A DNA stretch of 64,000 nt from an uncultured Gemmatimonadales bacterium (GTDB lineage Bacteria; Gemmatimonadota; Gemmatimonadetes; Gemmatimonadales; GWC2-71-9): the NCBI GenBank assembly GCA_963798915.1, contig CAWCVB010000002.1:704001-768000 (forward strand). The letters are read 5' to 3'. Under the pieces are notes generated by a model that did not search any database, had not been told where the DNA came from, and saw only the letters and a list, made by a program, of their open reading frames with translations. Within the stretch, counting starts at the first letter, position 1. Each line of letters starts with the position of its first letter. Positions 1 through 64,000 of this stretch are shown piece by piece. The translations under genes were made by a program, and so were the position numbers.

Positions 1-1777
1 CTGCCACACGTGCCCGGCGCTCCCCGCCAGCTGGCCGGGCTGGGAAGATTCCGCCGTGCCGCCCGAGCATGAGGGCGCCTACCTCCGAGACCTGCGGCAG
101 CTGCTCGACAAGTACGACTACGACTGCGCACTCTACGGACACTTCGGCCAGGGATGCATCCACGTCCGCATCGACTTCGACCTGGAGACGCATGAGGGCA
201 TCACCCGCTATCGGGCGTTCATCGATGACGCCGCCGATCTCGTGGTGCGCTATGGCGGCTCACTCTCCGGCGAGCATGGCGACGGCCAGGCGCGGGCCGC
301 GCTGCTGCCCCGCATGTTCGGTGAGGAGCTCGTCGAGGCGTTCCGGGAGTTCAAGCGCGTTATGGGACCCCGAGGGCAAGATGAATCCCGGGCAAGGTGG
401 TCGATCGCTATGCCCCCACCGCCAACCTGCGCCTCGGTACCGATCACCATCCCCGTCACCCCTTTACCCACTTCGCGTTTCCCGACGACCACGGCAGCTT
501 CGCCGAGGCAACCAAGCGCTGTGTCGGCGTGGGCAAGTGCCGGCGGCGACGAAGGCGGGCACAATGTGTCCGAGCTACATGGCCACACGCGAGGAGGCGC
601 ACTCCACTCGCGGCCGTGCCCGGCTCCTGTTCGAGTTTCTGCAGGGAGACGTCATCGGCCAGCGCGGGTGGCGTGACGAGAGTGTACGTGATGCGCTGGA
701 TCTGTGCCTGGCCTGCAAGGGCTGCAAGGCCGACTGCCCCGTCAACGTGGACATGGCCACCTACAAGGCCGAATACCTGTCCCACTACTACGAGGGACGC
801 CTGCGGCCGCGCCAGGCGTATGCGTTCGGGCTCATCATGTACTGGTCGCGCCTGGCAGGGCGTATGCCGCAAGCCTGGTCAATGTGCTGGCCCATGCGCC
901 GGGATTGGCCCGGGTCGCCAAGTTCATGCGGGCGTCGCGCCCGAGCGCACCATCCCACGCTATGCGCCTGAGACCTTCAGGCGCTGGTTTCACGATCGCG
1001 AGCCTCGCGCGGTCGACGGACCGAAAGTGCTGCTGTGGCCCGACACCTTCAACAACTATTTCGGCCCGGGACGGCTCGCGCGGCCACCGAGGTACTCGAG
1101 TCGGCCGGCTATCCGGGTGGAGCTGCCGAGCGCGCTGGCTCTGCTGTGGCCGGCCCGCTATACGACTTCGGGATGCTCGGACGTGGCGCGCAAGCTGCTC
1201 CAGGGCATCCTGGACGCCCTGCGCGACGATATCCGGGCCGGTACGCCGCTGATCGTCCTGGAGCCGAGCTGTGCGGCCGGCCTTCCGGGACGAACTCATC
1301 AACTCTTTCCCCACGACGAAGATGCTCACCGACTGAGCCGCCAGACCCTGCTGCTGAGCGAATTTCTCGAGCGGGAGAAGCCGGGGTTCGGGCACTGCCG
1401 CACGTCGGGCGCACGGCGCTGGTGCACGGGCATTGCCACCAGAAGTCCATGATGGGCATGAGCGACGAGCAGGCCGTCCTGCGAGCGCCTCGGCGTCGAT
1501 ATCAGCATGCCTGACCCGGCTGCTGCGGCATGGCCGGGCGCATTCGGGTTCAGTCGGGGTGAGCACTACGATGTGTCGATCAAGTGCGGCGAGCGGCGTG
1601 CTGCTGCCGGCGGTCCGGGAGGCGGACAAGCGACACGATGATCATCGCCGACGGATTCAGCTGCCGGGAACAGATCGAGCAGACCACGGGTCGACGCATG
1701 CGCTGCATCTCGCCGAGGTGCTCCAGATGGCGCTGCCGCATGCAGACGAACGGGGAAAGGAAGGTGCACATGCCTGA
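1..1777 (+). CDS. FAD-linked oxidase / Fe-S (CCG-domain) oxidoreductase, 5' partial, multiply frameshifted
   Basis: Motifs spread over successive frames: HFGQGCIHVRIDFDL, SGEHGDG, CVGVGKC, CLACKGCKADCP, HGHCHQK, ADGFSCREQ. Last frame ends at TGA 1775-1777, overlapping the next ATG. Confidence 0.85.
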
Positions 1778-2786
1778 GGGCCAACACGCCAGCCGCGTCG
1801 TCGTCATTACCGGCGCATCCGCCGGCGTCGGGCGCGCGACGGTTCGCCGATTCGCTCGCGAAGGGGCGCGGATCGGGCTGATTGCGCGCGGCCGAGCCGG
1901 GCTCGAGGCGGCCGCGCGCGAGGTGGAAGCTGCCGGCGGCACCGCGCTGGTGCTGCCCCTGGACGTGGCCGATGCGGACGCGGTCGAGGCCGCGGCAGCC
2001 AGGGTCGAGGATGAGCTCGGGCCTATTGACCTGTGGATCAATGTGGCAATGACGTCGGTCTTCTCCCCGGTCAAGGAAATGAAGCCGGAGGAGTTCAAGC
2101 GTGTGACCGAGGTGACCTACCTTGGCTACGTCTACGGCACACTCGCGGCGCTCAAGCGGATGCTGCCGCGCGACCGCGGCGTCATCGTCCAGGTCGGCTC
2201 GGCCCTGGCCTACCGCGGCATACCGCTCCAGTCCGCATACTGCGCGTCGAAGCACGCCATCCAGGGCTTCATGGATTCGCTCCGGACCGAGTTGCTACAC
2301 GACGGAAGCAACGTGAAGGTGACGATGGTGCAGATGCCAGCCCTCAATACTCCGCAATTCCGGTGGGTCCTGAGTCGACTGCCGCGAGAAGCGCAGCCGG
2401 TGCCGCCCATCTTCCAGCCCGAAGTGGCGGCCGACGCAGTCCATTTCGCGGCCGCTCATCCGAGGCGTGAACTGCTCGTGGGTTTTCCGACCGTGCGGGC
2501 GGTGGTGGGCAACAAGCTGGTACCCGGAGTGGCCGACGCCGTGCTGGCCCGCAATGGATATGCGAGCCAGCAGACGAAGCAGCGACGCACAGTGCGCCCG
2601 GACAACCTCTGGGAGCCGGTGGATGGCGAGGTTGACCATGGCGCACATGGGGTATTCAATGGGCGCGCCCGTCCCTGGAGTGCCCAGCTCTGGGCCAGCA
2701 TGCACCGGGGCGGTATCACCCTGGTGCTCGCCGGCCTGAGCGTGGCGACAGCGGCAGCCGCGATAGCGCGCAGCCGGCGCGGATGA
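1770..2786 (+). CDS. SDR family oxidoreductase
   Basis: TGASAGVG Rossmann motif, YCASK catalytic motif, AAGGAAGG RBS before ATG 1770, C-terminal hydrophobic tail. Confidence 0.93.
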   Translation: MPEGQHASRVVVITGASAGVGRATVRRFAREGARIGLIARGRAGLEAAAREVEAAGGTALVLPLDVADADAVEAAAARVEDELGPIDLWINVAMTSVFSPVKEMKPEEFKRVTEVTYLGYVYGTLAALKRMLPRDRGVIVQVGSALAYRGIPLQSAYCASKHAIQGFMDSLRTELLHDGSNVKVTMVQMPALNTPQFRWVLSRLPREAQPVPPIFQPEVAADAVHFAAAHPRRELLVGFPTVRAVVGNKLVPGVADAVLARNGYASQQTKQRRTVRPDNLWEPVDGEVDHGAHGVFNGRARPWSAQLWASMHRGGITLVLAGLSVATAAAAIARSRRG

Positions 2787-2808
2787 GCGTGCCGGCGCCA
2801 GCGGCCCA

Positions 2809-3369
2809 CTATTCGGGGAGAGTGAAACTTTCCTTCAGCGTCCACACCTTCAGTGCAAAGAAGATGCGGATCATCGTCGCGTAGTCGCCTTCGCTGACAA
2901 GCACCACCAGCGCTTTCGCGTCGGTGCCCCTGGTGCGATTGACGTTTTCCTTGACGCGCATCCTGCCCTTGAGACCATCGAACCACGATGGCAGCAGGCT
3001 GCGCTGGTCACCCCGCACAATGACCCGACTGCGTCCACCCGTCGGATCGGCCAGGGCCACCTGGCAATAGCGCTTGCCCCGCGCCTCGCCGAGGGTGGCA
3101 CGCATGAAGGTGATGGATCGGTCCGGAAGCTCGGCCCAGACCTTGATGTTCGGCGTGGTGCGAGGCCGGATCTCCAGGCGATCCTTGGCGCGCTTGGGAA
3201 TCCGCGCCATGAACTCCCAGGTGCTGCGAGCGCTGAAGTTGCCATCAGTGACGAGAAAGGTCTGCTCGGTACCCTGCTGAGCGGTGCCGCCAAATGTCCA
3301 GCTGGCCGGTCGCCGGTCGCCGGCCTCCACCACAACCTTGTCGAGCTGGTACTTGCGTCGCCTCGGCAT
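2809..3369 (-). CDS. hypothetical basic protein (186 aa)
   Basis: Clean ORF with AAGGAG RBS and protein-like composition; no family recognised. Confidence 0.75.
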   Translation of the reverse strand: MPRRRKYQLDKVVVEAGDRRPASWTFGGTAQQGTEQTFLVTDGNFSARSTWEFMARIPKRAKDRLEIRPRTTPNIKVWAELPDRSITFMRATLGEARGKRYCQVALADPTGGRSRVIVRGDQRSLLPSWFDGLKGRMRVKENVNRTRGTDAKALVVLVSEGDYATMIRIFFALKVWTLKESFTLPE

Positions 3370-3503
3370 CGGTAGCTCCTTGGACGTCGGGAAGTCGGGA
3401 ACGAACAGCCGGACAGCAGTTCGTCAAGGCATCATCCCGGGTGCTCATGGGTTCCGACGTGTGTCGGAACGACCACCGGGCAGGTCACTGGCCGTCCAAC
3501 CGT

Positions 3504-4937
3504 CTAGCCGTCTAGCCGCCTGATAGACAAAATCACGTCTCCCTCCAGGATGCCGTCAACCACATCCATGCCCTCGACCACCTCGCCAAAGACGGTGTAA
3601 TCGGGGTTGAGCCGGAGGTTGTCGCGCAGGTTCACGAACCACTGGGCGTCGCCGGTGTCGTGCGCACGTGTGCTCATGCCCACTGTGCCGCGCACATGGG
3701 GCACGCCCCCGAGTTCGTCCCGGAAATAGCGAGCGTATCCCGAATACTCGTTGTTGAGCGGGCCGCCGCCCTGGATCACGAAGTCAGGCTCCACCCGATG
3801 CCATGTCATGCCGTCGTAATAGCGCTGGTCGACGAGGTCCAGGATGCGTGCTGCCGTGATCGGCGCCGCATCCCCGCGGAGTCGCACCACGAAGCTGCCG
3901 CCGCCGCTGGCCGGACTCAAGGTGACACGCACGCGAATGTCCGCTCCCAGGGCGAGCGCCACCGCTTCCGGTGGCAAGGAGGCATCCGCAGCCGGCGGCC
4001 GGTCATCGCTCGCAGGCCGGCCGGCGGCCTTGAGCAGCGCCAGCCGAACATCGCGTGCCGACGCATTGGCGCGGTGAACCCATTGCTCGAATGTTGCGCT
4101 CGCCCGTCGCGGCACGCTTGAGTCGGGCGAGCCCACCAGCGCCAGGGCAGCTGCTCGCACCACTTGCGGTGCGTCGGTCGAGAGCGCCTTGAGGAAGATT
4201 GCGTCGGCGCGATGTCCACTGAGCCGGGCGAGTGCCTCGAGCGCGGCCTCGCGCACGTTGGGATCGGCGTCGGTCGCCAACGCGGTCAGGGTCGTGGTAT
4301 CGCCAAGCACGGCTGCCGCTCGCGCGGCATAGAGCCGAAGATGCGCATTCGGATGCGCCACGAGGCGTTGCACCCAGCGGCCCGCGCGCTCGGGCTGGAG
4401 CCGCGTGAGCGCCACCAGCGCATGGGCGGCCGCCTGCCAGGATACGCCCCCGCGGATCCGATGCGAAACATCACCGGGCATGGAGTCGAGCCACTGTACG
4501 ACCCTGCCCACCAGCGCCGTATCATCGGCACAGCTTGCACGCGCCAGGTCCGCGGCATGGAGCCGCACGGGCCAGGCGCTGTCGCTCAGGGCTGCGCGGA
4601 GGGCTGGGCAATCATCACGCGCCGCGCCGAGTGCCCGGAAGCGCAGCCGCCACGCAGGTTCCGGCCAGTGCGTCGGTGCCGGGAGCGCGGGCAACGAGTC
4701 ACGAGCGCGGAAGGCGGTATCCCTGATCCGGCCTATCGCTCGAATTGCCAGCAGGCGCACCACCGGGCTGTCGTGCCGGACGCCCTGCGCCAGCGCTGGA
4801 TCGGCGGAATCGCGTCGGTCCTCGGCGAGCAGCACCCGTCCAATCAGCGCCGAGTCGGCCCGGGTGATGCTGGCGCCCTGGGCGGTCAGCATCCGCGAGC
4901 CGGCAGAGAACAGGGCGAGCACCAGGAGAGCGCGCAC
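3504..4937 (-). CDS. secreted HEAT-repeat / cyclophilin-type peptidyl-prolyl isomerase
   Basis: Signal-like start (VRALLVLALFSAG), HEAT repeats (DADPNVREAALEALARL), C-terminal cyclophilin motifs HRVEPDFVIQGG, AQWFVNL, YTVFGEVVEGMDVVD. GTG start inferred. Confidence 0.85.
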   Translation of the reverse strand: MRALLVLALFSAGSRMLTAQGASITRADSALIGRVLLAEDRRDSADPALAQGVRHDSPVVRLLAIRAIGRIRDTAFRARDSLPALPAPTHWPEPAWRLRFRALGAARDDCPALRAALSDSAWPVRLHAADLARASCADDTALVGRVVQWLDSMPGDVSHRIRGGVSWQAAAHALVALTRLQPERAGRWVQRLVAHPNAHLRLYAARAAAVLGDTTTLTALATDADPNVREAALEALARLSGHRADAIFLKALSTDAPQVVRAAALALVGSPDSSVPRRASATFEQWVHRANASARDVRLALLKAAGRPASDDRPPAADASLPPEAVALALGADIRVRVTLSPASGGGSFVVRLRGDAAPITAARILDLVDQRYYDGMTWHRVEPDFVIQGGGPLNNEYSGYARYFRDELGGVPHVRGTVGMSTRAHDTGDAQWFVNLRDNLRLNPDYTVFGEVVEGMDVVDGILEGDVILSIRRLDG

Positions 4938-5025
4938 GTGAAACCCGCGTTGAGGAAGAACAGGATTAATGAAGCGATCCGGTTGAATGTCCTGCTTTTG
5001 GGCCCTGCGCGCTACTCCCCGCCCC

Positions 5026-5493
5026 CTAGCCGCGCAGCCTGGGAGAGGCGGCCAGGACGTCCAGCAGCGGAACCTGTGCCGGCAGAATGCGGCGGCGGGC
5101 CTCGTCCAGCGAAAACCACTCGGCGCGATCCACTTCCGGATAATGATGAATTCGGCCTGAGCCTCTGGGCCACTCCACCGCAAACATGCTGCTGGTGAGC
5201 GTCTGCGGATCAAAGTCTCCCTCGAGGGCCCACGCATGCACCAGCTTTCCGCCCCGCTGCTTCACATGCCCCAACGCAAATGGCTCACCCACCGGCTCCA
5301 ATCCCGTCTCTTCACGGAATTCGCGCCGGGCGGCGGCAAGCAGGTCCTCGCCGGGCGCCACCTCGCCCTTGGGCAGTGACCACGCACCAAGATCCTTGCG
5401 TGCCCAGAACGGCCCGCCGAGGTGAACCAGCAGGACCTCGGGTCCAGAGGGCCGCCGGCGAAAGAGAATGAGTCCGGCCGAGATCACGGGCAT
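5026..5493 (-). CDS. NUDIX hydrolase
   Basis: GGPFWARKDLGAWSLPKGE followed by the Nudix box AARREFREETG. Confidence 0.9.
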   Translation of the reverse strand: MPVISAGLILFRRRPSGPEVLLVHLGGPFWARKDLGAWSLPKGEVAPGEDLLAAARREFREETGLEPVGEPFALGHVKQRGGKLVHAWALEGDFDPQTLTSSMFAVEWPRGSGRIHHYPEVDRAEWFSLDEARRRILPAQVPLLDVLAASPRLRG

Positions 5494-5621
5494 CCCGGGA
5501 AGTAGGAGCCGACGCGGGCAAGCGCAAGTACCGCGCGGGCACATGCAATTTGGAGGTACCTTGACTGGGACCGGGCCCGGCCCGCCTATCATCCACCCTC
5601 TCCTTCCACTCGGGACAGCCC

Positions 5622-7323
5622 ATGACGTCTCGCCGGGACTTTGTGCAGCAGGGCGCGCTCGGCATTGCCGCCCTGTCCGCACCCGCCACCATCCTCGTCT
5701 CGCCCCGTCGCATGCACGCTCGTGCTGCGTCACCCGGTATGCCCGACCTGCGGCGGCCGCCAGATCTCGTCGCCGCGGAAATTCCGGAGCGGAGTGCTTC
5801 TCGCCCAGGCCTCCGGCGGCGAGCGCTGGGAGGGAGCCGGGCTCGCCATCAGGATCAGCGACACGGCGGGCGGGATGCGTGTCGCGCTGTCTGCGCCGGG
5901 CGTGGCCGTCAGGCGACTTCACCTTCGCTGGCGAATGCGGATGGACTCCGCCCGGCTGCTGCTTGGCGATGCCTGGGAGCGGGCCTACGGCGATCTGGAA
6001 TGGCGCGGCATGGTGCCTGACCGGGTCTTGCCCTGGTACGCAGCCCTCTGGGATGGCGACCGCGCGCACTGCCTCGGTGTCCAGACCGGCGCGGGTGCAT
6101 TCTGCTTCTGGCAGGTCGATCCTGAAGGCGTGAGTCTCTGGGCCGATGTACGGAGCGGCGGAATGGGCGTCGAGCTGGGACGGCGCTCACTACATGTCTG
6201 CACCATCATTGCGCACGCCGGCGATGCGGGCGAAAGCGCTTTCTCGGCGATTCATGCTTTCTGCCGCCAGATGTGTCCGGCGCCAAGGCTTCCGTCGCAG
6301 CCGGTCTATGGAACCAATGACTGGTACTGGGCTTACGGCAAAAACAGCGGCGTGTCGGCCTTGCGCGATGCCGAGACCATCGTCGCGCTGTCACCAGGCG
6401 GCGCGAACCGGCCTTTCAGTGTCATTGACGACGGCTGGCAACCGGGACGAGGAGCCGCGAAGGCGGACGCCGGCAGGTGGGATCATGGCAACGAGAAATT
6501 CCCGGACATGCCGGCCACGGCGGCTGCCATCAGGCGCGCGGGTGCGCGACCGGGCATCTGGATCCGGCCGCTGGAGGCGCCATCGGACGCTCCCGAGAGT
6601 TGGCGGCTTCCCCGAGAACACTCGACGCTCGATCCGACAGTGGCCGGCGTGCGCGAGAAGATCACCGGGGACATTCGCCGGCTGGCCGACTGGGGATTCG
6701 AACTCATCAAGCATGACTATTCGACCTATGACCTGATGGGCCGATGGGGCTTTGCCATGGGTGCGGCGCTCACCGACGACAACTGGACCTTCGCCGAGGG
6801 GCCCATCCGGACCACTGCCGAAGTGATTGACGGGCTTTACCGCACCATGCGCGAGGCGGCGGGCGAGGCCATGCTCCTGGGATGCAACACGATCAGCCAT
6901 CTCTCCGCGGGTCACTTCGAGATGTGCCGCATCGGCGACGACACCAGTGGCACCGAGTGGTTGCGGACCCGGAAGATGGGCGTGAATGCATTGGCCTTTC
7001 GCGGGCCGCAGCATGGCGCCTTCTACGCTGCCGATCCCGATTGCGTTGGCGTCACCACCCACATTCCGTGGGAGGAGAATCGCCAGTGGCTCGACCTGCT
7101 GGCACGCAGTGGGACCATGCTGTTTGTCTCGCTCGCTCCGGATGCGCTTGATGATGCCAAGCGTCGTGACCTGCGCTCGGCCCTGGCGGTCGCGGCCCAG
7201 TCGCAGCCGTTGGGTGAGCCGCAGGACTGGCAGCGGAGCACCTGGCCCGAGCGGTGGCGGCTGACGGGCGACCAGCAGTCCTACGATTGGATCGGACCTG
7301 AAGGAATTTCGTCACCGTCATGA
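5622..7323 (+). CDS. Tat-exported glycoside hydrolase (GH36/GH27-like TIM barrel), one frameshift near 5790
   Basis: SRRDFV twin-arginine signal in the 5622 frame. The 5641 frame carries VIDDGWQ, ELIKHDYS, CRIGDD and DPDCV, typical of clan GH-D alpha-galactosidases. Confidence 0.75.
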
Positions 7324-7438
7324 GCAGCTGGGTGCGGGTTGGTGGGGAGTGACCCTTCAAGCTGCAACCGGTGCCGGCAGGCCGCCAGAGCGTGCGCAAC
7401 CGGCATATTATTCCTTGGTGCATCTTCCGGAGCAGACC

Positions 7439-8539
7439 ATGACAAAGATTCAGGATCGACCCGACGCGCTCGCTGCCCCCGTGGCCGGCGGGCTTTCCAC
7501 TCGAGGCTATGCGGCGAGCAAGGCCCGCGCACCACTCGAACCATTCGCTTTCGAGCGGCGCGCGCCCGGTCCCACGGATGTTCACATCGACATTCTCTAC
7601 TGCGGGGTGTGCCATTCCGACATTCATCAAGCGCGGGATGAATGGGGCGGCTCGATGTTTCCCATGGTGCCGGGCCACGAAATCATCGGCCGGGTACGGG
7701 AGAGTGGCGCCGCCGTCTCGACATTTGAGCGGGGCGACCTGGTCGGCGTGGGCTGCCTGGTCGATTCGTGCCGGGAGTGCGCCGAGTGTCGCCAGGGGCT
7801 GGAGCAGTTCTGCGAGCGAGGCGCGACGCCGACCTACAACGGTCCCGATCCGATCATGGGCGGCAGCACGTACGGCGGATACTCCACCCAGATCGTGGTG
7901 GATCAGGCCTTTGTGCTTCGGGTGCCGGAGGCATTGGATCCGGCGGCCGCGGCGCCGCTGCTCTGTGCCGGCATTACCACCTGGTCGCCGCTCCGGCACT
8001 GGGATGTGGGTCCCGGCAAGCGGGTGGGCGTCGTCGGGCTGGGCGGCCTCGGGCACGTGGGCATCAAGCTGGCCAGGGCGCTTGGTGCCGATGTGTCGTT
8101 GTTCACCACCTCACCGGGCAAGGCCGACGATGCCCGCCGGTTCGGCGCCGACGAGGTGATCATCTCGACCGATGCGGCCGACATGAAGCGGCACGCCAAC
8201 CGATTCGATTTCATCCTCGATACCGTGGCCGCGCCCCACAACCTCGATGCCTATCTGCAGCTGCTCAGGCGGGACGGGACATTGTGCCTGGTTGGCTTGC
8301 CGGACCAGCCGCATCCGGCGCCGGCCGTGTTCAACCTGGTCATGCGGCGGCGTCAGCTCACCGGCTCGCCGATCGGCGGCATCCGGGAAACCCAGGAAAT
8401 GCTGGATTTCTGTGCTGCGCACGGCGTCGTGTCTGATGTGGAAGTGATTCCGATGCAGGAGATCAACCGGGCCTATGAGCGGATGATCAGGAGCGACGTG
8501 AAGTATCGCTTCGTGATCGACATGAAGTCACTGGCGTAG
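7439..8539 (+). CDS. Zn-dependent NAD(P) alcohol dehydrogenase (cinnamyl ADH/YahK-like)
   Basis: CGVCHSD, GHE, structural Zn CxxCxxC..C, LLCAGIT, GLGGLG, YRFVID. Confidence 0.95.
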   Translation: MTKIQDRPDALAAPVAGGLSTRGYAASKARAPLEPFAFERRAPGPTDVHIDILYCGVCHSDIHQARDEWGGSMFPMVPGHEIIGRVRESGAAVSTFERGDLVGVGCLVDSCRECAECRQGLEQFCERGATPTYNGPDPIMGGSTYGGYSTQIVVDQAFVLRVPEALDPAAAAPLLCAGITTWSPLRHWDVGPGKRVGVVGLGGLGHVGIKLARALGADVSLFTTSPGKADDARRFGADEVIISTDAADMKRHANRFDFILDTVAAPHNLDAYLQLLRRDGTLCLVGLPDQPHPAPAVFNLVMRRRQLTGSPIGGIRETQEMLDFCAAHGVVSDVEVIPMQEINRAYERMIRSDVKYRFVIDMKSLA

Positions 8540-8564
8540 TTCGGGCCGCGGCCGCCCCGTGCCG

Positions 8565-9593
8565 CTATCGCAGCGCCAGGAAGCAGAGCGCCGCGATCAC
8601 CGCCGCCATGGGAATGGTGAGCAACCACGCCCAGATGATGCGCGTCGCGACATTCCAGCGCACCGAGGTGGGCCGGTTCGCCGAGCCGACGCCAACGATG
8701 GCGCCGGTAATCGTGTGCGTGGTGCTCACCGGCACGCCCAGCATGGATGCAATGAGTACTGAGATCCCGCCCGCCGTCTCGGCGCAGAAACCGCCGAATG
8801 GCCTCAGCCTGGTGATGCGCGTGCCCATCGTCTTGACAATGCGCCAGCCGCCCAGCGCCGTTCCCAGGGCGATCGCCGTATAGGCGCCCATTTCGACCCA
8901 GAGAGGAATGTGGTTGGCATTGACCAGGTAGAGATGGTGCATCCAGCCTGTGGAGCCCTGGAAGAGTGCCTGGGTCGAGACCAGCAGTCCCACCACAATA
9001 CCCATGGTCTTCTGTGCATCGTTGGCGCCATGGCTCAGCGAATAGAGACCGGCCGAGAGCAGTTGCAGCCGGCGGAACGTCCGATCCACCGGCGCCGGCC
9101 GGGCAAAGCGCAACAGCCAGCTCAGTCCCACGGTCAGCGACAGCGCCAGGACGAATCCCAGCAGCGGCGAGATGACGATGAAGAGCACCGGCTTGATCCA
9201 GCCGCTGAGGATGAGCGCGTTGAAACCGGCCTTCGCGACCGCCGCGCCGCCGAAGCCGCCCAGCAGGGCATGCGAGGATGAGGTCGGCAGCCCCAGCCAC
9301 CAGGTGATCAGGTCCCACAGGATGGCGCCCAGCAACGCGGCCAGCACCACGATCGGATCCACGATGGATGGATCCACCAGACCGGCGCCGATGGTGCGGG
9401 CCACCGCCGTACCCACGATGAAGGCGGCGGCAAAGTTGAAGAAGGCGGCCCAGAACACCGCCACGCCGGGCGACAGCACCCGGGTGGAGACCACGGTGGC
9501 GATCGAATTGGCGCTGTCATGAAAACCATTGATGAAATCGAAGACCAGGGCGACGGCGATGATGCCCAGGACCAGGCCGACGGAAGACTCCAT
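8565..9593 (-). CDS. pit: PiT family inorganic phosphate transporter
   Basis: GFHDSANSIAT and HGANDAQK signature repeats; PVSTTH; multiple TM segments. Confidence 0.95.
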   Translation of the reverse strand: MESSVGLVLGIIAVALVFDFINGFHDSANSIATVVSTRVLSPGVAVFWAAFFNFAAAFIVGTAVARTIGAGLVDPSIVDPIVVLAALLGAILWDLITWWLGLPTSSSHALLGGFGGAAVAKAGFNALILSGWIKPVLFIVISPLLGFVLALSLTVGLSWLLRFARPAPVDRTFRRLQLLSAGLYSLSHGANDAQKTMGIVVGLLVSTQALFQGSTGWMHHLYLVNANHIPLWVEMGAYTAIALGTALGGWRIVKTMGTRITRLRPFGGFCAETAGGISVLIASMLGVPVSTTHTITGAIVGVGSANRPTSVRWNVATRIIWAWLLTIPMAAVIAALCFLALR

Positions 9594-9595
9594 CG

Positions 9596-10216
9596 TCAGG
9601 CGTGCTTGATGAAGATGGACTCGAGGACATTGGAGACGTCCTCCGCCTGGTCCAGCGTCCGCTCCAGGTTGTCATAGATGCCCTTCCACTTGATGACCAC
9701 CAGGGCATCAGGGCTGCCCTCGAACAGGTCACCCACCCATTCGTGGTAGAGCGAGTCACCTTCCTCCTCCAGCTCCTTCACCTGCTTGCATGCCTCCAGC
9801 ACGACGCCATTGCGGTCCTTCTCCAGCGAACTCACCGCCAGGAGCAGTTGCTCGCACGCCCGACGGATGACGTCGGCCATCTGACCGGCCCCCGACGGGG
9901 CATGACCGGCGTGGAACATCTGGATCCGCCTGGCGGTCCCATCCATCAGGTCCATCACGTCATCCAGCCGGGCGGCGAGCATGTGGATGTCTTCCCGGTC
10001 CAGCGGCGTGATGAAGGTCCGGTCCAGCCGCCCGACGACATCATGGGTGATCTCATCGGCCTCGTGCTCCTTCCGCTTGATGGCGTCCACGATCGGCCGT
10101 CGGCGCTCGGGATCGGCAGCGAGCAGGTCCTGCAGCAGCTGGGCCGCATCCACATTGAGCTGGGCCACAATGCGGAACAGATGAAAGAACTTCTCGTCGC
10201 GGGGCAGCAAGCGCAT
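9596..10216 (-). CDS. DUF47 / PhoU-like phosphate transport regulator
   Basis: EHEAD, FITPLDREDI, EEEGD motifs; 2 bp upstream of pit. Confidence 0.93.
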   Translation of the reverse strand: MRLLPRDEKFFHLFRIVAQLNVDAAQLLQDLLAADPERRRPIVDAIKRKEHEADEITHDVVGRLDRTFITPLDREDIHMLAARLDDVMDLMDGTARRIQMFHAGHAPSGAGQMADVIRRACEQLLLAVSSLEKDRNGVVLEACKQVKELEEEGDSLYHEWVGDLFEGSPDALVVIKWKGIYDNLERTLDQAEDVSNVLESIFIKHA

Positions 10217-10237
10217 CGGCCAGGTCCTCTCGAAGTC

Positions 10238-10906
10238 TCAGTTGGATACGGCGTCGGGGGCCAGTTCGCGGGCCAGCGTGAGCAGGTCGCCGGGCTGCTC
10301 CAGCCAGAAGTCGGGCTCGCTCGGCTCGAGGTGCGAACGTGCAAACGGGCCCCAGAGCACGGCCGCCGTCCGGACCCCGGCGGCGCGTCCCGCCTGCATG
10401 TCGTGCACGCTGTCACCGACATAGATCGTCTCGGCGGCGCTCACTCCCAGATGGTCCAGCGCCTTGAAGACCGGCTCGGGATGGGGCTTGGGATTCTCCA
10501 CATCGTCCGCACCCACCAGCACGTCCATGGTGCCCTCAAGGCCGGCGATTCGCAGGCCACGCTCCGCACCCGAGCGGTTCTTGCTCGTCACCATGCCGGT
10601 GCGAAAGCCGGCCGCGCGGATCGCGAGCACCATGTCCGCCACCCCGGGATAGGCCAGGACCCGGCTGTCGTGATGCGTGAGGTTGAACTCCCTGTAGGTC
10701 TGGATCATCTGCTCGATGCCCGGGTGCTCGGCCCAGTCGGCGAACTGGATCCGGAGCGGCGTGCCGATCCCCGCCAGCCACTCCTCGTCGGTGCGGGCCG
10801 GGAGGCCATGCGTCCGGAGCGTGTGATGATAACTGTCAATGATGAGGCGAACGGAATCGATGATGGTGCCGTCGAGGTCGAACAGCACCGTGGTCAGCTG
10901 AGGCAT
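10238..10906 (-). CDS. HAD-IA hydrolase (PpaX/phosphoglycolate phosphatase-like)
   Basis: LFDLDGT, VTSK, KPHPEP, YVGDSVHD motifs I-IV. Confidence 0.92.
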   Translation of the reverse strand: MPQLTTVLFDLDGTIIDSVRLIIDSYHHTLRTHGLPARTDEEWLAGIGTPLRIQFADWAEHPGIEQMIQTYREFNLTHHDSRVLAYPGVADMVLAIRAAGFRTGMVTSKNRSGAERGLRIAGLEGTMDVLVGADDVENPKPHPEPVFKALDHLGVSAAETIYVGDSVHDMQAGRAAGVRTAAVLWGPFARSHLEPSEPDFWLEQPGDLLTLARELAPDAVSN

Positions 10907-10960
10907 GGCGGAAAATAGGCGGGAAGGGATCGGAATGTAGGGGCACGGCATGCCGTGCCC

Positions 10961-13201
10961 CTACGCACGCGACGTCCGGCCTTCCCGCCTTCCCGTCTTC
11001 CCGTCTTCCGGCCTTCCCGCCGTATCTCCCGCCTTCCCGTCTCCAAAAACAACCAGCCCAGCCACCCGCACTTCAAACCGCTGAATAGGGCGGGCCGCAG
11101 GCAGGAGCGCCATGGTACGGAGCGCCGCCCGCCCGGAAGACCGCGCCAGGTCCTTGAGCATCAGCGCCTCGCCTGCCGTGCAGCCTCCTGAGGCCAGCTG
11201 CATGACGCTGGACACGATCCCGACGGTGGTGGCGTCGCGATCCGCGACTGCTCGCCGACGGATATGTCGCAGCCGCTCAAGCAGCCCGTTCAGGTGACTC
11301 CGGCGCGTTGTGTCCCAGGCCTGCCCATTGAGGCTCCGGAGGAGTTCAGCGGCGGCGGCGTCCGCCTGCTCGAGGACGGTGCGCGGCAGCACCGCGTCCG
11401 CCGTGCCCGATTGGGGTGCGGCAAGTGCTGCCAGCAGCGGCTCGCGTATCGTCGCAACATCCGCCCGCGCGCCCTGGGACTGAATCCAGAGCAGCCGGCC
11501 GCCCCGCACAACCCGGCCGTGCGAATCGAGGCCGGTAATTTCGAGCCCGACCAGCAATCCCTGCAGCGATGTCTGCGTGAGCCATGCCGCCGCCGGCTGT
11601 CCTTGCCGGAATGCTCCTGATCCGGCCGCGAGCGTGGCCGGCCATCCCGCCAGGGCGGCATTCGCCAGCTGGGCCCGCTCTGGCAGCGTCAATTTTCGCT
11701 CCAGCGTCTCAGCCGATCGGATCAAGCGCTCCAGGCGTGCAGGCGGGTCGAATCGCACCACTCGGACGCGAGGCACCACGCTTCCCAGCCGCGCCGCGCG
11801 GCCAACCCGCTGCGCCAATCGTGCGGGCGTCCAGGGCAAGTCATAGTGCACGACGCGTTCAATACGTTGCAGGTCCAGGCCTTCTGCCGCTACGTCGGTG
11901 CTGATGAGGACCGATGGCACGATGCCCACGCTCTCCGGGCCATACAATTTGAAAATCTCGTGACGGGGCCAGCGGGCCATGCCGATTCCCGCGCCTTCGC
12001 CGCTGCACCAGGCCACCCGGTGATAGCCAATGGCTCGGCGGAGCCAGGCGACTGTCTCGCGTGCCACCGTGAAGACCAGTGTTCGGCGGCCGTCGCCGAG
12101 GAGCGTCAGCAGTCGGCTGGCCTTCGGATCACCACCCGGAGTGAAGGAGGTGAGGCGGCCAAGCAGGGCGCGAACGCGGGTGTGGTCCGAGTCGCAGAGG
12201 AGCACCGGCTCGCCGCCGGCAGCGACCATGGGCCACAGTGCGGTTTGCTCGCCCGTGGCGCCTGCCCAGCGGCGAAGGTCATCACGGCTTACCGCGCAGC
12301 CGAACCGCGCAGCATCGGCATGGTTGGCCAGCAGACATGAATAGCGCCTCAGTGAGGCGAGCAGCGCGGCAGGACTCGAGGCGGCGCTCCGCAGGAGCAC
12401 TCCCTGCACCAGCATTCTGACGCCGCGATCCTGACTGACCGTGAGCCGCCGGACCTCGCGAATGACGCCCGACATGGGTCGGCTGCTCTGGAAGCGAACG
12501 CGAACCAGGTCGGCCACCGGAAGGCCCGGCGTCTCTGGTGACCGTATGACGAGCCTGGCGATGGCCTCGGGAAGCCGGTCCGCCTGCCGAAGCGAGCGAA
12601 GCGAGGGGACACCGTGCACCGCCAGCACGTCGTCGCGGACAACCAGCGCGAGCTGGTGCAGCAGGTCCTCGAGCCGGTTGACGACTGGCGAGCCCGAAAG
12701 AAGGATGACCTGCCGGCCGACCAGGCATCGCGCGACCGTGTCGTATCGTTTGATGTGAGGATTGCGGTACTGATGGCTCTCATCCACGATCACCAGCGGA
12801 TTGAGCCACGGAAGCCGGCCCCGGCTTGCCTGTTCGTGCGTGCCGATATCGATCGCCAATCCTGCCCGGGCCGCCGCCATGGTCCACTGGCCCTGCACGA
12901 CAGCAGGGACCAGACAGGTGACGCGCTGCCGGGCGAGGGCCTTGGCGGCTGCCAGCGCCATCCAGGTCTTGCCGCTGCCGGGTGCCTCGGCAAGCATGGC
13001 TCCGCGATATTGCCTCACCGCGCCAAGGAGTCGGCGCCAGGGGGCCACCTGCGCCGGCCGCAGCCATGACGGCGGCCCATCGTTGGCGAGCACCGGACAA
13101 GCGAGCTGCGCCAGGGACCTCGCGACCGCCCCTGGCGACGCGGGCGCCAGCCTCTGCGCCGGAAGGGGCGCGTCATCGGTCGCCTGCAGCGACTCCGCCA
13201 C
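10961..13201 (-). CDS. SNF2-like superfamily 2 helicase
   Basis: LAEAPGSGKT (Walker A), IVDESHQYRN, LLSGSPVVN, STDVAAEGLDLQ, HYDLPWTPARLAQRVGRAARLG. GTG start 16 bp after the MTase stop is inferred. Confidence 0.85.
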   Translation of the reverse strand: MAESLQATDDAPLPAQRLAPASPGAVARSLAQLACPVLANDGPPSWLRPAQVAPWRRLLGAVRQYRGAMLAEAPGSGKTWMALAAAKALARQRVTCLVPAVVQGQWTMAAARAGLAIDIGTHEQASRGRLPWLNPLVIVDESHQYRNPHIKRYDTVARCLVGRQVILLSGSPVVNRLEDLLHQLALVVRDDVLAVHGVPSLRSLRQADRLPEAIARLVIRSPETPGLPVADLVRVRFQSSRPMSGVIREVRRLTVSQDRGVRMLVQGVLLRSAASSPAALLASLRRYSCLLANHADAARFGCAVSRDDLRRWAGATGEQTALWPMVAAGGEPVLLCDSDHTRVRALLGRLTSFTPGGDPKASRLLTLLGDGRRTLVFTVARETVAWLRRAIGYHRVAWCSGEGAGIGMARWPRHEIFKLYGPESVGIVPSVLISTDVAAEGLDLQRIERVVHYDLPWTPARLAQRVGRAARLGSVVPRVRVVRFDPPARLERLIRSAETLERKLTLPERAQLANAALAGWPATLAAGSGAFRQGQPAAAWLTQTSLQGLLVGLEITGLDSHGRVVRGGRLLWIQSQGARADVATIREPLLAALAAPQSGTADAVLPRTVLEQADAAAAELLRSLNGQAWDTTRRSHLNGLLERLRHIRRRAVADRDATTVGIVSSVMQLASGGCTAGEALMLKDLARSSGRAALRTMALLPAARPIQRFEVRVAGLVVFGDGKAGDTAGRPEDGKTGRREGRTSRA

Positions 13202-13217
13202 GATGAGCGGTACCCCG

Positions 13218-16178
13218 TCAGTGCAGCGCAAGAAGCACCCGGCTGTCGCGCCGGTCGATACCCAGCAGATCGGTGGCAAGCGCGTCCAGATCACCGTCGC
13301 AGGCGGCGCCACCCATGCCGGCACGCGCCAGTTCCACCAGGGCGGGATTGGCACACGCAGCGATGGGAAACGGGACACGCCCCACCACGGTCGCGTTGAA
13401 GCGGCGGAACCCGCCCGAGGCCTCGCTGCTGGCCGCGCGGGCAATGGCCCGCACCAGCGGCGTGTTCAGCCATGCCACGACGGCCAGGAGTGCTTCGCGT
13501 GTCGGCATGCTCGCCAGGTAGCAGCTGTTGAGCGGCACCGCACGCCGGAGCGCCCCGATCAGGGGCGTTGCCACCAGCGCCCGGGCCAGGTCGGGCCAAG
13601 CGGCGCGGTGCGGATCCAGCGCGCCGCGAGTTCGGAACAACTGCCAGAGCGGTTGTGCCGCATCGTGATCACGACGCGCAAGCAGTGAGCGGCGATGGCG
13701 CTCGATCCAATTCGCCGCGCCGGGTGGAAGCCCGGGCAACGCCTGGCCGGCGTCGTCGCAGGGCCAGAGTAGCGTGTGCCGGGACGAAGCGACAAACGGG
13801 CGCAGGTCGCGACCGCGCAGGAGCGGGCGCACCAGTTCCGGTTCCACGCCGTCAGGATCGATGAACGCACGGTCGGCGCCGGTCTTCACTCCAAGCCGGC
13901 AGCGGTATCGCTGGCCCAGCAGCGGGTGGGTGCGGGCGAGCGCATCGATGATGGCCGGCAGATGGCCGCCCCGCAGGACCCAGGGTCCTTCCCGGTAGAG
14001 CTGGAGCGGCGTTCCGCCCCCGCAGGGTTCCAAGGTCGAGCGGACCAGCGCCGCGGGGGATGCCGATCGCCGGGTTGCGACGAGGGCCATGGGATACACG
14101 GTGGCCGCGAAACGCACTTCAGGCTCAGCGCCCAGTGGCACGATTGCATGCAGTGTGGTGCGGCGAGCAAGAAGGCCCCGAATCGCGGTGGCATAGCCGG
14201 CGGTCGCGATCTTTGATGGCAGCAGTAGTGTCACCGCTCCGCCGGGTTTGGTCAGCTCCACGGCCCGCTCGAGGAAGGCAACGGCGAGGTCGGGCTGGTG
14301 CCGGTATCCCGCTGTGCCCCCGGCGCACCACGAGCGGTAGCGCCGAGCGAGCATTGCCCTGTGCCGGGGGGAAAGCTGTTCCGCCCTGACCCAGGGCGGA
14401 TTGCCGATCACCAGGTCAAACCCGCCATCAGCCATGACATCGCCGAAGTGACCCGCAAAACTGAACCAGGGAAGCTCGCCATCCCGCGCGGCACGCCGCC
14501 GGCTCGCGCGCAGGCGGTGCAGTTCGCGCCGAAGGCGGCGCAAGGAGCTGCGATCTTCGCGCGAAAGGCGCCCGGCTACCTCGAAGAGCGCCGGCGCACG
14601 CGCAGCATCAACCAGTTCCCGGATCCGCAGCGTGACGCGCTCCTCGGCCATGGCGATCGATGCCACCGCGGCTTCGAGCTCAAGTTGTCGCAGCTCGTGA
14701 TGCACCCGCCGCTTTTCCGCGTCTGACACCTGGACGAGGTGCTCTCGCACGACGCGCAGTCGTGTTGCGAGAGGCGAGGGAGGTAGCCCGAGTTCCGCCG
14801 GCTCGAGGAGCGTGTCGCCCTGCCGGACGAGGCAATCGAGGTTGGGCAGGGGCCCCACCGCATCCGGCCTGCCCTCGGGTTCTTCCGCAACCACCGCCAG
14901 CCACAGGCGCAGTTCGGCCAGCCGTACGGCCATGGGATCGAGGTCCACGCCGTAGAGATTGCGCGCGAGCACGCGGCGGCGCGCCGCGGGTGAAGGCTCG
15001 CCCCTGAGGGTGCGCAAGGCGGCGAGGCGCTCCAGTGCACCAAGGAGGAACGCGCCCGAGCCGCATGCCGGATCGAGTATGCGGATGCCGAGCGCGTGGC
15101 GCATCATTGCAGGATCCCGGGCATCCAGGCGGCCGAGTGCCTCCGCATCGGGCAGACCTGAGTCCGCCGCCAGCACTGCTGCGAGACCGGCATCTACCAT
15201 TCGGCGGACCAGGGCGGACGGCGTGTAGAAGGTGCCCGATGCTTTCCGCCTCTCCGGTGTCATGAGACCCTCGAAGGCCCGGCCGAGCATGTCGGGGGCA
15301 ATCGTGCTGACGTCGTCGGTACCTTCGCGTACGGTGAAGTGGTAGCGTTCGAAGAGCTGGTCAAACGCGTCACGCCAGACGGGATTGGGAAGGCGGAAAC
15401 GGTGACTGCGCTCGAGCTGATGCGGCTCGAAGAGCCCGCCGTTCAGGAAGGGAATCTGTCCGAAGCCCCGGGCGGCGCTGCTGCGTCGGTGGTTGGGACG
15501 ATTCAGGGCGCCAAAAAAGAGCGGCTGGATGAGGTGTCGGTGCACATTCCGTCGGTGGCCAAGGCACCGGTCCAGTTCCTCCCGAAGAAAGGAACGGCGC
15601 CCGTCCAGCCATCCCTTGCTCTCGATGAAGTAGAGAAACAGGAGGCGGGTGAGCTGCACGAGTGCCAGCGTACGGCGGTCCGCCGGGCCGATCGTCGGTG
15701 GCAGCGCGCCAGCAAACCGGTCGATCGCGGATCTCAAGTCACGGAAGAATGCGGTGCCGGCTTCGGTGCCCCTGAGTGCCGCATGCACTCGATCCGGATA
15801 CCAGATATCGGCGGACACTGCCGCCAACCGCTCGAGGCACGCGACATGCACAGGCGCCGGAGAATCCAGCGGCACGACCAGATGATGCGGGCCGCTCGCA
15901 ATCGCAAGTCGCCGCGCTTCGGGGTAGAATCCTAGGACTCCGGCAACGCGACCCTCAGCGGCCAGGCGCCTGGCCAGTCCCCGCACGGCGGCCGGTGGCG
16001 CGCCTGCGGCCTCGAGCGCAAGCCAGGTGAAGTCCGCCGCGTGGCCGGCGATGGCCAGGCGGCGGCAGCCCGGCGGCGGCGGAATTTCGACCCAGCACGG
16101 CACCGCGCCAAGCGCGCCTGCCATGGCTGGCAGGTCGGTGACCGAGGCAACGCGCCGTAACAGCTCCGGCAATCGCAC
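13218..16178 (-). CDS. large N6-adenine DNA methyltransferase (Eco57I/TaqI-like, type IIG architecture)
   Basis: IPFLNGGLFE, SGTFYTP, ILDPACGSGAFL (motif I), LYGVDLD, FDLVIGNPPW (motif IV), C-terminal TaqI-like TRD (GVKTGAD...PLLRGRDL). Confidence 0.9.
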   Translation of the reverse strand: MRLPELLRRVASVTDLPAMAGALGAVPCWVEIPPPPGCRRLAIAGHAADFTWLALEAAGAPPAAVRGLARRLAAEGRVAGVLGFYPEARRLAIASGPHHLVVPLDSPAPVHVACLERLAAVSADIWYPDRVHAALRGTEAGTAFFRDLRSAIDRFAGALPPTIGPADRRTLALVQLTRLLFLYFIESKGWLDGRRSFLREELDRCLGHRRNVHRHLIQPLFFGALNRPNHRRSSAARGFGQIPFLNGGLFEPHQLERSHRFRLPNPVWRDAFDQLFERYHFTVREGTDDVSTIAPDMLGRAFEGLMTPERRKASGTFYTPSALVRRMVDAGLAAVLAADSGLPDAEALGRLDARDPAMMRHALGIRILDPACGSGAFLLGALERLAALRTLRGEPSPAARRRVLARNLYGVDLDPMAVRLAELRLWLAVVAEEPEGRPDAVGPLPNLDCLVRQGDTLLEPAELGLPPSPLATRLRVVREHLVQVSDAEKRRVHHELRQLELEAAVASIAMAEERVTLRIRELVDAARAPALFEVAGRLSREDRSSLRRLRRELHRLRASRRRAARDGELPWFSFAGHFGDVMADGGFDLVIGNPPWVRAEQLSPRHRAMLARRYRSWCAGGTAGYRHQPDLAVAFLERAVELTKPGGAVTLLLPSKIATAGYATAIRGLLARRTTLHAIVPLGAEPEVRFAATVYPMALVATRRSASPAALVRSTLEPCGGGTPLQLYREGPWVLRGGHLPAIIDALARTHPLLGQRYRCRLGVKTGADRAFIDPDGVEPELVRPLLRGRDLRPFVASSRHTLLWPCDDAGQALPGLPPGAANWIERHRRSLLARRDHDAAQPLWQLFRTRGALDPHRAAWPDLARALVATPLIGALRRAVPLNSCYLASMPTREALLAVVAWLNTPLVRAIARAASSEASGGFRRFNATVVGRVPFPIAACANPALVELARAGMGGAACDGDLDALATDLLGIDRRDSRVLLALH

Positions 16179-16266
16179 AGGAAGTCGCTCCGTCAGGTGA
16201 CGGGCGCAGAATGCGGCCGGAACCGGATCCGAGTATCACCCTTGCGACGCAGGAGGTAGCCGGACG

Positions 16267-18381
16267 ATGCAGATCGAGGCGGACGGCCCTCAGCGGCGGC
16301 AGCGCCGCGCGCCCCATCTGGTCCTTACGCCCGGCCGGATTGCGACCGGGTACCTCGTCGCCGCGATGGCCTGGATCCTCTTCAGCGACCGCGCGGCGAT
16401 CCTGGCAGCGCACGGCAGTCCCGCACTGCTCTCCCACATTCAATCCATCAAGGGGCTGGTGTTCATCGCCGGCACCGCGGCGCTCCTCTACGCGCTCATG
16501 CGGGCGGCGCGTCGCGAGCTGATGGCGAGCGAGGCACGGCATCGCGAAATGTTCGAGTTGTCGGGCGCCGTCTGCCTTCTCATCGACGTGTCCAGCGGCC
16601 GCATCGTGGAAGCTAATCCCGCCGCCTCGACCTTCTACGGCTGGTCCCGCGAGCAGCTGCTGGCGCGCCGCATCCAGGATATCAATACGCTCCCTTCGGA
16701 GCGCGTCACCGACCTGCTGAGTGTCGCGAACCGGCCGGGCGGTGAGCACTTCATGTTCCAACATCGCACCGCGCACGGCGAGGTCCGCGATGTCGAAGTC
16801 CACACCGGCCCGGTCGTGGTGGATGGCCGCCCGATGCTCTTCTCCATCATCCACGACATGACCGCCCGCGTGGCGGCGGAGCGTGCCCTCGAGGAGAGCG
16901 AGGAGCGCTACCGGACGCTGCTGGCCGAGGCGCCTGATGGATTCTTCGTGGCGCGTCCCGATGGCCGTCTGGTCGACGTCAACCCTGCCGCCTGCGTCAT
17001 GCTCGGCTACGATCGCGCCGAGCTCCTGGCGCTCCGGGTGCAGGCGCTGGTCGATCCCGCCGATTTCGAACGGCAGGCCGGCCACTGGCCCGACCTCGAG
17101 GACGGCCGGCACGTGATCGAGGAGCGGCACCTTCGGCGCAAGGATGGGACGCTCATTCCAGTGGAGGTCTCCGCCCGGCGTCGCGATGATGGCCTGCTTC
17201 AGACGCTGGCACGCGACATCAGCACGCGCCGGACACTGGAGGAGCAGTTGCGGCAGGCGCAGAAGATGGAGGCCGTGGGCCAGCTCACTGGCGGCATCGC
17301 CCACGACCTGAACAACGTGCTTGGTGTGGTGATCGCCAACGCGGACCTGATCCGCCATGCGCTCAAGCCGGGCCAGGATGAGGCGCGCGGGGACCTGGAT
17401 GAAATCCGGCGTGCAGCGCACCGGGGCGCGGAGATGATCCGGAAGTTGCTGGGCTTCAGCCGGCAGTCGGCGCTGGAACTCACCCCGGTGGACCTGGGTG
17501 GCAGCGTTTCGGAGATCATGAGCACGCTGCGGCGCCTGCTGCCGAGCGATATCAGGGTGGAGCTGGAGGGAGCGGTGGCAGGCATCGCTGTTCGCGCCGA
17601 TCGCGGGGCTCTTGAGCAGATCCTCGTCAACCTGGCCACCAACGCCCGCGACGCGATGCCGGATGGCGGCCAGCTCCAGATCTGCATCTCGCGCGAACTG
17701 AAAGGCCCCGATGGCGAGATGGCGTGCGTCACCGTTGCCGACACGGGGCATGGGATGAATCGGGAAGTACGAAACCGGGTCTTCGAGCCATTTTTCACCA
17801 CCAAGCCGCCCGATCGGGGATCGGGGCTTGGCATGGCGATGGTCTATGGCCTGGTGCGACAGATGGCGGGGACGATACAGCTGGACAGTGTGCCGGGCCG
17901 TGGCACCACCATCCGGCTCTGCTTTCCGGCGCTGCCGATGGCCGCCAAGCCGAACGACTTGCGGACCGGGGCGGATGCGCTGCCGCACGGCGATGAATTG
18001 ATCCTGGTGGTGGAGGACGAGGTTTCCCTGCGGGCGGCGACGGCCCGCATTCTTCGGCGGCTCGGCTATTCAGTGCTGACCGCGGGCGACGGCGAGGAGG
18101 CCCTGGACATCTTCCGACTTCAGCACGAGCACATACAACTGGTCATTTCCGACATCGTCATGCCACGCAAGAGCGGACTGGCGCTGTATGACGCGCTGCG
18201 GTCAGGCGGCTCCAACGTGCCCTTCCTCCTCTCCAGCGGGTATGCCGGCCAGATGCACCAGCGCGCCGAAGGTCCCGGAGCGCCGCCAATGCTCAGAAAG
18301 CCATGGTCGACCGAGGAACTCGCCCTGAAGGTTCGGGAAATGCTGGACCAGGCACCAAGCGCTCAGACGGTTGAACCATAG
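16267..18381 (+). CDS. membrane-anchored PAS-PAS hybrid sensor histidine kinase with receiver domain
   Basis: AGGAGG RBS, 2 TM, two PAS/PAC, H-box GGIAHDLNN, N-box NARDAM, DTGHGM, FFTTK, GSGLG, REC domain (VEDE, SDIVMP, KP). Confidence 0.95.
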   Translation: MQIEADGPQRRQRRAPHLVLTPGRIATGYLVAAMAWILFSDRAAILAAHGSPALLSHIQSIKGLVFIAGTAALLYALMRAARRELMASEARHREMFELSGAVCLLIDVSSGRIVEANPAASTFYGWSREQLLARRIQDINTLPSERVTDLLSVANRPGGEHFMFQHRTAHGEVRDVEVHTGPVVVDGRPMLFSIIHDMTARVAAERALEESEERYRTLLAEAPDGFFVARPDGRLVDVNPAACVMLGYDRAELLALRVQALVDPADFERQAGHWPDLEDGRHVIEERHLRRKDGTLIPVEVSARRRDDGLLQTLARDISTRRTLEEQLRQAQKMEAVGQLTGGIAHDLNNVLGVVIANADLIRHALKPGQDEARGDLDEIRRAAHRGAEMIRKLLGFSRQSALELTPVDLGGSVSEIMSTLRRLLPSDIRVELEGAVAGIAVRADRGALEQILVNLATNARDAMPDGGQLQICISRELKGPDGEMACVTVADTGHGMNREVRNRVFEPFFTTKPPDRGSGLGMAMVYGLVRQMAGTIQLDSVPGRGTTIRLCFPALPMAAKPNDLRTGADALPHGDELILVVEDEVSLRAATARILRRLGYSVLTAGDGEEALDIFRLQHEHIQLVISDIVMPRKSGLALYDALRSGGSNVPFLLSSGYAGQMHQRAEGPGAPPMLRKPWSTEELALKVREMLDQAPSAQTVEP

Positions 18382-19505
18382 GTTCGTCCCTTCCACTCCA
18401 CCCGGCGTCCGCCACGCCAGATGGATCGCATCACAATTCCCAGCGCCACCGCTCCACCCACCGGTGCCAGCAACCCGTACCAGGCGGGAATCCGCATGGT
18501 GGCAGAGACGGCCGCCCAGTAGAGCAGTCCCGCGCCGGCGGCGATCGCGGCTGGCGCCACGAGGGCGGGCCATGCGCCAACCAGCGCGGCCGCCAGAGCC
18601 AGCACCGGAACCATCCAGAACCCGATGGCAAGGAGCAGCGCCGGCGCCACCAGTGCGCGCAGCAGCGGCTCATCCGCAAAGGACTGGCGGCCGCCAAGGT
18701 AGATGTTTTTCGACCAGCCCTCGATCAGGTGTGCGAGATCGTGGTACATCCGGGTTTCCATGAGCGAGCGTGCAAACGCAAACCAGATGCGCCGGCCCGA
18801 GGCATGGGCCCGCTGCGCCAGCTCGAGATCCTCGGCCACCGCGTGCCGAACCGCCTCGTGCGTGCCCACGGCTTCGTAGTCCTCGCGCCGCATGAGGATG
18901 AACTGGCCATTCGCGATCAGGTCGCGCGGGTTGCGGGCCCGATTCACCATGTCAGGATGAAACCGGAAGCCCAGCAATGCCCAGATCTGGGGCATCACGA
19001 CCCGCTCCCAGAAGGTCACGCAGCGAAGGTGCGGCGCCACGGTAATCAGCTCGCCCTTGCCCGCCTCGAGCGCTCCCAGCGCGTGCGGAAGCAGCATCGG
19101 CTGGTGACGGGTGTCGGCGTCGGTGAAGAGCAGTATCGCTCCACGGGATTCGCGGTAGCCCTGCAGGCATGCCCATGGCTTGCCGTACCAGCCGGGTGGG
19201 AGCGGGGCCCCGTGGACGAGTCGAGTGGCAACGGTCGACCCGAGTTGCGCCACCACGTCTGCGGTGCCGTCAGTGGACCGGTCATCCACCACAATCACTT
19301 CCACATTCCGATACGCGGAGCCAAGGACCGACGTGACGGCCGTTGCGATCGTGCGGGATTCGTTGCGGGCAGGAATGATGACGCTGACCAGCGGTCCTGT
19401 GAGGGCGGGCGCCACATCTTCCAGGCGGGGGCGGACCCGCAGCAGGCGCACGAGCATGCCGCACGCCGCCAGCCATGGCAGCGCAAGGAGCAGCGTCCAG
19501 GTCAC
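18363..19505 (-). CDS. glycosyltransferase family 2 (CrtQ/HpnB-like, membrane associated)
   Basis: IIPARNE, VDDRSTDGT, PPGWYGKPWAC, FTDAD, AEDL, EGWSKN. Confidence 0.9.
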   Translation of the reverse strand: MTWTLLLALPWLAACGMLVRLLRVRPRLEDVAPALTGPLVSVIIPARNESRTIATAVTSVLGSAYRNVEVIVVDDRSTDGTADVVAQLGSTVATRLVHGAPLPPGWYGKPWACLQGYRESRGAILLFTDADTRHQPMLLPHALGALEAGKGELITVAPHLRCVTFWERVVMPQIWALLGFRFHPDMVNRARNPRDLIANGQFILMRREDYEAVGTHEAVRHAVAEDLELAQRAHASGRRIWFAFARSLMETRMYHDLAHLIEGWSKNIYLGGRQSFADEPLLRALVAPALLLAIGFWMVPVLALAAALVGAWPALVAPAAIAAGAGLLYWAAVSATMRIPAWYGLLAPVGGAVALGIVMRSIWRGGRRVEWKGRTYGSTV

Positions 19506-19516
19506 CCCAGGGTCCG

Positions 19517-20074
19517 TCAGCGCGATCCGCTGATGGAGGCGAGCTCGCCCTCGAGAGTCCTCAGCCAGCGCTCGGCGTCGTCCGGCTCGCCGTGGCCGTT
19601 CTGCACGGGTACGCCATTGCGTCCCAGCATGGTGGCGACCAGTGCGTCAGTGTAGCCCACGACCGCCGAGGCGATGCCGTGATCCAGCACCCGGTTGAGC
19701 CGGAGCAGGATCGCCATGCCCTGGCGGGCGCGCATTGCAGCAACCACGGGAGCCAGGCGACGGGTGAGAATATCGCGGAGATGCAGCAGCTCCTCGACTA
19801 CTTCGCCGGCCGACAGGCCGCGAATGGATGCGTTGCGACCATATTGTTCACAGGCCCGGCGCCACATCGGTCGCGCTTCGCGACGCAGCGGGCCAATCAT
19901 CTGAGCAAGAATATCAACCAGCAGCCGCAACTCCCGTTCGACCGTGGAACGCGGTATCGTGGGGGCGGCAGTGATGCGATCGCCGAGCCGGCCAGCCCAT
20001 TCAGCGACGAGATCGTCGCGGGAATCCATGATCAGGCGGCCAGCAGCGAGCAACGCGGGTGGCGAGGCGCGCAC
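19517..20074 (-). CDS. hypothetical all-helical protein (RsbRD N-terminal / globin-like sensor fold?)
   Basis: ORF of 185 aa directly upstream of GT2; pattern EW...YG..R..GL..GEVVEEL resembles RsbRD_N. Confidence 0.65.
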   Translation of the reverse strand: MRASPPALLAAGRLIMDSRDDLVAEWAGRLGDRITAAPTIPRSTVERELRLLVDILAQMIGPLRREARPMWRRACEQYGRNASIRGLSAGEVVEELLHLRDILTRRLAPVVAAMRARQGMAILLRLNRVLDHGIASAVVGYTDALVATMLGRNGVPVQNGHGEPDDAERWLRTLEGELASISGSR

Positions 20075-20135
20075 AGCCGTACTCCTTCACGCTGATTTGA
20101 GCGAAAAAACCTTCGGAAGCTATAAGGAATGAGCC

Positions 20136-21104
20136 ATGGGGTCAAAGATCACTGTCCGGCCTCCACGGCTCCGGCCCGGCATCCGAGTGGCGCTCGTGGC
20201 GCCCGCCGGCCCTTTGCCTGAACTCGATGATCTGACCCGCGCTGCCGAACTCTGCCGGGCCCTCGGCTGGGAGCCCCTGGTCGCGCCACACGCCGGCGCC
20301 CAGCATGGGTACCTCGCCGGCACGGACGCCGAGCGACTCGGCGATCTCAACGACGCGCTGGCCGACACCACCGTGGGCGCCATCTGGTGCATTCGCGGCG
20401 GGTATGGCCTGACCCGCATTCTTGCCGGCGTGGACTACACCGCCGCCCGCAGTCATCCCAAGGTGGTGCTCGGCTTCAGCGATGTCACTGCGCTGCTGCT
20501 GGCCCTGCACCAGCAGGCAGGGCTCATCACTTTTCATGGACCGCTTGCCTTCCATTCCATGTCGGCGTTCACCCGGGCGCATCTGGAATCAGTGGTGACC
20601 GCGCCGGCGCCGGCCGGAGGCCTGCGGCCACCCGATCCGCCAGCCGGTCTGCTGGTGCCGCAGGCCGAGCGGATCATCTCGCTCGTGGGCGGTATGGCCG
20701 AAGGGCCGCTGGTCGGCGGGAACCTGTCCCTGCTCCAGTGCCTCATCGGGACGCCGTTTCTCCCCGCGCTTGATGGCGCCATCCTCTTTCTCGAGGATGT
20801 CGGCGAGGAACTCTATCGGATTGACCGGATCCTTTCGCATCTCCGGCTCGCCGGCCTGCTTCAGCGAGTGGCCGGGGTGGCGCTGGGCCGGTTCACCGAG
20901 ATGAATCGGCGGGGAAGCGAAGCCGCCACCGGTCTCGATCGCGTGCTCAGCGATTATCTCCTTCCGTTGCGGATCCCGGTCGTCATGGGCCTTCCCATCG
21001 GTCACGTCACCGACCAATGGACGCTGCCCATCGGCGCGCGTGCGCGGCTGGACGGGAATGCGGGGACGCTCGAGCTGCTCGAGGCGGCGGTGAGTGGGGA
21101 GTAG
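20136..21104 (+). CDS. ldcA: LD-carboxypeptidase (peptidase S66)
   Basis: RGGYG, GFSDVT (Ser), LFLEDVGE (Glu), IGH (His). Confidence 0.93.
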   Translation: MGSKITVRPPRLRPGIRVALVAPAGPLPELDDLTRAAELCRALGWEPLVAPHAGAQHGYLAGTDAERLGDLNDALADTTVGAIWCIRGGYGLTRILAGVDYTAARSHPKVVLGFSDVTALLLALHQQAGLITFHGPLAFHSMSAFTRAHLESVVTAPAPAGGLRPPDPPAGLLVPQAERIISLVGGMAEGPLVGGNLSLLQCLIGTPFLPALDGAILFLEDVGEELYRIDRILSHLRLAGLLQRVAGVALGRFTEMNRRGSEAATGLDRVLSDYLLPLRIPVVMGLPIGHVTDQWTLPIGARARLDGNAGTLELLEAAVSGE

Positions 21105-21182
21105 GGATCAGGGAGCGGGGGTCAGGGGCCAGGGGAACCCTCCGTTCCCAGTCCTTGACCCCGAGCCGCCAGCCCTGGTCCC

Positions 21183-24100
21183 TCACCCTTGGTCCATCAT
21201 CGTGACCTCGACCGGTTCCTGGTCCCGCAGGACCTCCCGCACCGCCAGGTGCGGCTGCCGGGCGAGCTGCCGTCGGCGCCAGAGCAGGTAGATCGCGGGA
21301 ATGACCGCGAGGGTGAGCACGCTGGCGGTGAGCATGCCACCCACCATGGGCGAGGCGATCCGTCGCATGACGTCCGCCCCCGTTCCTGAACTCCAGAGGA
21401 TCGGCGCCAGGCCGGCGATGATGGCGGTGACCGTCATGACCACAGGGCGGAGCCGCTCCAGCGCGCCGTCCCGGACCGCCGCCACAACATCGGCTGGGCC
21501 CTGCATGCGCCCTTCCAGGCTGCGGCGGTGGAACGCCTCATCCAGGTAGATGAGCATCACGACGCCGGTCTCCGCCGCGACTCCGGCCAGCGCGATAAAG
21601 CCGACCCAGACTGCCACACTGGTGTTGTAGCCCAGCCCCCAGAGGAACCACACGCCGCCCACCAGCGCGAACGGCAGCGCCAGCATCACGATGAGCGCCT
21701 CGGGGACGCTCCTGAAGTTGAAATAGAGAAGCAGGAAGATGATCCCGAGGGTGACGGGAACCACGGTGCGCATCTTGTGGGCGACCCGCTGCATGAACTC
21801 GTACTGCCCGCTCCAGACCAGCGTATATCCGCTGGGCAGCGTAAGCTGCGCGGGCCACCGCCTGCTGCGCATCGCGCACATAGCTGCCCACGTCGCGCTC
21901 GCCGTTGTCCACGAAGATCGTGGTCACCGGGAATGCGTTCTCGGTCTTGACCGCCATCGGTCCCTGGACGATGCGGACCGCGGCCACCTGGCCCAGCGGA
22001 ATCTGCCGGCCGCCCATGGCGGGCACCACCACTTCCTTGAGCTTCTCGACGTTGTCCCGCAGCTCCCGGGGATAGCGCACGTTGACGGCATACCGCTCGC
22101 GCCCCTCAACGGTCATGGCGGCGGTGAGGCCGCCGACGGTGGCCATGATGGCGTTGTGGATATCACCCACGTTGAGTCCGTAGCGCGCCGCCTCGGTCCG
22201 GTCGACGTCGATGTCAACGTAATAGCCGGACACGCCGCGTTCGGCAAAGGCGCTTCGGGTGCCGGGTACGCGCTGCATGATGCGCTCGACCCGCTCACCC
22301 AGCATCTGGAGCGTATCAAGGTCGGGACCGAAGATCTTGATGCCGACGGGGGTGCGGATGCCGGTGGCCAGCATGTCGATCCGTCCCTTGATGGGCATGG
22401 TCCAGGCGTTGGTCACGCCCGGCATCCGGGTGGCCCGGTCCATGGCAGCCACGATCCGCTCATAGGTGAGCCCGGGGCGCCATTCCGACTCGGGCTTCAG
22501 CGTCACGGTCGTCTCATACATGTCCAGCGGGGCAGGGTCAGTGGCCGTTGACGCGCGGCCCACCTTGCCCAGTACTCGTGTCGACTTCCGGGAACGATGC
22601 TAGCACGCTGTCCTGGTAGCGCATGATGTCGCGTGCCTGCGCGATCGACACGCCGGGTACGGTCGTGGGCATGAAGAGGATCGTGCCCTCATGCAGCGGC
22701 GGCATGAACTCGCTGCCGAGGCGGCGCCACGGCAGAATCGTGAGCGCGAGCACGGCCACCGCTGACAGGATGACGGTCCACGGTCGTCGAAGCGCGAAGT
22801 CGATCACGGGCCGGTAGAGCCGCTGCAGGATGCGGTTGACCGGGTTCTCCCGCTCCGGGCGGATGTTTCCCCGGACCAGATATCCCATCAGCACGGGCAC
22901 CAGCGTGATCGACAGCAACGCCGCTCCGGCCATCGCAAAGGTCTTGGTAAACGCCAGCGGCTTGAAGAGCCGGCCTTCCTGCTGCTCCAGGCTGAAGACC
23001 GGCAGGAAGCTGAAGGTGATGATGAGCAGGGAAAAGAAGAGCGGCGGCCCCACCTGCTTGGCGCTCTCCAGCACGATCTCCCATCGCGACGTGCCCGGCT
23101 GCGCCCGCTCCAGGTGCTTGTGCATGTTCTCGATCATGACGATTGCCGCGTCCACCATGGCGCCGATGGCGATGGCGATGCCGCCCAGGCTCATGATGTT
23201 GGCATTCACCCCGATGGCGCGCATCACCAGGAAGGAGATCAGGATGCCCAATGGCAGGGTGATGATCGCGACCAGCGCCGAGCGGAAATGCAGCAGGAAG
23301 AGCATGGCCACCGCGGCGACGATCAGCGATTCTTCGATCAGCTTGTTCCGCAGGGTCTCGACCGCCCGGTGAATGAGGTCGCTGCGGTCGTAGGCGGTGA
23401 CGAGGCGCACACCGGCCGGGAGGCCGCGTTGAATGTCGGCGAGACGCGCCTTGACTGCCTCGATGGTCTTGAGCGCATCGGAGCCGAAGCGCATGACCAC
23501 AATGCCCGCCACCACCTCGCCCTTTCCATTGAGATCCGCCGCTCCCCGCCTCGGCGCTGGACCTACCTGAACATTGGCGACGTCGGCCACCCGGATGGGC
23601 GTCCCGTTCATGGTGGCGCCGACGGTAACGTCCTCGATGTCGGCCACGCCCTGGAGATAGCCCAGGCCGCGGATCATGTACTCCCGTCCGCCCATTTCCA
23701 GCACGCGGGCGCCGATGTCCACGTTGTGCGATCCGATTGCCTGTGCCACTCGTGTGACCGGGATGCTGAAGGCCCGCAGCCGCTCCGGGTCCACCTCCAC
23801 TTGATACTGTTTCTGGAATCCGCCCAGGCTCGCCACTTCGGACACGCCGGGAACCGCGGTGAGCTGGTAACGGATGTACCAGTCCTGGAGCGTCCTGAGC
23901 TGCGCCAGGTCCAGACTGTCGGACTCCAGCACGTACTCGAAGACCCAGCCCACGCCCGTGGCATCGGGACCCAGCGTCGGCTCCACCCCAGCGGGAAGGT
24001 TCTTCTGCACGCCATTCAGGTACTCCAGCACCCGGCTGCGGGCCCAGTAGATGTCGGTGCCGTCCTCGAAGATCACGTACACAAGACTGAGCCCGAAGAA

Positions 24101-24358
24101 CGAATAGCCCCGCACCACCCGCGCACCGGGCACCTTGAGCATCTCGGACGTGATGGGATAGGTGACCTGGTCCTCGACAATGCCCGGGGCCTGTTCAGCA
24201 AAGTCGGTCTGGATGATGACCTGGACGTCCGACAGGTCTGGAATGGCGTCGAGCGGGGTGCTGCGCATGGCCCATACACCGCCAGCGACCAGCGCGACGG
24301 TTGCCAGCAGGACCAGGAAGCGGTTCCGCAGCGACCAGGCAATGATGGCGTTAATCAT
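21183..24358 (-). CDS. cusA: CusA/SilA-type heavy-metal RND efflux permease, frameshifted near 22580 and 21855
   Basis: DAIPDLSDVQV, LGPDATGVGW, GAMVDAAIVMIEN, FMPPLHEG, ATDPAPLDMYET, WTMPIKGRIDML, ERLRPVVMT spread over three frames. Confidence 0.9.
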
Positions 24359-25577
24359 GGGAATGTCCCGCCTCGGCGGATGACGGCGACGGATTCACAT
24401 GCTGCATGCCCGGCATCGAGGCACCGGTGGTACCCAGGCGCGATTCGGCGTCCACCAGGAAGTTGGCGGAGCCGACAATCATCTCTCCGTCCTGCAACCC
24501 GCTCAGGACCTGGACGCGCTCACCCGCGCGGGCGCCGAGCACGATCTCGCGCGGCGAGAGCATGCCGCCCGAGTCGCGCACGAAGACCAGGTTCCGTTCA
24601 CCGGTGGCGATCACGGCGGCCGTGGGCACCGAGAGGTACCGTTCGCTGAGGTCGGAGTCGAAGTAGATGGTGGCGAACATGCCCGGTTTGAGACGGAGGT
24701 CGCGGTTGGGCACCGTGACCCGCACCCGGTTGGTGCGGCTATGCACGTCCACCGTCGGATACACGAAGCTCACGCGTCCCATCACATGCTCGCCCGGGTA
24801 GGCCGACACCTCGATGTGCGCCTGGGTGCCGGTGCGAACGAACTTGAGGTCCTGCTCGAACATCTCGCCTTCCACCCAGACGTCGCGCAGGTCGGCGACG
24901 CGATAGAGCTTCTCGCCCGGCATCACCCGCTGACCCAGCAGGACGTTCTTCTCCAGCACAATGCCATCGACCGGCGACACCAGCGCCAGCGTCTTGGTGA
25001 CCTCGCCGGTCCGCTCCAACCGGGCGATCTGGCCCGGCGAGATATCCCACCATGCCAGCCGCCGCCGGGCGGATTCCAGCGTGGCCTGGGCGCCGATCCA
25101 CGCCTCGCCGGCCGAGCTGTCCACCGCCTGCGCCAGTCGCCGGGCCGTGAGGAACTCCTCCTGCGCGGCAACCAGGTCGGGACTATAGATCGAGAGCAGG
25201 GGCTGGCCCCGATGCACCGACTCGCCGGTGGTGTTGACGTCGAGTCGTTCGACATACCCGGTCACCTTGGGGGTGACATCGGCGACATTCTGCTCCGGCG
25301 CCAGAATTTCACCCACCGTGCGGATGGTTCTGGTGAGCGGTTCCCGCCCGACCCGGGTATAAGTCACGCCCAGCGCCTGCTCCTGCTGCGCTGTCAGATG
25401 CACCGGCTGGCGGACGGCGGCACCCGTGCTGTCCATGGCACCCTGTGTCCCTCCCGCCTGCATTCGTGCATGCTCGTCGGGGGTCATCCCCGTCATGGTC
25501 GATCCTGGTTCGGGAGACTTGCCGCACCCGGTGATGCCCAGGGCCACGATCAGCGCCGCGCTCAGCATCGTTCTCAT
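24351..25577 (-). CDS. cusB: RND periplasmic adaptor (CusB-like)
   Basis: Lipobox ITGC, Met/His-rich termini, YSPDLVAAQEEFL, LKPGMFA, FLVDAESRL; overlaps the cusA start. Confidence 0.9.
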   Translation of the reverse strand: MRTMLSAALIVALGITGCGKSPEPGSTMTGMTPDEHARMQAGGTQGAMDSTGAAVRQPVHLTAQQEQALGVTYTRVGREPLTRTIRTVGEILAPEQNVADVTPKVTGYVERLDVNTTGESVHRGQPLLSIYSPDLVAAQEEFLTARRLAQAVDSSAGEAWIGAQATLESARRRLAWWDISPGQIARLERTGEVTKTLALVSPVDGIVLEKNVLLGQRVMPGEKLYRVADLRDVWVEGEMFEQDLKFVRTGTQAHIEVSAYPGEHVMGRVSFVYPTVDVHSRTNRVRVTVPNRDLRLKPGMFATIYFDSDLSERYLSVPTAAVIATGERNLVFVRDSGGMLSPREIVLGARAGERVQVLSGLQDGEMIVGSANFLVDAESRLGTTGASMPGMQHVNPSPSSAEAGHSHD

Positions 25578-26858
25578 CAGTCCAGTTCCTCCGTACCCAG
25601 CAAGGCGCCGATGCGTGCCCTGGCCTGCTGCCAGGATGCTGCGAGGCGCAACACATCGATCTCGTATTGATTCACGGTCATTTCATTCTGGATCAGCGTC
25701 TGGAAATCGACCCGGCCGACCCGGTACGCGGAGAGCGCCGACTCCACCGCGGCGCGCGCCTGGGGCAGGATCGCCGTTCGGTACAGATCGGCCAGCTGCC
25801 GTGCCTGTTCGGCCTCGGCGCGTTGCTCGGTCAATTGAGCCCAGGTCTCGTTGTAGAGATTCTGTGCGTTCGCCTCCGCCCGGGCCTGGGTGGCGGCCAT
25901 CTCCCGACGCAGGGGGAGCTGGCGCTTGCCGGCCCAGATGGGAAGACTCACGCCCAGCGCGATACTGACCATGTCATCGAATTGGGGTCGCTGGCCGTAG
26001 CCCACGGAGAGCATCAGATCGGGGTAGAGAGTTCGGCGTGCCGCACGGTAGCCGGCGTGCGCGGCCTGCACTCGTTCGGAGGCGGCCGCCAGTGCGGGCC
26101 GGTGGCGCAGGGCGACCGCAATGAGGGAGTCCGCTGATGGCAGCAGGTCTCCTGGCGCTGGAAGGACCAATGCACCGACTGGCTCGGTTGCGTTCCGGCC
26201 CAGCAGCGCGTTGAACCGGGCCGCCGTCGCCTCACGCTGCTGCTCGAGCGTGGCGATGTCGCCACTCATCCGGGCGATGGCCACCTGGGCCTGCAGTACG
26301 TCCTGCTGCAGGCCCTCGCCGCTCGCGTATCGACTCTGGGAGACCCGGAAGAAATCGCGCAGCAGATCCCGGGTCCGATTCATCACCGTGAGTGCCCGGT
26401 CCATGGAAGCCAGTGCATAGTAGGAGACGGTGACCTGGGCGGTGAGCTGCAGGTCGGCCTCATCGGCCTCCAGCGCCCCGGCGCGCGAGAGATGCACCGA
26501 TTGGTCCCGCTCCAGGCCGAGCTTGCCCGGCCAGGGCAGCATCTGGGTCACGGTCGCCTGATTCATGGTCATCGCCTCGCCGGTGCCAAATCCGGTTATC
26601 GGGCGGTTCATGAGTCCCAAGGTGAGCCGCGGGTCTGGAAGGACCCCCATGCGGGACGCCCGTTCCGCATCGGCCAGCGCCGTGCTGCGCGCGGCCTTGA
26701 GCGCCGGGTTCTGCTGGTGGGCGAGACGCACGGCGTCGTCCAGTCGCAGGGTGTCACCGGCCGAGCATCTGCGCAGCAAGTCGAGCCGGGCTCAGCAGGG
26801 CGATCGTGAACACCAGGCCCAGAGACAGCGGGCCGGTGCATAGTCTTGGCAGGGACAT
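25577..26858 (-). CDS. TolC family outer-membrane factor (CusC-like), frameshift near 26765
   Basis: GAGGAGAGGT RBS, then ATG 26858 encoding signal peptide MSLPRLCTGPLSLGLVFTIALLSPARLAAQ; body in another frame (LPDPRL, PWPGKL, QQDVLQAQV, YRVGRVDF). Confidence 0.85.
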
Positions 26859-26946
26859 ACCTCTCCTCGTCCGCGAGCGATGATTGAGCGTAGGACCCGG
26901 CGCGCCGACCTTCGACGCGACGGGACACACATCAACTGGGAGAGGT
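26859..26946 (-). promoter_or_regulatory. stem-loop sequestering the RBS of the TolC-like gene
   Basis: On the mRNA, ACCUCUCC (+ coordinates 26939-26946) is complementary to GGAGAGGU (+ coordinates 26859-26866). An inner hairpin CCCG-u-CGCGUCGA-agg-UCGGCGCG-c-CGGG lies between them. Confidence 0.7.
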
Positions 26947-27278
26947 CAGGCTTGGGGAGGCGGTGGGAGCGGTGCGGCGACGTCGGCCGGGAGGAGTCGG
27001 TCGGTATCCTCGACCGAGATACGATGCACAGGCATGGCAAACAACACGGTCAGCACTGATGGCAGCCCAGCCGCCGAAGGCAGGTTGCATGGGGTCGGCA
27101 TGGAGCATTCGGTCGAGGATGGCGCGCTTGGCATCGTTGGCATGTGACCACGTGCTGTCGCCGCCTGGTGGCAGGCAGCGGCGGGCGCCATGCGGCACAG
27201 CGCCGGGGTGGCGACTGAGAACAGCTGCGCCACGAACAACAGAGCTGTCAGCATCCGAGCAATCAGCACGAGCCGCAC
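26946..27278 (-). CDS. CutF/CruR(DUF2946)-like leader protein: signal segment, Cys/His/Met cluster, C-terminal polyproline
   Basis: Hydrophobic N-terminus, LCRMAPAAACH..HMPTM, ECSMPTPC, ends APLPPPPQA*. True start may be GTG 27269 (8 nt after GAGGAG). Confidence 0.7.
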   Translation of the reverse strand: MRLVLIARMLTALLFVAQLFSVATPALCRMAPAAACHQAATARGHMPTMPSAPSSTECSMPTPCNLPSAAGLPSVLTVLFAMPVHRISVEDTDRLLPADVAAPLPPPPQA

Positions 27279-27682
27279 TCCTCACTTCAATCCTCACGCG
27301 CCCGAACGGCGATCCGGACCACCGGCCGGTTGAAGCCAAATCTGGCCCACGTGCCTGTGAATTGCGTGAAAGGTTCGTGAACCGTCGTTCAAGGTATCGG
27401 ATTGTCACCCGCCATGCCTCGCCAGCGGCGGCGCACTGAAGCGTGACGGCGGCACTGTCGCCGGCATGCCGCGCGAGGGTTGGCGCCATCGCACGCATGG
27501 TCCGACCGACCCGGACGCACAACCGGTTGACCAGGAGACAGTTAGGGACACAGGTCGGCTGGGTTGCAGGACGGGTTGCACGTGCTCCGTAACGGGTGGT
27601 CGACCGGGCTGTTCGCGTATTGTCGGGCGCCGCAACCGGTCGCTGCGTCGCGCCCCGCCTGCCCAGCTGCTACCCTTGTCCC

Positions 27683-28531
27683 ATGGCTACTCCTGTTCTC
27701 ACGCGCCATGTGCTTCCTGGCGCGCTTGGCGATCTCTTCATTGACGTGCGCGCGGCTGGTCGCGCATCGCCCCGGCCCGCCGTTGTCATGGTCCATGGTT
27801 TCAAGGGGTTCAAGGACTGGGGGTTCTGGCCTCCCTTCGCCGAACGGCTGGCACGCGCCGGCTTCTCGGCCGTGAGCTTCAACATGAGCGGTAGTGGCGT
27901 GGATGCCGACGGCAACCCGACGCTGGGCCAGCGCTTCTCCCACAACACCTTTTCCGCCGACCTCGCTGACCTGGCTGCCGTCGTGGACGCCGTCACTGAT
28001 GGCGCGCTCGGCATGGCGCCACCTTCGGCGCTGGGGCTGGTTGGCCATTCACGCGGCGGCGGTATCAGCATTCTGCACGCCGCGCAGGACCCACGCATCA
28101 GAGCGCTGGTGACGTGGGCCGCAATCGCCAGCACCAATCGGTGGGGTCCCGAGACGCGAAAACGATGGCGCGCTGCAGGGTTCCTGAATGTCACCAACGC
28201 CCGCACCGGCCAGGTGCTGCCGATGTTCACTGAGCTGCTCGACGACGTCGAGCGCCACGCAGACTCCCTCGATGTCATACGGGCGGCGTCGAGCATCACC
28301 ATACCGTGGCTCATCGTTCATGGCCGGCAGGATGAAACAGTCTCGTTTGCTGACGCGGAATCGCTGCGCGCTGCCGCCACCAACGGTGCTACCACACTGC
28401 TCGCGATGGACACCGGTCATACATTTGGTGCCGCACACCCGTGGCGTCCGGCACCGGCTGCGGAACAACTCTTTGCCGACAGCGTCAGGTTTCTTGGACA
28501 TGCGCTGGTTGATGGAGGAGCCGCACCCTGA
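27683..28531 (+). CDS. alpha/beta fold hydrolase
   Basis: HGFKGFKDWG, GHSRGG nucleophile elbow, HGRQDETV, GHTF. Confidence 0.92.
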   Translation: MATPVLTRHVLPGALGDLFIDVRAAGRASPRPAVVMVHGFKGFKDWGFWPPFAERLARAGFSAVSFNMSGSGVDADGNPTLGQRFSHNTFSADLADLAAVVDAVTDGALGMAPPSALGLVGHSRGGGISILHAAQDPRIRALVTWAAIASTNRWGPETRKRWRAAGFLNVTNARTGQVLPMFTELLDDVERHADSLDVIRAASSITIPWLIVHGRQDETVSFADAESLRAAATNGATTLLAMDTGHTFGAAHPWRPAPAAEQLFADSVRFLGHALVDGGAAP

Positions 28532-28533
28532 AC

Positions 28534-29097
28534 ATGTCGCGTGTGCGGCTCGCGGCCCGGCTGGCGCAGCGAATGCCACGGGAGCATCACGGCACCGGCC
28601 GGTCATGGGCCGCTGTGTCGCTGATCCTGGCGCCTGCTCCGGAGTCGCTTCTGCTGATCCGGAGGGCTGAGCGCGGGGGCGACCCCTGGTCCGGGCATGT
28701 GGCCTTGCCGGGCGGGCGACGCGAGGCCAGCGATGTGGACCTGGCCGCAACCGCAATCCGCGAGACATCCGAAGAGGTCGGCATCGCGCTCGATCGCTCA
28801 CAGCTGCTGGGAACGCTGGACGACGTGGCGCCGGTGACGCCCGTGCTGCCGGCCATCGCGGTCCGGCCATTTGTCTTTGCGCTCGACGCCCAGCCGGCGC
28901 TGGTGCTCAGTCCCGAAGTGGCCACCGCGCACTGGGAGCCACTCAGCGCACTGTTGCATGCGGATGCAAAGGGGGAGCTGGAGCTCGCGCTCGCAGGCGG
29001 GGTGCGTCGGGTTCCGGCCTACTCCACCAGCGCCGGCCAACTCTGGGGCATGACCGAGCGGATCCTGGATGGGTTCCTGCCGATGCTGGGCACCTGA
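28534..29097 (+). CDS. CoA pyrophosphatase (NUDIX)
   Basis: DPWSGHVALPGG, TAIRETSEEVG, LWGMT. Confidence 0.9.
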   Translation: MSRVRLAARLAQRMPREHHGTGRSWAAVSLILAPAPESLLLIRRAERGGDPWSGHVALPGGRREASDVDLAATAIRETSEEVGIALDRSQLLGTLDDVAPVTPVLPAIAVRPFVFALDAQPALVLSPEVATAHWEPLSALLHADAKGELELALAGGVRRVPAYSTSAGQLWGMTERILDGFLPMLGT

Positions 29098-29119
29098 GGT
29101 CAAGGATGTTGGGCCACCC

Positions 29120-29236
29120 GATTACTTCGCACGCCATCGGCGTGCTCGCAATGACGGGCAGGTGAGCTACTCCCTCCAACTCGCCGTCTCGCCGTCTCGC
29201 CGTCTCGCCATCGCGCCGTCTCGCCAACTCGCCGTC
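29120..29236. repeat. REP-like half element (GATTACTTCG...CTCGCAATGAC) followed by a CTCGCCGT 8-mer array
   Basis: Internal hairpin CACGCC-atc-GGCGTG; about 7 degenerate CTCGCCGT units at about 29180-29236. Confidence 0.75.
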
Positions 29237-29255
29237 TTCTTTTGCCCACCACAAC

Positions 29256-29297
29256 TTGACATCTTTTTCGTCTATCATAAGATTTAGTCATGCCTAA
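29256..29297 (+). promoter_or_regulatory. sigma70 promoter with overlapping DtxR/MntR-type operator
   Basis: TTGACA (29256-61), 16 bp spacer, TAAGAT (29278-83); palindrome TTAGTCATGCCTAA (29284-97). Confidence 0.75.
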
Positions 29298-29312
29298 CTC
29301 TCGGGGAGTCCG

Positions 29313-29999
29313 GTGACCGCCTCCGGTCCGGCTGATGCCTATACCAGGTCGGTCGAGGATTATCTCAAGGCCGTCTACCGGCTGTCATCCGACGAGCGCG
29401 CCGCATCCACCACCGAAATTGCCCAGCGGCTGGCGCTGTCGCCCGCGTCGGTCAGCGCCATGATCAAGCGCCTGGCCGAACAGGGCCTGGTGGAACATGA
29501 GCGCTATCGCGGAGTGCGCCTCACGTCCGAGGGGCGGCGCGCCGCGCTGCGCATTGTCCGCCGCCACCGGCTGGTTGAGACCTATCTGGTCGAGTTTCTC
29601 GGGTATGACTGGGACAACGTCCACGCCGAGGCGGAAAAGCTGGAGCATGCCATGTCGGATGCGCTGGTGGAGCGGATGGCTGCGGCGCTCGGGCATCCTT
29701 CGTTTGACCCGCATGGCGATCCGATTCCCGCCGCCGACGGCAGCGTGTCCGATGTCAAGGCCACGCCGCTCACCGGAATGGCGCCCGGCGCCTGCGGGGT
29801 GCTTGCCCGGGTGGAGCTGGGTGACTCCGAGCGGCTTCGCTACCTGGGCTCGCTGGGGATCCGGCCGGGGCTCCGGTTCACCGTGCTGGACCGCGCCCCC
29901 TTCGACGGGCCCGTGACGATCGAGACATCGTCGGGCGCCAAGGTGCTGGGCTACGCGATCGCCACTGGATTGCTGTGCATGCCCGAGGCATCGAGATGA
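29313..29999 (+). CDS. mntR: DtxR/MntR family metal-dependent repressor with FeoA domain
   Basis: [34 protein letters not shown]. Confidence 0.93.
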
Positions 30000-31354
30000 G
30001 CGCGGCATCGCATCCGCCGGTGGAGGCGCACGTCGGCTGGCGGCGACCGCGCAAGATGCCCAGCCTGCCGGAATCGTATCGCACCATCAAGGTTCCGGGC
30101 GGCCCCGGGTTCTGGCGCAAGGCGCTGGCCTTTGCCGGGCCGGGCTATCTGGTGGCCGTGGGGTATATGGACCCTGGGAACTGGGCCAGCGACCTTGCCG
30201 GTGGGGCCCAGTTCGGGTACACGCTGCTGAGCGTCATCCTGCTCTCCAACCTGATGGCCATGCTGCTGCAGGGACTCGCCGTTCGTCTGGGCATTGGCAC
30301 GGGGCGGGACCTGGCCCAGGCCTGCCGGGACCATTATCCGGTTCCGGTCGCCATGGGGCTGTGGGTGCTCTGCGAAATTGCCATCGCGGCGTGCGACCTG
30401 GCCGAGGTGATCGGCAGCGCCATTGCGCTCAATCTGCTGTTCGGCATTCCCCTGCTGTGGGGCGTGTGCCTCACGGCGCTCGACGTACTGATCATCCTCT
30501 TTCTGCACCAGCGCGGCTTCCGCTGGCTCGAGGCGATCGTGATCGGCTTGATTGCGGTCGTCGGTGCCTGCTTCGCGACCGAGCTGTTTCTGTCCCGGCC
30601 CGACGCAGGCGAGGTGGCGCGCGGACTGCTTCCGACCACGCAGATTCTCTCCAACCCGATGATGCTCTACATCGCCATCGCCATTCTCGGCGCGACGGTG
30701 ATGCCCCACAACCTGTACCTGCATTCGTCCATCGTGCAGACCCGGCAGTTCGGCGACGACCTCGAGTCCCGGCGGGAAGCGATCCGTTTTTCGACCTTCG
30801 ATTCGACGGTTGCGCTGCTGTTCGCCTTCTTCATCAACGGCGCCATCCTCATCCTGAGTGCCGCGACCTTCCACTTCTCCGGCTTCAGCGGCGTCGCCGA
30901 CATCGCGGACGCGCACCGACTGCTGGCGCCCCTCCTGGGCACCACGGCCGCAAGCGTGCTGTTTGCGGTCGCGCTTCTGGCATCAGGGCAGAACTCCACC
31001 ATCACCGGCACGCTGGCGGGCCAGATCGTGATGGAGGGTTTTCTCAACCTCAGGCTGGCGCCCTGGCTGCGCCGGCTGGTCACCCGCGGCATCGCCATCG
31101 TGCCGGCCATCATCGTGACGGCGATCTACGGCGTCAGGGGTACCGTGGCCCTGCTCATCCTCAGCCAGGTCATCCTGTCGTTGCAGCTCTCGTTCGCGGT
31201 GATTCCGCTGGTGCAGTTCACCGGCGACAAGGCCAAGATGGGCCCGCTGGTGATCCGGCCCATCACCAAGGTCGCGGCATGGAGTGTGGCGGGTGTGATT
31301 CTGAGTCTCAATGCCTGGCTGCTGGTGAGCACCTTCCGGGAGTGGCTCTCCTGA
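29996..31354 (+). CDS. mntH: Nramp family Mn2+ transporter
   Basis: [32 protein letters not shown] overlap with mntR. Confidence 0.95.
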
Positions 31355-31402
31355 GGTTTCGGGCGCATCTTTAGCGGGTCTCCACTCAAGGATCCGCAGA
31401 CC

Positions 31403-34174
31403 ATGTTCCGCAAGTTCCCCATTGCGTCCGGACTCGCCCTGGCGCTCCTCGTCGCGCCCGTTTCGCTCGCGGCGCAGGCCGCGTCGGGTTCGCTGCCCGA
31501 CCTCTCCGCGGGCGCCTCGGTCGAGGGCATCCACGAGTACACCCTCCCCAACGGCCTGCGGGTGCTGCTGTTCCCTGACCAGTCCAAGCCTACCGTCACC
31601 GTCAACGTCACCTACCTCGTCGGGTCGCGGCATGAGGGGTATGGCGAGACGGGCATGGCGCATCTGCTGGAGCACATGGTCTTCAAGGGAACGCCATCGC
31701 ATCCCGACATTCCGGCCGAGCTGAGCCAGCACGGCTCCAATGCCAACGGGACCACCTGGTACGACCGCACCAACTATTTCGAGACCGTCTCGTCCACCCC
31801 TGAGAACCTGGCGTGGGCGCTCGACATGGAATCGGACCGGATGGTCAACAGCTACATCGCGAAGAAGGACCTCGAGAGCGAATTCACGGTGGTGCGCAAT
31901 GAATTCGAGTCGGGCGAGAATTCGCCGTTCAACGTGCTGGAGGAGCGGTTGCTCTCCACCGCGTTCCTCTGGCAGAACTACGGCCACAGCACCATCGGAG
32001 CGCGAAGCGACATCGAACAGGTGCCCATCGAACGGCTGCAGCAGTTCTATCACAAGTACTACCAGCCCGACAACGCGATGCTGGTGGTCGCGGGCAAGTT
32101 CGACGAGGCCACGACCACGCAGCTGATCCGCCAGAAATTCGGCACCATCCCGCGTCCGGACCGCACGGGTGTGCTCAAGATCTGGCCGACCTATACCGAA
32201 GAGCCGGCGCAGGACGGCGAGCGCAGTGTAACGCTCCGCCGAGTGGGCGATGTGCAGGTGGCCATGGCCGCGTATCACGTGCCGGCCGGTTCCGATTCCG
32301 CCTTTGCCGCGGTGGAAGTCCTCCAGCACGTGCTGGGAGATGCCCCGTCCGGTCGTCTCTACACCGCCCTGGTTCGCACCTCGAAAGCCGCGGACGTCGG
32401 CGCCAACGCCTTCCAGCTCAAGCAGCCGGGCGTGCTGCTCCTCTTCGCGCAGGTGCGCAAGGAAGACTCGCTGGCACCGGCGGAAAGGGCGCTGCGGGAG
32501 GCCATCGCGGGAGCGGTGACCACCCCGCCCACCGCAGAAGAGGTCGAACGGGCCAAGGCGGCGATCCTCAAGCAGTGGGACCTGGTGTACAACAACTCCG
32601 AGTGGGCCGCGCGCACCTTGTCGGAATGGGCTTCCATGGGTGACTGGCGGCTGATGTTCCTGTATCGGGACCGCGTCAAGCAGGTGACGCCGGATGACGT
32701 GAAGCGAGTGGCCGCGGCATACCTCAAGCCTTCCAACCTGACGTTCGGGCGGTTCATCCCGGAGCAGGCGCCGGCGCGGGCCGAGATTCCGCCCACGCCC
32801 GACGTGGCCGCGATGGTCAAGGATTACAAGGGCGACACCGCCGTGGTCATGGGCGAGGCCTTCGATCCGTCGCCCGCCAATATTGAACAGCGCACCACGA
32901 GGAGCACGCTTCCGGGCGGCGCCGAACTCGCGCTGCTGCCGAAACAGACCCGAGCGCAGACGGTGAACGTGGCCCTGACCCTCCGCTACGGTACCCTGGG
33001 GGCGCTGCGGGGCAAGGCGACGGTGGCCAGCTTGGCCGGTGGCATGCTGATGCGCGGCACCAGGACCAAGACGCGGCAGCAGATCAAGGATGAATTCGAC
33101 CGACTCAAGGCGCAGGTGAATGTGTTCGGCGGCGCGACCAGCGCTGGCGTGCGGATCCAGACCCAGCGGCCCAACCTGCCAGCAGTCCTTCGCCTCGTGG
33201 GCGAGGTGTTGCGAGAGCCCGGATTCGACGCACAGGAATTCAAGGAACTGAAGCAGGAACGGCTCGCCAGCATCGAAGAGCAGCGCTCGGAGCCGACCAC
33301 TCAGGGCTTCACTTCCTTTGGGCGGTTCCTCAACCCATACCCGCCCGATGACCCGCGTGCCACGCTGACGGTCGACGAGCAGGTGGCTGCCATCAACGCC
33401 GCCACCCTGGAGCAGGCGCAGGCCTTCTACAAGGGCTTCTACGGCGCCGACCACGCCCAGGTTGCCGTGGTGGGCGACTTCGACCCGGCGGAAGTCACGT
33501 CGCTGCTGGGATCGTTCCTGGGCAACTGGAAGAGCGCGTCGCCCTTCGAGCGCATTCCGCAGACGTTCCGTCAGAACGATTCCACCACCATTGTGCTCAA
33601 CACGCCGGACAAGGCCAATGCCTTCTTCATTGCCGGCCTCAATCTCAAGCTGCGGGATGACCAGCCCGGCTACGCCGCCCTCACCCTGGGCGACTACATG
33701 CTCGGCGGGGGTTTTCTCCACTCCCGCCTTGCCACGCGCATCCGCCAGAAGGATGGCCTGAGCTATGGCATCGGCTCGTTCATGAATGCCTCGGCGCAGG
33801 ACGAAAGCGGGCAGTGGATCACCTACGCCATTTCCGCCCCGGAGAACTCGACCAAGGTCAATACCGCCTTCCGTGAGGAAATGGCGCGCGCGCTCAAGGA
33901 TGGGTTCAGCCAGGCCGAGTTGGAGGAGGCACGCACCGGCTGGTTGCAGGAGCGGAGTGTCATGCGGGCCCAGGACGCGGCACTGGCGGCCATCCTGGCG
34001 TCGGATCTGTTCCTCGACCGTACGATGGCGTTTGACGCCGCCATGGACGACCAGGTCCGGAAGCTGTCGGTGGCCGACGTCAATGCGGCTGTCCGGAAGT
34101 TCCTCGACCCCAACCGGTTCGCCGTTGTCCGCGCCGGAGACTTCAACAAGCAGGCCCCGCCGGCCCAGCCCTGA
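31403..34174 (+). CDS. M16 (pitrilysin) family zinc protease, secreted
   Basis: Signal peptide, HLLEH inverted zincin, IRQKDGLSY. Confidence 0.95.
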   Translation: MFRKFPIASGLALALLVAPVSLAAQAASGSLPDLSAGASVEGIHEYTLPNGLRVLLFPDQSKPTVTVNVTYLVGSRHEGYGETGMAHLLEHMVFKGTPSHPDIPAELSQHGSNANGTTWYDRTNYFETVSSTPENLAWALDMESDRMVNSYIAKKDLESEFTVVRNEFESGENSPFNVLEERLLSTAFLWQNYGHSTIGARSDIEQVPIERLQQFYHKYYQPDNAMLVVAGKFDEATTTQLIRQKFGTIPRPDRTGVLKIWPTYTEEPAQDGERSVTLRRVGDVQVAMAAYHVPAGSDSAFAAVEVLQHVLGDAPSGRLYTALVRTSKAADVGANAFQLKQPGVLLLFAQVRKEDSLAPAERALREAIAGAVTTPPTAEEVERAKAAILKQWDLVYNNSEWAARTLSEWASMGDWRLMFLYRDRVKQVTPDDVKRVAAAYLKPSNLTFGRFIPEQAPARAEIPPTPDVAAMVKDYKGDTAVVMGEAFDPSPANIEQRTTRSTLPGGAELALLPKQTRAQTVNVALTLRYGTLGALRGKATVASLAGGMLMRGTRTKTRQQIKDEFDRLKAQVNVFGGATSAGVRIQTQRPNLPAVLRLVGEVLREPGFDAQEFKELKQERLASIEEQRSEPTTQGFTSFGRFLNPYPPDDPRATLTVDEQVAAINAATLEQAQAFYKGFYGADHAQVAVVGDFDPAEVTSLLGSFLGNWKSASPFERIPQTFRQNDSTTIVLNTPDKANAFFIAGLNLKLRDDQPGYAALTLGDYMLGGGFLHSRLATRIRQKDGLSYGIGSFMNASAQDESGQWITYAISAPENSTKVNTAFREEMARALKDGFSQAELEEARTGWLQERSVMRAQDAALAAILASDLFLDRTMAFDAAMDDQVRKLSVADVNAAVRKFLDPNRFAVVRAGDFNKQAPPAQP

Positions 34175-34196
34175 ACGCGCGGGGCCCGCGAGACCA

Positions 34197-34245
34197 GATG
34201 CCGGAGGTGGTGCCAGCCGCACCGCCCCCGGCGTCCTTATCTTTG
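34197..34245 (+). terminator. probable intrinsic terminator
   Basis: GATGCCGGAGGTGGTGC / GCACCGCCCCCGGCGTC imperfect hairpin followed by CTTATCTTT. Confidence 0.55.
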
Positions 34246-34315
34246 GTGTGAACATTGCCCGGCCGGAGGTCACCGCCCGACGGGCTGGACCAAATTGTAG
34301 AGAGGATATGCCAGC

Positions 34316-34715
34316 ATGAAGAGTCTGCGATTGCTTCTCCTGGGCTGCCTGGCGCTGACGCTCGCTTCCTGTGGCGACTCGACCGGCAACGGCGGCGGGG
34401 GCTGCGATGGACCAATCACCCTGACCATCGGCGGGGGCAGCTCCCCCGTCTTTGACTGGTCGCCGAGCTGCACCGTGGCCCAGGTGCTGGTACGCAACGT
34501 CGGCGGACGATGCCGCGTTGCAGTGGGGCAGTTTCGGCCGAGACCAATGTTATCCGGCCGCCGGTCACCTACGGTTCGGCCCCGTCCGGCACCACCAGAC
34601 TGCAGGCCCCGGCACTGCTGACGACTGGCCAGTCCTACCTCCTCTGCCTCGCCGTCCATCGATCAAGTGTAGCGGCGAACTGATAGTGCAGGTGCAGCAG
34701 CAGTTCATGCCCTGA
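34316..34715 (+). CDS. small lipoprotein, apparently frameshifted
   Basis: MKSLRLLLLGCLALTLASC lipobox. Coding sense appears to shift frame after about 34500 and plausibly ends VQQQFMP* at 34715. Confidence 0.55.
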
Positions 34716-34727
34716 TCCCATGGCACA

Positions 34728-34750
34728 CCGGCCCGTCGCTGACGGGCCGG
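34728..34750. terminator. hairpin between convergent genes
   Basis: CCGGCCCGTC-gct-GACGGGCCGG perfect 10 bp stem. Confidence 0.65.
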
Positions 34751-34757
34751 CACGGAT

Positions 34758-36323
34758 TCAAAGCCCCAGGGTGACGCGAAGGCCGGCGCTGCGGTAACGA
34801 TACGCGCCGGTCACCGTCCGCTCCAGACTGTTTGACAGCCCGCCAAAGAACTCGACGACATTACCCGTGCCCCACTTCCGGCCCACTGCCGCGTCGGCGT
34901 GCCATTCGGCCTGGGTCTCCGCGCCGCGAAATGCCTGCTGCACACCAAGGCCGCCGGCCAGCCGGGCGGTCCAGCGCACGTCGTCATAGGTCCAGCCGCC
35001 GCGCACCTCCCCGGTACGGAACCGGTCCGGTGAGAAGTATCCGGCGCCCTTGAAATCGTAACCCATCTGGCGGCCATAGACACCGGCAAAAAAGTGCTGC
35101 GGCAACTGCTGCATCACGGCGGCGAGGAGATGATAGCGCGTGTTGTCGTCGCTGAACCAGGCGCCGCCACCGCCCACGGTCACGGTCGTTGATCGGGCGA
35201 CGCCTGCTTCGATGGTGGCTTCCGCCTCATCCACGTCGAGACCGCTCCCGATCAGTTCCGCCGTCTCGTCGAAGGGGTGGTGCGAGTATCCGGCGCCGAC
35301 CGAGACCCGCCGTGCCGGCCTCAGCGTCACCGAGCCGCGAAAGGACGGCTCGGTACGAACGGCGCCTGCGTCGGGCGCGAGCCGGCGCGCACCCGCGGCC
35401 ACCGTGGCGTCCACCTTCCCAAGCGCGACGTGGACGCCTCCTTCGACCGACTGACGCTGGGCATGCCGAAGCGGATCCCGGCTTTGCTGGAGCCCTCCAC
35501 CGGCGAACACCGCGAGCCGGTCGGCAAGCGGGGCCGTGACCATGCCGCGCTGCCACCAGCTCGTGTTGTGGTCGGAGTCGTTGTTCCAGCCAGCCGCCAG
35601 CTCAACAAACGACCGGCGGGCCAGCCGGATGGCATGATCCAGCATTCGGGCATCGTGGTTGGTCGAATCGCGGGCCAGTACTTCGGCAACCTCGCGACTC
35701 GCAAGCGCCGAGCGTCCTTGCCAGAAATGCACCTGTGCAAGACCGACGCGCGCCGACTGGTTGGCGCTGTCGGCGGCAAGCCCCTGGGCAAACAGCTGGG
35801 CGGCACGGTCCAGATCGCCGCGCCACGCTGTGGCCTCAGCCCGCCCGGCAAGCGCCTCCGGGTTGTCCGGATCCCGGGCCAGGATGGCGGCATACGCCTG
35901 ATCGGCCGCGTCAAAGCGGCCATCCCATGCGAGCACCCGGGCGCGCGCCAGCTGCGCGTCGAGCCGTTCCGGGTTGGCCGCAATGATCGAATCATATCGA
36001 AGGAGTGCAGTGGGCAGTTTCGCCTGCCACGCCAACACCTGCGCCTGCAGGAGTCTGACATCGGGGTCTGCGGGCTCAAGCTCTCGCGCATGCCCGGCCA
36101 GCGTCAGGGCGGAGTCGAGGTCACCACGCCAGGAGGCCAGGACGGCGAGCCGGTAGAGCGAATGCACGCTCGCCGGGTTGGCCGCGAGTTCACGCTCATA
36201 TGCCACTCTGGCGTCGTCAAACCGGCCTGCCGCCCAGAACCGGTCGCCCTCAGCGGACTGCGCTGCAAGGACCGAGGCAGTGCACACCAGCGTGGTTGCC
36301 AGCGCCAGCGTCCGTCGGATCAT
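34758..36323 (-). CDS. TPR-repeat protein with C-terminal outer-membrane beta-barrel (YaiO/PgaA-like)
   Basis: Signal peptide, about 6 TPRs with LAWxG motifs, then amphipathic strands including GYFSP; ATGA-coupled to the upstream gene. Confidence 0.75.
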   Translation of the reverse strand: MIRRTLALATTLVCTASVLAAQSAEGDRFWAAGRFDDARVAYERELAANPASVHSLYRLAVLASWRGDLDSALTLAGHARELEPADPDVRLLQAQVLAWQAKLPTALLRYDSIIAANPERLDAQLARARVLAWDGRFDAADQAYAAILARDPDNPEALAGRAEATAWRGDLDRAAQLFAQGLAADSANQSARVGLAQVHFWQGRSALASREVAEVLARDSTNHDARMLDHAIRLARRSFVELAAGWNNDSDHNTSWWQRGMVTAPLADRLAVFAGGGLQQSRDPLRHAQRQSVEGGVHVALGKVDATVAAGARRLAPDAGAVRTEPSFRGSVTLRPARRVSVGAGYSHHPFDETAELIGSGLDVDEAEATIEAGVARSTTVTVGGGGAWFSDDNTRYHLLAAVMQQLPQHFFAGVYGRQMGYDFKGAGYFSPDRFRTGEVRGGWTYDDVRWTARLAGGLGVQQAFRGAETQAEWHADAAVGRKWGTGNVVEFFGGLSNSLERTVTGAYRYRSAGLRVTLGL

Positions 36324-38938
36324 CGAATGGCTCCCCATGTGGCGGTGAGCGAATCATACGCCGGCTTGGGCCGGGCAAACCATGCCGGCTCGCTCCAGCC
36401 AGACCAGCGCCATCCGGGCGACGGGCCAAGCTGCTCGTGCGTCCCGGTTCGCTGGTCGTAGGCCGTGACGAGGAAATGAAACTCGCCCGCCGTCACGGTG
36501 CCGAAGCCGCCGGTGGCGTTGCGCTCGTAGAGCAGGGTCCGGGATGAGGGGTCACTCACATTGAGCAGGTCCCACGGGATCCGGATCTGCAGCAGGCTGG
36601 CCGCGCGATCAAGATACCAGTCGGCCAGCGTACTCGTCGCTGCGCGGCCGAACTTCAGGCGGCCGCGGTTGACCCCCTGCGCCGGATAGAAGGTGCCGTC
36701 CCGGCCGAAGCGGGCTCGATTGGTGACAACGAACATGCTGTCGAACCGGCCATCCTCCCGATTGACCACACTGATGGGGCGATGATAGAAGCGTCCGAGA
36801 TCATCGCCCGACCGCGGGTCCGCGATGGATGAATACCGGTTGTATTCCGGCAGCACCCTGATCTCGCCGCTGTCGGGTGAGGGAAGACTCACCAGGAATT
36901 CGTATCCCAGCGCCGATCGAACCTGGCTATGCGGCAGGCGATGCTGGCCCACGCTGTCGCGCCAGGTGTCGATGGCGATCTGGAAGGCGGTCGACGGTCT
37001 ACGGTCGACGGTCGGCCGTTGACTGTAGACTGTTGACCGTTGGCCGTTGACCTCCACTGCCAGATACACATAGGCCCCATCCGCCCCCACGTGCAGCGCC
37101 GTGAGCTGGCCGCCGCCCCGGGCGACCACCGGCAGTCGGCGCCAGCGCGCGGGATCACCGCCCGGTTCGGGCCGGTTCGCCGAATCGCCGGCGTACATGC
37201 CGATCAGGCCGTAGTTCTGCTCCGCATCCATCACGTTGTGCCAGCGACGGTTGTTCTCGGCGGGCAGCTCAAAATCAGTCACGACCCAGTTCTTCTTGAA
37301 CCACTCGTCGATCCAGGCAAACACCAGTCCGCCGGCCGCGCCGGCGGCGTGCAGGTCACGGGTGAGGCGGGCATCAATGCGTGCCATCGCCTGCTCATCA
37401 TGGCCACCATGGTCCCAGCCCTGCGGCTGGAGGTGGGCATCTCCCCGGCTGGACGGCACCCCGTATTCCGCAATCAGGACCGGGATGTTCGCGTGATGTC
37501 GTATCAGCGCCGCCAGGTAGCCGAAATAATTGGAGCGTCCCTCGGGGGAGCGTGCCTCATTGTACTCCCGATCATACAGCATGAAATCGGGATAGTAGGG
37601 ATAGGCATGGTAGCTCGCGAACCAGCCGGCTGGATTGGCAGCGGTGGCATGCACCAGTGCCGCATCAAGTCCGATGGCGTCATTGTCGTACTCGAGCCGA
37701 TTGCCCTCCGCCTGCCGACCCGCACGCCGACGCCAGTCACGCTCTTCCTCGCCGCTCGATTCGGTCGGATGGCTCAGCGGGTCGAGGGTTGGCCAATTGG
37801 TGTAGGCGATGGGTCTCAGGGCGTGCCAGCGGTCGAACTCATACGCCAGCATCGAGTCACATTGCCGCGCCATCCACCGATCCATGGCCGGTGCCGAGGC
37901 GGCCGCGAGAAAGCGGCCCCGATAGGGCGCCAGTCCCGGATGCCGCGTATCGAATGCCAGCACCGCATAGGGCTCCCATTCCCGGCCGATGATGTACGCC
38001 AGTGTCCACGGCGCCACGTCGGCATCATACCGCCCATGGGCGTGGCCGGGTCGCACCGCCAACTGGGCATGTCCATGAATCAGGTCCACCACCCGATGCA
38101 TCTCGGACCGGAACTCGTTTTCGAATCGCGGAGCATCGAATGCGTCGTCCGGTGGCAGTTCAGTCCACACCCCGTGCACCAGCCACAGGAGGCTGTCAGG
38201 GTGCTGCAGATTCCAGCCCCGGAGTGCGCGGTAGAACTCAGGCGGGAGGATGGTGTAGAGTCGCACCGTATTGGCGTTGGCACGCGCCAGCATGGCGAAC
38301 CAACCGGCGTACAGCCCCGAATCGGCAGGGAACTCGGAGGGATACTTGCCGGGCAGGGCAACGCCCATGTTGACTCCCTTGACCCAGATCGGCATCCAGT
38401 GTCCCTGACGAAGCACCTCGAACCTGGTGCCAAGAACCCGCGCCGTTTGTCGCAGCACTGATGGCCGGCGGGATTCCCGGAGTGCCGGCCGGCGCCAGCC
38501 GGGAGTCAGCCGCTCCAGCACTGCGCCGGCGGTCGGCTCGTCCGGCATGAGCTGCAGGGCCCTGTGTGCTGCCGTCACGGCCGCGGTGGAGTCGCCCCGG
38601 CGCTCGCCGGTCAGGGCAAGGCCAATCCAGGCGTCTCCGTTGGCGGGGTCGGCGGTGACCACAGCGGAAAAAAGCGATTCAGCATGCTCCAGCTGGCCGC
38701 CCCTGAGGGCGATGTAGCCGCTGCCGGTCAATGCGTCCAGGTTGGTGCTGCAGAGAGAAAGTGCATGGCGGAACTGCTGTTTGGCAGCATCCAGCGAGTC
38801 AGCGCGGAGCCGGGCCCAGCCGGCGGTGGATGCCAGGCCGGACGACGCCGGGCAGGGACGTTGTGCCAGGGCCGGCCGGCTGGCAACGAGCAGGAGGCCC
38901 AAGGCTCTCCATGCCAATCGCCGGCCGTGTATGTTCAT
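36320..38938 (-). CDS. secreted TPR + glycoside hydrolase-like TIM-barrel protein
   Basis: Signal peptide, TPRs, KGVNMG, ANTVRLYT, GREWEP, SYHAYPYYPDF, LIAEYGVPSSRG, FAWIDEWFK. Start uncertain (38917-38944). Confidence 0.8.
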   Translation of the reverse strand: MNIHGRRLAWRALGLLLVASRPALAQRPCPASSGLASTAGWARLRADSLDAAKQQFRHALSLCSTNLDALTGSGYIALRGGQLEHAESLFSAVVTADPANGDAWIGLALTGERRGDSTAAVTAAHRALQLMPDEPTAGAVLERLTPGWRRPALRESRRPSVLRQTARVLGTRFEVLRQGHWMPIWVKGVNMGVALPGKYPSEFPADSGLYAGWFAMLARANANTVRLYTILPPEFYRALRGWNLQHPDSLLWLVHGVWTELPPDDAFDAPRFENEFRSEMHRVVDLIHGHAQLAVRPGHAHGRYDADVAPWTLAYIIGREWEPYAVLAFDTRHPGLAPYRGRFLAAASAPAMDRWMARQCDSMLAYEFDRWHALRPIAYTNWPTLDPLSHPTESSGEEERDWRRRAGRQAEGNRLEYDNDAIGLDAALVHATAANPAGWFASYHAYPYYPDFMLYDREYNEARSPEGRSNYFGYLAALIRHHANIPVLIAEYGVPSSRGDAHLQPQGWDHGGHDEQAMARIDARLTRDLHAAGAAGGLVFAWIDEWFKKNWVVTDFELPAENNRRWHNVMDAEQNYGLIGMYAGDSANRPEPGGDPARWRRLPVVARGGGQLTALHVGADGAYVYLAVEVNGQRSTVYSQRPTVDRRPSTAFQIAIDTWRDSVGQHRLPHSQVRSALGYEFLVSLPSPDSGEIRVLPEYNRYSSIADPRSGDDLGRFYHRPISVVNREDGRFDSMFVVTNRARFGRDGTFYPAQGVNRGRLKFGRAATSTLADWYLDRAASLLQIRIPWDLLNVSDPSSRTLLYERNATGGFGTVTAGEFHFLVTAYDQRTGTHEQLGPSPGWRWSGWSEPAWFARPKPAYDSLTATWGAIR
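36988..37050. repeat. 9 x 7 bp degenerate array inside a CDS
   Basis: cggtcga cggtcta cggtcga cggtcgg ccgttga ctgtaga ctgttga ccgttgg ccgttga; encodes VNGQRSTVYSQRPTVDRRPST. Confidence 0.85.
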
Positions 38939-38942
38939 GCGC

Positions 38943-39341
38943 ATGGACGAGCCAATGTCTGAAGTGCGTACGCCCGACACCCGGGCGCTGGGGCGGACGC
39001 TGGTGGACACGTTCGGCAAGGGGTGGGCCAAAGGTAATGTGGAGCTCCTGCTCAGTGTCTTTACGGCTGATGCCGTCTTTGCCGACACGCCCCACGCGGA
39101 GCCGCTGCGCGGCATCGACGCGATTCGCGAATACTGGGTCGAGACTCCCTACCATCAGTCCGAAATCACCTTCACCTCGGGCGAGATCTTCTCGGTCGGC
39201 CCGTGGTTCTCGGCCGAGTACAAGTGCGTCTTTCGCCGCCGGCGCACCGGTCAGTGGATGGACATTCGAGGAGCCATGTTCTGCGAAACGGCGGACCAGC
39301 GCATCAGTGAAATGCGACTGTACTGGCACCGGGTACCGTGA
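38943..39341 (+). CDS. NTF2/SnoaL-like protein
   Basis: VFTADAVFADTP...GIDAIREYW...ISEMRLYW; start at 38943 or 38955. Confidence 0.85.
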   Translation: MDEPMSEVRTPDTRALGRTLVDTFGKGWAKGNVELLLSVFTADAVFADTPHAEPLRGIDAIREYWVETPYHQSEITFTSGEIFSVGPWFSAEYKCVFRRRRTGQWMDIRGAMFCETADQRISEMRLYWHRVP

Positions 39342-39342
39342 A

Positions 39343-39407
39343 GACGGTCGCTACGGCGCTACGGTCGACGGTCAACAGTCGACTGTAGACCCGTAGACTG
39401 TCGACCG
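39343..39407. repeat. heptamer-type array with inverted halves
   Basis: acggtcg acggtca acagtcg actgtag acccgtag actgtcg accg, right after a stop codon. Confidence 0.7.
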
Positions 39408-39480
39408 AGCGTCCCCGCTGGCGGACGTCCCGGAACCAAATCTGAGCGTCAAGTGTTTATGCCATAACGACTTGGTCCTA

Positions 39481-39496
39481 TGGCACGAGGCTCGCA
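39481..39496 (+). promoter_or_regulatory. sigma54 (-24/-12) promoter
   Basis: TGGCACG-AGGC-TCGCA versus consensus TGGCACG-N4-TTGCW; IHF-like GTCAAGTGTTTA about 30 bp upstream; GGAGG RBS downstream. Confidence 0.65.
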
Positions 39497-39547
39497 GTTC
39501 CAGTTTGAGCGCCTGTTTTCCTGGTTGTCCAGCTTTCCGGAGGCGAT

Positions 39548-41062
39548 ATGTTCGCCACAATCCTCCTCTCTCTTCTGGTTCCTGCACCGCTACCCGCCCT
39601 GGCGGTCGCATCGCAGGATCCGGCCATCCGGATCGAACTCAACAACGATCGCCAGTTCGTGCGCGGTGAGCACGGCAAGGTCAAGATCCGCACCGACGAT
39701 GACGGCTTCCTGGTGGTGCTCCACGCCGACCCGGACGGCCGTGTCCGCGTGCTCTTTCCGCTGGACCCGGGTGACGACAATTACGTCCGCGGGCATCACA
39801 CCTATGAGCTGCGCGACCGGGGTGACCGTGAGACCTTCACGGTCGAGGCTGGCTCGGGGCAGGGAGCCATCTACGCCGCCGTCTCCCGTGATCCATTCCG
39901 TTTCGATGGCTTTACCCTCAACCGGCACTGGGATTATGACGCGCTGAACACCGAAGACCCGGGCAGCGACCCGGAGCCGGTGCTTGGGGACCTGGTGCAG
40001 CGGATGGCCAGCGGCCGGTACGACTACGACTACGTCACCTACGACGTCTATGAGAGCGCCTATTCGAGCGTGAGCTACGGATCGCCTGCCGTGGTGTACA
40101 CGCCGTCGTCGTACTACTACAGCTCCTACTACTGCGATCCATTCTACAATTACTATTGCGATCCCTATTACTACTCGCCGTCGCGCTTCAATGTGGCGAT
40201 CAGTGTCGGTTCGCCGTACTACTATCGGCCGTATTACTATGACCCGTTCTACTACGGGTATTATTCGCCGTACTACTATCGTCCGGCGCGTTACTACGGC
40301 TATCCCTCGTATCCCTACTACAACAGCCCGGGCGGCGTCGGCTATCGTCCGCGTTATTCCACGCCGTCGGAGTTCAAGCAGACCGACCGTCTCTGGAATG
40401 GCGCGCCCTATCGCGATCGGTTGAGCGCCTCACCGGTCCGGTCGGTGAATACGGTCTACGATCCTGCGCCAGTGCGCCGCGGAACGACCCAGGGCGACAT
40501 GGGCCGGTCGCCGGTGCAGAGCTCGCCGCCCGCCGCCTCGGCATCGCCACGCCGTCGTGTGGAGGCGTCGCCGTCCAGGAGCGGATCGGCCGCACCAGCG
40601 GAGCGGCAGGCCCCCGAGCGGCGGCAGGCGGCACCCGCCAGGACCGAGCCGCGCAGCGAACCGCGTCAAAGTTCGCCGCCATCGCGGGAAGCCACTCCAA
40701 GCCGTCGCCGTCGCGAGGGCACGCCCCAGGGTGCGCCGGAGCTGCAGCGCCGGACCGAGCCTTCGAGCTCGCCACGCGCCCAGCGGGCCGAACCGGAGCG
40801 TCGCGGGACCCGGGTGAGCCGTCCGGAAGCGAGCACCAGCCGCCCGAGCACCAGCCGCCCGACCCCAATCCGGTCAGAGCCAGTCCGCCGGTCGGTTGAG
40901 CGGCCCGCCCCGCAGGTGCGGCAGGCTCCGAGATCAGAGCCGGCAGCCCGATCGGCTCCGCCACCCCGGAGCGCGGGGCCATCACGGGCGAGCGCGCCGG
41001 CCCCCTCTCGAGGGTCGAGCGGTGGCGGTGGTGGGGGCGGGGGGCGACGGGGACCGCGGTAA
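39548..41062 (+). CDS. DUF4384-domain secreted protein with Tyr-rich block and Pro/Arg/Ser-rich tail
   Basis: Signal peptide, DPDGRVRVLFP, then YYCDPFYNYYCDPYYY..., low-complexity tail ending GGGGGGGRRGPR. Confidence 0.8.
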   Translation: MFATILLSLLVPAPLPALAVASQDPAIRIELNNDRQFVRGEHGKVKIRTDDDGFLVVLHADPDGRVRVLFPLDPGDDNYVRGHHTYELRDRGDRETFTVEAGSGQGAIYAAVSRDPFRFDGFTLNRHWDYDALNTEDPGSDPEPVLGDLVQRMASGRYDYDYVTYDVYESAYSSVSYGSPAVVYTPSSYYYSSYYCDPFYNYYCDPYYYSPSRFNVAISVGSPYYYRPYYYDPFYYGYYSPYYYRPARYYGYPSYPYYNSPGGVGYRPRYSTPSEFKQTDRLWNGAPYRDRLSASPVRSVNTVYDPAPVRRGTTQGDMGRSPVQSSPPAASASPRRRVEASPSRSGSAAPAERQAPERRQAAPARTEPRSEPRQSSPPSREATPSRRRREGTPQGAPELQRRTEPSSSPRAQRAEPERRGTRVSRPEASTSRPSTSRPTPIRSEPVRRSVERPAPQVRQAPRSEPAARSAPPPRSAGPSRASAPAPSRGSSGGGGGGGGRRGPR

Positions 41063-41087
41063 CACGACGGGCATCTGGGCGCGGCAT

Positions 41088-41117
41088 GCGTAAGGGCGGG
41101 TCGCCCTTACGCTTTTT
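41088..41117 (+). terminator. intrinsic terminator
   Basis: GCGTAAGGGCG-ggt-CGCCCTTACGC-TTTTT. Confidence 0.85.
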
Positions 41118-41129
41118 CGCGCTTTCGTG

Positions 41130-43145
41130 CTACCAGATGCGCGCCCGCGTCTCCGCCGGTGCCACCATCGGATCTCCTGCCTGACATTTGAATGCCGCCT
41201 GGAACTCCGGCATGTTGGCGAGCGGGCCATTGACGCGCCAGCGGGGCGGAGCATGGGGATCGACATTGACCAGGAGCTTGGCTGACTCCGGCCGGCGCAT
41301 GGCGCGCCATATCTGGGCCCATGCCAGGAAGAAGCGCTGGTTCGTGGTCAGCCCGTCGATGGGTGCCGGTTCGGGTTTGCCTTCGAGTGACTTGCGCAAC
41401 GCGTGATAGGCAATCGTGAGCCCGGCAAAATCAGCGATATTCTCTCCCAACGTGAGCTTGCCATTGACGTGGAAGGTGTCCACCGCCAGCAAGCCATTGA
41501 ATTGCTGGACGACGGCGTCGGCCCGCTTTTCGAAGGCGGCAGCATCGGCATCCGACCACCAGCCCGAGAGATTGCCCTTGGCGTCGTATTTCCTCCCCTG
41601 ATCGTCAAAGCCGTGCGAGATCTCGTGGCCAATCACCGCACCCATGCCGCCATAGTTGACCGCGTCATCCGCCTTGGGGTCGAAGAACGGCGGCTGCATG
41701 ATTCCGGCCGGGAAGACGACTTCGTTCATGCCAGAGTTGTAATAGGCATTGACCGTTGGCGGCGTCATGCCCCACTCGGTGCGGTCCACCGGCTTGCCGA
41801 TCTTGTTGATATTCCTCCGTACCTCGAACGCCTGTGAGTGCATGACGTTGACTGCGTAGGGCTGCGCCACGATGTCGAGCCCATCATACGAGCGCCATTT
41901 GTCGGGGTAGCCGATCTTGTTGACGATGGCGTCCAGCTTGGCATACGCCCGACGCCGGGTGGCGTCGGTCATCCAGTCGAGCTGGCCGATCCGCTCGCGC
42001 AGCGAGGCCCGGATGTTATGCACCATGGTCAGGGCGCGGGCCTTGGCTTCCGGCGGGAAATGCTCGCGCACAAATGCCTTGCCCAGGATGTCGCCCAGTG
42101 CGCGATCGGTAGCCGCGATGCATCGCTTCCAGCGTGGCTGCATCTCGGTGACGCCCTGCATCACGGTACTGTTGAACCGGAAGCTCTCGCGCTCGAGGTC
42201 GCTGTCCAGCGCCGGCCCCAGCCTGCGAACCGTGTGCCAGGCGAGGTACTCACGCCACTGCGGTACCGGCACCGCATCGAGCAGCGAGTCCAGCGCGTGA
42301 TAGAACCGGGGCGCTTCCACGTTGACGTCCTTCACCGATCCGGCAGCGCGTGCCGCGAGGAACCTGGGCCACGCCATGCCCGGCGCCACGCTGGTCAGGC
42401 GGCTGACCGGCATCAGGTGATAGGTGGTGTCCGGATTGCGACGCTCAACGCGAGTCAGCGACGCCCGGGCCAGTGCCGTTTCCAGCGCAAGCACGTGGTC
42501 AGCGGCATCCGCAGCCTGTGCGGTTCCCACGCCGACGAGTGCCAGCATGTGCGCCACGTGATCCCGGTACGCGTCGCGCAGCGCCACCGAGGCCGAGTCA
42601 GTCTTGAGGTAGTAGTCGCGATCGGGGAGGCCGAGGCCGCCCTGGGACAGCACGCCGATCATGCGGTCGCTGTGCTTGTCGTCCTGGCCGGCGCGAAACC
42701 CGAAACCCGCGTTCACTCCCAAATTCTGGAGCCGGGCGATCTCGTGCTCCACACCGGCCCGATCCTGCAGCACACTGATTTCGTCGAGCATCGGCTGGAT
42801 GGGAACCGTGCCGGTGCGGTCGATGGCCGTGGTATCCATGCAGCTGGCGTAGAACATTCCAAGTCGGCGCGCATCGGCACCGGGGCCCGGGCTGGCGGCG
42901 GCCGTCTCGAGCGTCTCCTTGAGCGCGGCATAATTTGCTTCCTGCAGCTCATTGAAGCTGCCCCACGATGCCCGGTCAGCGGGGATGGTGCTTCGCTTGA
43001 GCCAGCCTCCGTTGGCATAGGCAAAGAAGTCCTCGCAGGCGCTGCAGGTCGTATCCATGTTGGCCGGGTCGAGCGGCTTGGCCTGCTGCGCCGCCAGCGG
43101 CGCGACTCCTGCGAGCAGGAGCAGGGCGACAAGCGGTCGGGTCAT
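41130..43145 (-). CDS. M13 family metallopeptidase (PepO/neprilysin-like)
   Basis: DFFAYANGGW, VNAYY, HEISH, GENIAD, DPHAP. Confidence 0.96.
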   Translation of the reverse strand: MTRPLVALLLLAGVAPLAAQQAKPLDPANMDTTCSACEDFFAYANGGWLKRSTIPADRASWGSFNELQEANYAALKETLETAAASPGPGADARRLGMFYASCMDTTAIDRTGTVPIQPMLDEISVLQDRAGVEHEIARLQNLGVNAGFGFRAGQDDKHSDRMIGVLSQGGLGLPDRDYYLKTDSASVALRDAYRDHVAHMLALVGVGTAQAADAADHVLALETALARASLTRVERRNPDTTYHLMPVSRLTSVAPGMAWPRFLAARAAGSVKDVNVEAPRFYHALDSLLDAVPVPQWREYLAWHTVRRLGPALDSDLERESFRFNSTVMQGVTEMQPRWKRCIAATDRALGDILGKAFVREHFPPEAKARALTMVHNIRASLRERIGQLDWMTDATRRRAYAKLDAIVNKIGYPDKWRSYDGLDIVAQPYAVNVMHSQAFEVRRNINKIGKPVDRTEWGMTPPTVNAYYNSGMNEVVFPAGIMQPPFFDPKADDAVNYGGMGAVIGHEISHGFDDQGRKYDAKGNLSGWWSDADAAAFEKRADAVVQQFNGLLAVDTFHVNGKLTLGENIADFAGLTIAYHALRKSLEGKPEPAPIDGLTTNQRFFLAWAQIWRAMRRPESAKLLVNVDPHAPPRWRVNGPLANMPEFQAAFKCQAGDPMVAPAETRARIW

Positions 43146-43161
43146 GACGGGTCTCCGTTGC

Positions 43162-43635
43162 TCAGGATGTTGTGGCGTGGCGGTGGGCGTAGTCTAGGCC
43201 CCATTCCAGGTATTCCGGGCTGCGCAGTCCGATGCGCATCGCGCGCTCGACCGCCTCGTCCTCTGGAAGGTCCCGATCCAGGATGAAGTATGCGAGCATG
43301 GCGCCACCCACCCGGTTGGCGCTGCCGCAATGGAAGAACACCGGCTTGTCCCGATGCGCACGCAGGACCGAGAGGATCTGCTCCATTCTGTCGTCGCCGG
43401 TGGCTCCGGGGGAGACGGGGACATTCACGTACTCGAGGCCAGCCTGTCGGGCCCGGGCCGGTTCGTCAAAGGGGCGCGGCTCCATGGGATCTCGGATGTC
43501 GAGCACCAGCGCACCGCCGGCGGCCTTGAAGCGCTCCAGCTGTTCAGCGGTGGGCTGGCCGCCGGTGATGATATTGGGCAGGGGCTCGCAGACATTGCGC
43601 ACGTCCGAAAGCGCAGTCAGGGCGCTGCTTGGCAT
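43162..43635 (-). CDS. DUF442-like phosphatase/sulfurtransferase domain protein
   Basis: GGQPT, HCGSANRVG CX5R loop. Confidence 0.85.
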   Translation of the reverse strand: MPSSALTALSDVRNVCEPLPNIITGGQPTAEQLERFKAAGGALVLDIRDPMEPRPFDEPARARQAGLEYVNVPVSPGATGDDRMEQILSVLRAHRDKPVFFHCGSANRVGGAMLAYFILDRDLPEDEAVERAMRIGLRSPEYLEWGLDYAHRHATTS

Positions 43636-43661
43636 AGGGTGAACTCCGCGGTTGGGGCTTA

Positions 43662-43760
43662 GGCGCTGGGCGCTGGGAGCGTTGTTGTCGCATAGCGCAT
43701 CGCGCATCGCGCATCGCGCATGGCGCATGGCGCAGCTCCAGCTCTCAGCTCTCAGCTCTA
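43662..43760. repeat. heptamer arrays (GCGCTGG, CGCATCG/CGCATGG, CAGCTCT)
   Basis: Three adjacent 7-mer tandem families between DUF190 and the DUF442 gene. Confidence 0.8.
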
Positions 43761-44104
43761 TACATGATCACGTGGGCCCGCTCCAATGTGATCAGCCCGC
43801 CGCCGATCATCCGGTCGAGGTCGGGCAGCACCGAACGAATGGTCTCCTCCGTATCGATGCACTCGATCACCAGCGGCAGGTCCATGGAGAGCCGGAGGGT
43901 CTTCTCGGTATGAACTCGCGCGGTGGCGCCGAACCCGAGGATGCCGCGGAACACTGTGGCGCCAGCACACTGGCGTTCCCGCAGCAGGTGGACGATCGCC
44001 TCGTAGAGCGGCCGCCCTTCGTGCTTGTCCCGTTCGCCGATATGGATGCGCATGAGCATCCGTTCGCCTTCGAATCCGTGCATGGGAGCGCTCCTGTAGG
44101 ACAT
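43745..44104 (-). CDS. DUF190 (PII-like) protein
   Basis: RIHIGE, AGATVFRGILGFG, LSMDLPLVIE; typical crcB partner. Confidence 0.92.
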   Translation of the reverse strand: MSYRSAPMHGFEGERMLMRIHIGERDKHEGRPLYEAIVHLLRERQCAGATVFRGILGFGATARVHTEKTLRLSMDLPLVIECIDTEETIRSVLPDLDRMIGGGLITLERAHVIMYRAES

Positions 44105-44110
44105 GGTCGC

Positions 44111-44268
44111 GGGTCGTCGAGGGTCGAGGGTCGAGGGTCGAGGGTCGACCAAGCCCACGCTCACGTCCTTCCCGCGTTCGCGGGAGCGACGATGCTGCCA
44201 GCTTCGGCCTGCCCATCCTGCCCATCCTGCCCATCCTGCCTATCCCGTCTACCCTCCTGCTGCCCATC
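44111..44268. repeat. GGGTCGA heptamer and CCTGCCCAT nonamer arrays
   Basis: 4 exact GGGTCGA units at about 44121-44148; CCTGCCCAT x3 plus degenerate copies from about 44208. Confidence 0.8.
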
Positions 44269-44614
44269 CGGTGAACACGGCGCCGATCGAAATCACCAGA
44301 CTGAGCCCGACATAGACGGCGACCCGGCTCCACTCGCCATCCTGCATGAGCTTCATCGAATCATACGTGAAGGTCGAGAATGTGGTGAAGCCGCCGCAGA
44401 GCCCGACGGCGAGCGCGGCGCGCCATTCGGGGCTCACCGTGGGGCTCAGCAGGGACCAGCGCATCACCCAGCCCAGGGCAAATGAGCCAGCAATGTTGAT
44501 GAGCAGGGTGCCCAGGGGAAAATGGGGAGAGACGCGGGCGACGGCGCCGCCCAGCGCATAGCGCAGCACCCCGCCGAGGGCGCTGCCGGCCGCCACGTAC
44601 CAGATGATGCCCAT
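44249..44614 (-). CDS. crcB: fluoride efflux channel Fluc/CrcB
   Basis: GGVLRY, FPLGTLLINIAGSF, GLCGGFTTFSTF. Confidence 0.96.
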   Translation of the reverse strand: MGIIWYVAAGSALGGVLRYALGGAVARVSPHFPLGTLLINIAGSFALGWVMRWSLLSPTVSPEWRAALAVGLCGGFTTFSTFTYDSMKLMQDGEWSRVAVYVGLSLVISIGAVFTGWAAGG

Positions 44615-44634
44615 GTGCTCTACATTATCCTGCA

Positions 44635-46404
44635 ATGCTCCGCATTGCCATTGCCCAGTTTCGGCCCGCCAAGGGCGCCTACCGACAGAATCTTGAGCGG
44701 CTGGGCACGCTCTTCCGGGAGCTGGCCGCCGGAGAGGAACCACCGGACCTGGTACTGACGGCTGAGGCGGCGCTGACCGGGTACTTTCTGGAGGGTGGTG
44801 TCCGGGAACTCGCCCGCAGCGCGGAAAGCCTGTTCCAGGATCTCGAGGAGACGCACGCCGCCAGCGGGGCGCCGCCGTTCGACATCTGCATCGGCTTCTA
44901 CGAAGTGCATGACAACACCCTGCACAATTCAGCGATGTACGCGTCCCTGGGCGGCAGCGACGCGGGCATTCGGCATGTGCACCGCAAGGTCTTCCTGCCG
45001 ACCTACGGCGTGTTCGATGAGGAGCGGTTCGTGGAGCCGGGGCGATCGGTCGAAGCCTTTGACACCCGGTGGGGGCGTGCCGCCGCGCTGATCTGCGAAG
45101 ATGCCTGGCACAGCGTGATGCCGATGCTGGCCGCCCTCGACGGCGCCCAGATCCTGCTGGTGCCGAGCGCCAGCCCCGCACGCGGGATTACACCGGATGG
45201 CGACGACCAGCGGCCGGCGAGCCTGTCGCGCTGGGAACGTATCGCGCAGGACATGGCCGGCGAGCACGGCATCTACGTGGCCATTGCGCAACTGGTGGGT
45301 TTCGAGGGCGGGAAGGCGTTTCCCGGCGGCTCCCTGATCGCGGGCCCGCGTGGCGACCTGCTGGTGCGAGGCCCGGTCTTCGAAGACGCGCTGCTCCGGG
45401 CCGATCTCCCTCTGGAGGAAATCACCCGGGCCCGGGCCGACATGCCGCTGCTCTCCGATCTGGAAATGCGGCTGCCACACTTGCTGGAGGGTCGAGGGTT
45501 GAGGGTCAAGCGTCAAGGGTCAAGGGTCGCGAGTCGCGGCTCGCGGGTCACCGGCTCGACATTCGAAGTTCGGCACCCGACGCTCGACGACCCGCTCGCC
45601 ATCGAGGCCGGGCTGACGCGGAAGTGGCTGGTGGAGTTCATCCGGGACGAGCTTGGCCGCCGCCGCGGATTCAGCAAGGCGGTGCTCGGGCTTTCCGGCG
45701 GGGTGGACAGCTCGGTGGTGGCATGGCTCGCGGCCGAGGCCCTTGGCCCTGCCAACGTGATTGGCGTGCGGATGCCATATCGCAGCTCGAGCGCTGAAAG
45801 TCTGGAGCATGCCGAACAGGTGGCACAGGCCACCGGCATCGAGTTGCGGACGGTGGACATCAGCGATGCCGTGGATGCGCTCACCCGCGCGATTGGCGGT
45901 GCGACGACGCCGACGCGACAGGGTAACATCATGGCCCGCACGCGCATGATCACGCTGTTCGACCTGTCCGCCGCCTGTTCGGCCCTGCCGCTCGGGACCG
46001 GCAACAAGTCGGAGCGCCTGCTGGGCTACTTCACCTGGCATGCCGACGACTCCCCACCGATCAATCCACTGGGTGACCTGTTCAAGACCCAGGTCTGGGC
46101 GCTCGCGCGCGAGCTCGGCATTCCCGAGGAGATCATCGCCAAGCCGGCCAGCGCGGACCTGATCACGGGACAGACCGACGAGGGTGACTTCGGCATCTCC
46201 TACGCCCGTGCCGACCTCATCCTGCACTGGATCCTGCTGGGCTATCGGACGGAGGAGATCGTGGCGCGCGGCTTTACTGCCGAGGAAGTGGCGCTGGTGC
46301 GTGGCCGGCTGGATTCCACCCACTGGAAACGGAAGCTTCCCACCGTGGCGATGGTCAGCCAGACGGCGATCGGCGAGTACTACCTGCGACCGGTGGACTA
46401 TTGA
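44635..46404 (+). CDS. nadE: glutamine-dependent NAD+ synthetase (nitrilase + synthetase domains)
   Basis: HRKVFLPTYGVFDEERF, LICEDAW, GLSGGVDS, GTGNKSE, KPASADL. Confidence 0.95.
   Translation: MLRIAIAQFRPAKGAYRQNLERLGTLFRELAAGEEPPDLVLTAEAALTGYFLEGGVRELARSAESLFQDLEETHAASGAPPFDICIGFYEVHDNTLHNSAMYASLGGSDAGIRHVHRKVFLPTYGVFDEERFVEPGRSVEAFDTRWGRAAALICEDAWHSVMPMLAALDGAQILLVPSASPARGITPDGDDQRPASLSRWERIAQDMAGEHGIYVAIAQLVGFEGGKAFPGGSLIAGPRGDLLVRGPVFEDALLRADLPLEEITRARADMPLLSDLEMRLPHLLEGRGLRVKRQGSRVASRGSRVTGSTFEVRHPTLDDPLAIEAGLTRKWLVEFIRDELGRRRGFSKAVLGLSGGVDSSVVAWLAAEALGPANVIGVRMPYRSSSAESLEHAEQVAQATGIELRTVDISDAVDALTRAIGGATTPTRQGNIMARTRMITLFDLSAACSALPLGTGNKSERLLGYFTWHADDSPPINPLGDLFKTQVWALARELGIPEEIIAKPASADLITGQTDEGDFGISYARADLILHWILLGYRTEEIVARGFTAEEVALVRGRLDSTHWKRKLPTVAMVSQTAIGEYYLRPVDY
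45489..45551. repeat. 9 x 7 bp degenerate array in the nadE interdomain linker
   Basis: gggtcga gggttga gggtcaa gcgtcaa gggtcaa gggtcgc gagtcgc ggctcgc gggtcac. Confidence 0.85.
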
Positions 46405-46406
46405 GG

Positions 46407-46477
46407 GTCGACAGTCGACAGTCGACAGTCGACAGTCGACCGTTGACCGTCGACCGTCGACCGTTGACCGTTGACTG
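46407..46477. repeat. GTCGACA/GTYGACC heptamer array
   Basis: About 10 units directly after the nadE stop. Confidence 0.85.
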
Positions 46478-46484
46478 AGGACCC

Positions 46485-46949
46485 ATGACCCACGACTTCC
46501 ATCCCATGTCCCACTCGCGCGGCGAGATCAGCACGTTCGTGATGCCGCACATGCAGAACGTGCTGGGCGATCTCTTCGGCGGAAACCTGATGGCGCTGGT
46601 GGATCAGGCTGCGGCGGTGGCCGCCATGCGCCATGCCGGCGGCCCGGCGGTGACGGCCGCGATCGATCGCGTGGACTTCAAGGAGCGAATCCGGCTGGGT
46701 GAGCTGGTGACCTGCCTTGCCATGGTGGATTTCGTGGGTAACTCCTCGATGGACATCACCGTCACGGTTCACGCCGAGACGATCACCACCGGCCAGCGAC
46801 GGCTCACGCATGTGGCGCATTGCGTGTTCGTGGCCATCGACGAGCAGGGCCGGCCGAAGCGGGTACCCCGGCTCGTGGCGGAAACCGAGGAGGAGCGGGC
46901 CCGGTTCGAAGCGGCGCGGCAGCACCGGGAACGGAGCAAGCGGGCATGA
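46485..46949 (+). CDS. acyl-CoA thioesterase (hotdog fold)
   Basis: NVLGDLFGG...VDQAA, VTAAIDRVDF, FVAID. Confidence 0.93.
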   Translation: MTHDFHPMSHSRGEISTFVMPHMQNVLGDLFGGNLMALVDQAAAVAAMRHAGGPAVTAAIDRVDFKERIRLGELVTCLAMVDFVGNSSMDITVTVHAETITTGQRRLTHVAHCVFVAIDEQGRPKRVPRLVAETEEERARFEAARQHRERSKRA

Positions 46950-47773
46950 CACGCGTGGTGGCGGCGCTCTCGGGGGGCGGCGCCAAGGCGGCAGCCCACG
47001 TGGGTGCCATTCGCGCGCTGGACGAAGCGGACCTGCATGTCAGCCGGTATACCGGCACGTCGATGGGGGCGGTCATCGCGGCCGGTTTCTGTGCCGGGCT
47101 CGGCGCCGAGGAGGTGCTGTCCCAACTGGTTCAGGCGGGGAGCAGGGGTGTGGTGCGCCGGCTGCTCGCGCCGCTGGGCGGAATTTATGTGCAGGGCCTG
47201 ATGCGGCCGGAGCCGCTCCGCAGGGCCATCGAGGCATTCCTGCCGGTAGGGCGATTTGCCGAACTCCGGCTGCCGCTGACGGTGACAGCGGTGGACCTCG
47301 ACAGCGGGGAGCTGGTGTTGTTCGGCGATGGTGGCGAGGATGTGCCACTTGTGGACGCGCTGATGGCATCGTGCGCGCTGCCGGTCTTCTTTCCGGCGGT
47401 TCGCCTTGGTGGACGGCGGCTGGCCGACGGCGGGCTGCGTGGTGTGGTGCCACTGGAGCCGGCGCGCGCCGGCAATCCCGACCTGGTCGTTGCGGTGGAT
47501 ATTGGGCCCGGATTCGACGAGCTTGCATCAACGCCTTCACCCTATCCTTCACTGGTGCGGGCGCACAACGACGCGACCGGCATCCTGATGGCGGCCAACA
47601 GCGCGCTCGAGCTGGAACTCTGGCGCTCGGATCCGTCCCGGCCCCGGCTGGTGTACGTCCGGCCCAACGTCGAAAAGAACGTGACCTTTCGCATGGACCT
47701 GGCGCGCCGCTACTCCGATGAAGGGTATCGAGCGACGCGCGCCGCATTGAAGGAAGCAGGATTCTGCCAATGA
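46946..47773 (+). CDS. patatin-like phospholipase
   Basis: LSGGGAK, GTSMG, ASCALP, ADGG. Confidence 0.93.
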   Translation: MTRVVAALSGGGAKAAAHVGAIRALDEADLHVSRYTGTSMGAVIAAGFCAGLGAEEVLSQLVQAGSRGVVRRLLAPLGGIYVQGLMRPEPLRRAIEAFLPVGRFAELRLPLTVTAVDLDSGELVLFGDGGEDVPLVDALMASCALPVFFPAVRLGGRRLADGGLRGVVPLEPARAGNPDLVVAVDIGPGFDELASTPSPYPSLVRAHNDATGILMAANSALELELWRSDPSRPRLVYVRPNVEKNVTFRMDLARRYSDEGYRATRAALKEAGFCQ

Positions 47774-48198
47774 CCCAGGCAACGCGGTTATTTACACTCG
47801 AGGAAGCGGAGCGCACGCTGCCGCTGGTGAGCCGCATTGTGGCGGACCTGGTGGCCGAGCATCCGGGCTGGCGAGCGGGGGTCTCGGAATACGAGGCCCT
47901 CTCGCTCGCTGCCACGCCGGACAGCGGTGAGACCGACGCAATGGTCGCCGTCCGGACCGATGTGGCCCGGCGGGCCGAACGAATCGATGGCTTCCTCCAC
48001 GAGCTGGAGGAGATCGGCTGCCTGTTCAAGGGCTTCGAGTCGGGGTTGGTGGACTTTCCTTCGCTCCGCAACGATGAGCCGGTCTATCTCTGCTGGCACC
48101 TGGGCGAGGAGCACATCATCGCCTGGCACGAAATGGAGATCGGCTTTGCCGGACGGCAGCCCATCGATGACGGCATTCTCTCGGAGGCCGATGCATGA
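47770..48198 (+). CDS. DUF2203 family protein
   Basis: FTLEEA..LP, GLVDFP, YLCWHLGE..I..WH, GFAGRQPI. Confidence 0.9.
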   Translation: MTQATRLFTLEEAERTLPLVSRIVADLVAEHPGWRAGVSEYEALSLAATPDSGETDAMVAVRTDVARRAERIDGFLHELEEIGCLFKGFESGLVDFPSLRNDEPVYLCWHLGEEHIIAWHEMEIGFAGRQPIDDGILSEADA

Positions 48199-48644
48199 GC
48201 TCCTTCTGGCTGCTGCTCCACTTCCTCGGTTTCGCGGCCTGGGTTGGCGGCGGGTTCGGTTCGATGGTGGCCGGAGTGGCCGGGAGGAAGGAGAGCCGCG
48301 CCGGGCTTGGCGCCATCGCCCGGGCCCAGGCGACCATTCTGAAAGTCATCATCGCGCCAGGCGCGGCACTGGTCGTGCTGTCCGGGCTGATCCTCACCCT
48401 CAGGATGATGAATGCGATGACGTCAGCGCTCAATTCCTGGCTGATGGTCATGCAGGGCGCCGGCATTCTGGGCGCGCTGGTGGTGCTGCTGGGTGGCCTG
48501 CCGATCGCATCGCGACTGGCGCGACTGGATCCCGAAGGTCCCCATGCTGACCGGTTCGACGAATTGCGGAACCGCCAGCGGCTCGTGGCATCGGTCGCGG
48601 GTGTACTGGCGCTGCTGGCGCTGGTGGCCGGGGTGCTTTCGTAG
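48195..48644 (+). CDS. 4-TM hypothetical membrane protein
   Basis: LHFLG..W.GG start, four hydrophobic helices; ATGA coupled. Confidence 0.8.
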   Translation: MSSFWLLLHFLGFAAWVGGGFGSMVAGVAGRKESRAGLGAIARAQATILKVIIAPGAALVVLSGLILTLRMMNAMTSALNSWLMVMQGAGILGALVVLLGGLPIASRLARLDPEGPHADRFDELRNRQRLVASVAGVLALLALVAGVLS

Positions 48645-48698
48645 GACGGGCAGGATGGACCTCACCCGCGCGGGATTGCAGTCCGACACTCCCACAGT

Positions 48699-49838
48699 CT
48701 ACTCCAGCACCACCGGCGTGGTGCTGCTCTGGCCTCCGTTGAGCAGCTGCCCCTCGTTGCCGCGACCCCAGCAGGCAACCGTTCCGGAGGCAGTCGAGCC
48801 GCAATAGTTCGTAAACCCCCCGGTCAGGGTGCTGAAGCGCAGGTCTCCCGACACAGGCGTCGGCTCGTCCGAACGGGTTGCGCTGCCAGCGGGATCCAGG
48901 CCCAACGCGCCATCCGTGTTTGCCCCCCAGCACCAGGCCTTGCTGTCAGCGTCGATTCCGCATGAGGTGTAGCGCGCCGAAGCGAGGCTGGAGAAGGCAT
49001 GATGGCCGCTCACGGCGACCGGGTGATCGCTCTCAAGCGTGCCGGCACCCGCACCGAGCGCATCGATTCCCCAGCACCACGCTGCGCCGAGCCTGGTGAG
49101 CGCGCAGGCGTGAAGACCACCGGCGGCAATCTGCGTGAAGCCTTCGCCGATGCCCATGCGGATGGGCGTGCTCGAATGCTGATGCGTGATCACGTCGATG
49201 CCCCAGCACCACGCCACTCCGGCGACGTCGATCGCACAAGCGCCATTCTTGAAGGCGCTGACGGCAGCAAACTGCTTGCCTCCCGCCGCGACAATCGGCG
49301 TGCGACTGCACGGCAGTCCGCAGTCGTCACCAGCAGCATCGGTGCCCAGCTGGTCGGCCTCGTTGAGGCCCCAGCAGTAGACTTTTCCCGAGCGGCTGAG
49401 TCCGCAGGTGAAGAAATCGCCGGCCGTGAGTGAAGCGAAGTGCTCAGTGGTTGCCACCTTGGCGGGCCGGGCCTGGCAGGGAAAGCCATTGCAATCGTCG
49501 TCAGGTGTCGTGCCGATGCCAAGCTCCGCCTCACCGTTGTTGCCCCAGCACCAGGCCACGCCATCGGCGTCAAGAGCGCAGGTGTGCGCCGGTCCAGCAG
49601 TGATGGAAACAAACCGCTGGGCCACCGCCACTTCGACCTTGATCGTGTTTGCACTCGCCAGGCCATCACCGAGCTGGCCATACTGGCCCGCTCCCCAGCA
49701 GGTGGTGCCGCCACTGGCGATCTGGCAGAGGTGCCCTTGCCCGACGGCAAGTGCTGCCGCCGCTGAATTGCCGGATGGCGCCACCGCGTCGGAGCAGGCG
49801 GCACCCAACACGGCAAACAAGCTCATTGCCCAGCGCAT
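48699..49838 (-). CDS. RCC1/BLIP-II repeat beta-propeller lipoprotein (copy 3)
   Basis: Lipobox GAAC, repeats HTCAL..DG.AWCWG.N..GQLG. Start at 49838 (AGGAGG upstream) or 49889. Confidence 0.88.
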   Translation of the reverse strand: MRWAMSLFAVLGAACSDAVAPSGNSAAAALAVGQGHLCQIASGGTTCWGAGQYGQLGDGLASANTIKVEVAVAQRFVSITAGPAHTCALDADGVAWCWGNNGEAELGIGTTPDDDCNGFPCQARPAKVATTEHFASLTAGDFFTCGLSRSGKVYCWGLNEADQLGTDAAGDDCGLPCSRTPIVAAGGKQFAAVSAFKNGACAIDVAGVAWCWGIDVITHQHSSTPIRMGIGEGFTQIAAGGLHACALTRLGAAWCWGIDALGAGAGTLESDHPVAVSGHHAFSSLASARYTSCGIDADSKAWCWGANTDGALGLDPAGSATRSDEPTPVSGDLRFSTLTGGFTNYCGSTASGTVACWGRGNEGQLLNGGQSSTTPVVLE

Positions 49839-49888
49839 CCAGGCGCTCACCCTCCTGACTTCGTCCGGTGTCAGATGCATGGAGTGCA

Positions 49889-51079
49889 TCACGGCATGAC
49901 GACGACCGGTGTTCCGCTGTTCTGTCCACCGTTGACCAGTTGGCCCTCTTCGCCCCGTCCCCAGCATACCAGCGATCCCTCGGCGGTCAGGCCACAATAG
50001 TTGGCCATCTCGCCCGCCAGGGCGGTGAAGGAGAAATTGCCCGACACCGGCGTTGGTTCGTAGTACTGCGTCACCGTGCCATCGCGCTCGACTCCGACCT
50101 CGCCATTGCCATTGGCGCCCCAGCAGAACGCGTGACCCTGCTGGTCCAATCCACAGGACGTGACACGGCCGGACTGAATCTGGCGGAACGAGTGCCCACC
50201 GATCACGGGGACGGGAACGACGGTGAGCAGCACGCTCTCCCCCGCGCCCAGGGCATCCAGCCCCCAGCACCAGGCAGCGCCCCCGGCATCCAATGCGCAG
50301 GCATGAAAACCGCCAGACGCGATTTCAGTGAAGACCAGGCTGTCGCTGACCAGGGCGGGGGCAAGGGTGGGCGATTCGCCGCGGTGACGTTCGACGTCAC
50401 CCGAGGCGTCGTAGCCCCAGCACCAGGCCTTGCCGTCCGGCGCAAGCGCACAGACATGCGCCTTGCCGGCCGAGATCCGGTTGAAGTGCGCGCCATTGGC
50501 GGCCAGCAGGGGAGTGCGGCTGCAGCGAAGCGACTCGCAGGTGTCGCCACTCGCGGTGGTGCCCAGCTGCCCCTCGTCGTTCAGCCCCCAGCAAAGCACT
50601 GAGCCCGCGACGGTGAGTCCACAGGTGAAGCCGTACCCGGCGGCCAGCGCGCTGAAGCGATCCGAGGTGGCGACCTTCACCGGCACAGTCTGGCATGCGA
50701 TCCCGCCGCAATGCTGGTCAGGCAGTGATCCCGTCCCCAGCTCGCCACCGAAATTGGAGCCCCAGCACCAGGCCGCCCCCGCGTCGTCAATGGCGCAGGT
50801 ATGGGTGTAGCCGGCGGCGATCGAGCGGAAATGGGGCGGATCGGACAGGGGGACAGGAATGGTTTCAGCGGGTTGTGTGCCAATGCCGAGCTGGCCCAGA
50901 GTGCCGCGTCCCCAGCAGCGTGTGCTGGTGTCAGTGACGCGGCAAAGATGGGTTTCACCGATGGCGACCAGGGCCGGGGCTGGCGCCGTTTCCGGTCCGG
51001 GCCCGGGCCCGGTCGAATCGGAACAGGCGAGTGCCAGCATCGCCGTGAGCGACAGTCCTGCCAGCCGGCCGGGCGTCAC
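49889..51079 (-). CDS. RCC1/BLIP-II repeat beta-propeller lipoprotein (copy 2)
   Basis: GTG start, lipobox ALAC, seven CWG repeats. Confidence 0.88.
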   Translation of the reverse strand: MTPGRLAGLSLTAMLALACSDSTGPGPGPETAPAPALVAIGETHLCRVTDTSTRCWGRGTLGQLGIGTQPAETIPVPLSDPPHFRSIAAGYTHTCAIDDAGAAWCWGSNFGGELGTGSLPDQHCGGIACQTVPVKVATSDRFSALAAGYGFTCGLTVAGSVLCWGLNDEGQLGTTASGDTCESLRCSRTPLLAANGAHFNRISAGKAHVCALAPDGKAWCWGYDASGDVERHRGESPTLAPALVSDSLVFTEIASGGFHACALDAGGAAWCWGLDALGAGESVLLTVVPVPVIGGHSFRQIQSGRVTSCGLDQQGHAFCWGANGNGEVGVERDGTVTQYYEPTPVSGNFSFTALAGEMANYCGLTAEGSLVCWGRGEEGQLVNGGQNSGTPVVVMP

Positions 51080-51080
51080 C

Positions 51081-52265
51081 TCACGTTCCCAGTGCCAAGG
51101 TGACCGGTGTGGCACTGTCCGCGTCGCCGTTGAGGAGGAGGCCGTCATCTCCCCGTCCCCAGCAGGCCACGGTTCCCGTGGTGGTGGTTCCGCAGAATGT
51201 TCCGCCTCCCCCATCCAGGCGGGTAAAGCGCAGGTTGCCCGAGATGGCCTGGGGCGAATCGAACAACACGGTGGAGCCCAGCGGCTCGACACCCACGGAG
51301 CCGTCCAGGTTGGCACCCCAGCAGAAGACTCGTCCGTCCTTCTCCAGCGCGCAGGTGCTGGCGCGGCCGGCGCGGATGGCGGTAAAGCGATGCTCCCCGG
51401 CCACGGGAACCGGATGGTCCGCCTCGAGGATCGCGGGTCCAGCTCCGATGGCATCCAGCCCCCAGCACCAGGCCTGACCATCGGAACGAAGGGCGCAGGT
51501 GTGGTATCCGCCTGATGCGATGGATGTGAACTCGAGGGTATCGCTGTTGAGCGCCGGCTCGGGCGAGAACATGTGCACGTGCGCGCCATCCACGGTGTGG
51601 CCGTCGTAGCCCCAGCACCAGGCCTCCCCAGCCGCGTTCAGCGCGCACAGATGCGACTGGCCCGCGGTGATCCGGCGATACACCTGTGCCGGATCGCCCG
51701 AGGCGATCGGCTGGCGGCTGCAGCGAAGTCCGTCGCAGGTCTCCGTCGTGGCAGTGGTACCAAGCTGGCCTTTGTCGTTGCGCCCCCAGCAGAAGATCGC
51801 TCCGCCGGAGGTGAGCCCACAGGTGAAGGAGTCTCCGGCCGCGAGTTGCGTGAATCGCTGGCTGGTTGCGACGGCGACCGGGCGGGTCTGGCATGGCAGC
51901 CCGGCGCAATTCTGGTCAGGTGAAGACCCGGTCCCGAGCTCGCCACCAAAGTTCGATCCCCAGCACCAGGCGGCGCCGCTGGCATCAAGGCCGCAGGTAT
52001 GGGTATATCCCGCCGTGACGAACTGGAATGTGGCTGCATCGCTGACCGGAGTGGGGACGCGGGCCGGCTCGGTCGTGCCATTGCCGAGCTCGCCAAGCGC
52101 ACCCTGTCCCCAGCAGGTGGTCCCGCCCGGCGTCACGGAACAGATGTGGCGACTGCTGATGGCAAGCGTCTGCGGAGCGGGTGGCTCCGACGGGCCGGTG
52201 GCATCGGAGCACGCGAGTGCCACGAGGGCGACGAGGGCGACGAGGCCAAGGGTAGCGGATCGCAT
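51081..52265 (-). CDS. RCC1/BLIP-II repeat beta-propeller lipoprotein (copy 1)
   Basis: MRSATLGLVALVALVALAC lipoprotein signal, seven CWG repeats. Confidence 0.88.
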   Translation of the reverse strand: MRSATLGLVALVALVALACSDATGPSEPPAPQTLAISSRHICSVTPGGTTCWGQGALGELGNGTTEPARVPTPVSDAATFQFVTAGYTHTCGLDASGAAWCWGSNFGGELGTGSSPDQNCAGLPCQTRPVAVATSQRFTQLAAGDSFTCGLTSGGAIFCWGRNDKGQLGTTATTETCDGLRCSRQPIASGDPAQVYRRITAGQSHLCALNAAGEAWCWGYDGHTVDGAHVHMFSPEPALNSDTLEFTSIASGGYHTCALRSDGQAWCWGLDAIGAGPAILEADHPVPVAGEHRFTAIRAGRASTCALEKDGRVFCWGANLDGSVGVEPLGSTVLFDSPQAISGNLRFTRLDGGGGTFCGTTTTGTVACWGRGDDGLLLNGDADSATPVTLALGT

Positions 52266-52301
52266 GACCGGATGACGCAAGTGGGATGAGTGGATGCACA
52301 T

Positions 52302-52901
52302 TTACCGGCTCACCAGCGAATCGAGCGCAATCCAGTTCACTTCCCAGGTCTTGCCTCCATCATCGGAAAACGCCTGCTCGAACCTGCATGATCGTTCGGT
52401 GATGTCGGACCACACGTTGCGCACCAGTATCGCCCTGCCGTTGAATATCTCCTGATCATGGAATTCGCCCCGGCCACTTTTGAATTCACCGATGGTGGGC
52501 ACGCTGATCGTGCCAACGCGGCTACTGGCGGAGTTGAGACTCCACTGGCGCGACTGGGGATTGTAAAGGCGCAATGACAGGGCTTCGAGATGTCCCGCCG
52601 GGCCATCGGCGATCAATTCCACCAGGTTGGCCTTGCCGTTCCAGATGGTCCGCACCACCGATGTGCCCTCGTAGGTCACCCACGAGGTGGAGCCGCTCAG
52701 CGGATGCTCCAGCCGGGAAAGGTGCGTTTTCCAGGTGCCGATCTCAAAGTCGAAGTCATGCTGACCGTCACGCGCCGGGGGCCGGGCGGGATTGCGCGCC
52801 GCCGGCCGGCCGCCGACCTGCTGCTCGTTGCCGTCGGGTGGCTGCCAGAAGAGAGTGGCACATACCAGAAAAAACATCCCATGCTGCCTGATCGGGCCCA
52901 T
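52302..52901 (-). CDS. conserved hypothetical (DUF1579-like) protein
   Basis: HDFDFEIGTW, LRLYNP, FEQAFSDDGGKTWEVNW; GGAGG before ATG 52901. Confidence 0.78.
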   Translation of the reverse strand: MGPIRQHGMFFLVCATLFWQPPDGNEQQVGGRPAARNPARPPARDGQHDFDFEIGTWKTHLSRLEHPLSGSTSWVTYEGTSVVRTIWNGKANLVELIADGPAGHLEALSLRLYNPQSRQWSLNSASSRVGTISVPTIGEFKSGRGEFHDQEIFNGRAILVRNVWSDITERSCRFEQAFSDDGGKTWEVNWIALDSLVSR

Positions 52902-53021
52902 GCCTGCCTCCATGTGTCGCAGCCAGTCGCGTCGCGCGTACGCGCGCCGAGCGGTGCCACGGCTGTCGGCACCGGCACGGTTGGCTGCGTGCGCCAATTT
53001 AGGAAAGACGGCGGCGCTGAT

Positions 53022-53870
53022 CTAGGACGGAAGGTGCGGCCCGGTACCGGTGTTGCATTGCTGGCTGGCGGAACGGAATTGTGCGGGACTCATGCCGGTC
53101 TGCTGCCGGAACACCCGCGAAAAATGACTCTGGTCGAAGAAGCCGGCGTGCAGGCTGATTTCGGCAAGCGATGCGCTGGTGTCGCTGAGCTCGCTCAGGG
53201 CGTGCTGGATGCGCAGGCGGCGAATGTACTCCCCAATGGAAAGATGCTGGTGCTGCCTGAAGGTGCGCGCGAGGTGGGCGGGATGCACGCCCACTTCGCG
53301 CGCAACGAGCGAGAGCGTGAGCGGCCCGGCGTAGCCGTCGTGAATCAGGTCAAGGGCCCGTCGCAGCCAGGCAGGCGGCCGGGCGGAAGGCGGCTTGTCA
53401 GCTGCCCGTGACGCTTCGCCCAGCAATTCGAGGATCAGGCCCTCGAGAACCACGGCCGAAAAGGCATCGCCGCCGGAGAATTCCCGGAAGATGCGATGAC
53501 CGAGCGCGGCCAGCGTCCCGTTGCGCAGCAGACCCGGACGCGTGGTGACCGGCGCCCTATCGTGCATGGCCGCCAGCCGGCCAGGGGTGATCTCCAGCAG
53601 CAGGCAATTGCCGCCCAGGCGGCCGAACTTGTTGACGTGCCGCTCGAAGGCCGGCTTGAAGACCAGCGAGTGAGGTGGGCATTCCTGCTCCCGAACGCCA
53701 ATCCGTTCGGTGTACGAGCCGGAGAGCACGAAGCAGATGCTGGCATCGTCATGTTCGTGCCAGGGAAGATGCTGATGCGGTGGCTGGGAGAATTGCGTGA
53801 GCGCAAAGCCGCCGATGGACTTCGATCTGGTCATGCCCCACACGGAGGGGTCTGTGGAACAGGTTGTCAT
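53022..53870 (-). CDS. AraC family transcriptional regulator (cupin + HTH)
   Basis: PWHEH cupin, GVHPAHLARTF, GFFDQSHFSRVF..TGMSP. Start at 53870 or 53834. Confidence 0.93.
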   Translation of the reverse strand: MTTCSTDPSVWGMTRSKSIGGFALTQFSQPPHQHLPWHEHDDASICFVLSGSYTERIGVREQECPPHSLVFKPAFERHVNKFGRLGGNCLLLEITPGRLAAMHDRAPVTTRPGLLRNGTLAALGHRIFREFSGGDAFSAVVLEGLILELLGEASRAADKPPSARPPAWLRRALDLIHDGYAGPLTLSLVAREVGVHPAHLARTFRQHQHLSIGEYIRRLRIQHALSELSDTSASLAEISLHAGFFDQSHFSRVFRQQTGMSPAQFRSASQQCNTGTGPHLPS

Positions 53871-53910
53871 GCCCGGATGGACGCGGCAGGCGGGCAGGGG
53901 TGCACATGGC

Positions 53911-54092
53911 GGGTCGCGGGTCGCGGGTCGCGGGTCATGGGTCATGGGTCATGGGTCATGGGTCATGGGTCATGGGTCGAGGGTCATGGGTCGAGGGTCG
54001 CGGGTCATGGGTCATGGGTCATGGGTCATGGGTCATGGGTCATGGGTCATGGGTCATGGGGCGTGGGGCATGGGTCGAGGGTCGCGCGTCGC
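53911..54092. repeat. 26-unit GGGTCAT-type heptamer tandem array
   Basis: 15 exact GGGTCAT units plus GGGTCGC, GGGTCGA and other variants in register. Confidence 0.95.
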
Positions 54093-54120
54093 GGGCCGGG
54101 CTCACCGAGCCTTGCCGTTC

Positions 54121-54214
54121 GTCATTCCGACGGAGGTCGGAATCCATGAGGGCTCACCCGGGGTGACTCATCATGTCCGCGTCCCTCATGGACCCCGGTT
54201 TGCACCGGGGTGAC
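54121..54214. repeat. REP/RPE-like palindromic element
   Basis: GTCATTCCGAC-ggag-GTCGGAATCCA ... TGGACCCCGGT-ttgc-ACCGGGGTGAC; supplies the mutY stop codon. Confidence 0.75.
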
Positions 54215-54892
54215 GCGGAGGCGAGCTGCGGCTTCCCGTCTTCCCGTCCTGCACTCCGTCCGCACCGGGCACTCCCCACACCGGGCCACGCGCGCGGTGC
54301 ACACCAGTGCCCCCAGTTCCATGATGGCCTGGTTGAAGGTCCAGGCGTCCTTGCCACGGCGAGGCAGGAGCAGTTCGGCGGTCTGCCAGAGCCGTTCCTG
54401 TCGCCATGTTCGCGGGTGGAAGGCGCGCCGGATTACCCGCGCGACGTTGGTATCGACGGCCGCGGTGCGCCGCTCGAACGCAAAGCTGGCGACGGCGCCG
54501 GCCGTGTAACGGCCGACGCCAGGCAGTTGCTGCAAGTGCTGCGGATCGGAAGGCATGACGCCGTCGCACTGGCTGACGACCTGCTGCGCCAGTCGGTGCA
54601 GATTGGCGGCCCGGCGATAGTAGCCCAGGCCGTTCCAGCTCTCCCGCACGGCGCTCGAGGGCGCCTTGGCGAGGTCCGCGAGGGTGGGGTACCGCGCCAG
54701 GAAGCGCGGGTAGAATGCTTCGACCCGGGAGACCTGGGTCTGCTGCAGCATCACTTCCGAGACCAGGACGTGATAGGGATCGCGGGTGCGCCGCCACGGG
54801 AGGTCCCGGCCCTTCCGGTGGAACCAGCGCAGCAGGCGGCGGCGGAATCCGGGCAGGTCTACGGGCGCGCGGAGACTGGACTTACGTGCCAT
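54122..54892 (-). CDS. mutY: A/G-specific adenine glycosylase, short form
   Basis: RDLPWR, VSEVMLQQTQV, WNGLGYYRRA, LPGVGRYTAGA, VDTNVARV, C-x6-C-x2-C-x5-C Fe-S motif. Confidence 0.92.
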   Translation of the reverse strand: MARKSSLRAPVDLPGFRRRLLRWFHRKGRDLPWRRTRDPYHVLVSEVMLQQTQVSRVEAFYPRFLARYPTLADLAKAPSSAVRESWNGLGYYRRAANLHRLAQQVVSQCDGVMPSDPQHLQQLPGVGRYTAGAVASFAFERRTAAVDTNVARVIRRAFHPRTWRQERLWQTAELLLPRRGKDAWTFNQAIMELGALVCTARVARCGECPVRTECRTGRREAAARLRVTPVQTGVHEGRGHDESPRVSPHGFRPPSE

Positions 54893-54913
54893 GGTGCGGC
54901 AAGATACTACCCC

Positions 54914-55708
54914 ATGCCCGCCTCCACCCAGACTTTCGACATCCGCCAGCGCATCGGGCGAGGCACCCTTGGTGCTGCGGCCCAGGTGGGCCGACTTACG
55001 TTCTTCATGGGAGAGGCGGTCCGCGGGCTCCGCGAGGTCCGGATCTGGTGGCCGAGGATGATGACGGAGGCGTGGAACATCGGGGCGGGGAGCCTGTTCA
55101 TCGTCCTGCTGATTTCCGCCTTTGCCGGCGCGGTGACGGCCCTCCAGACGGGGTACCAGTTCACCGGCAGCATTCCGTACTACGTGGTTGGTACGCTGGT
55201 GGTCTCGTCCATCATCCTGGAGTTGGGGCCCGTGCTGACCGCGCTGATTCTGGCCGGCCGCATCGGCGCGCGGTACGCGGCCGAGCTGGGGACCATGCGG
55301 GTCACCGAACAGATTGATGCACTGGAGTCGCTGGGGCGTTCGCCGGCCTCTCACCTGGTGTTGCCGAGGGTGATTGCCGGGTTCATTATGATTCCAGCGC
55401 TGACGGTTTTTGCCAACCTGTCGGGCATCATCGCCGGCTGGCTGTCGGTGAAGGCGGTGCTCCCGGTAACGGATGCCGATTTCATCTACGGCGCGCAATA
55501 CTATTATCGGCCCTTCGACGCCTACTACTCGATTACCAAGGCCTTCTTCTTTGCCGGCGCCATTACCATCATCTCCTGCTACATGGGCTTCAACACCAAG
55601 CAGGGCGCGGAGGGGGTGGGCAAGGCCACCACGACTGCGGTGGTGGCGAGCAGCGTGCTGATCCTGGTGCTGGACACGGTCCTCACCCGACTGCTGCTCA
55701 ATCAATGA
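54914..55708 (+). CDS. mlaE: MlaE family ABC permease
   Basis: ELGPVLTA, AAELGTMRVTEQIDAL, GAEGVGKATT. Confidence 0.95.
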   Translation: MPASTQTFDIRQRIGRGTLGAAAQVGRLTFFMGEAVRGLREVRIWWPRMMTEAWNIGAGSLFIVLLISAFAGAVTALQTGYQFTGSIPYYVVGTLVVSSIILELGPVLTALILAGRIGARYAAELGTMRVTEQIDALESLGRSPASHLVLPRVIAGFIMIPALTVFANLSGIIAGWLSVKAVLPVTDADFIYGAQYYYRPFDAYYSITKAFFFAGAITIISCYMGFNTKQGAEGVGKATTTAVVASSVLILVLDTVLTRLLLNQ

Positions 55709-56460
55709 TCGAGTTGCGCGGGGTCGTGAAGCGCTTCGGCGCTCAGGTGGTACTCGACGGCGTGGACTTCGAGGTGCAGGACGGTGAGACCGTGGCGCTG
55801 CTGGGGCCGTCCGGCACCGGCAAGAGCGTGTTGCTCAAGCACATCATCGGCCTGATAAAACCCGATGCCGGCCAGGTGATCGTGGACGGCAAGGACGTGA
55901 GCCGCCTCAGCCGCCGACAGCTTTCGGAGTTTCGCCAGCAGATCGGTTACGTCTTCCAGAATGGCGCGCTGTTTGACTCCATGGACGTGTTCGAGAACGT
56001 ACGCCTCGGCATTGTCGATGACCAGAAATTCCGGGACTATGACTACGCGCACGAACGGGTGACGCAGGTCATCAAGCTGGTCAACCTGGATCCTGACCTG
56101 GTCATGACCAAGTATCCAGCGGAGTTGTCGGGCGGCATGCGCAAGCGGGTGGGCATCGCGCGGGCCATCGCGGGCAGTCCCAAGTACCTCCTGTACGACG
56201 AACCGACGTCGGGACTGGATCCGGTCAACGCCGACATCATTGACGGGCTGGTGACGCAGCTGGACGAAGAGCTTGGCGTGACCAGCGTCATGGTGACGCA
56301 TGATGTGCGTGGTGCGTTTCGCGTGGCCAACCGGCTTGCGCTCCTGAGCGATGGCAAAGTCGTCATGCAGGGCACGCCGAAGGAGTTTCTGGAGTCCGAT
56401 CATCCCAAGGTGAAGGAATTCCTGGAGCGCGACTTTGACAATCCCTCATTCGCCGCCTGA
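55705..56460 (+). CDS. mlaF: MlaF family ABC ATPase
   Basis: GPSGTGKS, FQNGALFDSM, LSGGMRKRV, YDEPTSGLDP. Confidence 0.95.
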   Translation: MIELRGVVKRFGAQVVLDGVDFEVQDGETVALLGPSGTGKSVLLKHIIGLIKPDAGQVIVDGKDVSRLSRRQLSEFRQQIGYVFQNGALFDSMDVFENVRLGIVDDQKFRDYDYAHERVTQVIKLVNLDPDLVMTKYPAELSGGMRKRVGIARAIAGSPKYLLYDEPTSGLDPVNADIIDGLVTQLDEELGVTSVMVTHDVRGAFRVANRLALLSDGKVVMQGTPKEFLESDHPKVKEFLERDFDNPSFAA

Positions 56461-56469
56461 GTGAATCGC

Positions 56470-57375
56470 ATGGAACTTCGATACAGTCGGGAAGTCATCG
56501 TCGGCAGCCTGGTGATCGTTGCCGTGCTGGTGTTCATCTTCGGCACCATGTGGCTGAGCGGCCGCTCTCCCTCATCGGCCGACCTGCTGCACATCCGCTT
56601 TGCGGACGTAAGCGGGCTCAAGCGCGCATCGCCGGTGCGGGTGTCGGGTGTGACGGTCGGCAAGGTGGAGCAGATCCAGTTCGAGAGCCCGGGAAACGTG
56701 ATGGTGCTGGCCAGTCTCAAGGAGAACATCGTTCCGAAGACCGATGCGACGGCCACGATCGTGAGCATCAGCCTGGTGGGTGACTATGCCGTGGACCTCG
56801 ATCCCGGCAAGGCCGGGACGCCACTGCCCAGGGAGCAAGTGATCGTCGGGCACCGCGAAGTCGGGTTCTCCGACCAGGCAGCAGGCCTCACCCAGCGGGC
56901 CGATTCGGTGATGCAGGGCCTGCAACAGATGGTGGGTCCGGAAATGGTGAAGCGGCTGAGCACCACGATGGATGCCCTGCAGAAGACCCTGGCCGCCACG
57001 CAGCAGACCATGGCGCTCTACGGGAATCCCGACAAGGGACCCTCCGCCGAACTGGCGCGGACCATGACGCAGTTTCGCCAGCTCGGCGCCCGGCTCGATT
57101 CGACCCTGGCCAACCCGGGCCTGCAGCGCGCCCTCGCCGGGAGCGACAGCCTGGTGGCCAATCTCTCCGCCATGTCGAAGAACCTGAGCGCCACCGGCGA
57201 CCGGTTGAATGCCATCCTTGCCGACGTCCAGGCGGGGAAGGGGACCCTCGGTCAACTGGCCTCCGACAGCGCACTCTACCGCAACCTGGTCAAGGCAACA
57301 GCCCAGATGGACTCGCTGATGGCCTCCATCAAGCAGAATCCGGGGAAGATTCCGATTACGGTGAAGATCTTTTGA
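56470..57375 (+). CDS. mlaD: MlaD/MCE family protein
   Basis: N-terminal TM, SGL..SPVRVSGVTVGKV, helical tail GKGTLGQL. Confidence 0.9.
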   Translation: MELRYSREVIVGSLVIVAVLVFIFGTMWLSGRSPSSADLLHIRFADVSGLKRASPVRVSGVTVGKVEQIQFESPGNVMVLASLKENIVPKTDATATIVSISLVGDYAVDLDPGKAGTPLPREQVIVGHREVGFSDQAAGLTQRADSVMQGLQQMVGPEMVKRLSTTMDALQKTLAATQQTMALYGNPDKGPSAELARTMTQFRQLGARLDSTLANPGLQRALAGSDSLVANLSAMSKNLSATGDRLNAILADVQAGKGTLGQLASDSALYRNLVKATAQMDSLMASIKQNPGKIPITVKIF

Positions 57376-57396
57376 GGACGGCAGGAGGGGGAAGAG

Positions 57397-57487
57397 TCGA
57401 CGGTCGACGGTCGACGGTCAACGTCATTGCTTCGCCTCTTCGGGCCTCGCAATGACGTGTCAGCCGTTGACCGTTGGCTGTCGACTG
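57397..57487. repeat. nested palindrome: heptamer arms around an ACGTCATTGC...GCAATGACGT core
   Basis: GTCGACG x3 plus GTCAACG on the left, TTGACCG-type units on the right, perfect 10 bp IR at 57421-30 / 57449-58. Confidence 0.8.
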
Positions 57488-57494
57488 ATCGGTC

Positions 57495-58457
57495 ATGTCC
57501 CTTAGTCTGATCTTCCTCGGCACCGGCGCCGCAACCCCATCGGTCGAGCGCAACGTCTCCGCCCTCGCGCTGCAGCGGGAAGGTGAGACCCTGCTGTTTG
57601 ACTGCGGCGAAGGCACCCAGCGTCAGATGATGCGCTATGGCGCCAGCTTCGCCTTCCGCGAAATCTTCTTCACCCATTACCACGCCGACCATGTGCTTGG
57701 CGTCACCGGGCTGCTCCGCACCATGGGGCTCATGGATCGGACCGAGCCGGTCACGCTCTACGGACCGAAGGGCGCCAGCCGTATCCTGGGCTCGGCGATC
57801 TCGATGGGGATTGAACGGAACAAGTTTCCGGTCGAGATCGTCGAGGTGCGCCCAGGGGACACGCTGTCGCGGAAGGACTATGACCTCGTCACGTTCGAGA
57901 CCGTTCATCGCGCCGACACGATCGGCTGGGCGCTGGTGGAGCATGAGCGACTGGGTCGCTTTGACCCGGACAAGGCCCGCAGCATGGGCATTCCCGAGGG
58001 ACCGCTCTGGGGGAGAATTCACAAGGGCCAGTCGGTGACTCTCGAGGACGGGCGCGTGGTCCAGCCCGCGGAACTGGTGGGACCCACCCGTCCGGGCCGG
58101 ACAGTGGTATACAGCGGCGATACCCGCCCGTGCGAGGGAGTGCGGGCGGTTTCGCACGCCGCCGATCTGTTGATTCACGAGGCGACTTTTTCGGATGAGG
58201 AAGCGGCCCGGGCGGTCGAGACGGGTCACTCAACCGCACGCGAGGCTGCCGAAGTGGCCCAAGTCGCAGGCGTACGACAGCTGATTCTCACCCATATCAG
58301 CCCGCGCTACTCGCGCGACGCCTCCGAACTGCTGGCCGAGGCGAGTGCGGTGTTCCCGGCGGTGACGGTGGCGCGCGACGGCATGCGGGTGGAGGTGGGC
58401 TTTCGGGACGGACAGGGCGGGCGGGATGGGCAGGAGGGGCAGGCGATGAGCGACTGA
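57495..58457 (+). CDS. rnz: ribonuclease Z
   Basis: FLGT, FDCGEGTQRQ, THYHADH, GP exosite arm, YSGDTRP, IHEATF, HST, LTHISPRY. Confidence 0.96.
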   Translation: MSLSLIFLGTGAATPSVERNVSALALQREGETLLFDCGEGTQRQMMRYGASFAFREIFFTHYHADHVLGVTGLLRTMGLMDRTEPVTLYGPKGASRILGSAISMGIERNKFPVEIVEVRPGDTLSRKDYDLVTFETVHRADTIGWALVEHERLGRFDPDKARSMGIPEGPLWGRIHKGQSVTLEDGRVVQPAELVGPTRPGRTVVYSGDTRPCEGVRAVSHAADLLIHEATFSDEEAARAVETGHSTAREAAEVAQVAGVRQLILTHISPRYSRDASELLAEASAVFPAVTVARDGMRVEVGFRDGQGGRDGQEGQAMSD

Positions 58458-58527
58458 TCTCGGATGCCCATCCTGCCCATCCTGCCCATCCCGCCCATCC
58501 CGTCTTCCCGTCGTCCCGTCTTCCCGT
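58405..58527. repeat. inverted nonamer arrays (GGATGGGCA / TGCCCATCC) plus CTTCCCGT 8-mers
   Basis: Left arm within the rnz 3' end, right arm after the stop. Confidence 0.75.
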
Positions 58528-58546
58528 TAGCTTACCGTCCCGATTC

Positions 58547-58619
58547 GGGGCTGTAGCTCAGCTGGGAGAGCGCTGCAATCGCACTGCAGAGGTCAGGGGT
58601 TCGATCCCCCTCAGCTCCA
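58547..58619 (+). tRNA. tRNA-Ala(CGC), CCA not encoded
   Basis: GGGGCTG/CAGCTCC acceptor with G3:U70, CTGCA-atCGCac-TGCAG anticodon arm, GTTCGAT T-loop. Confidence 0.97.
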
Positions 58620-58632
58620 TGAAACCCCGCCC

Positions 58633-58656
58633 GGGCGGCCACCAGCCGCCCTTTGT
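58633..58656 (+). terminator. intrinsic terminator after tRNA-Ala
   Basis: GGGCGGC-cacca-GCCGCCC-TTTGT. Confidence 0.7.
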
Positions 58657-58670
58657 CATTTCCGGTGCAC

Positions 58671-58696
58671 GGATCCATGCGGCGCCGACCGACGTA
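58671..58696 (+). promoter_or_regulatory. putative ECF-sigma promoter (copy 1)
   Basis: GGATCC-N16-CGTA directly before the sigma gene. Confidence 0.6.
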
Positions 58697-58702
58697 TCTT
58701 GA

Positions 58703-59329
58703 TTGGACGTGACTCCCCCACCGCTTTCCCGTCGCCCCGGCAGCGCCGGCCCGCGTCTCGTCTCCGAGGCGCGGGAGGACGACTTGCGCGCCCGGCTGGC
58801 CGCGCGGGACGAAGGCGCGCTCGCCGAACTGGTCGACATTCTCTCGCCCTGGCTGCTGGGACTGACGCAGGGGATGCTGCGTGACGCGGACGAGGCCGAG
58901 GAGGTCGTGATGGAGACCTTCCGCATTGCCTGGGAAAAGGTTCCGCCGCCGGACGTCGGTCCCCGAGGGATGATACCCTGGCTGCTGCAGGTGGCACGCA
59001 ACCGGGCGATTGACCGGTTGCGCTCGCGCACCCGCCGCCGGCGGCTGGCCGAGCGGGTTGGCGCGGTGAATGACGAGACGGTCGCGGCGGCGGAGCCGGA
59101 TGAGTCGGCACTGCCGGGCTGGCATGTGCACTCGGCGGTGCATCGGGCGCTGGCGGAGTTGCCTGCCGAGCAGCGCGAGGCGGTGCGGCTGGCATATTTC
59201 GAGGGCGGCACCCATTCGGAGATCGCAGCCCAACTTGGTATTCCGGTGGGGACGGTGAAGACCCGGCTGCGACTTGCCTATGGGCGGCTGCGTGAGTCGC
59301 TGGCTTCGCTCAAGGATTGGGTGGTATGA
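58703..59329 (+). CDS. ECF sigma factor (SigK-like)
   Basis: EAEEVVMETF, WLLQVARNRAIDRLR, LAYFEGGTHSEIA...GTVKTRLR. Start at 58703 (TTG) or 58709 (GTG). Confidence 0.93.
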   Translation: MDVTPPPLSRRPGSAGPRLVSEAREDDLRARLAARDEGALAELVDILSPWLLGLTQGMLRDADEAEEVVMETFRIAWEKVPPPDVGPRGMIPWLLQVARNRAIDRLRSRTRRRRLAERVGAVNDETVAAAEPDESALPGWHVHSAVHRALAELPAEQREAVRLAYFEGGTHSEIAAQLGIPVGTVKTRLRLAYGRLRESLASLKDWVV

Positions 59330-60072
59330 AGGCGCACGACTGGTTCATGGAACACCTGAGTGACTACGTCACCCGCGGCCTGGATGCGGATGACGAGGCA
59401 CTGTTCCGCGACCATCTGGCCCGGTGCGCCGAGTGTCGCCAGGCGGTGGCAACGTTGGAGCGCGAGCTCGCCTATCTGCCGATGGGCGTGACGCCGGTGG
59501 CGCCGAGGCCGGGATTCACCCAGCGAGTGGTGGCGGAGGCGACCGGGGCGCGCCGGCGGCGGGTTGGCTGGTTCATCCCCACTGTTGCGGCGGCGAGCAT
59601 TCTCCTGGCGCTGGCGACGTGGTGGACCGGCCGTACGCGGGTGGCGCAAGTGGAGCAGCGACTGGCTGCGATGCAGGATACCCTGGGTGCTGCGCGCGAT
59701 ACCCTGGCGGCGGCGCAAGACACGCTGGGCGTACTGCGCGAGGCCAACCGCATTGTCCAGGCCAGCATCGAGATGCACGGCCAGAAGGGCGGCATTGTCA
59801 TCTTTGCCGACGAGAAGACCCATCGGTGGAGGGTGGTGGTGCATGGTTTGCCCGCCGCGCCCGAGGGGGAGCGCTATGCGTTCTGGTTCGTCACCGGCGA
59901 CGGGATGGTGCGGGGGCCCGACATTGCGGTGAGCCTGGACCAGCCCGCCAGCATGATGCTCGACATGCCGCCCGGCGCTCGGCTCATCAAGGGGGGCGCG
60001 CTCACCATGGAACCGATGCACGGCGACAATACCAGGCCCCGCGGTCCGGAGCTGGCACACCTCGAGTTGTAG
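59326..60072 (+). CDS. anti-sigma factor (zinc finger + RskA-like)
   Basis: HLARCAEC ZAS motif, one TM, LPAAPEGERYAFW, ALTMEP; ATGA coupled. Confidence 0.9.
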   Translation: MKAHDWFMEHLSDYVTRGLDADDEALFRDHLARCAECRQAVATLERELAYLPMGVTPVAPRPGFTQRVVAEATGARRRRVGWFIPTVAAASILLALATWWTGRTRVAQVEQRLAAMQDTLGAARDTLAAAQDTLGVLREANRIVQASIEMHGQKGGIVIFADEKTHRWRVVVHGLPAAPEGERYAFWFVTGDGMVRGPDIAVSLDQPASMMLDMPPGARLIKGGALTMEPMHGDNTRPRGPELAHLEL

Positions 60073-60078
60073 CCGGAG

Positions 60079-60104
60079 AGATCCACTCACGCGTTCAGGT
60101 CGTT
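60079..60104 (+). promoter_or_regulatory. putative ECF-sigma promoter (copy 2)
   Basis: AGATCC-N16-CGTT upstream of the beta-propeller gene. Confidence 0.6.
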
Positions 60105-60136
60105 TCCCGGTTGAACCTCAAACCGGAGACGACGTC

Positions 60137-61276
60137 ATGAAATTCCTGCAGGCCTTCATTCCGATTTCCCTTCTGGCCGTGGCGGCGTGCGCCGACGGCA
60201 GCTCACCCGTGGCTCCCAACGCAGCGGTGGTGGCATCCAGCGCGGCGGCCAATGGTAGCGGTGCGGGCGCGATCTACGTTCAGACCAACGACGCCAGTGG
60301 CAACGCGGTCGTCCGCTTTGCGCGACGCGCCGATGGCTCGCTCGACGATGGCACGTCATTCACCACGGGAGGCGAGGGCACGGGCGCGAGCCTCGGCAAC
60401 CAGGGTGCGGTCGCGCTGGGTCGAGGCGGACAACTGCTCTATGTCGTCAACGCGGGCAGTGATGACGTGAGTGGATTCCGGGTGGGTGCCAAGGGACTGG
60501 AACTGATCGGCACGTGGCCCTCGGGCGGCGACCTGCCGATTTCGCTTGCGTTCACCGGCGACCGGCTCTACGTGCTGCATGATGGCGCGGGTAGCACCAT
60601 CACGGGATTCGATGTTTCGCCGCTTGGCGAGCTGAGTGCCATCGCGGGAGCATCGCGCACGCTGCCGGATGCTGCGCCGGACGCCGCCGAGATCGCGGCG
60701 TCGCCGGACGGGAGCAAGCTGGTGGTGACGGAGAAGGCATTCAGTCGCATCGTCACCTATCCGGTGCAGGCGGATGGATCGCTTGGTGATCCGGTTTCCA
60801 CTGCATCGAATGGCTCGACGCCGTTCGGGTTCGCATTCGGCAAGGATGGCAGCCTGATCGTGAGTGAGGCGGCGGGCGGGCCGGCGGGCAGCAGCGCCGT
60901 CTCCGGCTACGCGGCCGACGGCCTGGCATGGGACGTCGTGAGCCCGAGCGTCACCAGTGGGCAGAACGCGGCCTGCTGGGTGGCGGTGAGTCCCAATGGA
61001 CACTTTGCCTATGCCACCAACGCCGCCTCGGCGACGCTGTCGGGATTCGCGGTGGGGCGGAGCGGGGCGCTCGCGGGGCTGACCGGCAGCGGCGGCACCA
61101 CAGCCACCGCGGCGACGCCGCTGGACCTGGCTTTCAGCCGGAACGGGCAGTTTGTCTACGTCCTGAATGCGGGGGCCCAAGTGGTGACTTCGTACCGGGT
61201 TGGGAGCGATGGCGCACTGGCTCCGCTGGGTGAAACACCGGTGCCGGCGGGGGCCAACGGCCTGGCGGCGGAGTAG
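60137..61276 (+). CDS. lactonase-family beta-propeller lipoprotein
   Basis: Lipobox VAAC, LYVVNAGSD, PFGFAF, AACWV, FVYVLN. Confidence 0.88.
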   Translation: MKFLQAFIPISLLAVAACADGSSPVAPNAAVVASSAAANGSGAGAIYVQTNDASGNAVVRFARRADGSLDDGTSFTTGGEGTGASLGNQGAVALGRGGQLLYVVNAGSDDVSGFRVGAKGLELIGTWPSGGDLPISLAFTGDRLYVLHDGAGSTITGFDVSPLGELSAIAGASRTLPDAAPDAAEIAASPDGSKLVVTEKAFSRIVTYPVQADGSLGDPVSTASNGSTPFGFAFGKDGSLIVSEAAGGPAGSSAVSGYAADGLAWDVVSPSVTSGQNAACWVAVSPNGHFAYATNAASATLSGFAVGRSGALAGLTGSGGTTATAATPLDLAFSRNGQFVYVLNAGAQVVTSYRVGSDGALAPLGETPVPAGANGLAAE

Positions 61277-61329
61277 CTGGGAAAGGTTGCCAGTGGGGGT
61301 GTCGCGTGGCTACATTTTGCCGCTCTCGC

Positions 61330-61402
61330 TGCCCCTTGGTGTAACTGGCAACACGCCTGACTCTGGATCAGGAGAGTCCTGGTTCGAGCCCAGGAGGGGC
61401 AA
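61330..61402 (+). tRNA. tRNA-Gln(CTG), CCA not encoded
   Basis: TGCCCCT/AGGGGCA acceptor, CCTGA-ctCTGga-TCAGG anticodon arm, GTTCGAG T-loop. Confidence 0.97.
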
Positions 61403-61432
61403 CTGGCCGGCGCGCTCTGCGCCGGCCGTCGT

Positions 61433-61645
61433 TCAGTCAGGCTCGTCCTTCGGCCGCTGCGCGGCCTGCGGATCGAGCTCAGGAGGGGCAATGCCCGGCG
61501 CAACAGCGTCGGGCATTTGTTTTTGGGCAGTGAGAAAGTGGTGGCCTTTGACTGCACGTCCCGTGTCAGCGGAGACCTCGGTGCCGCGCTCAAAGAGTGC
61601 CGATTGCTCCACGAGCTGGTCTTCCGTGAGCCGATGCGGTCTCAC
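61433..61645 (-). pseudogene. 70-aa ORF, possible type I restriction HsdR N-terminal remnant
   Basis: GTGA overlap with the fic stop; begins RPHRLTEDQLVEQSALFE, then loses resemblance. Confidence 0.35.
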
Positions 61646-62808
61646 ACTCCCGTCCCGCGATTCAAGATTTCCAGTTGCCTGACATAGGTGTACAGTCGGT
61701 CGCGGCGGCGGCCGGTGCTCTCGGTCACAATCCCGAGCACTCGCAGCCGTTCCAGGGCCGCCTTGGCCGTGGGCCAGGTGACGCCAGTTTCCCTCGCCAC
61801 CCCTGGAATCGAGACTACGATGCGGCGGCGGAGTACGTCGTACACCAGTAGCGCGCTGCCTGCGGCGCGGCCGAGTCCCTGCACCAAGGTCCGGTCGTGA
61901 TCGAAGAGGGCGACCAGGGCCGTCACGGTGTCGGCTGCCTGATTGGCCACCACCTCCACGCCGATCAGGAAGAAGCGGAGCCAGCCCTCCCAATCGCCGT
62001 GGGTGCGGAGTCGCTGCAAGGCATCGTAGTAGTCGCCCCGATGCTCCCGGAAGTACAGACTCAGGTAGAGGAACGGCTGGGACAGCACGCCATCGAGGAC
62101 CAGCATGAGGCTCACAAGGAGGCGCCCGACCCTTCCGTTTCCGTCCAGGAACGGGTGGATGGTTTCGAACTGAGCGTGCGCCATGCCGGCCTTGATGATG
62201 GGTGGGGTGACGCCGTATTCGTCGTGGAGGAAGCGCTCGAGGTTGTCGAGTGCGCCGAGCATCTCGTGCGGCGGCGGCGGCACATAGCGCGCATTCCCCG
62301 GCCGAGTGCCACCCACCCAGTTCTGGGTGCGGCGGAACTCCCCGGGCGCCTGAGCGCCGCCCCGCCCGCTCTTCATCAGCACCTTGTGCATTTCGCGGAC
62401 GAGCCGGAGCGAAAGAGGCAGCCTCCCGGAACGAATGCGCCCGACGCCGTGCCGGAGCGCATCGACGTAGCGGGACACCTCCCGCACTTCGTTCACCGGA
62501 GTGCCGGGCGCCGCGTCAGCCTCGAAGCGGAGCAGGTCGGAGAGAGTGGACCGAGTTCCCTCGATGGCGCTGGAGAGCACCGCCTCCTTCCGCACGTACA
62601 TATAGAGCAGTCGGTCCGGTTCCAGCGAGGCCGACACCCCGTCCAGCCGTCCCAGCGCCCGCCCTGCCGCTTCACTCAGCCGCTGGAGCTCCGGGCTGAA
62701 CTTGAGCGGAGGAGCCGGTGGCAGCGGGGCGGGGATGAAGGCGGAGAAGCCCTGAGGCCCGGCCTGCTGGCGAACCCAGCGTCCTGCACGGGTGGATCTG
62801 GACGGCAT
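61642..62808 (-). CDS. Fic family protein (class II, N-terminal inhibitory motif, C-terminal HTH-like)
   Basis: EAVLSSAIEG, PGEFRRTQNW, HPFLDGNGRVGR. Confidence 0.93.
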   Translation of the reverse strand: MPSRSTRAGRWVRQQAGPQGFSAFIPAPLPPAPPLKFSPELQRLSEAAGRALGRLDGVSASLEPDRLLYMYVRKEAVLSSAIEGTRSTLSDLLRFEADAAPGTPVNEVREVSRYVDALRHGVGRIRSGRLPLSLRLVREMHKVLMKSGRGGAQAPGEFRRTQNWVGGTRPGNARYVPPPPHEMLGALDNLERFLHDEYGVTPPIIKAGMAHAQFETIHPFLDGNGRVGRLLVSLMLVLDGVLSQPFLYLSLYFREHRGDYYDALQRLRTHGDWEGWLRFFLIGVEVVANQAADTVTALVALFDHDRTLVQGLGRAAGSALLVYDVLRRRIVVSIPGVARETGVTWPTAKAALERLRVLGIVTESTGRRRDRLYTYVRQLEILNRGTGV

Positions 62809-62820
62809 GCCGGTGTCCAC

Positions 62821-62849
62821 CTTTTGATAGAGGGTGTCACTATCAAAAG
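62821..62849. promoter_or_regulatory. AT-rich operator-like palindrome upstream of fic
   Basis: CTTTTGATAG-N9-CTATCAAAAG perfect 10 bp IR; third TTTGATA half-site near 62864. Confidence 0.6.
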
Positions 62850-63184
62850 TTAAATCATTTCGCTTTGATAACAAGAGTCGCGGTCAAAGGCACGGTGCGA
62901 CACTTCGTCGTTTCCCAGAGGATGAACTGCCGGACATTGGCGGGCCTTCAGATCAAACCGGGCCTCTCCCGAGCGGAGCGATGGAAGCGGCGATCGCTGC
63001 AACAACGCCCCCGCCACCGACCTCTTTAGGGCCTCGTGCGGGTTGCCTTCCCGGGCGTCACGATCCATGTTCTACCAGCGAGGGGTGGGCCCCCATCCCT
63101 CACTTCCCTGTTCACGAGAGTTCGCCGCGCGACCCGACACGGCACTCTGCCCAGGTGGAGGATCACTCCCACGCCTCCGAGTTC

Positions 63185-63745
63185 ATGCGTCCCCCCACGC
63201 ACGACCTGATTCCATCCAGCGAGCTCCTGACCGGGCGGCGGGACAGTCTGGACCGTCTCATGCCCGCGGTCTATGACGAGCTCCGGGCCATCGCTCGGCG
63301 GCAGCTCGCCAGGCGCGGCGAGGATGGGATGCTGTCCACGACCGGCCTGGTGCACGAGGCCTACCTCAAGCTGGTCGACCAATCACGCGTTGCCTGGCGG
63401 GATCGCTCCCATTTCTTCGCGCTGGCCTCGGTGGCGATGCGGCATGTCCTGGTGGATCGCGCCCGTGCCCGGCTGGCCCAGAAACGGGAGGGAGGGCTGC
63501 ACCGCATCACCCTCGACAGCGAACTCATCGCGGCGCCGGACCAGCCGGACGCGTTACTGCAGTTGAGCGACGCGATCGAAGGGCTCGCTCATGTCGAACC
63601 CCGGCTGGCCCGGGTGGTGGACTGCCGGTTCTTCGGGGGAATGAGTGACACCGAGATCGCCGAGGCGCTCGAGGTCACCCCGCGCACGGTGCAACGGGAT
63701 TGGGTCAAGGCGCGCATGCTGCTTCGCCGGGCGCTGGCGTCGTGA
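63185..63745 (+). CDS. ECF sigma factor of the Ser/Thr-kinase-associated type
   Basis: VYDELRAIARRQL, TTGLVHEAYLKL, MRHVLVDRAR, RFFGG, RTVQRDW..AR. Confidence 0.93.
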   Translation: MRPPTHDLIPSSELLTGRRDSLDRLMPAVYDELRAIARRQLARRGEDGMLSTTGLVHEAYLKLVDQSRVAWRDRSHFFALASVAMRHVLVDRARARLAQKREGGLHRITLDSELIAAPDQPDALLQLSDAIEGLAHVEPRLARVVDCRFFGGMSDTEIAEALEVTPRTVQRDWVKARMLLRRALAS

Positions 63746-64000
63746 CGACGCCCGGCTCGGACCCATCCGGCGGGAGCGATCCGATGCTCCCACCCGACTG
63801 GGCGGAGCTGGCGCCGCTGCTCGACGCCGTGCTGGATGCGGCGCCGGAGGAGCGGGCGGCGCTCATCACCCAGCTCTCCCAGGGGGACCGGGCCCGCGAG
63901 GAAATGCTCGCTCGCCTCGTGGCCGACTGTGAGCGCGACACGCCGCTGCTTGATGGAGTGGCCGCGGAGCGATTCGATACCCTCGCCTCGGAAGCCGCGA
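63742..64000 (+). CDS. probable Ser/Thr protein kinase, N-terminus only (3' partial)
   Basis: Open frame W..L..LLDAVLDAAPEERAALI...D, typical of kinases following this ECF group; kinase domain lies outside the window. Start at 63742 or 63784. Confidence 0.65.
   Translation, partial: MTTPGSDPSGGSDPMLPPDWAELAPLLDAVLDAAPEERAALITQLSQGDRAREEMLARLVADCERDTPLLDGVAAERFDTLASEAA

Follow-up and report, generated by a model that had tools for sequence, protein, structure and literature searches.

Upstream of the CusCBA-type efflux operon of this Gemmatimonadales genome, we found a small leader gene which, together with the RNA spacer that follows it, probably forms a translational switch of the CutF type that governs a Cu(I)/Ag(I) RND efflux operon. 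An earlier sequence-only reading had proposed a metal-sensing leader that controls CusCBA, and our analysis supports it. The leader belongs to a family of homologues with a fixed C-terminal ending, four conserved Cys and a spacer helix that pairs with the next gene's Shine-Dalgarno (SD) sequence. The features are listed below with their positions in the window, the whole stretch of 64,000 nucleotides that was analysed.

26946..27278, minus strand: leader open reading frame (ORF), 110 aa including the GTG start, stop codon within the range
27269, minus strand: alternative in-frame GTG start of the leader, with GAGGAG 8 nt upstream
27192..27275, minus strand: leader residues 2-29, basic at the N-terminus (R2, R8) and continuing as a hydrophobic helix (AlphaFold2 and conservation)
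27168..27197, minus strand: first Cys pair of the leader, C28-x7-C36-H37, near-invariant to invariant in the family alignments
27087..27107, minus strand: second Cys pair of the leader, C58-x5-C64, invariant in alignments A1 and A4
26955..26966, minus strand: PPPP codons (P105-P108), then Q109, A110 and the stop; PPP-x-x-end in the family
26939..26948, minus strand: anti-SD, the 5′ arm of the basal helix, made of the stop TGA and CCTCTCC (minimum free energy (MFE) fold and relatives)
26896..26924, minus strand: inner G+C-rich hairpin of the spacer (MFE folds)
26859..26866, minus strand: GGAGAGGT, SD of the efflux gene, which is also the 3′ arm in the basal helix (MFE fold and relatives)
26754..26858, minus strand: start of the cusC-like gene, an ATG and a 34-codon signal-peptide frame ending in a premature stop where the reading frame breaks
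25577..26791, minus strand: body of the outer-membrane (OEP) component, in a frame that differs from that of its own start codon (PF02321, E = 2.9e-33)
24351..25577, minus strand: CusB-type periplasmic adaptor, 408 aa (PF16576, E = 1.1e-76; NCBIfam CzcB/CusB models)
21183..24358, minus strand: CusA-type RND pump in three frames (22538-24358, 21538-22563 and 21183-21881; TIGR00914)

The ORF of about 110 aa lies upstream of the cusC-like gene and in the same orientation, and its coordinates, its Cys, His and Met motifs and its C-terminus PLPPPPQA are all as the sequence-only reading gave them. In addition to the two Cys pairs, the leader carries H45-M46, and its stop codon TGA occupies 26946-26948. 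In the AlphaFold2 model, the helix 2-29 is the sole confident part (pLDDT of the first two blocks 89 and 87) and there is no folded domain past it. This N-terminal segment is consistent with a putative signal sequence or signal anchor; an anchor is equally possible because a clear A-x-A cleavage site is absent in several leader clades. The GC3 of the leader ORF is 0.73 compared to 0.81-0.86 in the neighbouring genes. A Pfam scan of the window leader found 0 families at E<=0.1, and NCBIfam gave no match for three leaders. Two ORFs that overlap the leader in other frames, one of 196 aa (26932..27522) and one of 82 aa (26792..27040), were rejected: both have the R/S/C-rich composition of an off-frame reading, and family support is absent.

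Searching 1.84e9 representatives returned 6 homologues of the leader, and profile A4, built from 25 sequences, found 123 proteins at E<=0.001. The family is present in 11 of the 401 genomes of a class sample (profile A1) and in 43 of the 401 genomes of a phylum sample (profile A4), the latter tally taking in the unpublished G446, whose locus is left out of all further counts. All the members found belong to Gemmatimonadota. Profile A4 yielded nothing below E = 1e-3 in 61 alphaproteobacterial genomes, and tblastn with the leader as query found nothing in 72,556 plasmids. On sequence grounds, the leader family is real and without annotation.

The family shares a strict layout: 117 of 126 proteins end with PPP, two residues and the stop, and C-x5-C is found in 125 of the 126. 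In A1, C28 and C36 never vary, and in A4 and A6 they hardly do; C58 and C64 are invariant in both A1 and A4, and so is PPP in A4. R8, Q18 and P25 are also conserved (A1), as is the central region of the leader alongside the four Cys. Conservation of the leader in relatives, which had been proposed as a check, is thus observed, with the Cys motifs and PPP-x-x-stop kept. A -10-like box is found just upstream of the leader start in 19 of 26 relatives, and the window leader has no such box. We also collected 41 loci with a degenerate DNA pattern, 32 of them family members; this set is biased because the pattern demands PPPQA, a stop and CCTCTCC, and it served for lineage names, spacer architecture and the RNA model only.

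From the protein search we obtained 38 loci, and the downstream start could be called in 30 of them. The other eight (L034, L088, L090, L091, L092, L096, L103 and L107) were dropped before the helix counts because the start was not callable by our rule, the contig ended or the OEP gene was not next. In all 30 loci the next gene is an OEP gene (29/29 by Pfam, plus the window), and the spacer between leader and OEP gene spans 79-115 nt, with 87 nt in the window. Regulator genes precede the leader in only 3 of the 24 loci whose upstream ORFs were scanned, namely MerR in L023 and L097 and PadR in L028; none of these 24 loci has a two-component gene upstream of the leader. For the window operon, the scanned flanking ORFs likewise include no two-component or MerR/CueR gene, in agreement with the earlier observation that no CusRS or CueR gene stands beside it. 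The regulator closest to the operon is a repressor of the DtxR family, whose gene forms a pair with an Nramp gene (29298-31351). The genome also has an efp (EF-P) gene.

In the MFE fold of 26850-26960, A+CCTCTCC (26939-26946), which opens with the last base of the leader stop codon, pairs as the basal helix with GGAGAGGT, which directly adjoins the ATG of the efflux gene (26856-26858). The predicted helix from the leader stop codon to the SD of the next gene is therefore present. The 87-nt spacer had also been described as one long stem-loop, and here the description has to be amended: the basal helix is as claimed and the fold consists of this helix around inner hairpins. With a fold energy of -44.5 kcal/mol and z = -2.35 (7 of 200 shuffles fold as well), the window hairpin on its own is only modestly better than chance; it is the conservation in relatives, not the window alone, that puts leader and hairpin beyond chance. 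The window spacer is C-rich at its 5′ end.

Across the relatives, the MFE fold of 29 of 30 spacers has 5 or more pairs that join the stop codon and the 11 nt after it to the 26 nt preceding the ATG, which amounts to a conserved spacer helix pairing with the SD of the next gene, as in the CutF mechanism. The mean duplex energy of the arms is -14.4 kcal/mol for cognate and -11.6 kcal/mol for non-cognate pairs, and the cognate mean is reached by 0 of 10,000 permutations, a figure inflated, as are all permutation tests on the arms, by the kinship of the sequences. For 25 of the 30 loci, the cognate arm is equalled by no more than 5 of 200 shuffled ones.

From clade to clade the two arms change in a complementary manner: CCTCTCC/GGAGAGG, CCTCGCC/GGCGAGG, CCTCACC/GGTGAGG and CCTCGG/CCGAGG, with further complementary pairs in CCTCTCAA/TTGAGAGG, TCTCTCAC/GTGAGGGG and TTTCTCAC/GTGAGAGA. 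The search for a covarying SD/anti-SD in relatives hence finds the helix kept, with complementary changes between clades. This covariation is a between-clade comparison; inside the clade of the window the basal helix is invariant and so carries none. For the inner hairpins of relatives, 13 pairs are changed on both sides compared to 7.2 ± 1.8 in shuffles, a number that 1 of 500 shuffles reaches. A subclade whose leaders end with PPQPPPI[A/S] has arm pairing no better than shuffles (71/200 in L089 and 37/200 in L099, for example), and the 3′ arms of L100 and L104 are adjacent to the SD instead of overlapping it. A consensus from MAFFT and RNAalifold recovers the basal helix and misaligns the inner hairpins. 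No Rfam family matches the spacer, the best matches being chance-level and elsewhere. A separate promoter inside the spacer had been named as an observation that would speak against the switch; no consensus promoter or terminator was found there.

By domain content, a CusA/CzcA-family RND pump, a CusB-type adaptor and an OEP component in one operon form a CusCBA-type layout. The first pump piece alone scores 709.7 bits against TIGR00914 (cut-off 701.45), and the three pieces cover positions 1-609, 611-854 and 854-1045 of the 1051 positions of this model. The solved structures most akin to the pump are E. coli CusA chains, with E = 6e-66 compared to 2.8e-24 for ZneA. Methionines of the window pump align with M573, M623 and M672 of CusA, which we take to be its three-methionine Cu(I)/Ag(I) site.

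We propose that the switch would work as follows. The leader, of about 110 aa, would be the first ORF on the operon mRNA, and its hydrophobic N-terminus would target the growing peptide to the Sec translocon; both Cys pairs could then be outside the cytoplasm while the ribosome still translates PPPP-Q-A. In the resting mRNA, A+CCUCUCC at and after the leader stop would pair with the GGAGAGGU SD 87 nt downstream; this pairing would clamp the whole spacer and block initiation on the outer-membrane efflux gene. A ribosome that lingers on the last leader codons would keep the helix open, and a second ribosome could then start the pump genes. Metal on the exported Cys would alter the dwell time of the ribosome at the proline run. 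We infer export, stalling, the metal and the direction of the response, and Cu or Ag is suggested as the metal by the pump type. Ribosome geometry suggests that a ribosome paused on PPPP would extend to about the stop codon, and that the anti-SD would be fully covered solely by a ribosome on the last codons or on the stop. Pausing alone may leave the helix closed, since a ribosome with the last Pro codons in its P/A sites would span no further than about the stop codon.

The same arrangement could in principle serve plain translational coupling without sensing, which we consider unlikely. The first gene would then encode a small metal-binding protein, exported or membrane-anchored, that is accessory to the pump as has been proposed for CzcI, the helix would tie translation of the pump to that of the first gene, and the proline run would be a structural tail or a constitutive pause. 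The four Cys and the central region of the leader are indeed kept as in a functional protein, any terminating ribosome should, by geometry, open the helix with or without metal, and, as a lead only, a language-model search points to a cluster with 20% CzcI and 12% DUF2946 members. Nonetheless, PPP-x-x-stop in 117 of 126 proteins and an anti-SD abutting the stop are hard to explain for an accessory protein, the AlphaFold2 model has no fold past the N-terminal helix, and the layout of the leader is that of CutF, for which the accessible parts of the published work report Cu-dependent stalling (PMC9973294; 10.1101/2025.02.05.636593). We regard as improbable a logic resembling that of CruR, with arrest on the proline run by default, relief by metal, and an output set within the spacer by mRNA decay or Rho-dependent termination, instead of or along with SD masking. 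This reading has a precedent in Bordetella CruR, which, according to the accessible parts of its report, works through Rho-dependent termination with copper relieving the arrest (PMC9426467); the spacer has the C-rich 5′ end, and a PPP-paused ribosome would stand just upstream of the helix, so its release could open it. On the other side, copper is described there as lowering expression of the genes downstream of CruR (PMC9426467), the opposite of what an efflux pump needs, the spacers are short (79-115 nt compared to the 162 nt given for CruR), the arrest motif is PPP as in CutF and not RAPP, and most clades pair the SD directly, which points to initiation control.

A different question is whether the switch still works in the window genome. 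The reading frames are broken near 26756-26791 in the cusC-like gene (one frameshift) and near 22567-22585 and 21846-21870 in the cusA-like gene (two frameshifts), which may mean that the switch is a relic in this case or that the assembly has errors; with both genes out of frame, the switch may control nothing in this genome. We regard it as quite possible, if short of probable, that the operon is decaying and that leader and hairpin are kept by descent with no working pump to control. The three breaks fall within about 5.7 kb while the 25 other scanned window genes have no frame breaks or split domains, one public run has a 128-nt contig that agrees letter for letter with 22460-22582 and thus over most of one break, and the window leader is without the -10-like box of its relatives. 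Conversely, the RND pieces lose nothing, which is compatible with single-base errors in the assembly or with very recent changes, the genome comes from a metagenome assembly of 17 contigs with 84.8% completeness, and leader, spacer and SD are all intact. The sequencing-run search listed a single DNA run, which contained just 9% of the sampled words, and no run of RNA; the public run may be the source sample, and its contigs reach parts of cusA only, not the leader or spacer. A chance ORF next to a chance hairpin in G+C-rich DNA would be in keeping with the low GC3 of the leader and the modest z of the hairpin, yet it is refuted by more than 120 homologues with common motifs, position and RNA design, and we give it practically no credence.

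Cus/Czc-type metal efflux pumps are classically controlled by two-component systems or MerR-type regulators. A CutF-type switch, in which a leader would sense metal outside the cytoplasm and gate translation of the pump, would follow a different logic, for which, to our knowledge, experimental demonstration so far exists in two cases only, CutF with a copper oxidase and CruR with a TonB-dependent transporter. A bolder version is offered tentatively, as a conjecture that we find rather doubtful: the leaders might be independently evolved, Gemmatimonadota-specific exported arrest peptides with four Cys, on mostly leaderless mRNAs, acting as the main or only Cu/Ag sensor of an RND pump that has no dedicated transcription factor, and the spacing of PPP, two codons, stop and anti-SD might put the leading edge of the ribosome exactly at the base of the SD-masking helix. 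If this were true, it would be the first RND metal pump under nascent-chain sensing across the membrane, and the CutF design would have arisen more than once. With its fixed ending, its anti-SD at the stop codon and its varied complementary arms, the family would provide a clean natural test set for RND pumps. Because such leaders escape current domain libraries, with no Pfam domain on any of the 120 listed database homologues, their spread is probably underestimated.

Among known systems, CruR and its domain family DUF2946 (PF11162) come to mind, and by every sequence test the leader family falls outside DUF2946. A scan of the whole genome with PF11162 at E<=10 matched four other places and not the leader ORF (cut-off 23.7 bits). 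Aligning A4 with A5, a set of 17 ORFs above the Pfam DUF2946 cut-off from alphaproteobacterial genomes, hhalign gave a probability of 1.2% over 12 columns, all in the N-terminal hydrophobic segment. These 17 true DUF2946 ORFs have C...CxxC and an invariant R-x-P-P near the end (RAPP-x3-stop), whereas the window leader has C-x7-C, C-x5-C and PPPPQA in place of the CxxC and RAPP arrest motif of CruR/DUF2946. The nearest Pfam-named clusters in the language-model search are DUF2946 (0.95, 22% of members) and CzcI/DUF2946 (0.94), and serve as a lead only. Like CruR (Bp2923 of Bordetella pertussis), as far as the accessible parts of its report describe it, the leader is a short upstream ORF that heads a metal-homeostasis operon and whose product has a hydrophobic N-terminus, Cys ligands and, at the C-terminus, an arrest motif (putative in the leader) (PMC9426467).

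CzcI of Cupriavidus metallidurans is likewise small and lies directly upstream of a czcCBA-type RND operon; it has been suggested as a metal-sensing regulator and, in the portions available, is described without the C-terminal proline motif of the leader (PMC9973294). In SecM, VemP and MifM, as in the proposed switch, arrest of an exported nascent chain opens a stem-loop that hides the SD of the next gene; these peptides monitor the activity of the export machinery rather than metal and have other arrest sequences.

The closest likeness is to CutF of the Rhodobacter capsulatus cutFOG operon. Leaders of the CutF-like group, as defined in the accessible parts of the study, have fewer than 150 aa with PP in the last 15 residues and a Sec signal peptide by SignalP, and can be reached from CutF seeds by iterative sequence search; the window leader has 110 aa, a basic and hydrophobic N-terminus compatible with such a signal, and ends with PLPPPPQA, and it is followed after 87 nt by the cusC-like OEP gene and then by the CusB-like and CusA-like genes. 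In the same parts, RND outer-membrane (OEP) genes are the commonest downstream neighbours of CutF-like leaders (PMC9973294), and the leader family is therefore not a new principle. The sequence-only reading knew of no characterised example on a CusCBA pump; this holds for experiments, whereas a bioinformatic link of CutF-like leaders to CusC/CzcC-type genes is already published (PMC9973294). The CutF-like list D is dominated by Pseudomonadota and Bacteroidota, and a search of PMC9973294 for the string 'Gemmatimonad', covering its main text and three supplementary files, gave no occurrence. A limited literature search found no relevant paper on upstream ORFs before Gemmatimonadetes CusCBA.

According to the accessible parts of the CutF reports, the protein ends with ...GPPPRL, and its 90-aa mature part carries Cys5, Cys12, Cys41 and Cys45 (PMC9973294; 10.1101/2025.02.05.636593). 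By arithmetic, the Cys of the precursor fall near 33, 40, 69 and 73 and PPP at 114-116, compared to C28, C36, C58, C64 and PPPP 105-108 in the window leader. No sequence homology was detected between the two in a comparison that went through the DUF2946 HMM and profile and took CutF by its description. On this description, CutF and the leader family both have about 110-120 aa, an N-terminal Sec-type hydrophobic segment, two Cys pairs similarly spaced from the N-terminus and from the proline run, a C-terminus of PPP, two residues and stop, and a short spacer stem-loop masking the SD of the next gene; like CutF, the window leader is the first gene of a copper-detoxification operon. The Cys spacings differ, with C-x7-C and C-x5-C in the family and C-x6-C and C-x3-C in CutF, and the leader would act on the outer-membrane gene of a CusCBA-type RND pump, CutF acting on the gene of a multicopper oxidase. 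Unlike CutF as described, the leader family has an anti-SD that starts at the stop codon itself, and its lineage is Gemmatimonadota.

The leader and its spacer lie on the minus strand, in the same orientation as the cusC-like gene:

27278 to 26946-26948, minus strand: leader ORF of 110 aa (GTG start at 27278, TGA stop at 26946-26948)
26939-26946, minus strand: 5′ arm, the last stop-codon base plus CCTCTCC, complementary to GGAGAGGT
26859-26866, minus strand: 3′ arm, GGAGAGGT, abutting the cusC-like ATG
26856-26858, minus strand: ATG start of the cusC-like gene, at the end of an 87-nt spacer

This ORF carries the features that the sequence-only reading had ascribed to it: a signal-like N-terminus, basic and then hydrophobic, a cluster of potential metal ligands (C28-x7-C36-H37, H45-M46 and C58-x5-C64) and a C-terminal PLPPPPQA, with PPPP at residues 105-108. 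RNAfold also returned the proposed basal helix, in which the 5′ arm at the stop codon pairs with GGAGAGGT, the Shine-Dalgarno (SD) region of the next gene. The spacer had been described as one long stem-loop; the basal helix does close it, but inner hairpins lie inside and there is no continuous stem. The fold has an energy of -44.5 kcal/mol (z = -2.35; 7 of 200 shuffles were equally stable). No Rfam match to the spacer was found, and 26700-27700 holds no intrinsic terminator and no consensus sigma-70 promoter, including the separate spacer promoter that would have spoken against the proposal. Taken from the window alone, the case for leader and hairpin is weak: the GC3 of the leader is low (0.73 compared to 0.81-0.86 for adjoining genes) and the z-score is modest.

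Relatives of the leader were found by protein search. The window leader gave six phmmer matches of similar length among 1.84 billion representative proteins (E 4e-23 to 1e-4), and a 25-member profile gave 123 proteins at E<=0.001 in a 5.8-billion-protein collection. Among the 120 homologues listed of these 123, none has a Pfam domain or a name beyond 'hypothetical protein'. Profile A1 detected the family in 11 of 401 genomes of a class-level sample, and the more sensitive profile A4 in 43 of 401 genomes of a phylum-level sample, a tally that counts one genome (G446) left out of later analyses. The taxonomic family of the window itself accounts for 166 genomes of the phylum-level sample, 35 of them with the leader (A4). 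Members from public genome collection loci are placed in Gemmatimonadota (Gemmatimonadales, Gemmatimonadaceae); none was found across 61 alphaproteobacterial genomes or on plasmids.

All of 25 diverse members share C58, C64 and the PPP run, and at least 90% of them also keep R8, P25, C36 and P103. C28 is present in every one of the nine closest members and in at least 90% of a set of 75. C-x5-C is present in 125 of 126 family proteins and a PPP-x-x ending in 117, the remaining nine looking truncated. By this pattern of conservation, the leader is a real protein family. AlphaFold2, run on a 75-sequence alignment, models only a helix at residues 2-29 with confidence; the remainder has pLDDT <50, except for residues 101-110, the last block, with a mean of 87. 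This model is weak evidence that the leader may be a sensor peptide rather than a folded periplasmic protein. One clade from a different taxonomic family of the same class (L030, L031, L033, L034, L035 and L036) has an extra C-x2-C-x4-C block directly ahead of C-x5-C and leader endings PPP(R/Q)(A/S).

For gene context we used 38 loci gathered by protein search alone, so that the set is unbiased regarding the spacer. The downstream start, defined as an ATG preceded by an SD-like word and heading a long ORF, was callable in 30 of them. The eight loci left out are L034, where the next called ORF encodes a DUF1573 protein, L103, which is at a contig end, L096 and L107, which likewise have an outer-membrane efflux gene (OEP, PF02321) downstream, and L088, L090, L091 and L092. 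Each of the 30 called loci has OEP as the gene after the leader (29/29 by Pfam, plus the window), at a spacer length of 79-115 nt, mostly 83-94 nt. Thus the conserved Cys and PPP leader expected ahead of cusC homologues is found in relatives.

In two loci (L060 and L092) a leader with PPPQA-stop-CCTCTCC has immediately after it the C-terminal portion of a CusA-type gene (ACR_tran positions 742-1019); OEP, the adaptor gene and the greater part of the pump gene are absent, through either deletion or misassembly. In L023 (genome G012, contig C118, ~5046-7000) a MerR-family regulator (Pfam) is divergent from the leader-pump operon, and genes resembling MerT/MerP and mercuric reductase were recognized by eye from ORF translations. 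Among 24 loci scanned for upstream regulators, MerR was found only in L023 and L097, and PadR in L028. Directly upstream of the operon in L004 (810-1397) lies a Met/His-rich protein with a signal peptide and runs like HHGMMMAPGAMGQMMDGSMMQHMGPAMMKMM, for which no Pfam match was found.

Pairing between leader end and pump SD is maintained in relatives. In 29 of 30 spacers, the first 14 nt (stop codon plus 11) form at least 5 pairs of the minimum free energy structure with the last 26 nt before the ATG. The arms differ by clade and remain complementary: CCTCTCC/GGAGAGG, CCTCGCC/GGCGAGG, CCTCACC/GGTGAGG, CCTCTCAA/TTGAGAGG, TCTCTCAC/GTGAGGGG, TTTCTCAC/GTGAGAGA, CCTCGG/CCGAGG and TGAACGG/CCGTTCA. 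The mean arm duplex energy is -14.4 kcal/mol for cognate compared to -11.6 kcal/mol for non-cognate arms. When the 29 distinct arm combinations were permuted 10,000 times, the cognate mean was never reached; when 5′ arms were shuffled, no more than 5 of 200 equalled the real one in 25 of 30 loci. These tests are inflated by sequence kinship, and their signal stems from between-clade differences, which is where the predicted covarying SD/anti-SD is seen. A covariance model was built from the main clade and 14 protein-found spacers were aligned to it. The basal helix is invariant among these 14 and therefore uninformative for covariation. The inner hairpins show 13 pairs with two-sided changes compared to 7.2 +/- 1.8 in shuffles (reached by 1 of 500), in an alignment that is model-fitted and leans to the structure of the model.

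Arm pairing is no better than in shuffles in L089 (71/200) and L099 (37/200). With L088, L090, L091 and L096, these loci form a subclade whose leaders end in PPQPPPI[A/S] or PPLPPPII, followed by TGA/TAG and (A/C)GTCG.GTTCCA; this word pairs with a CGACT ~25 nt before the ATG and not with the SD, which by sequence is a different RNA arrangement. The 3′ arm of L100 and L104 is just upstream of the SD, which sits inside its own small hairpin. An inverted-repeat insertion (arms GTGCCGTTCCAACT... / ...AGTTGGAACGGCAC) that looks like a small mobile element is found in L072 (150-nt spacer) and L048 (103 nt), between the inner hairpins and the SD arm, with the basal arms retained.

Upstream of the leader, 19 of 26 relatives have a -10-like TAnnnT hexamer (e.g. 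TATATT, TAGATT, TATTAT) 11-20 nt ahead of the start, compared to a background rate of 2.4% per equivalent window in these loci. An SD-like word precedes the start in just 5 of the 26, which are the relatives with a called leader start, assigned by heuristic. Loci with the hexamer include L023, L028, L029, L033, L098, L100 and L101. This arrangement suggests that most leader transcripts may be leaderless or near-leaderless, beginning at the leader. The window departs from this pattern, with no -10-like box in 27279-27300 and a GAGGAG 8 nt ahead of a second GTG. About 75-105 nt upstream of the window leader (27354-27382, minus strand) a TTCAC(G/A) direct repeat occurs three times at spacings of 11 and 9 nt, and could be a response-regulator binding site; TTCAC/TTTCAC words are likewise upstream of leaders in L032, L086, L087 and L106.

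The operon downstream of the leader consists of three genes with three frame breaks:

Downstream of the leader, minus strand: outer-membrane efflux gene (cusC-like; PF02321)
Downstream of the leader, minus strand: CusB-type adaptor gene (PF16576)
Downstream of the leader, minus strand: CusA/CzcA-family RND pump gene (TIGR00914)
26754-26791, minus strand: frame break in the cusC-like gene
~22567-22585 and ~21846-21870, minus strand: frame breaks in the cusA-like gene

Among solved structures, E. coli CusA chains come closest to the pump (E = 6e-66, compared to 2.8e-24 for ZneA), and Met is aligned at the positions of all three methionines of the CusA Cu(I)/Ag(I) site. Judged from these two observations, the pump is of the copper/silver type. 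As claimed, no CusRS or CueR adjoins the operon: the flanking genes scanned include no two-component or MerR/CueR gene. One flank holds genes for an alpha/beta hydrolase, a NUDIX protein and a DtxR-family repressor paired with an Nramp gene, the opposite flank one for an LD-carboxypeptidase. The DtxR-family metal-dependent repressor has a FeoA domain and is followed by the overlapping Nramp transporter gene (29298-31351, plus strand); the pair probably serves manganese/iron uptake, with no relation to the pump operon.

The genes that the leader would control are out of frame in the window genome. The cusC-like gene has an SD, an ATG and a 34-codon signal-peptide frame before a stop, its body (25577-26791) being in a different frame, so that the break falls just past the signal peptide. 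The cusA-like gene is split across three frames; its pieces span TIGR00914 model positions 1-609, 611-854 and 854-1045 of 1051 without loss, and the breaks are therefore pure frameshifts. These breaks reflect either recent decay or local assembly error. None of 25 other window genes scanned has comparable breaks or split domains. The source is a metagenome assembly (17 contigs, 84.8% complete), and one public sequencing run contained 9% of sampled words; a 128-nt contig of that run is identical over 22460-22582, spanning most of one cusA break.

The design of the leader matches that of CutF from Rhodobacter, on which ground we read the element as most likely a translational switch of CutF-type design. 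Given the spacing of the last leader codons and the anti-SD, a ribosome completing the leader would have to open the helix that masks the pump SD, and metal on the exported Cys pairs would change its dwell time. Judged from distance, the last Cys would have just cleared the ribosome tunnel, and would sit within the translocon or past it, by the time the ribosome is at the prolines. EF-P is encoded in the window genome.

By the usual footprint figures, the ribosomal helicase acts at about +11 and the 3′ edge of the ribosome lies at about +15, counted from the first base of the P site. With this footprint, a ribosome with the last prolines in the P and A sites extends no further than the stop codon, at the base of the helix. 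The proposal that a ribosome stalled at PPPP covers the anti-SD holds only in part, since full cover comes only once the A site holds the stop codon. Partial helix opening may be sufficient, the decisive dwell may occur on the last codons or the stop codon, or the helix may be opened by the ribosome leaving the pause. With several possible steps, the metal response may run in either direction, the point on which CutF and CruR differ. The window leader and spacer are confirmed, and the translational switch is the best-supported reading of them, with metal sensing and stalling as predicted parts of it.

Known exported leaders include CruR from Bordetella, a DUF2946 protein. DUF2946 membership of the window leader was rejected: the Pfam HMM gave no match, hhalign of the family against 17 true DUF2946 ORFs gave a probability of 1.2%, and those ORFs, unlike the window leader, have CxxC and a RAPP-x3 ending of the CruR type. 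A language-model feature search ranked unannotated Gemmatimonadota clusters on top; its nearest Pfam-named clusters, DUF2946 (0.95) and CzcI/DUF2946 (0.94), are a lead and not a test.

According to the accessible text of PMC9973294 and 10.1101/2025.02.05.636593, CutF is exported cotranslationally, binds Cu through periplasmic cysteines and stalls at a C-terminal PPP despite EF-P, which lets the stem-loop masking the cutO SD melt. It ends in P109-EPEGPPPRL-118, that is PPP, two residues and the stop, and its 90-aa mature part has Cys5, Cys12, Cys41 and Cys45. Computed from this published numbering, the precursor has Cys near 33, 40, 69 and 73 and PPP at 114-116, compared to Cys 28, 36, 58 and 64 and PPPP at 105-108 in the window leader; in both, the last Cys is 42-43 residues ahead of the middle proline. 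In the accessible accounts, arrest is prolonged by metal in CutF whereas it is relieved in CruR (PMC9426467).

The sequence-only reading knew of no example in this lineage or on such a pump. A limited literature search found no experimental study of a CutF-like leader on an RND pump, but the association is in print: in the accessible text of PMC9973294, OEP genes (CusC/CzcC/SilC) are the commonest downstream neighbours of 5,334 CutF-like proteins, mostly from Pseudomonadota and Bacteroidota. 'Gemmatimonad' is absent from its main text and from three of its supplementary files. Thus, as far as that text goes, the switch principle and the statistical association with RND pumps are already known. 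New are a leader protein family invisible to domain libraries, the phylum Gemmatimonadota for this kind of switch (relative to that main text and those three files), a stop/anti-SD layout that is very regular and whose variants in different clades stay complementary, and a hint of leaderless mRNAs for most family members.
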